Source: Octopus bimaculoides (lineage: Eukaryota). From it: a DNA stretch of 64,000 bases. This document shows positions 1 through 64,000 of the stretch, in pieces (the stretch's first letter is position 1; the number at the start of each line of letters is the position of its first letter). Below the pieces are notes generated by a model that ran no database searches, was not told where the DNA came from, and saw only the letters and a program-made list of their open reading frames with translations. The translations under genes and the position numbers were made by a program. The stretch covers positions 46,605,235-46,669,234 of the forward strand of contig NC_068998.1 of the NCBI RefSeq assembly GCF_001194135.2. Reading direction: 5' to 3'.

Positions 1-240
1 TATATATATGTATGTATGTATGTTTGTATTTGTGTGTCTGTGTTTTTCCCTCCCCCACCATCGCTTGACAACTGATGTTGGTGTGTTTATGTCCCCATAA
101 CTTAGCAGTTCAGCCAAAGAGACTGATGGAATAAGTAACTAGGCTTACAAAGAATAAGTCCTGGGGTCAATTTGTTCGACTAAAGGCGGTGCTCCAGTAT
201 GGCCGCAGTCAAATGACTGAATCAAGTGAAACAAAAAAAA
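1..240 (+). mobile_element. SINE family B, 3' half (cut by window edge)
   Basis: After (TA/TG)n comes ...cgcttgacaactgatgttggtgtgtttatgtccccataacttagc...aataagtcctggggtc...taaaggcggtgctccagtatggcc, matching the full copy at 49161-49570. Confidence 0.85.
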
Positions 241-959
241 AGGAAAGAAAATAGGATAGAAAGTATGTGGATACATGAATGTTGTGGTCCTCCCGATACA
301 GAAGACCCTCAGACTAGGGCCAGTCAAGAAACCCTACAGATTCAGGATTACCCTGACCACCAAAGACTCGAGCTTTTATCCAACTGTTATTTTCCACTTT
401 TCTGGGGCATGCTGGGAGAAGGTTCATTCATCTTAATCATTTTTGCCACTATCACCTATCTTTTTACAAATTCACTGCGACAGAGAACTTTTCTTGCCAC
501 CCTTGCTTTATTTTCCAAGTGGAACTCAAAAAAAGGGCAATGAGGCCTTAACAGAAGAGGAAGGTGTCTTTCCTTAATCTTTTCAGTCATGTCCAATGCA
601 AATCAGTGGTAGAAATTACAGTTGCCATCTGTATGTGAGAACAATAACTGAGTTATCGTTAACATGTTGTGAGCATAAGAAAGCTAATTAGAGCTAATTA
701 ATTATGCATCGAGGAAAAATTCAACATTAGCTGCAGGACTTTTTGAGAAAATAAAAAAGAAAAATGTGTTAGTTCATTGTATTTATAATTGGACAGTAAA
801 CATATTGTTGCAGCTGTCAGGATGGGCGAGGGTGGCTTGGCAGAGAAACATGCAGATAAACAACTATGGTAATTACAACAACAACAGCAGCAATAAGAAT
901 GACAATAACAAGTATAACAACAATTTAATTCCAACAGCAACAACAACTTGAACAATATG

Positions 960-1960
960 CAGGAAATGCAATAATTTTGTACGACATAGGCGGTGGCTGA
1001 GACGATGGTTTGAGGATGGGTTGTCTACAGTGGTGATGGTGGTGGTTTTGATGGTGATGATGGTGGAAGTGTTGATGGTGGTGGTGTTGATGACAGTGGC
1101 GGTGATGAAGGTGGTGGCACTGATGAGGATGGTGGTGGTGGTGGTGGTGGTAACGGTGTGCATTGGTGGGGATAGTGTGGGTAGCAACGGTATTAGTAGT
1201 GGTGGTATACTTGCAGTGTGGTGATGGTGGTAGTATACCATGTAGAGAGAGAGAGAGGGAAAGAGAAAGAGAAAATTGTGTCAATGGAAATGGAAATGAA
1301 ATTTTTGGCGGCAATAAAATTTGCATGGTATCATAAATAGGCTCTGAGTCATTTATAGTACTGGTGATGGTGGTGGTGGTGGTGGTATGGGTTGTAGTTG
1401 TGGTGATGCTAGTAGTGTTGGTGTATAGGTAGTAGTGATGATTATGGTTGTAGTATAGGCAGTAGTGCTGGATATGGTTGTAGTAATATAGGTAGTAGTG
1501 CTGGTTGTGGTTGTAGTATAGGTAGCAATGATGGTTATGGTTGTATATAGATAGTGAGGACAGCAGTTACTACTACTGCTACTGCTGCCACTACTTCTAT
1601 TACTGTTGCCTCCGCTGCTGCCACTACTACTACTACTACTTCTACTACTACTACTATTGCTACTACTACTACTGCTTCTACTGCTGCTACTACCACTACT
1701 ACTGCTGCTGCTACTATTACTACTACTACTACTACTAAAAACAATATCACACCACCACCACCACCACCCAAGCTACAACAGCCATCACCACACCATCACA
1801 ATCTATACTGCACCATGACATGATTCACCACACCATTATTACAACCACAATGACCACCACCATCACCTCCACTACCACCACATTACCATGAGCTGCACTA
1901 CATCACTGTTGTAACCACCCCACCACCACCGCTGCTGTCACCACTACTACCATCACTGGT
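960..1960. repeat. Mosaic trinucleotide low-complexity tract: (GGT/GTA)-rich followed by (ACT/ACC)-rich
   Basis: Visible degenerate triplet repeats; source of the poly-V/poly-T/poly-H ORFs in the track. Confidence 0.9.
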
Positions 1961-2077
1961 TGCTTTCACCTACAATTTACAAGTGTTTCTTTGTGTAATG
2001 TGTTATAAAGCTAATTTATATATTATGTTAATTTATGTCAACAAATTTGTGTTAGTTTATGATCATTTATATATATA

Positions 2078-2566
2078 TTGGGTCATCCTATAAATAATGG
2101 GATATTTTCAATTGCATGAACTAAAAGTCGGAGGGGGACGGGATAAACTACCTGCATCAACTTGCTGTAAAAGCAGGTAGTAATTTTACCTTGTCCTTAT
2201 TCTTAGTGCAGGTTTTGAAGAGTGCAGTTCGATTTTAACAGCTATTTTATCAAAGCTATAATGGAAATGATAAAGGAGCTTATTTGGCATATTTTGCTTT
2301 ACAAGTTCAAGAAAGGCAACAATGCAATGGAAAATGCGAAGAATATTAATGCAGTATATGGGGATTGGACAATAAGCGTAATCCGGTGTCAATAGTGGTT
2401 ACAGAGATATAGAGCCGGAAACTACAGCCTAGAAGGTGAGCCTCATCTTGGAAGATCTTTAGAGATTGAGGATGTACTGCAAACTCTGGTGGAACAAAAT
2501 TCTGTCGTAACTAAGAAACTAGCAGAGAAGCTTGGATTTGGTCATTCAACCATTCTTCGACACCTG
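2078..2566 (+). mobile_element. Mariner transposon, 5' fragment (same family as 39673-40945)
   Basis: TA + ttgggtcatcctataaataatg terminus. The sequence is collinear with the reverse complement of the 40945 end. Decayed N-terminal transposase with HTH-like text (LQTLVEQN...KLAEKLGFGHSTILRHL). Confidence 0.85.
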
Positions 2567-3921
2567 GTATTTTCAGATGTGCCCATAAGCATTGTCTATC
2601 TTGGATAATACTAATCTGTGTGTCTTTTCTTTTAAGATAGTTGTGTGAAAGTTGAGGGACATGATTTAGCTGCTCTTTTCAGTGTGTTTATCAGTCAAAC
2701 AAAAGGACATGGTCCCTAGATGTAGCGTTTCATATATTCAACTTTATTTTTCTGTTTGTTTAAGAGATACCCTGTAGAATATTGTATTGTAAACCTAGTG
2801 AATCCACACAAGTATGACAAAAAATGTGCCAATGAATTACTTATTGGTCTGTCTATCTGTGTGTTTGTGTGTGTGTGTGTGTGTGTCTTTTACTTGTTTC
2901 GGTCATTAGACTGTGGTCATGCTGAAAAAATTGTCAAATGAATTAACTCCAGTGGAACTTGTGTGTTGTTAAGACCGGTAATTATTCTGTTAGTCTATTT
3001 TACTGAACCGCTAAGTTACGGGGGCATAAACACAAGCATCACTGGCTTTTTAAAGAAAAGGTGAAATTAACAATTGTAATGTCATCAATGGTCAATCCAG
3101 CTTTTGAATAAAATATCTGTTGACTACATTTTCTTTTGTAGTGAGTTCTTATTCTTTGAAATTATACACATACACACGCCCCTACCCCACCCCATCTATA
3201 CAGGTATCTCATTTCCTTTTATATCACCACTATACACACTTGTTTGGCAAGTGTTGTGTATTGCAAAGGTGAATTCTTAACATACAGGGCAGAAAAATAA
3301 TAAAAAGCACTTTGTAATACACACACACACACACACACACATTAGAATGAAATTCTAGGCTCTTGAGTCACAAAAGATTGAGTTCAGTTTCTACTTCTCA
3401 AATCAAAGACACATTCTCACATGACCATGCCCCCCCCCCACACACACACATACACCCACATAAAATCATATGTAAGACAAATTGATATGACACAATCACA
3501 TTGAGGCATATAGTGTGTGTGTGTGAGATTTGGGGCTTGGCTGTTTTTTTATTCTTTTTTTCCAGAAAAAAAAAACTAATGAAAAGAAAGAAATCACATG
3601 GGAGTGCAACTATTATATTGTCTTAGTCTGCAACATGACATGTCTGCTTTTATTCGTTTATTTGTTTCGGTCATTTGACTGTGGCCATACTGGAGCACCG
3701 CCTTTAGTTGAACAAGCCTAGTACTTATTCTATCGGTCTCTTTTGCCGAACCGCTAAGTTACAGAGATATAAACACAGTGTATGATTTAAACTTAGGAGT
3801 TTAGGACACTGAAATAGAGAGAGAGAGAGGGGAGGGGGAGAGATAGATATATAAAGAGACAGCAATCAAAAAATTTATGGTTTTTGTTAGTTGGTCTCAC
3901 ATACCCATCTCTCTGTTTCGT

Positions 3922-3961
<40 letters not shown>

Positions 3962-5110
3962 CCACACACACATTCAATCTGTCTTGCACACACATATGCT
4001 CTCTCTCACACACACATTCTCTCTCATATTCTCTAGTGCTCTCTCTCACATTCTCTCACTCTCTCACATTTTCTATCTCTCTTACATTCTCACTCTGACA
4101 CTCACATACACACTCTTTTTCACATAACACACACACTCTCTCCCTCTCTCTGACACAACACATGCTCTCTCCCTCGCACACACTCGCTCTCTCTCTCTCT
4201 CTCTCTCTTACACACACTCTCCCTCTCTCTCACTCACACTCTCCCTCTCTCTCACTCACACACACACTCTTCTCCTCTCTCCCTTTCTCGCCATTTGCTC
4301 ACAACAGACTCCTAAATGCATTTAACACATGTCTTGCTTTGGTATGTTGGTTCCCTGACGATGAATATATGTGCAATTCCAGCACCTCTTACTTCTTTGG
4401 AGTAGAGTGCACATATATTTTGAAACATATGTAGGAATTAAAGGAACTTATTGATTATATGCGTTTTGCTCCATTTATTATTATTCTTCATATCTACTTA
4501 AAATATATCATTTTAACTTGGTATTTCTACCTATTAACCGGTTATGGTATCCCAGTTTTCTGTAATTTTTGCTACCCCGGTAACTATTAATATTTTCATT
4601 ATCGAAGTTTTTTCAACTGAGATAANNNNNNNNNNNNNNNNNNNNNNNNNNNNNNNNNNNNNNNNNNNNNNNNNNNNNNNNNNNNNNNNNNNNNNNNNNN
4701 NNNNNNNNNNNNNNNNNNNNNNNNNNNNNNNNNNNNNNNNNNNNNNNNNNNNNNNNNNNNNNNNNNNNNNNNNNNNNNNNNNNNNNNNNNNNNNNNNNNN
4801 NNNNNNNNNNNNNNNNNNNNNNNNNNNNNNNNNNNNNNNNNNNNNNNNNNNNNNNNNNNNNNNNNNNNNNNNNNNNNNNNNNNNNNNNNNNNNNNNNNNN
4901 NNNNNNNNNNNNNNNNNNNNNNNNNNNNNNNNNNNNNNNNNNNNNNNNNNNNNNNNNNNNNNNNNNNNNNNNNNNNNNNNNNNNNNNNNNNNNNNNNNNN
5001 NNNNNNNNNNNNNNNNNNNNNNNNNNNNNNNNNNNNNNNNNNNNNNNNNNNNNNNNNNNNNNNNNNNNNNNNNNNNNNNNNNNNNNNNNNNNNNNNNNNN
5101 NNNNNNNNNN

Positions 5111-5146
<36 letters not shown>

Positions 5147-5424
5147 TTTATTTAATGTTGATGATAATAATTTATGCACTTATTTAAATTAGTATATACA
5201 TATATGTGTATGTTCACTTTCCATATTGGCACAGGATATATATATATATAATATGTGTATATGTATATATATAGTCTAGTTAAATGTAGGTAGATAATGT
5301 ACATTTGTATGAGTCTGTTTCCATATATATCTTCATGTTTAAGTATGTATGCTCACACACACACACAGCTGTCTATTGAAGTATGTAAGTGTATTACACT
5401 ATCTCATTTATTGACACCTGTGTA

Positions 5425-5456
<32 letters not shown>

Positions 5457-6169
5457 ATATATATATAAACACTGGGACAAAAGAAGATATATAACCTAGA
5501 TTAGATAATCTGGCATTTTCAAACTTCAGTCTTTTATTTAGTTCAACACCCCTTACCCACCTGTATGTCATCACCACCACCACCACCACCGCCGCCATGT
5601 GTCGTTACTGCCACCAATGTCGCCCTCACCCTCACCACTTCCACTACTGCCACCCCTCCTTGTGTCACTTCCTCCACATTGATTTGTTGTTAGGTAAAAA
5701 TTTAATTTGATATGCACAAATAACTCAATGAAATTTTTTTTTCCGTTTGTTTTTAGAAAACTTTATTTCTTTGTTTTGTTTTTTTATTAAGAAAAGCAAA
5801 TGTTTAGAGATTTTCTAAAATGTATTTTTAAAAAATTGTGAAGAAAAAAGTGTATGCAAAACGTGTGTGTGTGTTTGTGTGTGTGTGTGTGTTTGTGTGT
5901 GATGAGTAGGATAAAGAAAATGTGTGTATGACCTAGCATGTGTGTGATTTATGTATTGTGTACAAAAGGTGTGTATAAAAATTGTGTGAAAAAAGTATGC
6001 TGTATAAAATTGGTGTATGATTGTGTAGGTGTGTGTGTATGTGAGTGTGTATGTGTGTGTGTGTGTGTAGAAATAGTGTATTAAAACTATGTTAGCAGGA
6101 TTCGAAAAATTATGTCAATACAAATAATGTGTAAAAATTGTTTAATAATAATGATAATAATAATAGCAA

Positions 6170-6396
6170 TAATAATAATAATGGTTTCAAATATTGCCAC
6201 AAGGGCAGCCATAATGGTAGAGGGGATAAGTCGATTACATCGATCCCCAGTACTTGACTGGTACTTATTTTATCAACCCCCAAAAGGATGAAAGGCAAAG
6301 CCGGCCTCCGCGGAATTAGAACACAGAACATGACAAAAGACGAAATACCACTAAGCATTTTACCCAGCATGCTATCGATTCTGCCAACTTGCCACC

Positions 6397-6431
<35 letters not shown>

Positions 6432-6630
6432 CCTTTCTACTATAGGCACATGGCCTGAAATTTTGTGGGATGGGTGTAAATCGATTATATCGACTCCCAG
6501 TGCTTGAATGGTACTTAATTTATCAACCCTGAAAGAATGAAAGGCGAAGTCAACTCAGAATGTAAAGACAGACAAAATACCGCTAAGCATTTTGCGCAGT
6601 GTGCTAATGATTCAGCCAGCTCGCCGCCTT
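6170..6630 (-). mobile_element. Two head-to-tail tRNA-derived SINE family A copies joined by (TAA)n
   Basis: Both carry the body ...ctggtacttattttatcaacccc..aaggatgaaaggc...aaataccgctaagcattt... and a tRNA-like head (reverse complement of ggcgagctggctgaatc). They are separated by (AAT)n at about 6398-6430. Confidence 0.85.
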
Positions 6631-6739
6631 TGCTTGTAACCTCAATAATAATATGTATAGTAATATATATATAGAGCTCAGGTGTACTGCGACTTGTTGG
6701 AAAATAATAAAGGGCAGAGAGAAAGGAGCAAGTAAAGAA

Positions 6740-6945
6740 AGACAGAAATGAAAACCGAAATTACATGCATTGTCCAATATCCAATGTCCAAGACTTCACT
6801 CTTGAAGGAGGAACTCGTCCCTGGACTCCTTCCACTGCTGTCTATCTATGGCCAATGCTGGCCCTATCGGCCCCAAATAGCTGATGAGATCATCTCACTT
6901 TTATGTCTTTGGTCAGCCTGTTTAGTGAAGTTTCTTTGAGCTTTA
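6740..6945 (-). mobile_element. Probable RTE-clade LINE 3' fragment
   Basis: Minus-strand translation gives AIDRQQWKESRDEFLLQE*, resembling the A-x-D-R-x-x-W C-terminal signature of RTE ORFs. Confidence 0.5.
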
Positions 6946-7373
6946 TGTTCTAAATTCAAAATTCCACTGTGGTTTTCTTTACCCCCCCTTTTTTTATCCC
7001 CCTTTTGGGGTCAATAAAGTAAGTACCATTCAAGCATTGGGTTTGATGTAAATCAACTATCCCCCCCCCCCNNNNNNNNNNGTCTGACAAAAGAAAGAAT
7101 TATTATGGAGGGCAATGTGTGTGTGTTCTGGAATCCTCCAATGTCTGGTACTTATTGTTTGTGCCATTGTATGGGTTGATGGTTGCAGGTCCAGGACTTT
7201 GTACTTTTTATCCTGAGATAAAAGGGGTGACGATGGTAGGTAGGGTGTGTGTGTGGGGGGGAGGAAGTGACTGATTAAATAAATTACCTCCTCTTCTCAT
7301 TACCCCCCTCCTTCTGTGACTCTTTGTGTCTCATCTGAATAAATATGTCTAACATAATCTCCAGCTGGTGTGC

Positions 7374-7417
<44 letters not shown>

Positions 7418-7943
7418 GTGTGTGTGTCTGTCTGTCTGTGTGTGAGTGAGTCTCTTTCTCCAGCTCTCACAACAGACACTCTTTCTCATATGTACTCTCA
7501 CTTCCTCTCTCACATACACATGCCTGCTCCCACTCACTCTCAAAACGTTTCCTCCTTCTTTCTCTCAAACGTTTCTTCCCACTCTATTAGCCTTTCTAGA
7601 TATTCACTCCCCCCTCTCTCTCTTTCCCTCTTTCATACGCACTATTGCTCTCTTTCTTTCACACTCACATGCACTTCCCTTCATGTGTATCACACATGTC
7701 TCTCTCTCGCACTTCCTCCCCCTCTCTCATACACCTTTACTCCCTCCCCTCCTCTCTCTATCTCTTATAATGTCATAGTTGACAAAAAGTAAATCTGGAT
7801 TATATTTATCCTTTTTCCTTTCACCAATATTTAATTACCAGTTTAATTACTACTGTTTAATTACCTTGCTCTCTCTCTCTCTCTTTCTCGCCCTACCCAT
7901 ACTTCCCTGTTTTTGTCATCTTTGTACTTCCACATTAACAGAA

Positions 7944-7996
<53 letters not shown>

Positions 7997-8185
7997 NNNN
8001 NNNNNNNNNNNNNNNNNNNNNNNNNNNNNNNNNNNNNNNNNNNNNNNNNNNNNNNNNNNNNNNNNNNNNNNNNNNNNNNNNNNNNNNNNNNNNNNNNNNN
8101 NNNNNNNNNNNNNNNNNNNNNNNNNNNNNNNNNNNATATAGTCACTCATGCACATACACACAAAAATGTACTTTCATTTACACAT

Positions 8186-8221
<36 letters not shown>

Positions 8222-8368
8222 TTACTCATGCACATATACTCACACTACACCCTCATCCATTCATACACACACCTTCACTCACACAACCACATTTACTTCC
8301 TTCTCCCTTCTCACCACCATCACATATACATTCACATTCATATATTTACTGCCACACACCCACGCACA

Positions 8369-8402
<34 letters not shown>

Positions 8403-8406
8403 GTAG

Positions 8407-8800
8407 GTGTAGGCATGGCTGTGCGGTAAGAAGTTTGCTTCTCAACCTCGTGGTTTCAGGTTCAACCCCGCAGCATGATATCCTTGGCGAAATGTTCACC
8501 AAGGTGTCATGCATGGGGCTTACTGAAGCCTTGTGAATGAATTTGGTAGAATGGAAACTGAAAGAAACCTATTTGTGTGTGTGTGTGCGTAATGTTTGTG
8601 TCTGTTCCACCACTGCTTGACAACCAGTGTTGGTTTGTTAACATCCCTGTAACTTGGCAGTTTCGCAAAGGACATTGATATAATAAGCACCAGGCTTTAA
8701 AAAGTAATACTGTGATCAATTTGTTCAATTGAAAAGCACTTCAATTTCGATGCCCCAGCATGGCCACAGTGCAAAGACCAAAAAAAAAGTAAAAGATAAA
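8407..8800 (+). mobile_element. SINE family B, full length
   Basis: Head aggcatggctgtgcggtaagaagtttgctt, B-box-like ggttcaacccc, internal (TG)n and 3' domain ending in an A-rich tail. Confidence 0.85.
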
Positions 8801-8835
8801 CGTGCCAGTTTTCTCCTCACTTGGTAGTTCATTAT

Positions 8836-8859
8836 AGTCTGATGCTCTACCGACTGAGC
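8836..8859 (-). pseudogene. tRNA-Lys(UUU)-like 24-nt fragment (D-arm to anticodon 5' stem) inside a 13-bp hairpin
   Basis: Minus strand reads GCTCAGTCGGTAGAGCATCAGACT, identical to the recalled metazoan tRNA-Lys(UUU) positions ~10-33. No acceptor stem or T-arm is present. Confidence 0.55.
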
Positions 8860-10254
8860 ATCAGATTACAGTAGGGGTAAACTTGGATGTGAGGGAGAAT
8901 TCCAGAGGATAACAGTTCAGGGGAAACAGGATTGGGTTAAACGAGGCATTTAGTAACACAGTGTCATTAGTGCTACCCGGGTCATTTTCGAGGTTTGTGT
9001 ATCATTTTCTTGTGTCTCGACGTCTAGAATACGAAAAAGTTGGAAGGAAGAACTGGTGAGACTTCCAATAAGGTAAAAAATCCGGCTGAAAAAATTGTAC
9101 CCCAACACTATTGACATGATGTTTGCTCACTCAAACTCGGATCAGAGAGTTTAGTGACACACCATCGTAAGCACACATGCTCAATCAATGACTTTGGTCT
9201 GGCCCCTGTATCGTTTTTGGAGATGTTATGGCTCATTTTCTAATATTCCTTGTTACCATTGTAATGATAATGGGCTATTATCTTACAATCTTCTCTTACT
9301 TAACTCTTAAAGATATTTACCTTGGTATATTAAAACACAAACAATACCTTTGAGGGTGGGGTCTCTTTATGTTTTTTTTTTTCTCTGGGTATTATAACTA
9401 AAATATGCGATGTGATACACCATTTTGTAGTACTGATAGGTCTTCACAGTCATTTTAAGACCCAAACCAGCTCCCTAACTTCGTTTCTTACTGAGATATC
9501 ACATTCTCAAAGTCGTGAAACTNNNNNNNNNNNNNNNNNNNNNNNNNNNNNNNNNNNNNNNNNNNNNNNNNNNNNNNNNNNNNNNNNNNNNNNNNNNNNN
9601 NNNNNNNNNNNNNNNNNNNNNNNNNNNNNNNNNNNNNNNNNNNNNNNNNNNNNNNNNNNNNNNNNNNNNNNNNNNNNNNNNNNNNNNNNNNNNNNNNNNN
9701 NNNNNNNNNNNNNNNNNNNNNNNNNNNNNNNNNNNNNNNNNNNNNNNNNNNNNNNNNNNNNNNNNNNNNNNNNNNNNNNNNNNNNNNNNNNNNNNNNNNN
9801 NNNNNNNNNNNNNNNNNNNNNNNNNNNNNNNNNNNNNNNNNNNNNNNNNNNNNNNNNNNNNNNNNNNNNNNNNNNNNNNNNNNNNNNNNNNNNNNNNNNN
9901 NNNNNNNNNNNNNNNNNNNNNNNNNNNNNNNNNNNNNNNNNNNNNNNNNNNNNNNNNNNNNNNNNNNNNNNNNNNNNNNNNNNNNNNNNNNNNNNNNNNN
10001 NNNNNNNNNNNNNNNNNNNNNNNNNNNNNNNNNNNNNNNNNNNNNNNNNNNNNNNNNNNNNNNNNNNNNNNNNNNNNNNNNNNNNNNNNNNNNNNNNNNN
10101 NNNNNNNNNNNNNNNNNNNNNNNNNNNNNNNNNNNNNNNNNNNNNNGTTACTAACCCCTGCTGAAACCAACTCTGGTTCCTTAGTACAAATGTCTTGTTT
10201 TCATGGGTATTGAATTAAAATCTTCCACCAAACCTTAGTCACAGTGCTGCAGCA

Positions 10255-10450
10255 CGGAATTTTGTCAGTGAACAGGTCGCGGTCTCAAAGCGACGAAAAT
10301 ATTTTGACAAAATAAATTTAAATGTTGAAGTGAATCTAACGGTTTTTGTGTGTTATTTTAAATGGCTTATAAACACCTTCCACGCTGCAATTGTTTTCAT
10401 TCCAGCACATGATCTCAGATCAGGTCACTTGCTATGCAAGTACATCTCCG
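10255..10450. mobile_element. One arm of the long-palindrome MITE family (see 49000-49727)
   Basis: Contains the spacer ttttgtcagtgaacagg and an arm ending gcaagtacatctccg followed by TA; homologous to 49590-49727 and to the reverse complement of 49000-49160. Confidence 0.75.
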
Positions 10451-10492
<42 letters not shown>

Positions 10493-10922
10493 GTCTATAT
10501 TTGTATATACATCACTGTATATCTATGTGTATATGTATGTGTATAACTATGTACATGTATGTGTATATCTATGTGTATATGTGTATACCTCTACCACCAC
10601 CACCACCTCAGTCACCATTCCCATCATCACCACCATCATCAAGTCTTCCCTCTATTAACCCAACAGTATGTCCTTGAATGTCTGTCTGTCTGTCTATCTG
10701 TCAGTTGCTCAGTCTGTCTCTCAGTCGGTCTCTCTGCAAGCCTGTCTGTTGGTCTGTTTGTTTCTCTGCCTGCATATCTCTCTGTTGGTCTGTCTGTATG
10801 TCATCTGGTCTATCTACCAATCTGTCTGTCTGTCTCTAACTGTCACATTTTTGAAAGGGTGTGGGTTTCATTTTAGCTAACTTAGCATAAGTTATGTGTG
10901 TGTGTGTGTGTGTGTGTACATG

Positions 10923-10955
<33 letters not shown>

Positions 10956-10995
10956 ANNNNNNNNNNATGTGTATATATGTGTATGAGTTTATGAT

Positions 10996-11027
<32 letters not shown>

Positions 11028-11390
11028 CATATATGCACACATGTATATATGTATGTACATGTGTGTGAGTATATGTATGTATGCACGTGTTAGTGTATAT
11101 GTAGTGATGCTGGAATCTGTTATTAAAATGAGTCACAGGAACTAAGTTAACCGTTATTGTTGTTGTTGTTTCCCTCCACGTCACACTACCTCTCCCTTAT
11201 TCCCCCCCACCCTCTTTGCACCCTTGTATACTTACACGTCTGACCCTCCCCCCCCCGGCACGCAATACAACTCCCAGTCCCCTTCATCCTCCTCTGACAA
11301 CATACACACGCATATGTATACATGCATGCACATGTGCATGTATACACACAGCTGTATACGCATGTACACGTGTTCAAACACGCATACACA

Positions 11391-11434
<44 letters not shown>

Positions 11435-12677
11435 CACACATATGTACACACTAACCTTTATGCATATACATACACACACACACACATACATACATACACT
11501 GACACGTATATATGTACTCACACATAAACACACTGATACATACATACACACACACACATACACTCATACATACACACACACACACACACACGCACACACA
11601 CNNNNNNNNNNNNNNCACTGCTGTGCAGCAGGGTAAATATATTAAGACTTGGGGGTTGATAGATGAGGCAGGGGAATGAAAAGGATATGATTGTTGTTGT
11701 TGTTTACCCCCAAATCATCTCTCATCGAGCAGACCTTATTACCAAAAGCAATCCAGTGGTGACCATCCCATTACATATTTTCTTACACACAAGGGAACAC
11801 AGGACATTATTCAACATCTGAGAGGGTGAGGTGTAATTTGAGTGAGATTTGGCTGCTATTTCATGCAGATTGTGTGACCACATACTGGTTTCTTCATTAG
11901 ATTAGAAGGAAATAGTGGTGGTAGTGGTGGTGGTGGTAGTAGTGGTGGTGGTGGTAGTAGTAGTAGTAGTTGGAGGAGTATCACCACTAAGTGACTAGTT
12001 TCTTTTTTGTTGTTGAAGACTGGGGTTTTAGGATTATGAAACATTTTACTGTACCAAACATACATCCTACCTCATTCCAGGCTGTAACATCTGTCAATAT
12101 CTTCAAAACCAGACACATCTACATCATGATGTTGGGCCCTAAACTACCCCTATAATATTCCTATTACCGCTTACATCTACATGCCAACCTAGTCCAGATC
12201 TACATGTACATACATGTAGACAGACATGCAAACACACTGTCAATGTGTCCCACATGTTGTTGATGTTGCTTAACCCTGAGTCAGCCCTGATCAAATACAA
12301 CTAAGATCAAAGGTAGTCTAGCCATGACCATCCTGTCTTTTTTTTATGTGCAGTGAATGCATGACTACATTACCTAGTGTGTTGGTTTCTAATATGGTGG
12401 ATTAGAAATGGATTTACCGATTTAAAGGAGATTTGGCTGGTATTTCTAGCATGTCAATCTATCATGCAGAGGCTCTCCCCCATTAGTTTTACTTCATGAC
12501 ACTTTCATACCACTCCCTCCCTCCCTGCATCCCACCCTCCTTGCCTCCCACCTTTCCTCTCTGACTCCCACCCTTCCTCTCTGCCTGCCACCCTCCCTAA
12601 ACTGCATTTCAAAGAACAACACTGGGCAAGGCAATTTGCAAGTGAGAGTTGTCAACTGTCTCCAATACAGTGCCATT

Positions 12678-12840
12678 CGTCTTTCAGTTTTCACCCACCG
12701 GATCCCCTCACAAGGCTTTGATCAGTCTAGGGCCATAGTGGAAGACATTTGTCCAAAATGCCACACATTAGAACTGAACCCCAAATCACATGGTCGGAAA
12801 GTAAGCTTCTTGACCATTAAGCCAATCCAGCGCCTATTTA
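12678..12840 (-). mobile_element. SINE family B, 5' half
   Basis: ctttcagtttt...cacaaggctttg...atagtggaagaca...actgaaccc...gtaagcttctt matches the reverse complement of the family B head. Confidence 0.75.
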
Positions 12841-13939
12841 GGCTAACACAAAAGACAGAGTGAATGCATGCTTGATAATCTTCTACAATGTAAGCAATAT
12901 GGAAAATTATTTTTAAAAAATTATTTCTTCAATGCATAAATACTGTCCTGTGATAATCTAGAGACCCATGATCAGCCTGGATTAATATATCCAAGAACTT
13001 TCTGGAACAAATGCAACACAAAAACAACAGCACTACAACACAATAGAAGTATAGTGTAATGAACTATGTTATTTGTTTTTACAAAGACAAAGTGGGGATG
13101 GTTTCAATATTATGGAAAATGGTTCGTTATCAGGATGAAACAGAAAGTTCTATGGAAATAGTGGTTACAACAAAAGTCACATATGAGATCCATGTAGCTT
13201 TCATTGTAAAACGCTGCTTCTGAGGAAATTTTTTCTTTTTTTTTTTTTGCTTTTTCTTGATGGTGGGCCTATTGTTCAAAATGTCAAACACTGATTTCTT
13301 TTTTCATCACAATGTGAAATTAATTAACCTTGTACTTCTGTTCTTTTATTGATATTGACATGTAGAAGGGGTGCACATTTCAAGGAATGGTGGGTTAGTG
13401 GGGATAGGTGCACTCAATTAGGCCAGTTCCACACTACCCCAGTACAAGACTAGTATTTTATCATGTCTCTTATTCCACCAAAAATGTGAAAGGGTTGACT
13501 GAATGTGTGCACACACACACACACACAAATTTTCTATAAGTGTATGCATGTATGTACATATGTTTGTTCATATCTGGATTGAGTGGTACTGCTCAAGTGT
13601 TGAAACCCTAGTGGTATCTGTCAGACAGCTGACGATGGGATGCATATATTTGTTGTGTTTGTCTAATTGTAAATGCTTTACATTGTGGACCTTTTGTATT
13701 TTGTATTCTCGTTGTTTCAGTGTTGTCCTCCGTTGAGGGGTTCTGGTAAGAGTTAGACTTCTTCAGGAGATTTATAGCTTATGCTAGTCTTATTGTATAC
13801 ACAACACACTCATGCATACACACACACTCATGCATACACACACACACATGCATGCACGCACACACACACACACACACTCTGTGTGCATGTGTGTCCCATG
13901 CATATGTATATATAAACTCATGTCTTTGATCAATCCTTG

Positions 13940-14394
13940 CTATGAATTCGTGGTGGTTGGCACTCCGTCGCTTACGACGTTGAGGGTTCCAGTTGATCCG
14001 ATCAACGGAACAGCCTGCTTGTGAAATTAACGTGCAAGTGGTTGAGCACTCCACAGAGTTGTCGGGGATATTCAGCGTGACACACACAGTGTGACAAGGC
14101 TGACCCTTTGAATTACAGGCACAACAGAAACAGGAAGTAAGAGTGAAAGAAAGTAGTGATGAAAGAGTACAGCAGGGTTCGCCACCATCCCCTGCCGGAG
14201 CCTCGTGAAGCTTTAGGTGTTTTCGCTCAATAAACACTNNNNNNNNNNGGGTTCGCCACCATCCCCTGCCGGAGCCTCGTGAAGCTTTAGGTGTTTTCGC
14301 TCAATAAACACTCACAACGCCTGGTCTGGGAATCGAAACCGCGATCCTATGATCGCGAGTCCGCTGCCCTAACCACTGGACCGTTGCGCCTCCA
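13940..14394 (-). mobile_element. SINE family C (tRNA-derived, CpG-rich, young); contains a small gap with a duplicated overlap
   Basis: Minus-strand head TGGAGGCGCAACGGTCCAGTGGTTAGGGCAGCGGACTCGCGATCATAGGATCGCGGTTTCGATTCCC has A-box and B-box; nearly identical to 23545-23809. Confidence 0.9.
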
Positions 14395-14971
14395 CTATGA
14401 ATTCATAACCAATGATTATTTTGGGGCTTGCTCTGTCAGAAATAACAGCCAAATCCCCTACCAGTCACACTCTACCATCATTAATAACAGAAAGCTTTGC
14501 ATGGTAATGTAGTCTTAGATTCTTTGTACCTGAATAAAAGAGCTGGAGGGTTTCAGTTGCAATACCTTTGATCACACACCTGCTTGATCACAACTGACCT
14601 GGAAATTGAGTGAATGAAACATAAAAAGATAATTGATAAGCTTTTGTTTTTATTTTTCTTCTGTACGATAACGATGATGATAATAATGGTGCTGGTGGTG
14701 GTGTTGGTGGCAGCGGAGACAGTGGGAGTGCTGGTAACAGTAGCAACAGTGAGTTTAGGGGTGTTGTGGTTGTGGCGACAGTGGGTTTTGGGGGTTGTGG
14801 TGGGTAGGGGTGTAACTCAAGCGTTTATTCATTCAAACTGTAAAGCATATGAAATGTGCAACAGAAATAGTTTTTGAATATTATTTTTGATTTGAACTTT
14901 GAACTCTTACAAACTGACAAAGGTACACTGACTGGGAGTAGATTTTTAAATGCATATATGTGTGTGAGTTT

Positions 14972-15003
<32 letters not shown>

Positions 15004-15045
15004 CTGTATGCACGTGTATGTGTGTATGTGTGTATATATATATTT

Positions 15046-15183
15046 ACAGGGCTTAGAAAAACTGAAGGACTGCTGCAGTAAGTGTGTGAATCTGAGAGGG
15101 GAACATGTTGAATAAAATCTCAATTAGCTGATCCTCTGGTATTTTCTTTTACTCAAAGCCAGGAACTTTTCAGCACTCCCACA
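15046..15183 (+). mobile_element. Mariner 3' terminal fragment
   Basis: Translates LEKLKDCCSKCVNLRGEHVE*, a typical mariner transposase C-terminus, then TIR ggaacttttcagcact..; reverse-complement copy at 55526-55710. Confidence 0.75.
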
Positions 15184-16057
15184 TATGTGTATATATCATA
15201 ATCATCATCATCCAGTGTTTTAAATTTGGGTTTTGTCCCCATTAACAGTGGTTGCCGGATCTACCTCAATGCCATAGCAACTGAGGCTGGCAGGTGCAGC
15301 CCACCCCAACCTTTGGGTGGGCGGGCTGGCTGGTGCCCTTTCTCCCTTACTTTCATGAGGCTTTTTTGGAGCTGGATTTTCTACAGGGAGCATGCCCTTG
15401 CTTACCCCAGCATGGCCACAGTCAAACAACTGAAGCAAATAAAAGAATATATGTAACTGTAAACATTGTTATATGGTTAAGATATTCATGGTTACAGGGT
15501 CTAGAGTTCAATCCCAGCGTGCAACATCTTGAATCTTGTGCGAGTCTCTTCTGTTTTGCGAGCGTATTTAGCAGATGGAAAATTTGCTGAAGTATATGTG
15601 TGGGCGTTTAGTGTACTTCTCTCTCACACACACACACATCAACACACATACATACATGCTCATGCACACACACACATACATTCAAGGTCAGCATTGCTTT
15701 TCATGATGAAACAAGAAAACAGCGTAACACAAACGCTAAAATGCAACCCATGTTACTGTACTTGCAGGTCTTGACTTGTTTCGCCAGAGCGTCTCTCAGA
15801 CATGATTTCTCTTAATTTGCCTAATTATGCAGTGTTATTTAGCTTTTCGAAACAAGTTCTCAGAAACTGACGTAAAGAGAGAAAGACCCATGTGCATATA
15901 TATATATGTGCGTGTGTTTGTGTGCATGTGTGTGTGTGTGTGCATATACACACAGAAAACTTTGAAGTCACTGTCACCACTTTGTCTTTTAGAAGGACAA
16001 TACATACAAAAGCCATGCTAAAACAGATGGTGAAGCTTGCTGCAATATCCTTTTGTA

Positions 16058-16265
16058 CTCTAGGCATAAGGCCCGGATTTTTTGGGGATGGGGCCAGTCG
16101 ATTAGGTCAACCCCAGTATGCAACTGGTACTTAATTTATCAACCCTGAAAGGATAAAAGGTAAAGTTGACCTTGGCAGAATTTGAACTCAGAACATTAAG
16201 GCAGACGAAATACCGCAAAGCATTTTGCCCGGCGTGCCAGCGTTTCTGCCAGCTTGCAAGCCTTC
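16058..16265 (-). mobile_element. SINE family A (tail type 1)
   Basis: Family A body, with tail ..tactctaggcataaggcc..attttttgggg... Confidence 0.8.
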
Positions 16266-16979
16266 TTGGTGCAATCTACTGCCCAGCCAGTTCATGTGGA
16301 ACCATCCAACCCATGCCAGCATGGAAAACGGACATTAAATGATGATGATACGCATACATACATGCACACACACACACACACGCATATATACAAACACAGA
16401 CGCATACACACACGCCCCCCCCCACCACACATGTAATCCATGCTAGTATGGACAAATGGAAGTTGAATGATGCTAATGAATATGTGTGTGTGTATGTATA
16501 GATATANNNNNNNNNNNNNNNNNNNNNNNNNNNNNNNNNNNNNNNNNNNNNNNNNNNNNNNNNNNNNNNNNNNNNNNNNNNNNNNNNNNNNNNNNNNNNN
16601 NNNNNNNNNNNNNNNNNNNNNNNNNNNNNNNNNNNNNNNNNNNNNNNNNNNNNNNNNNNNNNNNNNNNNNNNNNNNNNNNNNNNNNNNNNNNNNNNNNNN
16701 NNNNNNNNNNNNNNNNNNNNNNNNNNNNNNNNNNNNNNNNNNNNNNNNNNNNNNNNNNNNNNNNNNNNNNNNNNNNNNNNNNNNNNNNNNNNNNNNNNNN
16801 NNNNNNNNNNNNNNNNNNNNNNNNNNNNNNNNNNNNNNNNNNNNNNNNNNNNNNNNNNNNNNNNNNNNNNNNNNNNNNNNNNNNNNNNNNNNNNNNNNNN
16901 NNNNNNNNNNNNNNNNNNNNNNNNNNNNNNNNNNNNNNNNNNNNNNNNNGTTGGAATGGAGCTTGTATTACTACCATGG

Positions 16980-17430
16980 TGATAGATGTGTGTTGTGATG
17001 ATGGTGGTGGTGGTGATTGTGATGAGGGTGGTGGTCGTTGTGATGGCGATGGTGGTAGTGTTGGTGGTTGGATGAGGGTGTTGGAGGCGATGGTGGTAGC
17101 GGTAGTGATGACAGTTTTGATGTCGATGGTAGTAGCCTGATGTTGGTAAGGTTGGCGACGGTAGTAGTTGTGATGGTGTAATGGTTATAGTGGTAGTGAT
17201 ATAGTGATGGTGGTGGTGGTGGTAGTAGTGGTGGTGATAGTGATTGTGGTCTTGGTGGTATTGGTTGTAATGGCTCTGTTATAGTTGGTGGTATTGGTGT
17301 TGGAAGTGGTGGTGGCTGCAGTGCAGGTGGTGGTGTTAATGCTATTAAGGGAAGTGTTAATAGAGATGATAATGGTAGTCTTGGTGATGATGATGGTCAT
17401 GGTAGTTATAGAAGTGGTAACAATGCTGGT
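16980..17430. repeat. (GGT/GAT/GTA) mosaic low-complexity tract
   Basis: Visible degenerate triplet repeats. Confidence 0.9.
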
Positions 17431-18001
17431 GATGTTGGACTGGTTCTATATTTAGGAGAATGGGATTATGTGACATTAAGGTGACAAACTGGCAGAAACT
17501 TGAGTTAGGGAGGCGGGGCAAAAGAGTAGGAGATGACTGACAGTGCAAAGCAGCAGCAGAATATTAATGATGATACAGTAGACAGGAGATGGACAAGAGC
17601 AAGAAAGATGACACACACCAGTCTCTTCTGCGGAGCTGTTAAGTTATGAGTGGGGGGGACATAAACAAACCAACACTGGTTGTCAAGCGATGGTAGTGGT
17701 GGTGGGACAAATACACCACAATCTGAAAAACATGCATTCACACACGCGCGTGCGTATACACACTTATGTACACCCAATAGGTTTCCACGAGGTTTTCATG
17801 AGAAAAAAGATGGGATGGTCTTGGTTGGAATGCTTTTGATCATAGGACTGTTTGATCAGACCAAGTATCCCTCCCCTCCTCCTCCTCCCTCCCACCATAG
17901 AATGCTATCCACTGCAAACCCTCTTCTATACACTTCCCTCCTTGCTCTACAAACATTGACCTACAGAAAAGTTCATTTTTGAAGGTTAACTTTATTGATC
18001 T

Positions 18002-18042
<41 letters not shown>

Positions 18043-18228
18043 TTGGGCGTGACCTGCAAAGATCATGGGTTCCTCTGTCTCTGGGTGTGACCTGCAAAGG
18101 TCACAAGCACTGCTTTGCACTTCATCCTCTGATCATGTATTTAATAAGTGTTTATGTACCAGGGTATGGAGTTAATGATATAGTTCATGGTGTAGGTTAT
18201 GTATATATGTATAAACACACTCATACAC

Positions 18229-18268
<40 letters not shown>

Positions 18269-18303
18269 NNNNNNNNNNATATATATATATATATGTTTGT
18301 ATG

Positions 18304-18339
<36 letters not shown>

Positions 18340-18513
18340 TATATATGTAAATATATATACATACACACATACACACACATATATATGTATGTATGTATAT
18401 ATAAATATATGTGCAATATATACACATATCTATATCATCATCATTTAACGTCCATTTTCCATGCTGGCATGGGTTAGATGGTTTGACAGGAGTTGGCAAG
18501 TCAAAAGACTGCA

Positions 18514-18553
<40 letters not shown>

Positions 18554-19262
18554 ACGCACACATGATGCACAATCACACATGTATATACACACACACATAG
18601 ATGTACACACACACACACACACACACATACAGACGCACATACACATATAGTAGCTGTTATTTACAAGAGGAGTACTGTTAGGAAGTGTGTGTGTGTGTGT
18701 GTGTGTGTGAGAAAGAGAAGATAAAGAAGAGATAGGAAGGGGTGGGAAAGAAAGAGAGCACTAAGAAGAGATTAAGCGATTATTAACGAAACATTAAATA
18801 ATACACAGTTAAGTAGATCTTGAGAGATAATCTCTCTACTGCAATATATAACATTGAGGCGGAGGTGTAGCACTGGTTAGTAGTGGTGGTCATGGTGTTA
18901 GGACATTGCTGGTGTTAGTGGCGGTGGTGGGAGATATAACAGTGGGGTAGCATTGGTTTGTAGTGGTTGTGGTCTGAAGACAGTTTTAGTGGTGGTAGTG
19001 GTGGTAGGGATCATGGTATTAGCATCCTGCTGGTGGTAGTGGTGATGTTTGTGGTGGTGCTAGTGCTGGTGATGTTGGATAGTGGTGTTGATGGTGGTGG
19101 TGGTGGTGGTGCTGGTGCTGGTAGTAATGTTGGGACACTACAACTACTACTACTACTACTACTACTACTTGTGTACACAAACTGTTTAATGGTACATTGA
19201 TTGCCAGCTGTTCTTCTTAAACATCTGACCATGTTGGTCAATTGGTCAATATTGCAGTCATT

Positions 19263-19297
<35 letters not shown>

Positions 19298-19536
19298 TGG
19301 CCAGTGTGCATGTTGTGTAGTTTGTTGACCAAATGACCGGTTTTACTGATTCATTCACCAGTTAAATGCGAGTCTGGCGACGCTGGTGTTGGTGTTGGTT
19401 TGCATTGGCAAACACTATATCTACTGATGTTAGTGAGTCTAGTTATGTTCTGGTGCCATGGGGCCCCTCTTCTCCCCACATTATCGAAACTTGACTGAAC
19501 TTATTAACATCATTGTGTATGTACGTCTATATATAT

Positions 19537-19775
19537 CTTTTATCTTTTGTCTTTTTCAAGTTGCAGTCAGTAGACTGTGGCCATGCTGGGGCACCACCTT
19601 GAAGAATTTTTTGTTGAAGGAATCAACTCCAGTAATTTTAAATTTTTGTTTTTCTTTTAAGCCTAGCACTTATTCTGTCAGCCTCTTTTGCCGAACTTCT
19701 AAATTATGGGGACATAAAAACACCAACACCACTTGTCAAACAGTGGTGGGGTTCAAACGCAGGCACAAAGGCTCA

Positions 19776-19829
<54 letters not shown>

Positions 19830-19986
19830 GCAGGTTTCTTTCAGTTTCCATCTACCAAATCCACGCACATGGCTTTGGTTGGCCTTAGGCTATAATAGAA
19901 GACACTTGCCCAAGATGCCGTGCAGTGGGACTGAAACCAGAGACATGTGGTTGGGAAGCAAGCTTCTTACCATACAGCCATGCCTC
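19537..19986 (-). mobile_element. SINE family B, full length
   Basis: Reverse complement of the family B consensus with internal (CA)n. Confidence 0.85.
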
Positions 19987-20480
19987 TATATATATTATGC
20001 ATATCATCATCATCATCATTTAGTTCCACTTTTCCATGCTTGAGTAATAAGATGGAATTGGTCAAGTCAGATTTTCTATAACTTGGATGCCCTTCTTGTA
20101 ACTATCTCTCACCTGATTCCAAGCAAGGTAATGTTTCCCCTGTGCCCAGATGTGCTTTTCATGGACAACTGGGAATGAACAACCTCACTTATGTGACGAA
20201 GGTGCTCGTTTACAACCATCACGTGATGTCAAGACGAGGAAGGGTATATACACAAACCCATTCATACACGAGTGAGATGCAGGGCTCCAACTCGTGGTGG
20301 AGTGCAGGATGTGTGCAACCCGTACATGAAAGTGTATGTAAGATATTAATGAGGATGCTGATGAATGAGGTGGATGATGATGATGATGATTATGTGTGTG
20401 TGTGTGTGTGTGTAAATATATGAGACTCACATGCACACATGTGTGCGCACATCATCGTCAGTAGCAACAACAGATGTGAT

Positions 20481-20511
<31 letters not shown>

Positions 20512-21032
20512 TTAGGGAAAATAACCAAGTTTCAAGAACTCATCGATGAAAATCCACTATCGCATATAGAAAAATTAATAATTAAAAGCACAATAAATGA
20601 GTATAATATAAAGTAAAGTAAATATAAGATAAATATAATATAATATCATATTTATCTTATGATATTTACTTTACTTTATATTATATTATATTTATCTTAT
20701 GATATTTACTTTACTTTATATTATACTCATTTATTGTGCTTTTAATTATTAATTTTTCTATNNNNNNNNNNNNNNNNNNNNNNNNNNNNNNNNNNNNNNN
20801 NNNNNNNNNNNNNNNNNNNNNNNNNNNNNNNNNNNNNNNNNNNNNNNNNNNNNNNNNNNNNNNNNNNNNNNNNNNNNNNNNNNNNNNNNNNNNNNNNNNN
20901 NNNNNNNNNNNNNNNNNNNNNNNNNNNNNNNNNNNNNNNNNNNNNNNNNNNNNNNNNNNNNNNNNNNNNNNNNNNNNNNNNNNNNNNNNNNNNNNNNNNN
21001 NNNNNNNNNTATATATATATATATATATATAT

Positions 21033-21402
21033 TTACTCTTTTACTTGTTTCAGTCATTTGATTAAGGCCATGCTGAAGCACCACCTTTAGTCAAAGAAAT
21101 CGACCCCAGGACTTATTCTTTGTAAGCCTAGTATTTATTCTATCGGTCTCTTTTGCCGAACTGCTAAGTTACGAGAACGTACACACCAACATCGGTTGTC
21201 AAAGTGATGTTGGAGGGACAAACACAGAAACATAAAGATGCATGATGATCTTCTTTCAGTTTCCGTCTACCAAATTACCAAATCTACTCAGAAGGCTTTG
21301 GTTGGCCCGAGGCTATAGTAGAAAACACTTGCCGAAGGTGCCATGCACTGCAACTAAATCTGGAACCATGTGGTTGGGAAGCAAGCTTCTTACCACACAG
21401 CC

Positions 21403-21406
<4 letters not shown>
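21033..21406 (-). mobile_element. SINE family B, full length
   Basis: Reverse complement of the family B consensus; high similarity to 49161-49570. Confidence 0.85.
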
Positions 21407-21463
<57 letters not shown>

Positions 21464-22169
21464 AGGGAATAAAAGAGAAAAAAATGTGTTGGAGGGAGGA
21501 ATGGAAGAGAGACTGTAATTGAAGGAGAGGTACTGATGTTTGCCATTCACTGAGAGTCCAAGTTTTAAGTAGTCATAGAGGCAGGTGATGGCAAGGGAGA
21601 ATTATGTGATCCATCACTAAACAGACATCACAGTAAGAGAGATAGATGGAGAGAGAGGTAGTGATGGTGGTTGTGGCAATTGGATTGGACAAGATCCAAG
21701 GTTGTCTCTCATTAATGGGCATCATCATAGAGTAGGAGAGTGTGGGGTGGGGTGGGGAGATAAGAGGGTATCAGAGAGATGGGGATGATAGAGGATGGAA
21801 GATTAACAGGGATATATAATGGGCACATGGCCTAGTGCTTAGTGCACTCACGACTGCAAAATCATGGTTTTGATCTTCGGACCTGGCAGTTCATTGTGTT
21901 CTTCAGCAAAATACTTAATTTCATGTTACACTGCGATCACATCAACACCTGATGTGTATTGCACTATGCACCTGTACAGGTAATGTGAATTTGATGGCGG
22001 GATCCTTTCAAGCAAATCGTCTGTGTAGATTGCTCTCAAAGAAACTGCAAAACCAGCACTTGAGAAACCACAATAAAAAAAAAAAGGGAAAAGGGGTCTA
22101 GGTGAGGATTGATCCTACACCCCAGTCTCCATTTTCAATACAAATTTATGATGTTTCTACAGATGGGTG

Positions 22170-22550
22170 GGTATGTCCAGCACCTCATGTCACCAATAGT
22201 TACGGTCTTTTGTCATATCTTTCACCAGACTCAGCATCTTGAAATCAGTCTTCATTCCACTTCTACGGGTTTGATCCACTTCAAGCACTCAACACTTGTT
22301 TATGCATCTGTCATCCTTCATACGTGTCTCGTACCCATACCAGTACAGTATGCTTTATCTGGTTCCTCTTATGCCCACTTTCAGCTCATTTGGGCTCCAT
22401 TGTTCACGTCCCCTAACATGACACGGCTAGCAGAGCATGCTGACTCCATTTCTTTCTAGTCTTTTCAAATACCTTGCATTCAATGCCCAGATCTCTTTAC
22501 TGTGCATTGCTGTTGTCTGCACACAAGTCCCATACAACCTACTTTTCACT

Positions 22551-22560
<10 letters not shown>
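22170..22560 (-). mobile_element. RTE-clade LINE, decayed C-terminal ORF fragment
   Basis: Minus-strand SVKSRLYGTCVQTTAMHSKEIWAL...KRLERN...MLC, followed by degenerate W-G-H..RM and D-R..W motifs, typical of the RTE post-RT region; contains stops. Confidence 0.75.
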
Positions 22561-22582
<22 letters not shown>

Positions 22583-23009
22583 TAGAGAGAGATTCTGATG
22601 TCTGCATATTAGTGACTCCCTGAACTTCTCCACCCCATTCTTACTCTGACTGCAAAGCTATCTGTACACATATCTACCCTGTTAATTAGGTCACCTAGGT
22701 AACAAAAGCTATCGATTACTTCTAGTAAGCTGTCTTAGTTATTATAAGGAAGTTATTTCACTTGCATTTTTCTACTACTACTACTACTACTACTACTACT
22801 TATTCATTATACTATTTATTAATCTATGCATCTGTCACATGATGTTTACCTCCTCTGTCAACCAGGCTGTGATCTGGTTACACGTCATGCTGTGCATCCG
22901 TACTTTACACCAGTTATGAGCAAACTGCAGCTTGCAGGGCTTTCTGAGTTGCTTGCCTCCTTGGATGCTATTAGTAATGCAATCTACTTGATGATGAGCC
23001 ATGTCTTAT

Positions 23010-23150
23010 GTGGATGCATGTGGCTTAGTGATTGGACTCATGATTGTAAGATTGTGGTTTCGATTCCTGGACTGGGTGACGCGTTGGGTTGTTGCGTAAA
23101 ACGCTTCATTTCACCTTGCTCCTGTCTACTCAGCTGGCAAAATGAGTAAT
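23010..23150 (+). mobile_element. Older tRNA-derived SINE family E head (related copies about 21830-21930 +, 24430-24530 -, 38640-38750 -)
   Basis: gtggcttagtg..ggactcatgattgtaagattgtggtttcgattcctggactggg has A-box and B-box; recurs with divergence at the listed sites. Confidence 0.65.
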
Positions 23151-23544
23151 CCTCTGACTGACTAGTGTCCAGTCCAGGACATATATATATATATACAACC
23201 CATGCTAGCATGGAAAGCGGACGTTAAACGATGATGATGATGATGATATATAGATAGATGGACACAAACACACTCGCTCGCTCACTCACTCACACATGCA
23301 TGCACACACACACCACTTTCTAACTCCACCCCAACCCCCTCTCTTCTAAAACATAAGTAGTGATGTAGCTCCCCTTCAGCAAGAAACCTATTCTATTTCA
23401 GACCTTTTCCTTCATGTTTTACCCCTCTTTTATTCCTTATTCTCCAAACATAAAAGTTCACCCTTCCCACACAAGGATCAGAGTCTTGCAGACTGCATAT
23501 CAGCTTCACTAGAAAATACAAGCACCCAGCACACACTGGCCATT

Positions 23545-23809
23545 AACGTAGTTCTCGGGGATATTCAGCGTGACACAGTGTGACAAGGCTGACCCTTTGA
23601 ATTACAGGCACAACAGAAACAGGAAGTAAGAGTGAGAGAAAGTTGTGGTGAAAGAGTACAGCAGGGTTCGCCACCATCCCCTGCCAGAGCCTCGTGGAGC
23701 TTTAGGTGTTTTCGCTCAATAAACACTCACAACGCCTGGTCTGGGAATCGAAACCGCGATCCTATGACCGCGAGTCCGCTGCCCTAACCACTGGGCCATT
23801 ACGCCTCCA
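23545..23809 (-). mobile_element. SINE family C (tRNA-derived, young)
   Basis: Near-identical to the 14 kb copy over about 250 nt, with CpGs intact. Confidence 0.9.
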
Positions 23810-24179
23810 TGGAGCATGATGCATTCCTTATGCATCTTACACCAACTCTAATACAAGTTCTCTCTCTCTCTCTCACACACACACTTAAATACAGATTTTG
23901 AGATCTGTCTGTGAAACATTTAAGGAAGATAATCCTGCTTGATTTGGAGAGATTAGAGAGATTATAGTAGTAGTAGTTCAAGTAGTACGTATGTAAGTAA
24001 ATTAGTAGGTAATGTTACAAAGATAGGTATATATCTGTTAACACTTCCATATTTTATATGCACTCACTCTCACTCAAGCTCAGCCTTACTTTACTGTCAG
24101 CACTTGACTAAGTCACTATCAATCTATCCCTCTCTCTCTCCCCCTATCTATCTCTCTGTCTACCTGTACATATGTATAA

Positions 24180-24225
<46 letters not shown>

Positions 24226-24228
<3 letters not shown>

Positions 24229-24410
24229 GGTACAGTGAATACACTGTTGTCTAAATTATGCAAAAATGAACATAACACTGACATCTCATTTTAACATGTA
24301 TTTACTGAGATTACCTAAAAATATCTTGAAATACTAAAGAGTAAATTTATTCAGTAAAATTGCCATTGGTTTCAACCAGGGCCTCCGAGCAACTTTGGAC
24401 GGTCCCTTTG
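24226..24410 (-). mobile_element. Tc1/mariner (DD37D/maT-like) 3' terminal fragment
   Basis: Starts TA-caggg. Minus strand encodes EALVETNGNFTE*, resembling the EAVVEANGxxxE* end of maT-type transposases. Confidence 0.55.
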
Positions 24411-25079
24411 TTTAAGTTGGTGAATGTGCTTTCAGTTCTTCTTTGGAGCAGCTCAAGAACACAACACACAGCCCAGTCTTGGAATTGAACTCACCTCATG
24501 ATTGTAAGCCTAACCAGTGAGCCATGTACCTTCACATTGTTTGTGTGTGTGTGTGTCACTGTGTCTATTTCATATATGTATATTTACCACCATTAGGATA
24601 GCATGACAAGAAACTTCAAGTAGTAGTGAAGTGTTTTGTCATTGAAATGAATGAACTCTACTACTTGTGTTGAGTACATTTTCTTCCACTTGCTTATTGA
24701 AATACCATACATAGACCTTCCCCCCCACCACACACACATACAAATACACACACACACACACATACATGCACAGACACACATATGTTCATATAGATACCGT
24801 ACACAGAATTCACATTCATGCAACCTGTAAGCATAACACACATACGTTCTGCTGCAAGATTTTATGAAAATGTCAGGCATTATGAGAAAGCTGCTTAAAA
24901 ATCGATGTTTGAGTCTTTGGTGCAGAAGGTGGACAGACGGAGTGGTGTGGACTGTTGGGTGGAAGGGCAGGGAGGTGAATGGATGTATGGAGGTTGTTCA
25001 AGGGGTGGATGGGGGAGTGGCTGGAAGGATGGATACGTAGATGGAATCATTTTGTTTCTCTGTTGCTGTCTGCAATACT

Positions 25080-25565
25080 AGAGTCATGCTGCTGTAGTAA
25101 TATGACTGTAGTACCTCTAGTGTAACTGTAGTGTAACGTAACTGTGTGACTAAATGTGACTGGAACTACAGTTATACTACAATTGTAGTGTAACTGTAGT
25201 TTGGTTGTAGTCACTCTAGTGTGTCTGTAGTGTGACAAGAGGGACGTCACTGTAATTCTAGTGTGATGGGAGTGTGACTGGCTGTGTGACTAATGTGACT
25301 AACATAATTGTAGTGTAACTGTAGTGTGTCTAGTGTGACAAGTGGGACATCACTGTAACTCTAGTGTGATTGGTGTGTAACTGTTGTGACTGTAATATAA
25401 TTGTAGTATCACATCAGTGGGGTTGTAGTGTGACTGGGGAGTGCAGTGGGCATGTAGTGTGACTGTAGAGTAACTGTAGTGTGACAGTAGTGTAACTTAT
25501 GTAATAATGGTGTGACTATGGTGTAACTAATGCAACAGTAATGTGACTAATGTGATGTGAAGTGA
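25080..25565. repeat. Degenerate GTAGTGT(G/A)ACT-type tandem repeat
   Basis: Repeated tgtagtgtaact/gtagtgtgac units over about 480 nt. Confidence 0.8.
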
Positions 25566-26356
25566 CAGTCAAACTGCAACTGACAGTTGTAAACATGAAG
25601 TCAGTGTACACCAACATCAGTTCAGAAGAACTAAAATTTAGATCTAGACAGTTTAACTGTCAATGCAACTACCAATGCATTACCATTGTTACCACATCAG
25701 TCACCACCACCACCACCACCGCCACTATCTCCCAACATTACCACTGCTACCACTACATCCATCAATGCATCGGAAGCCTCATCACCACCACCACCATCAT
25801 TATCACCCCCCCACCCACCACCACTGCTACCAACATCACTGTCACCACTATCATCACTGCTATCACCACCACCACAACCATCACCACTGTCATTACCACA
25901 ACTGCTGCCGCCACCACCACCACCACCATCAACTCACCCAACTCCTGTAACAAATCTATTCAAAATCTTTCATATCTGAAGGAAATTAAAAAGGAATTCT
26001 GTAGAAATAGTAAAGTTATCTCTGCCCCCTTCCCTCCCGTCTCCTCCCACACTTACCTTCCTCCTTGTCGTCGTCGTCGTCGTCCCCCTCCTCCTCTTCA
26101 CTTCACTTCCACCCCCACATCAGGTTCTGTAATTAAGGAATCACAAATAAAGTTAGTAGTTTCTAAAAATAAATTTGAAAGAGATTAGCCATGAATGGGC
26201 GATACTTTGAAGCACCAACAAACAACAACAACAACNNNNNNNNNNCCACCCCCACATCAGGTTCTGTAATTAAGGAATCACAAATAAAGTTAGTAGTTTC
26301 TAAAAATAAATTTGAAAGAGATTAGCCATGAATGGGCGATACTTTGAAGCACCAAC

Positions 26357-26430
<74 letters not shown>

Positions 26431-26815
26431 GCAGCAGCAGCAATAACAACAACAATAACGATCATATCATACCATCAAGATCCAAGTGAAATTTTATGTG
26501 GCTGTTTGATCTGTTACAAATAGCAGCCATACTTCTTTGAAATCACACATTACTTTTAGAAAAGGATGTGTTGGATAATATATATATAGTGCTGAGTTCA
26601 TTGTACATGGTAAAAAAGATGGGGTGGCCATGTCTGGAACACCTTCGATACTAGGTCTTCTGGATCAAAGCTGACCTAGAACTAAACAAAAACAACTATA
26701 GCAACAAACATAATGACAAGATTTCTGAGAAGTTGTGGTGTAATTGTAGTTTGTACAGTAGTTTTAGTGGTGTGTGGTCGTAATGTGTGATTTTAGTAAT
26801 GTTGTGTGTGTGGTA

Positions 26816-27900
26816 CCAGGTGCATTCCGGAAGTATTGAGACTTTTTAGGAGAGATGTTTATTAATTTCAAAGTACCAAACTCTAATCTCCTTCAAAGTA
26901 GGTTCCTTTGACTTCAGTGCACTTGTAGTGTTCCAGTTTCTTTGGATGAAGGCCCCATGAAAATCCTTCAAAGTGAAGGTATCCAGGGCCTTTGTCACAG
27001 CCTCCTTCAGCTTAGGTAACACCCCCCACCCAAAGAAAAACAGGCAAGCACACAGTGTAGAAATCTCTTCAGAGGAAATACTCCCATCTGACAAGTTTTT
27101 CGGCCCTTATACCTGACATTACGGGAGCTAGGCCCACCCAGGTCATGACACATAGGTGTCCTCCTGCTGTTTCCCAAAATCCTGTCTCCAGTGGGATTTG
27201 AACCTAGGTTGTTCTTTGTGTTTGCAGGTCTGTATTCAGGTCTTTATCCAGCCCTGTCTTCGGCCACTCTGACCGACGAAGGAACCAGTTCTCTTCTTCC
27301 TTCTATTCTTGTAAATAACAAATAGAATCTATAACTAGGTCTATTGGTCATTTCTCTTTGCCCATATCCCATTGAGCTCTTTTCAACAATGTCAAACCCC
27401 AGTTACTTGGAGCAAGGTCAAGACTAGAGGGAAAGTGAAGGACAGTTTTGATGCCCTCTCTCTTAAGTTTTTGGTTACTTGGATGGAATTGTGAACTGGT
27501 GCATTCTCCTGGTGCATCTGCTTTCGCCTTTCGTGATGAAATCTCTTTCTGAACTCCTTCAAAACGCCTGCAAAGTACTCTGTGTTGACCACCTGGCCAA
27601 AAGGGAACCCAGTGGATGTAGATAATGCCCATGCTGTCAAAAAAGGAGATCATCATGAGCTTCCTAGTGGACTTGCGTTGCCTGGTCCCTTGTGCCAGCG
27701 AAAAGCAAATGCTCAGCTCCTACAAGTTAATCCATAAGCAGTTTGGAGCATTTCAAAAATTTCTGCTGTGCTTTCTCCCAGTTTGATATAAAACTATCGC
27801 ATAAAAAGCTTCCAAATTGTCTTCACATCTTATCTTCATTCTGCAAACTAATCAGTTGTAACAAGCAGTGTTTAGCAGGGTGTGTTCAAAGTCCCCTTCA
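26816..27900 (-). mobile_element. Decayed mariner transposon (second family) with an unrelated internal insert
   Basis: Minus-strand ORF pieces MMISFFDSMGIIYIHWVP, GQVVNTEYFAGVLKEFRKR, HQENAPVH, GIKTVLHFPSSLDLAP and KEAVTKALDTFT are degenerate mariner catalytic-domain motifs; TA-flanked terminus at 26814-26816. Confidence 0.8.
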
Positions 27901-28348
27901 ATCTAGTGCAAAAAAAAAAAAAAAAAAAANNNNNNNNNNNNNNNNNNNNNNNNNNNNNNNNNNNNNNNNNNNNNNNNNNNNNNNNNNNNNNNNNNNNNNN
28001 NNNNNNNNNNNNNNNNNNNNNNNNNNNNNNNNNNNNNNNNNNNNNNNNNNNNNNNNNNNNNNNNNNNNNNNNNNNNNNNNNNNNNNNNNNNNNNNNNNNN
28101 NNNNNNNNNNNNNNNNNNNNNNNNNNNNNNNNNNNNNNNNNNNNNNNNNNNNNNNNNNNNNNNNNNNNNNNNNNNNNNNNNNNNNNNNNNNNNNNNNNNN
28201 NNNNNNNNNNNNNNNNNNNNNNNNNNNNNNNNNNNNNNNNNNNNNNNNNNNNNNNNNNNNNNNNNNNNNNNNNNNNNNNNNNNNNNNNNNNNNNNNNNNN
28301 NNNNNNNNNNNNNNNNNNNNNNNNNNNNNNNNNNNNNNNNNNNNNNNN

Positions 28349-28384
<36 letters not shown>

Positions 28385-28889
28385 GTATGTAAATGTTTTG
28401 TATTTATGCATGTGCGTAAGTATGTATAAATGGATAGCTGGGATGTGCATGTATGTATACATACACACACACACACACGCATAGATATGTGCATGCATGC
28501 GTGTGTGTATGCTTACATGGTTTGTATTCCACTATATGTAGGAAATCTATTATAGTCACCAATACTAATTAAATTAGTCTAGAATTAAAAAAAAATTATA
28601 ACTGCCTGCATATGCGTGTAGACATTTCTATTGTATTTATTTCTCATATAACCTGTAGTCTAACTCGTCAAAACATTTTCAACACACCTGGCTCTCACCT
28701 GTAATCTCAACTATCTTAGTACATAAAACATATAATGCACCTGCTTAAATCTCACATGTAATCTCACCATAATACACCTGGCTAAATTTTATTTTTTTCA
28801 AAATTAGCAATACTGGTGTCTTCTATTTGACCTGCTAGAAATAGCAGCCATATTTCCCTCAAATTGTTGTCTTAGACCCTATTGAAAAT

Positions 28890-29160
28890 GAGAAGGAAAC
28901 TTTGGTTCTGAGTTCAAATTCCACTGAGTTCGACTTTGCCTTTCATCCTTTTGAGGTTGATAAATTAAGTACCAGTTGCGTACTGGGGTCAGTCAAGCAG
29001 CATTGGGACCTACATAATCGACGCGCTCTCACCCACATAATTTCAGGCACATTTCATTTTTCCAGGGTCAATGAAATAAGTACCAGTTACACACTGGGAT
29101 TGATGTAATTGACTAGTCCCCTCTCCCAAAATTTCAGGCCTTGTGCATTTAGTAGAAAGG

Positions 29161-29210
<50 letters not shown>
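28890..29210 (+). mobile_element. SINE family A (tail type 1) ending in (TTA)n
   Basis: ttctgagttcaaattccactgagttcgactttgcctttcatcc body, then tail ..aatttcaggccttgtgc..tagtagaaagg(tta)n. Confidence 0.85.
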
Positions 29211-29211
<1 letters not shown>

Positions 29212-29939
29212 GTATTTGCTTCATTTTTTTTTACCGTTATAATTGATTCCCGTGTAGCTTGCCCTTTTTGTGAGTTTAAAAGGTAGGGACAAACCTACCT
29301 AACTGTCTTCTCGAAGTACTCCCTGATTCTTTCTTCCCTTGATATTCAATCCACTCCGCACCCCCACCAAACACCACCACTAACCTGTTCACAAACAGAT
29401 GTACATTCGTTGGATGTCAATCATACTGTGTTCTGTATGGTGCTGTTTATCGCATTACCATCTGTGGAATCTATTTAGGTATGTTACGCTCCACTCCACT
29501 AATACGGAACCATATGTTACGACTGGCACCACAAATGGATTAATTGCAATAGTGATGGTGATGATGATGATGGTGATGATGATGATGGTGATGATGATGA
29601 TGGTGATGATGATGATGATGATGGTGATGATAGTAATTGTTTTAAATTTTAGTACATGCCAGCAGTTTTGAAGGGAGGAAGCAAGTCGACTACATCTCCA
29701 ATGTACTTCGCTGATATTTTATTTTATCGACCCCCGAAAGGGTGAAAAGCAAAGTTGACCTAAATTTGGATTTGGGTTTAGAATGTAAAGAGCTGGAATA
29801 AATTCCTACCAAAGGATTTTTGCTGGTGCCCTAAGAATGCTGACATCTCACCTGCTTAATAATAATAGTAATAATAATGGGATCAATGCCACCCAATCAA
29901 GTTCAATGCCACACATTATATATATATATGTATATATAC

Positions 29940-30345
29940 GATGAGCTTCTTTCAGTTTCTGTCTGCCAAATCCACTCACAAAGCTTTGGTCAGCCCGAGG
30001 CTATAGTAGATGTTTGCCCAAGGTGCCATGCAGTGGGATTGAACCTAGGACTCTGTGGTTGGGAAGCAAGCTTCTTATTTCTTTACTGCCCACAAGGGGC
30101 TACACACAGAGGGGACAAACAAGGACAGACAAATAGATTAAGTTGAATATATTGACCCCAGTGCGTAACTGGTACTTATTTAATCGACCCCGAAAGGATG
30201 AAAGGCAACGTCGACCTCGGCAGAATTTGAACTCAGAACGTAACGGCAGACGAAATACCGCTAAGCATTTCGCCCAGAGTGCTAACGTTTCTGCCAGCTC
30301 GCTGCCTCAGTGGTTGGGAAGCAAGCTTCTTACCACACAGCCACG
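29940..30345 (-). mobile_element. SINE family B head interrupted by a SINE family A insertion (30078-30309) with a 23-bp TSD
   Basis: gtggttgggaagcaagcttctta occurs at 30055-30077 and again at 30310-30332, flanking a family A copy with tail type 2. Confidence 0.9.
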
Positions 30346-30552
30346 CCTTGCAACTCCTAGTATGTTTGGATTACTATTTATCACATGATAAAGAGGGTGG
30401 TTTTCATTGGACAGCCTGCAGGACCAAAAAACAAAACTTGACAAAGGATGGATGAACTCAGTAAAGAGTTATCCACCATCCAAAAACCAGGAGTGAGAAG
30501 TTTCCGACCCCTAGTTTTCATTAGAAGGGCTCCTAGTTGTCATTAGAACTTT

Positions 30553-31215
30553 CGGATCTATTTTAAAACGGGGGCACCAGTATTTTCTTAACGAAACACT
30601 AACGAAACACTTTGAAACTTGGGACACTGGTAGAATGTGTCATATAAAACATCTTTTACTCTTAGTCTTCTTAACAAAAAAAAGGAATTCGCAAGTTATT
30701 CCATGTTAAAGTTGTCGTATTTCTGTAATTTCAACCAATCACTGACGTCTATTCAGCTGAATAGAGTTACTGCTGGGCGGTCATAAAAATGTTATTCCGT
30801 GTGACATATTTCATCCGGTTTAATCGTAATTTATACGCATATATTGTTTATATAATAAATTACGCTGTGCGTATCTATGTGTGTAACAATTTTAGAGTTC
30901 GGATTCTAGAGTTAGGGTTAGTGTTAGGGTTAGGGTTATGGTTACGGTTAACAGTCTAGTTAGGGTTAGGGTTAGGGGATTAATACGATATACACTGTTA
31001 CAGCGCTAACTGTTTTCAACTGAATAGACGTCAGTGATTAGTAGAAATTATCGAAATAAGATGATTTTTTACATGAAATAAATTCGAATACAAAAATATT
31101 TTTCTGTTCTATAACACAAAATAGATAAGTATACGAAGTTTGAAATTCTTTCCGTACCAAAAACACTACGTAAAACATAAATGAAAACTGGCGCCCCCGT
31201 TTTGAACTAGATCCG
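30553..31215. mobile_element. 663-bp MITE with 29-bp TIRs, 6-bp TSD (AACTTT), internal inverted repeats and a TTAGGG core
   Basis: TIR cggatctattttaaaacgggggcaccagt vs reverse complement cggatctagttcaaaacgggggcgccagt (26/29). AACTTT at 30547-30552 and 31216-31221. Internal inverted repeat at 30737-30761 / 31015-31039. Degenerate TTAGGG at 30911-30978. Confidence 0.9.
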
Positions 31216-31364
31216 AACTTTCTTCTCGGAGAAAGCAAACACCTGAAGTGCAGTTAGTTTCTGGTTCTCAACCTCTGTTGTGCCACTGTTTATCTTTAAC
31301 TGATTCTGCTGGAAATTGGTTTTGGTGCTGTGCAATATTATATCCGCTCAAAAATTCACACACA

Positions 31365-31745
31365 TAGGTGGAGGCATGGCTGTGTGGTAAGAAGCTTGCT
31401 TCCCAACCACATGGCTCTGGGTTCAGTTCCACTGTGTGGCATCTTGGACAAGTATCTTCTACTATAGCCTTGGGCTGACCAAAACCATGTGAGTGGATTT
31501 GGTAGACAGAAACTGAAAGAAGATTGTTGTATATGTGTGTGTGTGTTTGTGTGTGTCTGCCTCCCTCCACCATCACTTGACAACTGATGTTGGTGTGTTT
31601 ACATCCCCATAACTTACCAGTTCGGCAAGAGACCAATAGACTAAGTACTAGACCAATAGACTAAGTACTAGGCTTACAGAGAATAAGTCTTGGGGTCGAT
31701 TCTCCAGAAAAGCTGTAGTTTAATGACTGAAATAAGTAACTGAGT
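31365..31745 (+). mobile_element. SINE family B, full length
   Basis: Head ggaggcatggctgtgtggtaagaagcttgcttcccaaccacatgg, internal (TG)n, 3' domain. Confidence 0.85.
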
Positions 31746-31972
31746 AACAGAATAATACTGGAACTTCTTGGACTTGAGTTAAGAAATTGTCCTACCTGGT
31801 CAGGAGTTGACTAATACCATGAGTATGTGTGTGTCTGTGTGTATTTGTATGTATATATATATACATATGTACAGGTAGGTTATAAAACGATGCCATTCCA
31901 GTTTGTCTGACTAATTTTTTCCCTCTTCTTTTGACGATTTTATTAATTTCTTTTTCTCTTTTATTCCAACAG

Positions 31973-32238
31973 CATCCATTGACTTGAAGAAATTCCACAA
32001 GGACTCGCCACCATTCGATGCAAAACATGGCTACGAATGCAACCTGTTCACTGTTGAAAGCCGTCCCTGTTCTGTTAAGGATCTGTATTCTACAGCAGAC
32101 ATCTCTCCGTCTGAAGGACTTAGTGCATTGGATGGTATTCGTAAGGATGGCTGGAGTGGGTCGACGATGTTTAAACTCTGGCCAGTTGCTAATAAAGACA
32201 TCAGTATTTCAACTCCAGATTTCAACTCATCCAGAAAG
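31973..32238 (+). CDS. NHSL1: NHS-family / GUK-holder-like protein, exon encoding the C-terminal half of the WAVE homology domain
   Basis: Polypyrimidine tract + AG at 31971-72 (phase 1) and AAG|GTAACA donor (phase 0). The peptide ECNLFTVESRPCSVKDLYSTAD...LSALDGIRKDG aligns with the recalled NHS QxNxFxxxTRPxCVxxLH and WAVE QQLFDRKTLPIPLQETY...YRDDG segments. Phase matches the next exon. The symbol denotes the family; an invertebrate gene would be co-orthologous to NHS/NHSL1-3 and Drosophila gukh. Confidence 0.85.
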
Positions 32239-32253
32239 GTAACATCTAAGCCC

Positions 32254-32284
<31 letters not shown>

Positions 32285-33614
32285 GTTGAGTGAGAGACCA
32301 GTGCATGCCATCAAAGTGACACTAGGGTAAAATATACGAAGCTTAATATACCCACCATGACTATCCCAGACACATGCATCACAACCAAATGTGCGGGACA
32401 TGGTGATCTCATTTCAAGATAAAGAGCGCATTAATTTGTGGGTCGGGCCTAGTTGGAATTTTTTTCAGGTTGAGTTGCCCATCCCACTCAAAAAGTCCCT
32501 GAATAAGGGTTGTTTAAGGATGTTGAACGAAACACCCATGTTTCCAAAGGTGAATTATTCAAACCCCAAAGAATTCCTCTCAACGCATGGCTATGATGCT
32601 CCCCCACTACTTCTGCTTGTGGTCAGAGATGCACATATCATCAGCTGCTAAGGGACATACTCAACTGGTGAAGGTCAAGCAACTGACAAGCAATGGCTGT
32701 AGCCCATCTTTTTATACTAGGGCAAAATACGTACATGATATTGATGGCGATATTCACCCATTGCTTCGTTCTGAGTTGAAACTCTACTGAAGTCAACTAT
32801 GCCTCTCGTCCTTTTGGGGTCGATAAAATAAATACCAGTGAAACACTGCGGTCGATATAATCCACTAGTCTCCTCCCCACCAAATTTCAGGCCTTGTGCC
32901 TTTAGTAGAAAGGATTATTATTATTATTATTATTATTATTATTTGGAGAGACAATTCCGGGTTTACCAACAGTTATTTCTGTTGCTGGACTGAAGATCCT
33001 GTGAAAGATTCTGTGAAAATTTGTCCCTCTTGTGTTTTTACTTGTATTTGTCCATATATACATATATGTATATGTCTTTATGTGTGTATATATATGTGTG
33101 TGTGTGTGTGTGTATACACACACACACACTGAGATACACGTGTGTGTGTGTGTGTGTGTGTATTTGCATATTTGCTATACATGTCATTTATACTGGGTTA
33201 TATTTTCAGTGGTATTCTTACGAGAATGTCAGGTGTGTCCGTAAATGGCGACCGCCTCTACCAATTCAGGTTAGTTTGACTGCAACCTCCCCCCCCCCCC
33301 CCCCCTCCCCACGTGTACATACACACAGCATGTAACCCTTGCCGCTTATCTGTTGTAGAAATGTTGTGTCCCCTCATTTAGATTCAAAAATATTAATTCC
33401 CTTACAAATTCATGTCGCAGATACAACTCTTTAAGCTTTGGCTGTGTACCGGATCTTGTTGTGGTTTTGTTGTGTTACCTGTATCAAACATACTCCAAGT
33501 AATATGTTTGCAGTGCCTTGTAGTGCTGTTCTGTATGTGTGTGTATATAAGCCCCTGGGGTCGTGGCTGTGTATTTGTCTGCATGTTTTTTAATCATTTC
33601 GAAAGACCCCTGTT

Positions 33615-33856
33615 TCTCATCTTGTATCTTTTTATCTTTGACTCGTTTCAGTCATTAGACTGTGGCCATGCTGGGGCACCGCCTTAAAAGGTTTAGTCAA
33701 ACAAAATCGACCGCCAGTACTTATTTTTTAAGCCTCACACTTATTCTATCAGCCTCTTCTTCTGAAACTGCTAAGTTATGAGGATGTAAGCAAACCATCA
33801 ACAGTCGTCAAGTACTAATGGGGGACAAACTCAAATACAAAGATGCATGCACGTGT

Positions 33857-33890
<34 letters not shown>
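33615..33890 (-). mobile_element. SINE family B, 3' half
   Basis: tttcagtcattagactgtggccatgctggggcaccgcc...ctaagttatg...ggggacaaac matches the reverse complement of the family B 3' domain. Confidence 0.8.
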
Positions 33891-33891
<1 letters not shown>

Positions 33892-34343
33892 GCAGGCACA
33901 ATGTGGTTAATTCATTTTTTTCCTCCTCCTCTACACATTCTGTAGTCACTGCATTTTTCATCTATGATATTACTCTGCTTGTGCCTGCAGTCTTCTTATT
34001 TTGTCTGTGTGTTACACCAGGGGAGGTAATAACTCGAATGGAGAAAAATATATAAAGTGAAAGTGGGGAGTCAAAGAGAGAAACAGAGATAATAGGATCA
34101 GTGAAAAAAAGAAATTGAAAGAGAATACACATGAGACGAAGAAGGTCTACATTACTCTGCATTTGTGAGTTCAAATCGCAGGCTCAGTTGAGATGTTTAA
34201 CACAAAAGATACATCAATAGATAGTTAAAATAATGTAAAATAACCTTAGTTAGCAAATAGTTGTGGATGTTACACTTTTATCTTAAAATGGTAGGATTTC
34301 AAAAGAATTTTTCGAAATTCCTTGTTTGTGTTTAATATATTAA

Positions 34344-34636
34344 CCCATTACCTCCCATAATTCTATTAACTGGAATTTTTTTTTTATGAAACTTTGATTT
34401 CTAGCATAAAACAGCCTTAGAAACATGCTGGAATGATCAAAATAACATTTCAAAATAACATTTTAAATAGAAATAAGCGAGATATTGGGTGAAAAATTAG
34501 CAAACCTCATTTGAATATCAGAGAAATATACCTAGTAGATATAGCAAAAAGGTTAGATATGTGTAAATACTGACAGATAATTACGAAATTTGTAATTTTT
34601 AAGTAATCTCATATGAGATCACTGGTAGGTAACGGG
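34344..34636. mobile_element. piggyBac-type MITE (293 bp)
   Basis: TTAA at 34340-43 and 34637-40. Termini CCCATTACCTCCCA and the reverse complement CCCGTTACCTACCA (12/14), i.e. TTAA-CCC...GGG-TTAA. Confidence 0.8.
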
Positions 34637-34777
34637 TTAACATAATGTGTTCAAATTTGCTGACTTACACTGGAATTTCCGTAGGTCCTGCTAGTTCATT
34701 ATTAACTTTTGGTGGTTCCTAGTGGTTGGGTAGAGGCTTTGATTTTGTGCAGCAATGAAGAATTCAAGGCTTTACTG

Positions 34778-34876
34778 ACAGCATCTAGTTTACTGAGTGG
34801 TTACCCACCTAACTACTAACTTGGCTTGACATTGCTTATCTTCAGTGACCGGACAAGAACCGATGCCTTCAATGTG
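34778..34876 (-). pseudogene. Degenerate 5S rRNA-derived sequence (5S pseudogene or SINE3 head)
   Basis: Manual ungapped alignment of 34797-34876 to the reverse complement of the recalled metazoan 5S rRNA gives about 55/80 matches, including internal control region segments (tactaac, tgctta-cttc). Similarity extends to about 34778. Confidence 0.65.
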
Positions 34877-35146
34877 ATTCCCAGTTTTCTTTTATTGCTG
34901 TTGTTTTTGCTGTTGTCAAATGAGCCATTGTTTTTTTGTCATAATTCTGTGTGGTACTTTGTACTTTGTCACTCTAATCTCTCTTTTCATCTGTCATCTA
35001 TATAACAAAATATATTATCGCTATTATTATTTTCCTTCTTTCCATTTTGTTTTCATTTCTTGCTGAATGTCTTCCTGACACCTAGGGCAAAGAAACTCAC
35101 TATATACATTGATAGGCCATTAAAATAAATACTATTATTATTATTA

Positions 35147-35655
35147 CCAGTTAAGACAATCTTTTGCACTTCCTGCATGGATGGTAAGCGCCAGGCTTCA
35201 TTCTCAAATAATTTTCAGTTACCGTTTTGATAATTCCAAGTGCTCCTACAATCACTGGTATTATAAATCCATCTTGAGATGTCAAATCTTTTCAATTTCG
35301 ATTAGTAAATCGTTATATTTTCTGAGCTTATCAAATTCTTTTGCCGAGATATCATGGTCACAAGGTATGCTCATGCTAATCAATAAACAAACTTTATTGT
35401 ATGGGTCTTCCACAACAATATCCTGTTTATTTGCTATGATGGTCCTGTATGTACATACCTGTAAGTCCCAAAGAATAGTTACATTTTCTCCCTCAGTTGC
35501 AGCCTCAGGGTGGTGCTTGTACCATTTGTTAGCAGTTTTGATTTTTATAACACCGCCACATTATCCAATGTAGATATTAGCCAACTCTGTCTTGTCTTGA
35601 TTTGTATTCTACAGGTGCTAAAATTTTACACTCAGAGGCTATGTGGTCCACTGCT
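35147..35655 (-). mobile_element. Dong/R4-type (RLE-encoding) LINE, decayed zinc-knuckle + endonuclease domain
   Basis: Minus strand: VDHIASECKILAPVEYKSRQDRV, KWYKHHPE, VTILWD, ANKQDIVV, CLLI, KYNDLLIEIEK, PVIVGALG, QKIVLTG. Contains stops and frameshifts; (ATT)n on both sides. Confidence 0.85.
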
Positions 35656-35749
35656 TTATTATTATTTAGGAAGTGAAGTGAGCTGGCAGAATCATTAGCA
35701 TGCTGGACAAATTTTTAGTGGCATTTCACCCATCACTACATTCTGAGTT

Positions 35750-35800
<51 letters not shown>

Positions 35801-35802
35801 CA

Positions 35803-35957
35803 CGACAGGCTTCTTTCAGTTTCTGTCTACCAAATCCACCCACAAGGCTTTGGTCGGCCCGAGGCTATAGTAGAAGACATTTGCCCAAGGTGCCACACTG
35901 TGGGACTGAACCTGGAACCATGTGGTTCGTAAGCAAGCTACTTATCACACAGCCACC
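35803..35957 (-). mobile_element. SINE family B, 5' half (well conserved)
   Basis: ggcttctttcagtttctgtctaccaaatccac..cacaaggctttggtcggcccgaggctatagtagaagac...aagcaagctacttatcacacagcc. Confidence 0.85.
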
Positions 35958-36734
35958 CTTATGTCATATAAGGAAAATGTACTTTTATGTACTTTTATTT
36001 GACATGAGTTGAAATATAGGAAAAAGAAGTTGAAAATGCACTTGGAGTCATTTAGATGGTTTATTTTCTAAAAGCTTAACCAGTTTCACAGACTTTTCTG
36101 ATTTTCAAAAGTTAAGTGAGATAGGAAGACATAAGACATGAGCTTTGCCACGACAGTTTCAGCATAAAACTCTCCATCTGAAAGACTCCTAGTGCATCTT
36201 AAACTTTTTGTTATATGTGTGCCCGTGTGTTACTTTTTTGTTATGTGTGTATGAGTGTATGAGTGTGTGTTTTTGTGTGTGTGCGTGTGTTTTTGTCTTG
36301 TTATTGTGTGCTAATTGTAAACAATAGTACCCTCATACAAACAGTGTTGTTTGTTATATTCTATGCAAAAAAAAAAAAAAAAAAAGGGGTCCAGAATTGG
36401 GGAAAATATTATCACCAGGTTTGGAAATAGGTAGGGGGTTGGTGACAGGATGAGTATCTGGAAACAGAAACTCTGCCTCAATGAATTTTTGTCTGACGCA
36501 CATACAAACAAACATGGAAGAATAAATGTTAAAATGATGACGATGATTATGGAAAGAAATGTTGTTGTTGTTGTTGTTGCTGTTATCATTGTCGTCATCA
36601 ATGTATAAATATATTTCTGTGTAGGTGTTGAACGAAAGCTAAATAAAATCTTTTTGTTTTGTTTTATTTCTATTTTCTGGGGTTTTTTTTTTTATCGTTT
36701 GTAATGTTTCTTCTTCACTGCCCTGGTAAACAAG

Positions 36735-37570
36735 AAACCAACGTCACCACTACCATTACTCCCAGCACCACTAGTACCACCACCACCACTAGTGCCACCA
36801 CCACTACCACCACTATTGTTGTGGTCATCATCATCATCATCATATTCATCGCCCTCACCCACGTACCACCATCAATGCCACTGTGGCTGCCCCCCCCCAA
36901 CACCACCACCACTTCCACCATCACATTGCAGTCACAAACATCACTACCATCACCACAACCNNNNNNNNNNNNNNNNNNNNNNNNNNNNNNNNNNNNNNNN
37001 NNNNNNNNNNNNNNNNNNNNNNNNNNNNNNNNNNNNNNNNNNNNNNNNNNNNNNNNNNNNNNNNNNNNNNNNNNNNNNNNNNNNNNNNNNNNNNNNNNNN
37101 NNNNNNNNNNNNNNNNNNNNNNNNNNNNNNNNNNNNNNNNNNNNNNNNNNNNNACCACCACAACCACCACCACCACCACAACCACCACCACCACAACCAT
37201 CACCACCACCACATCCATAACGTTGCAATCTCCATCATCACTGCCACAGTCACCACAATCACTACCACCACCACCATCACCACAACCTACAGTACCATCA
37301 CCACCATCACCTATACCACAACCTCCATCACCATTACTATCACCATCACCACTGCTATCATCATTACCACTACCACTTTCAACTCCACCACCACAATGCC
37401 ACTACCACCACCAATGCTACCACCATCACCATCACTGCCTTCACCATAACCTCCATCACCCTACCCACAAATACCACCATCCCTATAAACACTATCGCTA
37501 CATCAATTGTGACCATCACCGCAAACATCACCACCACCACCACCACCACCGACACCACTGTAACCAATAA
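36735..37570. repeat. (CAC/CAT/ACT) mosaic low-complexity tract spanning a gap
   Basis: Visible triplet repeats; source of the 303-aa poly-T ORF. Confidence 0.9.
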
Positions 37571-37974
37571 ATTGTGGTGTAGGTGTTTGTCTGAGAATAG
37601 TCTGTGATATTTTCACAGGATTCCTTTTGAACATTTCTCCACAGCAAAGCGTTGAGGACTTTTTCTTAAAATACCCTCAACTTCTAAGAAAATCTAATTT
37701 CCTGAATCACAGCAACACTTTTTTTTTGTTTTTGTTTTTGTTGTTGATTGGTGTTTTTTTAAATTTTTTTATCTAAGCTTTTTGTTTTATTTCTTCATAT
37801 TTCCAGATACTATTGTATTTCATAGCTATTAGTGGCCAATAAAGGAATGGATTATTATTATTATTATTTTATTATCATCATCATCATCATCATCACAAAA
37901 AATACAATAAATAAAGCAATCCTCATTATTTTCTATTATTCAGCTGTGTGTATAGTTTAGCTGCATACATAGAT

Positions 37975-38027
<53 letters not shown>

Positions 38028-38271
38028 TATGTATACATACATACATTATATATATATAATGTATATACACGCACACACACACACACACACATATATATAT
38101 TTGTAAAAATATGTGTATATACACACACACACATATATATGTATATATACATACATTTATATAATTATGCACATATGTGTGTGTGTATGCTTTGCATCCA
38201 TGTGCACATACATTTGTACATGCTTTTACTCTCACCCACATTAAAAATATATATACTTTTACGCACATACA

Positions 38272-38302
<31 letters not shown>

Positions 38303-51045: not shown

Positions 51046-52384
51046 ATAATGACAAATACCAAAATTCCTCCTTCCCCAAAATAGGGACAGTTAAGGGGTA
51101 CCTCCCCATCTTTATCAATGAAGAAGCAAAATAGAATTTGTATTCATAGAATTCTTCTCTTTTCATTATTGTTTGAGAAGTTCAAAACAGTTTAAAACCA
51201 TTTAGATTTTATTAAATGCAGCAATATGTCTGTCACCTTGCCTCTGTTAGAAATGATGAATTAGAATAACAGTATAAAAAATAAAAAATAAATGAATAAA
51301 AAACTGATTTAAAAGAAATAATTTAAATAAAGCTTGAGATAAATGATATCTGGACGGATGTACAGAAGTTATAGGAGTCCAATGTCTGCTTTGACAATCT
51401 TCCAGCGATTCCTGGGTAAGCTGGAGCTCTCTGTAAAGCATTTCACCTAGAAGAAGGCTGCTTCAATGTAAATCAAACAGCTTGCTGGTCACCGCAACAT
51501 CTTAGTCTGCTGAGCCCCTGTGCTCTACTCAGTAGAAGCAGGAAGAAAAGTCCTGCAGCAATTGGAGAAGAGATGAAAATGATAGGTACCGGATGGTATT
51601 ATCCATTGCAGCTTCGGCTTTGCATGTAGGCTTTGCTGGTCTTTCTGTTAATCTTCAAACCATGAAGATCTATCATCAACGCAAAGCATTTTTGTATGGA
51701 AAGACAAAAATAAAAAATAAAAATTTTTGAGGAATTAAAACTTTTATTTATTGTAGAAAGAAAATATTAATGTAGCACTACTGGTTTGAGACTCATGGAG
51801 GAAAAGTGAGGTAGTTTCAGTGAAATTGAGAACTAATTAAAAATATTTATGCTTAAAGGAAAATCTGATGTTTTTGTTAGTGGAGTTGGTAACAACAATA
51901 GACATGTTTCTGCTGTAATGAACCTCATCAATAAAGTAAAAACAACATGGATCTGATTGATCAATAGACATGGAGTTTTATTTATAGAAAAAGTTTCACA
52001 AATAATTTGTAAAATGATCCACAATTTCCACAATAAAGACCTCATTGTCATTGTCCTTATGACGATAATGATGATGATGATGATGTTAACAATTGTTTCT
52101 AATTTAAGTACAAGCCCTGCAATTTTTGAGGGGAAAGTGTTAGTCTGTACTATTGACCTAGTACTTGACTGGTATTTTATTGACTCTGAAAGTCAAAGTT
52201 AACCTTGACAGTACTTGAACTCAAAATATAAAGCGCTGGAAGAAATAATGTAAGGCATTTTGTCTGTTGCTCTAACCCTTCTGCCAGTCCACTGCCCTAA
52301 TGATGGCAGCATTTGGTTACAACCTTTCAAAGCTTGCTAGGGTAGTTTGTCTTTCATCCTTTCTGTAATTAATAAATTAAATTA

Positions 52385-52805
52385 TTTCCTGTCAAATACA
52401 ATGAATGACTGTTAAGATTCATAGTACTTAGTCAAATACTGTCAGTGGCTGTCAAATACACAATGCTAACAGTCAAATACTGTCAACAACTGTTGGATAT
52501 TCAATGCTGGCAATCAACTACTGTCAAATACTTAATGCTGACAGTAAAATACTGTCAGTTACTCGATGGCGACAGTCAAATGCTGTCAACTTTTGTTGAA
52601 TACTCAATACTGACAGTCAAATACTGTCAACTACTCAATGCTGACAGTCAACTACTATCAGCTACTGTTCAGTACTCAGTGCTGACAGTCAAATACTGTC
52701 AATGCAGATAGTCAAGTAATGTCAGTGACTGCCAAATACTCAGCACAGTCAATCAAATACTGTCAAATGCTTTGTGCACATAGTCAAATTCTGTCAAATA
52801 CTCGT
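52385..52805. repeat. 31-bp minisatellite with internal TGACAG-N7-CTGTCA inverted pairs
   Basis: Unit tgacagtcaaatactgtcaactactcaatgc (e.g. 52611-52641); degenerate at the edges. Confidence 0.85.
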
Positions 52806-53249
52806 CATAGGCATTCTGCCAATTGTCAACACTAAACTGTCCACCTGAAGTAATATACTGAGTGTTAGTATCAAAAGTAACTCCACCACCACTGGTTTCT
52901 GAAAAACTGACCAATGGCTAGTTGACTAGCATTGGTCGGTTCAGTAGGTCTGCAAAGATTAAATATTACCTGGACATATTATCCAAGAGGGTGAGATGAT
53001 TAGCTTTGTGCCTTGTGTTTTTCAATGTGACAGATGTTAGATATTACATGCAAATACCGACCACAATGGCTGGCAGAATTAGCCCTTTAGCATTCAGATA
53101 ACTCCATCAAATGCAATGCTTATTTATTCATATTGTTTTGAATTAATCATACATTATCTTGCATCAAGATTTTGATGATGTGATTGTTTATTTTTAGAAT
53201 GTATTGTTGAGTTGGTGTAAGAGCCTTTTTATATAGATTTAATAGTCAG

Positions 53250-53545
53250 TAGTATAACTTGTACAATGAAATACTGATCTCACATATTGAGAAAATAGTT
53301 AGTATTACAAATAGTACAATGAAATATTAACCACATATGTATATATAATAATTAGTAATACAACTAGTACAGTAAAATTACTGATCATATATGTAAATAT
53401 AATGTTTAGAAGTATGGTTAGTACAATGAAATACTAAACAACATAGATATAATAGTTTGTAGTACAACTAGTACTGTGTAATACTGACCATGTAAGTAGA
53501 TATAATTGTTTGTAGTACAACTAATACAGTGAAATACTAACCATT
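53250..53545. repeat. AT-rich degenerate minisatellite (about 50-bp unit)
   Basis: tagtacaatgaaatact.a.ca recurs about six times. Confidence 0.7.
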
Positions 53546-55525
53546 TAGATACATAAAATTGTTCTGTTTGTTTCCATTTATTAATGCTTTGGTTTAACAA
53601 ATTACTAAAAAGCTTCCTCAGTCTATCAATGGAATGGTAAATGAAGATTTTTTTATCAATGATCATTGTATATGTTTGCTAAATTCCTAAACTAAAATTA
53701 TTTTTTCAAAATAATAAAATACTAACTACTTGCCAGAAAAAAATGTGTGGGGTTTGTCCCTTCTGTTTTCATGGATTAAGTTCCTTTCTTTATTTTCACC
53801 TATCATTCCCATGGTAACGAGCCTCACTTTTTGGTAAGCATAAGAATCTTTTAACATCTTTTATCGACTTATTTTTGACAAAAAAGAAAAAAAAACCAAG
53901 AAAAAAGGCGATAATTGACACTTTTTCTATTCATCTGTCTGTGTGTCTCCTCCTTGTTCTTTTCTCTGTGTTGTAAATATTCCAACACCCAATGGAATCA
54001 ATTTTGGTTTTCTGTTTTTTTCTTTAGTGAGGTTTTGTATTATCTTTTTGTTGTTCTTGTTCCTTTTTTGTTGTTCTTCTTGTCCAAGTCTGTTTTCTTT
54101 GATTGTATAATTATTGTTGTTTTTTTATTATTTCGAATTATTATTAATTAATTGAAAGGGATTAGTGAAGTTGGGTAGAAATCGTAGAGTGCTGAATTAA
54201 GCNNNNNNNNNNATTAACAACTGATTTGTGCCAGGTAATTTGGGTTTCCTGAACCTTCATCAAACAACAAATAGTAATAACAAAAAAAAAAAAAAAGAAA
54301 TAATAATGATTATGACGATGATGATGACCGTCTGTGCTGTAGATAGAGAAAAAAGAATGCTTGCAGTGGTTAAAAATGTCCAAGAAGTTACTGAAACAGT
54401 AAGAGAATTTAGGAGCTGAAGGAAGAACTACAGAACAAATAGCTGGAAAGAAAAGGGTATTATTTGGCCAATTCTTGCAACAGACTGTGCTGGGGTTGTA
54501 TTCAACATTGGACCTATGTGCAGAGGGGACAGCAGCTGTCCCAGTCAAACTGAGAGGCTGCCTCCATCCTCTGTGGCTATCACCAGGATCTACAAACAAG
54601 ATTGGAGGGAGAAAGATAGGGAGAATAGAACATCACCTCCAGACTGCTTGTCACACAGCAACACATTCAATTAACCACTGCATGTTAGAATGTACAGTTA
54701 TATAGTCGTCAACAAAGTGGAGGAGACACAGGTCATCCGGTGCTATTGATCCATGGAACAAACCTAGTTGTTCGGTTGATTGTGTACCTGCCTGCATGCT
54801 GATATGGTTTTCTCAGTTACTCCTGACCTGGGGCTAAAACAACTACAACAGCAACAACAACAACAACAAATACTACATCCTGTTTGTCTAAGACTCCGAA
54901 AGGTAACTTTGCATGTCGACTCATCATAAAATATTGGACTGTTTCGTTTTGCGAGCTGCTTTTTTTTTTTTTTAAAGTTTTTATTTCCTAAATTCCCCAA
55001 AATTTCAGTTTGTTTTTAGGTAAAAATAAATAAGTTTTTATTTTATTTTATTTATTTTATTTTCGTTAAAATTCCTTTTTAAATCTCTATATGTCAGTAT
55101 GCATGTGTGCATTGCATTTCTACCTGTTTGTCTGCCTGCCTGCCTGCCTGTATTGCATGTCTGCATGGTTGTATATCTGTGTGGCTATATGCCTGCATGG
55201 GTGTATAATATGCAATACTTCTTCTTTGTCATCATTCACGGCTTCTGCCTTCCTCACCAGATATTTCTGTTTCAAAACCAACTGTACCAATTCCATTTCT
55301 GCTGCTGCTGCTGTTATTATTTTGCATTGTTTTGGTCCCATGAAAGAGTGTCTGCCCATAGCCTTCACAGTAGCCACACACACACCCATCCTTCCCCTTC
55401 CATGAGTAACCTATGTTTCTATCATTTTCTGAAAGGCCGAATAAATAAAGTTAGGACTACAACACTATACACAATTATATACACCATATTATACACCACT
55501 ATATATGCCATGATACAGTATTATA

Positions 55526-55710
55526 CATGAGGGTGTTGAAAAGTTCCTGATTTTGGGTAAAAGAAAATACAAGAGGATCATTTAAATTATTATTTGATTC
55601 AACATAATCCCTTCTCAGATTCACATACATATTGCAGCAGTCCTTCAGTTTTTCTAAGTCCTGTAAAAGAACTTGGAAGGGTGGGTCTCCAACCAGGCCT
55701 TTCATGATAC
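55526..55710 (-). mobile_element. Mariner 3' terminal fragment running into a gap
   Basis: TA-catgagggtgttgaaaagttcc terminus; minus strand LEKLKDCCNMYVNLRRDYVE; same family as 15046-15183. Confidence 0.75.
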
Positions 55711-57579
55711 NNNNNNNNNNNNNNNNNNNNNNNNNNNNNNNNNNNNNNNNNNNNNNNNNNNNNNNNNNNNNNNNNNNNNNNNNNNNNNNNNNNNNNNNNN
55801 NNNNNNNNNNNNNNNNNNNNNNNNNNNNNNNNNNNNNNNNNNNNNNNNNNNNNNNNNNNNNNNNNNNNNNNNNNNNNNNNNNNNNNNNNNNNNNNNNNNN
55901 NNNNNNNNNNNNNNNNNNNNNNNNNNNNNNNNNNNNNNNNNNNNNNNNNNNNNNNNNNNNNNNNNNNNNNNNNNNNNNNNNNNNNNNNNNNNNNNNNNNN
56001 NNNNNNNNNNNNNNNNNNNNNNNNNNNNNNNNNNNNNNNNNNNNNNNNNNNNNNNNNNNNNNNNNNNNNNNNNNNNNNNNNNNNNNNNNNNNNNNNNNNN
56101 NNNNNNNNNNNNNNNNNNNNNNNNNNNNNNNNNNNNNNNNNNNNNNNNNNNNNNNNNNNNNNNNNNNNNNNNNNNNNNNNNNNNNNNNNNNNNNNNNNNN
56201 NNNNNNNNNNNNNNNNNNNNNNNNNNNNNNNNNNNNNNNNNNNNNNNNNNNNNNNNNNNNNNNNNNNNNNNNNNNNNNNNNNNNNNNNNNNNNNNNNNNN
56301 NNNNNNNNNNNNNNNNNNNNNNNNNNNNNNNNNNNNNNNNNNNNNNNNNNNNNNNNNNNNNNNNNNNNNNNNNNNNNNNNNNNNNNNNNNNNNNNNNNNN
56401 NNNNNNNNNNNNNNNNNNNNNNNNNNNNNNNNNNNNNNNNNNNNNNNNNNNNNNNNNNNNNNNNNNNNNNNNNNNNNNNNNNNNNNNNNNNNNNNNNNNN
56501 NNNNNNNNNNNNNNNNNNNNNNNNNNNNNNNNNNNNNNNNNNNNNNNNNNNNNNNNNNNNNNNNNNNNNNNNNNNNNNNNNNNNNNNNNCTTTCTCTTCT
56601 CCGTCTCTTACTCCCCCTCTCTCTTACCCAACCACACTTTACCCTTTCACTTTCCTCTCCCATTGTCTCCTCTTGCTCTCTCTCTCACACTCTGTCCTCT
56701 CTTTTCCTCCTCCTCCCCTCCCCCTCCCCCTTTCCATCTAGAGTGGCCATGTATCTCCTCTTCAGCAAGACGCCTGTCTCTATTCCTCTGTCAAACTCTT
56801 ACCTTTCACCACCTGGCATAAAGTGACCTCCCTCAATACCACTTCCATTCAAGTGGTCTTTCTCTTGCAATCACTTGGTGACCTCACTGGTGCTGGTGCC
56901 ACATATAAAACGTGGCAGTGCATTTTGCAAATTGGTTGGCATTAGGAATGGCATCCAGCCATAGAAACTATGCCAAAACATACTGTAGATCCTGGCACTG
57001 TCCTTTGACTCACTGATTCCTGTCAACCCATCCAACCCAGGCCAGAATGGAAAGTGGATGGTAAAAGATGATAATGATGATGATGACAACAAGCTAAAAA
57101 GTATAGTTGACTCTAGCTAGATTTGAACTCACAGTATGCTTTATTTGGTGCTATAGCAATGCCACTCTCACCACCCCTCTTTTGCTGTTAATTGTTATTG
57201 GAGTTCCTGTAACTATGGCAACTACTGTTGAAACTCTATCATATGTTGACCCCCTCCCCTTCTGTTAGCTGCAGAACTTTTTGTGTCTCCACAACTCTAA
57301 GTCTGATCAGTAAAATCAATTTGTAGTAGTTCAAAAGACCTCTGGGTGTTCTGGGTATTGATATCGTACACACCAATATGTCCACACTACCTTACCACCT
57401 CTCCTGTTAGCGGAGTGAATGGTATAGTCCTCAGAGTAATCAGTGAATCATAGTCTGTTCTTTAGTTGATTTCTTGTGTTCCATAGGACTACTGGATCAA
57501 TGCTGGCCCTGGGCTATACAACAACAGCAACAGCAACAATAGTAACAGCTAACACATCTGTATCATTGGAGAATTATGA

Positions 57580-58010
57580 TCTTTTCTACTCTAGACACAA
57601 GGCCCGAAATTTTTTGGGAGAGGGCCAGTTGATTAGATCGCCCAGTATGCAACTGGTACTTAATTTATCGACTCCAAAAGGATGAAAGGCAAAGTCGACC
57701 TCGGTTGAATTTGAACTTAGAACGTAAAGACAGATGAAATACCGCTAAGCATTTTACCCGGCATGCTAACGTTTCTTATTTCTTTATTGCCCACAAGGGG
57801 CTAAACATAGAGGGGACAAACTAGGACAGACAAAGGGATTAAGTCAATTACATTGACCACCAGTGCGTAACTGGTACTTAATTTATCGACCCCAAAAGGA
57901 TGAAAAGCAAAGTTGACCTCAGTGGAATTTGAACTCAGAACGTAACAATGGACGAAATACTGCTAAGCATTTCGCCCGGCATGCTAACGTTTCAGCCAGC
58001 TTGCTGCCTT
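57580..58010 (-). mobile_element. Two tandem SINE family A copies (tail types 1 and 2)
   Basis: Body repeated at about 57650-57770 and 57860-58010 with different tails. Confidence 0.85.
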
Positions 58011-58211
58011 ATTGGAGGATTATAATAAACGACTGGCCATTTGACATAGGAATCTTAGGTTCAAATCATATTGTGAGGATTGTATTGTTTCCCTGAGCAA
58101 GGTATCTTATCCCTATTTGTCAAAACTTCTCAAAGGTTTCATGTTGATGGTGGAAATGTTTGGGGTTTTGTTTTCCCGTTTTTGTTTAATTCTGCATCTG
58201 TAAGCTTGTGA

Positions 58212-58472
58212 CTCGATCATGTGACTTGATCATGTGACTGATACATGTGACCTTGTCATACAGCCTGGTACTTGTGATCTGACCATGTAACCGGTACTTG
58301 TAGCCTGATACATATAACCGATTACACATGACCTGATCATGTGGCCTGATCATGTGACTGATATGTGTGACCAAGTACCTATTACTTGATCAGGTATCTG
58401 ATATACACAGTTGTATGATCAGTACACATGACCTGGTCACGTGACCTGGTCATGTGACCGACGCATGTGAAC
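58212..58472. repeat. Degenerate ~12-13-bp tandem repeat rich in CATGTG/CACGTG E-boxes
   Basis: tgatcatgtgac units, with about 10 E-box cores by manual count, including GTCACGTGAC at 58436-58445. Confidence 0.8.
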
Positions 58473-58603
58473 TAATACACAAGATATACATTGATGGTAG
58501 AGCACAAATGTGTTGCTGTAATTGTTGTTCATAGAGCAAGTTTCTAGAATTTTCTCATCTGAATCTTTTGTTTGTATTAATTATTTTTCTTATTCTTTTT
58601 CAG

Positions 58604-60025
58604 ACGTTTCAGTGACACGGCAGAATGTGGTGGAGATGAAATGAGCACATTTACAGGGGAAACCAGTGATCGAGACTCATTAAACACAGAATTGTTCAAA
58701 CTCGATGCTCTCGTGCATCGACGGAATCTGATGGCACGAACCTTTAACCCTGACAACACGTCGTCCAGCAGTGTTGAGTCCAGCAACTTTTACCCTAAGA
58801 CAGATATGTCGTTTTATGATCCTGATATGGTGCTGTCTTGCAGACAATTCAAACAAGATGATGAGGTGTCATCACTGTACTCTCTCGATGAAGATGGTTT
58901 CTACACATCATTCCACAGTGACAGTGGCTTGAAGGCAATGAGAACCATGTCTAAAAATAGAATGTCAGAACTGTCAGAGATCTATTCCAAGTTCATAGGT
59001 AGATCGAAACGCCAGACATTCAGCGAAGCAACAGACAGGAATCACATTATGGAAGATATATGTGACCAGGAACTGGAAGCAGAAATGAGAGAGGAACGAG
59101 ATCAAACGCCAACAAGGGAGATGAACCCACCACGTCGCCTTTCTAGCCCAACAGAGAGTGAAACCAGTGACTCAACACTTACCAATACTTCCAATAGGAA
59201 TTCTTTGGTCACTGGCGCCAGTGAATCAAATTACTCAGAGTCTGACCATGAGATTATCTACAAACATATAAAGAACATGACTGTTATTTCTCCGAAATCT
59301 TTTCCTTCCTGGTGCATTGTTTCATCATCTGGGAGTGATGAAGATTCTTCAAATCAGCTTCATGTTGGTCAGAAAACAGGAAGTGATAGTTCCTCGTCAG
59401 GCAGCAGTCTTGTTGCCGAAGCCACTGCTTCAGACACAAAAGATTCCGATGATGGAGGGAACACGCTTCCTCGAAATTATTTAGCATCTGAGAAATGGAA
59501 CGTGAACCAAGACAAAACAGGATCTTGGCCACGGACCCATAATAGTTCCAATGATGGCAAGAAACAAGGCATTTTGAAATCTTCATTCCGCAAAGATTCT
59601 AGTTCCAAAGCAAAGATGCCAAAGTCTCTGAATTTCTCTCCATATGTCAACATGCTTCCAGCCGATGATCTTCAGACTCAGCAGTGTCTCTTGTCTGATC
59701 TTTCTGTTACAAATAAGCATTATTCTTCATTGCCAGAACACAATTCTTTCACATCTACATCTTCCGCATCTTCTACATCCAGTAGCACAACTATTTGTAA
59801 CGATGACACTAGTACTGTTGTAACAATGTCTGATAGTGACTTTGACTTTCTTCCAAGATATCCGGCACCGGTATCCAGCACAGCTCATCAGAAATGTTTC
59901 ACTATTGAAAGGGAACCCAGCACTAATGCCATCCATAATGAGACTTTGGTTTCATGCCAGAAGAACAATTCTTTAGAACCTCTAACAAACTCTGTCATTA
60001 TTCGAAAACCTCTGGCTCAGCTTGC

Positions 60026-60063
<38 letters not shown>

Positions 60064-61709
60064 TTCAATTTGGTGCTGTTAATGAAGAGATCAATGTGAA
60101 TGCAATCATGCATAGCAACTCCAGTTTGAAGCAGCAACTCCCATCACCTGATTTGAGTCCACCATCAACTCCTTATGCCGTGTCCTTCATTCCAAATGCT
60201 TTCACATCCTTTCCCAGTGCCAAAGACCACGTTTCCCAGAATTCCACGTCTTTTGCTTTCAATAAACCTGATTTGCAAAAGTTACCAGTCAGTGAAACTG
60301 TGGTTATTAACACTAATAATAATAATAATAATAATAATAATGATAATAGTAATAGCAACAACAGCAGCCAAAACAACAACAACAACAACATTGGTTTAAC
60401 TGTGGAAAATAGTAGCAAAAGATTATCGTTTTCTACATTTACCATACCGCCATCGGGTCAGGAAGCCAGTGAGAAGACAAGTCCTACCGATAATATACTT
60501 GCTGGGAACTTCAGCAAAAAACTTAATTTGCTGCCAGATACAAACCAATCTGACTCAGTTTCCGATCACTCAAAGCCAGAATCCAGTGATTCCAGCAGCA
60601 AGTATAACCCTAGGAATGGTTCCTATCGTGTTGCCATGTACGAACAGCCTGAGGAAGAGCCGAAACGGTTGGATTCTTACAGACTGGCCATTTCAGCATC
60701 CAATAAACTAACCGATGACCCAGTCACCCGGAATGGTTCTTATCGTGTCGCAGTACAAGACATCAATCAGAACAACAACAACAGCAACAATATAGAACCT
60801 ACCAGCAGGTCTGATTCTTATCGTGTTGCCATGAAGGTGGAAGCGAGTGATCGGCGCAGTAAATCACTCAGTAAAGATATTCGTAGACAAGGCATTACTG
60901 ACATCAATCAATTGAAGATGGATGGTAACCAGCAGTATGATAATTTTATAAGTTCTCCTGTACAAAAGTCTACAAGTTTCAGATCAAAGATGACTAGTGT
61001 GTTTGGTGGTAGCAAACCTGATTCTCAGCTCTTAACCAAACCACAAAACTCAAAGAAAAAATATCCAAAAGGCAACACTTATTTGTCTGAAAGTACTTCT
61101 CTGTCCACCTTGAAGAATTTGGGCAAAAAATCATCATCTTTGCCAAACCAAAGTACTGATCTACATACTTTCAAAAAACTTGTCTCTCAACAAACTCCAT
61201 CGTCATCTCCAAAAACCTCAGCTGTTGAAGTATTGAAGCGAAAACCTTCACCTCCTTTCTCTAAAGACGTATCGTCAGAAAGTGGTAACAGAAGTATTCT
61301 TGGAGGGTTGTTCCAGAGACCGTCATCATGGGGTGGAACCAGTAAAGTAAATCCCAAGATGTCAACTTACGTCAGTTTTGACACAATCTTTGAAGACAAA
61401 GAAATCCTCTCCAATGCCTCTTCGATAGAATCGCTGAGGTCACCTTCTCTCACATCAATTAAAAAAATTGGTGACCCAAGCAACTTACACACGGTCAAAT
61501 TTAACCATGGGTTAAAAGCTGATCGCAAATCTTTGCTGGAAGTAAATAAACATCTGTCGGAAGAGGAGAAGAGAAATCGAAAGAAGCGTTTGGCAGGTAC
61601 TGTAGATGAAAAAGCCGTCCAGTCGGTGCTGGACAGTATCAAGACAACCATAAAATCTATGACTTCAAGGTCAGACTCCTCTTATAAACAACATTCTTCA
61701 GCAACTTGA
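58604..61709 (+). CDS. NHSL1: NHS-family / GUK-holder-like protein, giant 3106-nt exon (apparently terminal)
   Basis: Acceptor ttctttttcag|A (phase 2, giving EYR-RFSD), in frame with the 1022-aa ORF 58641-61709. Contains SLYSLDEDGFYTSFHSDSGL (58872-58931), matching the recalled NHS/NHSL/Gukh S-x-Y-S-x-D-x-x-G-Y-Y-T-S-M-H-x-D-x-G-L motif. S/N-rich disordered composition. Confidence 0.93.
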
Positions 61710-62654
61710 TGTGTTTAAGAATCCAGGTTTTTAAAAAAAATTTTTTTCTGTCCTGAAAGAAAGATCTAAAGAAGATCTTAGTTCCTTCTAATGAAGGCCT
61801 AACGGGAATAATTTCTTCATTAAAAGAAGAAACTAGAGAGGTATTTCTATGGTAAAGACACATCTAGAAAGATCCAAAGACGGTTTGTTTTTCTTCTTGC
61901 TCCATTGTTTGTTGCTTCCAGAAAGAAAGATCTTTCCAGAAGATGTGCTCCCCCGTCTGCCCACCTCCCTCTTCATTAACCTGTCGTGCATGTCTTTTAA
62001 CAATCGCCGCCACCTTTACCACCATCACTCTCATCGTCACTGCCACTATCACCATCCTCATCCCTATCATCATCATCATAATCATCATCTCAAATTTGAT
62101 TCAGTCTCGGTGCTGAATTCAAAGAATAGCCAAAATACCGTCCCACTCCATCCTGTCTTTGATCCACCCAGAGTGACAATATTTTCACAATAGTGAAGAC
62201 TCACTCTTTTATTTGAGTCATTGAAGACCCTACAATCAATGTGGGCTCCTGGTGAGCAAATTCATTGATATGGTTTCAATTCTCACTTGAAGCACAACGT
62301 TCTTTTTTTTTTTTGAGTTCATTAATGTCATTTAATGCTCTTAGGCAGGGCATGAGCACCTCATAATCTTCTTTCCCTCTGTAAACCCAAAGCTCTTGTA
62401 ACCTATAATATATAACAGAACCAATGCTTTACATATCATTTCTGCTCTCTCTCCCTGAATTCTGTGCACTGGGGTTGCAGTTTTTGTTTGGGGCAAATTC
62501 ACTTCTCTTCCACTAACACTCTTAGGGAAAAGCATGAACATCACAAGTCTAGCAGCATTCCTTCTCTCTGTCTATCATTGTCCATTTGATAAAAGGGAAA
62601 CAAAACACATTAAGTCTCTGAGCTTTAGCTAAAATGAAGATGAAACAAGTAAAA

Positions 62655-62696
<42 letters not shown>

Positions 62697-63901
62697 GTGT
62701 GTGTAAGTCATCTAAGAATCCACAAGTCTGGAAAAGAGAGCAGTTGCTATATTTCATTCCATAATGGCTACCTCTGATGAGCACAGGGTTACATAATCGG
62801 ATTGTTACCTAACACTCTGTTGAATCCCTAGCATGAAACCAATTGGTAAGATTGGCCGTAGTGGATATATAATAGTGTACACTTTCAGATGATAATACAC
62901 ACACACACACACACACATACACAATTTCAGTGTATTTTTACCATAGAGCAAGTAATTGTAGCATAATGTCCTTGGTCACACACACAGTAGTGCATCTAAG
63001 AACAGTAATAGCAATTTGAAGGTACCACCTCAGTGCACTAGTTGTGGATAGCTGGCACCTACATTACACCAGCAACAGCAGCAAATGCTGTGTGACAAAT
63101 GTAATAATGATAATATAAAAATAATAATAATAATAATAATAAGCCTGGTGTATCCTTATCAGCCGAGTAGTTATGCATTTATTGGGCTTCGTATATATGT
63201 ACCCCAGTGTCACTGTGATGGCATGTGCTGCTCTCTCACTCAATAATAATGATAATAATAATGATAATGAAGCTGGTAGATGAACTACAAAAGTGTCTTC
63301 TACATGATTGCTTGTCCCCAAAAGTAGGATTTAAAAGACAGTTTATTGTCAGAAACCTGGGACCAGACCTTCTAGCATGACCCTCACTCCTAAGCCACAG
63401 ATTTATCTTTGAGTTTCTGTGGTTGCTCAGTTTCCTAGAACAAGCAGTCAAATCTCCCTCCAGTTACATCATAGGCATTAAATGATGTAGACTTATGTAG
63501 CTGAACAGACTGAATGATCATCACAGGAATGCCTTTCATCACCAGGTTGACCAGATCAGGGCTGAACTGGGGTTAAAACATCTTTAATGATTGATTGGTC
63601 AACAACAGCAGTGGTGGTGGTGGTGGTGGTGGTGGTGATGGTGATGGTGTGGTCATGGTGTGGTCATCTTCCATCTGGGAAAAACAAATTGTTCCAACAA
63701 AAACAAAAACAAACAAGTGTTATTATTTTCTTATTTATTTTTATTTGGTTATTTCTTTGATTCAGTTCCGGTTCACCTGACCTCCCCAATGTTTTGTTGT
63801 AAAGTCCTAGAGATGATAATATGGACTGAGGCATAAATATGTACACCTACCTTTGTCAAACACTATGACATATAAGTATATATACATATATATAAACATA
63901 T

Positions 63902-64000
<99 letters not shown>

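What the first reader, a model, noticed from the sequence alone, without database searches (positions are those of the whole stretch)
60612..60833. Four SAPAP/GKAP-type phospho-GK-binding repeats in an NHS/GUK-holder protein
Seen: RNGSYRVAM (60612-38), RLDSYRLAI (60666-92), RNGSYRVAV (60729-55) and RSDSYRVAM (60807-33), separated by unrelated spacers. The copies differ largely at synonymous positions (tcc/tct, gtt/gtc, tat cgt vs tac aga), which suggests selection on the peptide. Established: DLG/PSD-95 guanylate-kinase domains bind phospho-Ser peptides, and the tandem SAPAP/GKAP repeats have the consensus R-x-x-pS-Y-x-x-A-hydrophobic. Drosophila GUK-holder, an NHS-family protein, was named for binding the Dlg GK domain. 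Inference: this protein uses a SAPAP-like multivalent, kinase-switched array to cluster Dlg, coupling a WHD-containing WAVE-complex subunit to the MAGUK scaffold. That would be a convergent or ancestral form of the postsynaptic SAPAP mechanism. I am not aware of this motif array being described in NHS-family proteins, but cannot check.
Basis: partly seen in the sequence, partly recalled or inferred. Interest (0 to 1): 0.8.

Follow-up and report, generated by a model that had tools for sequence, protein, structure and literature searches.

The report
Dlg-binding motif array in GUK-holder protein
The last exon of a cephalopod NHS/GUK-holder gene encodes four conserved copies of the short peptide that MAGUK guanylate-kinase domains bind when it is phosphorylated, which probably explains how this protein family holds on to Discs-large.

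Summary
Four R-x-x-S-Y-R-x-A-[MIV] peptides lie at exactly the stated coordinates, in one frame of a 3.1-kb terminal coding exon. Composition predicts 0.001 such matches per protein.

The gene belongs to the NHS/GUK-holder family. A spliced conserved segment from the window hits Pfam NHS at 42 bits against a cutoff of 27. The Argonauta orthologue has a WAVE-homology N-terminus.

The repeats sit in a segment predicted to be disordered. Their non-synonymous divergence is three to four times lower than in the spacers. Every full-length mollusc-type relative recovered has 2–5 copies, and about 25 pancrustacean orthologues have a single copy, R-[SN]-x-S-Y-R-[LM]-A-N.

The conserved positions match the published specificity of DLG and MAGI GK domains, R-Φ-x-pS-Y-X-X-A-Ψ. 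In Drosophila, the Dlg-GK-binding fragment of GukH is its C-terminal 296 residues.

The best explanation is a phospho-switched, multivalent docking array for Dlg/MAGI GK domains. Binding, the kinase and Dlg clustering are all untested. No searchable paper describes this motif in GukH or NHS proteins.

I class it as a new member of a known kind of motif, of moderate interest. The near-invariant Arg at +2 remains unexplained.

The parts
58604..61709 (+). Terminal coding exon of the NHS/GUK-holder-like gene. It has a polypyrimidine tract and AG acceptor at 58600-58603 and a TGA stop at 61707-61709.
   Evidence: The frame is open from 58581 to 61709 and the acceptor was read. It is collinear with Argonauta hians LOC115219682 residues 646-1715 (tblastn). 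dN/dS between two decapodiform orthologues is about 0.18.
60612..60638 (+). Repeat 1, RNGSYRVAM. It fits R-Phi-x-S-Y-X-X-A-Psi fully.
   Evidence: The orthologous column is invariant in 8 mollusc sequences.
60666..60692 (+). Repeat 2, RLDSYRLAI. It fits the consensus except for Leu at -2, which is fixed in all cephalopods seen.
   Evidence: AlphaFold2 draws residues DSYRLAISA as a short helix.
60729..60755 (+). Repeat 3, RNGSYRVAV. It fits fully and lies 21 residues after repeat 2, a spacing conserved across molluscs.
60807..60833 (+). Repeat 4, RSDSYRVAM. It fits fully. At this position it is present in cephalopods and absent or degenerate in gastropods.
60876..60917 (+). Conserved motif DIRRQGITDINQLK just downstream of the array, of unknown function.
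   Evidence: D, RR, GITD and QL are invariant in 8 mollusc sequences. The motif lies 25-46 residues after the last repeat, and 34-38 in most.
58869..58931 (+). NHS-family signature block SSLYSLDEDGFYTSFHSDSGL.
   Evidence: Pfam PF15273 at 27.8 bits on a 66-aa piece, and 42 bits on the spliced 362-aa segment. The block is invariant across the family.
61362..61394 (+). Conserved block STYVSFDTIFE.
   Evidence: The invariant columns are S908, T909, Y910, F913, D914, I916, F917 and E918.
61608..61664 (+). C-terminal conserved helix DEKAVQSVLDSIKTTIKSM, the only confidently modelled element of the tail.
   Evidence: AlphaFold2 helix at residues 343-361 of the 375-aa segment, with pLDDT 77-81. The helix is conserved.
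31972..32238 (+). Upstream coding exon corresponding to Argonauta residues 138-226, the distal part of the WHD-like region. Boundaries are approximate.
   Evidence: tblastn at 90% identity. WAVE1 similarity spans orthologue residues 75-200.
33207..33269 (+). Small upstream coding exon (approximate boundaries).
   Evidence: tblastn.
43636..44685 (+). Large upstream coding exon that ends in the conserved ...KYDFPWESLPKDWTTSVRLREISKRRKEERQSSSG block. Boundaries are approximate.
   Evidence: tblastn at 81% identity. It forms part of the segment that hits Pfam NHS.
50040..50198 (+). Upstream coding exon (approximate boundaries).
   Evidence: tblastn at 89% identity.

Best explanation
The four peptides are short linear motifs in the disordered C-terminal tail of a cephalopod NHS/GUK-holder protein. 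[quoted passage not shown]

Proposed mechanism: a basophilic Ser/Thr kinase that reads Arg at -3 phosphorylates the central Ser. The peptide then binds as a short helix. The phosphate sits in the former GMP-phosphate site of the GK domain, Arg(-3) makes a fixed contact, and Tyr(+1) and Ala(+4) insert into the hydrophobic groove.

Four sites on one chain would let one molecule hold several Dlg molecules, or bind one with high avidity. Dephosphorylation would release them. This would tether the WAVE-homology N-terminus of the same protein to the Dlg/Scribble cortex.

Shown here: the motifs exist, are far beyond chance, lie in a coding and selectively constrained exon, belong to an NHS/Gukh family protein, are conserved in molluscs and pancrustaceans, and match the published GK specificity rule position by position.

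Inferred: binding itself, its dependence on phosphorylation, the kinase, the partner's identity, and any multivalent clustering.
For: 1. Motif match. The published specificity for MAGI2 PDZ0-GK, stated there to apply to PSD-95 GK as well, is as follows: Arg only at -3; Arg/Lys/Asn/Ser/Ala at -2; anything at -1; Tyr at +1 (Phe is 10-fold worse, Trp abolishes binding); anything but Pro at +2 and +3; Ala only at +4 (Val is 285-fold worse); hydrophobic or small polar, including Asn, at +5 (PMC10171801). I collected 144 distinct family repeat instances by matching R..SY..A and examined the positions that the search pattern does not fix. Position -2 is N/S/A/T/R in 139 of 144. Positions +2 and +3 never carry Pro. 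Position +5 is V/M/T/I/L/N/A/S/C in 143 of 144.

2. The family is already a GK ligand. [quoted passage not shown] In insect orthologues the single motif lies about 70-340 residues from the C-terminus.

3. Conservation. There are 2-5 copies in cephalopods, gastropods and bivalves (Argopecten, Mytilus). There is one copy in Hermetia, Glossina, a firefly, a damselfly and an ostracod. dN in the repeats is 0.032, against 0.10-0.11 in the flanks.

4. Context is right for a linear motif. The tail has mean pLDDT 47, and repeat 2 is drawn as a short helix.

5. Chance is excluded.

6. Family assignment: Pfam NHS at 42 bits, and a WHD in the orthologue.
Against: - There is no binding, phosphorylation or expression data for any of these proteins.
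- I could not retrieve D. melanogaster GukH itself, so the motif's presence inside residues 749-1044 is extrapolated from other flies.
- Earlier GukH-GK pull-downs may have used bacterially made, unphosphorylated GukH. This is my recollection and I could not check it. If so, either phosphate is not required or another element binds.
- Arg at +2 is nearly invariant (137 of 144), which GK binding does not explain.
- Repeat 2 has Leu at -2, and Val at that position lowered affinity in the published assay.
- Ticks, the annelid Owenia and many unnamed 'TSMH-type' relatives lack the motif. The vertebrate-derived Pfam NHS model does not cover this region. A published search of the human proteome with this motif did not list NHS proteins.
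Confidence: 0.7

Rival explanations
1. The repeats are phosphorylation sites read by a different phospho-reader, such as 14-3-3, or are simply regulatory sites for a basophilic kinase. They would have no direct role in MAGUK GK binding.
For: R-x-x-S is the core of many basophilic kinase and 14-3-3 motifs, and repeat 4 begins R-S-x-S. The near-invariant Arg at +2 is not required by GK domains and hints at another reader. In arthropods the motif is preceded by [ILV]-K, which resembles PKD/CaMK/AMPK-family sites.
Against: 14-3-3 mode I and II motifs favour Pro at +2, where these repeats have Arg. Nothing in 14-3-3 or kinase consensus motifs requires both Tyr at +1 and Ala at +4, yet these are the two residues that insert into the GK groove. 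The host family is a documented GK ligand.
Confidence: 0.12
2. The array binds a GK domain without phosphorylation, as MAP1A and KIF13B do. The frequent Asp at -1 or other acidic neighbours would substitute for phosphate, so there is no kinase switch.
For: Asp occupies -1 in 65 of 119 mollusc-type repeat instances. Unphosphorylated GK ligands exist, for example the DLG4 GK complexes with MAP1A and KIF13B listed in PMC6989407. GukH fragments have been used in pull-downs without deliberate phosphorylation.
Against: The Ser is invariant. If it did not matter it would drift, or be replaced by Asp or Glu, in at least some of the 144 instances; however, the collecting pattern fixed Ser, so variants with another residue there could not have been seen. 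For SAPAP peptides of the same consensus, binding depends on phosphate. The GukH fragment in PMC5706957 was purified from HEK293T cells, where it could have been phosphorylated.
Confidence: 0.1
3. The repeats are a lineage-specific low-complexity or duplication feature whose resemblance to the GK-binding consensus is coincidental. Their real role would be structural or related to the adjacent RRxGITD motif.
For: The exon is rich in low-complexity sequence such as poly-Asn and Ser runs. The last two repeats keep a fixed 21-22 residue spacing and a fixed distance to RRxGITD, which could indicate a composite element with another function.
Against: The probability of the pattern by composition is about 1e-6 per position. 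The pattern is conserved between molluscs and arthropods while the spacers diverge freely. The tolerated substitutions track the GK specificity table.
Confidence: 0.05

Closest known systems
SAPAP/GKAP (DLGAP1-4) GK-binding repeats (GBRs; the '14-amino-acid repeats')
   Same: Both have several copies of R-x-x-S-Y-x-x-A-[hydrophobic or small polar] in a disordered region. In SAPAP these bind the DLG/PSD-95 and MAGI GK domains only when the Ser is phosphorylated (PMC10171801; PMC9740047). The multivalent layout is also shared.
   Different: The host proteins are not homologous. No GKAP/GH1 domain appears in any Pfam scan. Here the array lies near the C-terminus of a WHD-containing NHS-family protein, whereas in SAPAP it is N-terminal. 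Arg at +2 is nearly invariant here but is a free position in the published rule. Binding has not been tested.
Drosophila GUK-holder (GukH), an NHS-family protein
   Same: It belongs to the same protein family (Pfam NHS, WHD). GukH is an established Dlg GK ligand whose binding fragment is the C-terminal 296 residues (PMC5706957). Dipteran and other insect orthologues carry one copy of the same motif near a T[DE]IW C-terminus.
   Different: Insects have one copy and molluscs have 2-5. No accessible paper defines the GukH-GK contact at motif level. I could not obtain the D. melanogaster sequence itself. The octopod protein lacks the C-terminal PDZ ligand.
SGEF (ARHGEF26), Ephexin4, ARHGAP21/23 and LL5A: single-GBR partners of MAGI2/DLG GK domains
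   Same: Each has a single consensus GBR in a disordered segment, in SGEF and Ephexin4 together with a PDZ-binding motif, so that GK-GBR and PDZ-PBM contacts cooperate (PMC10171801 discussion; PMC6683736). The insect Gukh isoform, with one motif plus a T[DE]IW C-terminus, has the same layout.
   Different: These are vertebrate Rho-regulator families with no WHD. PMC6683736 itself notes that the SGEF and GukH ternary complexes with Scribble and Dlg arose independently.
Phospho-LGN/Pins and phospho-Lgl peptides bound to DLG GK
   Same: The phosphate site on the GK domain is the same, and so is the Arg at -3.
   Different: The downstream sequences differ and lack the Y(+1)/A(+4) pair. Each has a single site phosphorylated by Aurora A or aPKC.

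Membership tests
NHS / GUK-holder protein family (Pfam PF15273) | Significant match to the Pfam NHS model | tested here: met
   The conceptually spliced 362-aa segment from the window's exons scores 42 bits, E 4.6e-11, against a cutoff of 27, covering model positions 456-637. The 66-aa GFYTSFHSDSGL block alone scores 27.8 bits. Full-length scans gave nothing, probably because the low-complexity sequence triggers HMMER's bias filters. Relatives P0043 and P0079 also hit NHS.
NHS / GUK-holder protein family (Pfam PF15273) | [quoted passage not shown] | tested here: inconclusive
   Residues 75-200 of the Argonauta orthologue match WAVE1 residues 28-147 in PDB 3P8C with E 4.4e-5. In the window only the distal part is present, at 31972-32238. 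The exon for orthologue residues 1-137 is not found and presumably lies upstream of the window or in an assembly gap.
NHS / GUK-holder protein family (Pfam PF15273) | Physical binding to the Dlg GK domain (the property that named GukH) | not testable with these tools
   Known only for Drosophila GukH 749-1044 (PMC5706957) and, by co-immunoprecipitation, for zebrafish Nhsl1b with PSD95 (PMC3119310).
NHS / GUK-holder protein family (Pfam PF15273) | C-terminal PDZ-binding motif (the Scribble PDZ1 ligand in GukH) | tested here: not met
   The window protein and the Argonauta protein end in ...SSAT, which has no hydrophobic last residue. Squids end in ETGV, bivalves in RFS[MQ]V, and insects in T[DE]IW or ETAL. 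This feature varies within the family, so its absence does not exclude membership.
SAPAP-type GK-binding repeat (GBR) motif class | Sequence consensus R-Phi-x-S-Y-X-X-A-Psi (Phi = R/K/N/S/A-like; X is not Pro; Psi = hydrophobic or small polar) | tested here: met
   Repeats 1, 3 and 4 fit at every position. Repeat 2 fits except for Leu at -2. The family-wide residue table agrees with the rule.
SAPAP-type GK-binding repeat (GBR) motif class | Motif lies outside folded domains and is conserved among orthologues (the filters used in PMC10171801) | tested here: met
   The AlphaFold2 tail has mean pLDDT 47, with the repeat region below 50. The motif is conserved in cephalopods, gastropods, bivalves and pancrustaceans and is under stronger purifying selection than its flanks.
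SAPAP-type GK-binding repeat (GBR) motif class | Phospho-Ser-dependent binding to a DLG or MAGI GK domain | not testable with these tools
   This needs calorimetry, fluorescence polarisation or pull-down with phospho- and non-phospho-peptides.
SAPAP/DLGAP protein family (homology) | GKAP homology (GH1) domain, or overall sequence homology to DLGAP1-4 | tested here: not met
   No GKAP-family Pfam hit appears on the window exon, its tail or its orthologues. The protein works like SAPAP at the motif level but is not a SAPAP.
14-3-3 mode I/II binding motif | R-S-x-pS-x-P or R-x-Phi-x-pS-x-P, with Pro at +2 | tested here: not met
   Position +2 is Arg in all four repeats and in 137 of 144 family instances, and is never Pro.

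The most novel reading that the evidence does not exclude
R-x-x-S-Y-R-x-A is the ancestral Dlg-GK docking element of protostome GUK-holder proteins, and is therefore the molecular basis of an interaction known since 2002 but never mapped to a motif. Molluscs expanded it to 3-5 copies around a core pair with fixed 21-22-residue spacing. This created a phosphorylation-tunable multivalent scaffold that can cluster Dlg/MAGI, possibly as condensates, directly on a WAVE-complex subunit. The invariant Arg(+2), which known GK rules do not explain, marks an additional reader or a dedicated kinase.
Probability: 0.35. Interest if true: 0.6.

Novelty: new member of a known kind. Interest (0 to 1): 0.45.

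Why it matters
GUK-holder was named for binding the Dlg GK domain. It links Dlg to Scribble at synapses and is needed for spindle orientation, yet the accessible literature does not say which residues make the contact or whether it is regulated on the GukH side.

A conserved SAPAP-type motif gives a precise, cheap hypothesis to test. One Ser/Tyr/Ala triplet in flies, and four in cephalopods, should control the interaction, and a kinase should switch it. Such a kinase would add a second switch to the known aPKC-controlled opening of Dlg SH3-GK.

The finding also shows that the GBR mechanism described for the vertebrate postsynaptic density is used in invertebrate polarity and actin machinery. 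It adds a family-wide set of natural sequence variants for defining GK specificity. It does not change the known principle of how GK domains read phospho-peptides.

Tried and rejected
1. Full-length Pfam scans of the exon and of four orthologues returned no NHS hit, and seven more relatives also returned none. I traced this to the low-complexity content, because short conserved segments do hit.

2. The second and third word-indexed homology searches (the C-terminal profile A1 and the 47-aa signature profile A4) returned only 2 and 5 proteins. They gave no named Drosophila or vertebrate sequence.

3. Three cluster look-ups named Argopecten, Mytilus, Ixodes, Hetaerina, Owenia, Abscondita, Hermetia, Cyprideis and Glossina, but not D. 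melanogaster.

4. A PDB sequence search with the 88-aa array found nothing relevant. GBR peptides in PDB entries are shorter than 20 residues and so are not indexed.

5. The tail (array, RRxGITD motif and C-terminal helix) has no Pfam match. I therefore could not place the array on the vertebrate NHS model.

6. DNA for the Argonauta locus could not be fetched because the gene spans 118 kb. I used two decapodiform loci instead.

7. The original GukH papers are not held: Mathew 2002, Qian and Prehoda 2006, Marcette 2009, Caria 2018 and Zhu 2011.

8. Searching the literature for the literal peptide strings found nothing relevant.

9. I considered 14-3-3 sites and coincidental low complexity, and rejected both as the main explanation (see the rival explanations).
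Full report
**Observation.** On the + strand, the frame of the long ORF 58641..61709 reads RNGSYRVAM (60612-60638), RLDSYRLAI (60666-60692), RNGSYRVAV (60729-60755) and RSDSYRVAM (60807-60833). No other match to R..SY..A[MIVL] exists in any of the six frames of the window. From the amino-acid composition of the exon, 0.0012 matches are expected. Of 20,000 shuffles, 21 had one match and none had more.

**Gene context.**
- The repeats lie in a terminal coding exon. A polypyrimidine tract and AG acceptor end at 58603, the exon starts at 58604, and the stop is at 61707-61709.
- tblastn with the closest relative, Argonauta hians LOC115219682 (P0001, 1715 aa), places further exons at about 31972-32238, 33207-33269, 43636-44685 and 50040-50198. 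All are on the + strand and collinear.
- The exon for the first 137 residues of the orthologue is not in the window.
- The window contains many assembly gaps.

**Family.**
- Full-length Pfam scans gave nothing.
- When only the conserved part is scanned, the conceptually spliced 362-aa segment hits Pfam NHS (PF15273) at 42 bits, E 4.6e-11, against a cutoff of 27. The 66-aa block around GFYTSFHSDSGL hits at 27.8 bits.
- A HMMER profile of the exon, searched against 1.84 billion representative proteins, found 192 relatives. Among them a tick and a damselfly protein carry Pfam NHS in the matched region. Short fragments consisting of the signature block alone are pre-annotated PF15273.
- Residues 75-200 of the Argonauta N-terminus match the WAVE1 WAVE-homology domain in PDB 3P8C, E 4.4e-5.
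The literature treats Drosophila GukH as the single fly member of this family (PMC3119310; PMC4252473).

**Evidence that the exon is coding and the repeats are constrained.** Between two decapodiform orthologous loci (L001, L002), dN/dS is 0.032/0.47 in the 36 repeat codons, 0.104/0.74 in the spacers and 0.110/0.63 in the rest of the exon. Between the window and either decapodiform, dN is 0.15 in the repeats and 0.53-0.65 elsewhere. In an alignment of eight mollusc sequences, R, S, Y, R and A of repeats 1-3 are invariant columns while the spacers are not alignable.

**Distribution of the motif**.
- Cephalopods have four copies.
- Gastropods (Pomacea, Lymnaea, Biomphalaria and others) have two or three.
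- Bivalves (Argopecten, Mytilus) and unnamed relatives have four or five.
- About 25 pancrustacean orthologues carry exactly one copy, R-[SNT]-x-S-Y-R-[LMIK]-A-N, usually preceded by [ILV]-K. Most end in a T[DE]IW C-terminus, about 70-340 residues downstream of the motif. Named examples are the flies Hermetia illucens and Glossina palpalis, the firefly Abscondita, the damselfly Hetaerina and the ostracod Cyprideis.
- Arthropod isoforms ending in ETAL mostly lack the motif.
- Ticks, the annelid Owenia and many unnamed relatives whose signature block reads ...YTSMH... lack it altogether.
- In every mollusc array the last two repeats are 21-22 residues apart in most cases (range 17-26). The last repeat is followed 34-38 residues later, in most cases, by an invariant RR[MQ]GITDxxQ motif. 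Cephalopods have an extra repeat inside that gap.

**Comparison with known GK ligands.** Zhang, Zhu and colleagues showed that SAPAP GK-binding repeats with the motif R-x-x-S-Y-x-x-A bind DLG GK domains only when phosphorylated. They then mapped the specificity by mutagenesis (PMC10171801):
- Arg is obligatory at -3.
- Arg/Lys/Asn/Ser/Ala are accepted at -2, while Pro, Gly, Glu and Val are poor.
- Any residue is accepted at -1.
- Tyr is required at +1. Phe is ten-fold worse and Trp is dead.
- Anything but Pro is accepted at +2 and +3.
- Ala only is accepted at +4. Val is 285-fold worse, and Ser and Gly are poor.
- Hydrophobic or small polar residues, including Asn, are accepted at +5.
- PSD-95 GK bound the new partners (pEphexin4, pSGEF, pARHGAP23, pLL5A) as effectively as MAGI2 PDZ0-GK.

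Repeats 1, 3 and 4 of the window satisfy every position. Repeat 2 has Leu at -2. I collected 144 distinct family instances by matching R..SY..A and examined the positions the pattern does not fix. Position -2 is N/S/A/T/R in 139. Positions +2 and +3 never carry Pro. Position +5 is V/M/T/I/L in molluscs and Asn in arthropods. The pattern of what is fixed and what is free therefore mirrors the GK binding pocket.

The region is predicted to be disordered, with mean pLDDT 47. Repeat 2 is drawn as a short helix, the conformation GBR peptides adopt on GK.

**Link to the named interaction.** GukH is an established ligand of the Dlg GK domain. The fragment used for binding is residues 749-1044, the C-terminal end, purified from HEK293T cells. 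The interaction is gated by the SH3-GK autoinhibition of Dlg, which aPKC relieves (PMC5706957). The position of the single insect motif near the C-terminus is consistent with that fragment. I could not retrieve the D. melanogaster sequence to confirm this.

**Best explanation (confidence 0.7).** The array is a set of phospho-switched docking sites for the GK domain of Dlg, and possibly MAGI. It is multivalent in molluscs and monovalent in insects. It would tether a WAVE-homology protein to the Dlg/Scribble cortex. The steps shown and the steps inferred are listed under Best explanation.

**Rival explanations.**
- Another phospho-reader or pure kinase sites (0.12).
- Phosphate-independent GK binding (0.10).
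- Coincidental low complexity (0.05).

**Unexplained.**
- Arg at +2 is present in 137 of 144 instances although that position is solvent-exposed in the published complexes.
- Leu at -2 of repeat 2 is fixed in cephalopods.

**Novelty.** Six literature searches, and reading of the main GukH, NHS and GK-domain papers that are held, found no description of this motif in GukH or NHS proteins. The 2023 human-proteome search with the same consensus lists SAPAPs, Ephexin4, SGEF, ARHGAP21/23, FRMD4A, INCENP, LL5A and PROX1, but no NHS protein. Key subscription papers could not be read, so prior description cannot be excluded. The mechanism and the interaction are both known. What appears new is the motif that connects them and its multiplication in molluscs. 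I therefore class it as a new member of a known kind, with moderate interest (0.45).

- The exon encoding the first part of the WHD is not in the window.
- 'Largely synonymous' differences between copies is an overstatement.
- The octopod C-terminus (...SSAT) lacks the PDZ ligand that squid, bivalve and insect orthologues have.
- The species attribution was not verified.

Noticed in passing
window 34773-34885, minus strand: There is a full-length match to 5S ribosomal RNA (Rfam RF00001, 51.8 bits, gathering score 38) inside an intron of the NHS/Gukh-like gene. It could be a dispersed 5S gene, a pseudogene or a 5S-derived repeat.
   Followed up: no
window 60026-60063 and 60314-60354, + strand: Perfect or near-perfect (AAT)n microsatellites lie in frame within the coding exon and encode poly-Asn runs. 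The Argonauta orthologue has different low-complexity sequence at these places, so the tracts are evolutionarily labile.
   Followed up: partly
window 60876-60917 (DIRRQGITDINQLK); relatives P0001-P0051: An invariant D-x-R-R-x-G-I-T-D-x-x-Q-L motif follows the last repeat at a nearly fixed distance in all mollusc-type relatives. The last two repeats keep a 21-22-residue spacing. This suggests a composite element, and the function of RRxGITD is unknown.
   Followed up: partly
relatives (for example P0038-P0048, P0052 against P0001-P0037, P0065-P0154): The family splits by its signature block. The G[FY]YTSFH type (molluscs and pancrustaceans) carries R..SYR.A. The G[FY]YTSMH type (ticks, the annelid Owenia and many unnamed sequences) never does. 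This could reflect two paralogue lineages or repeated loss.
   Followed up: partly
window 61680-61709 (C-terminus ...SYKQHSSAT*); relatives: The octopod proteins end without a PDZ-binding motif. Squids end in ETGV, bivalves in RFS[MQ]V, and insects in T[DE]IW or ETAL. In arthropods the ETAL and T[DE]IW endings look like alternative 3' exons, and mostly only the T[DE]IW form carries the GK-type motif.
   Followed up: partly
window 61849-62193, + strand (3' of the stop codon): A 114-aa ORF with a His-rich run (HHHSHRHCHYHHPHPYHHHHNHH) comes from CAT/CAC-rich simple sequence in the presumed 3' UTR. It is most likely not a gene.
   Followed up: no
whole-protein Pfam scans (against 76): hmmscan reported no NHS domain on full-length, Ser/Asn-rich family members, but did report it when only the conserved segment was supplied. 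The 'uncharacterized', 'mucin-17' and 'serine-rich adhesin' names on many orthologues in public databases probably stem from the same masking.
   Followed up: yes
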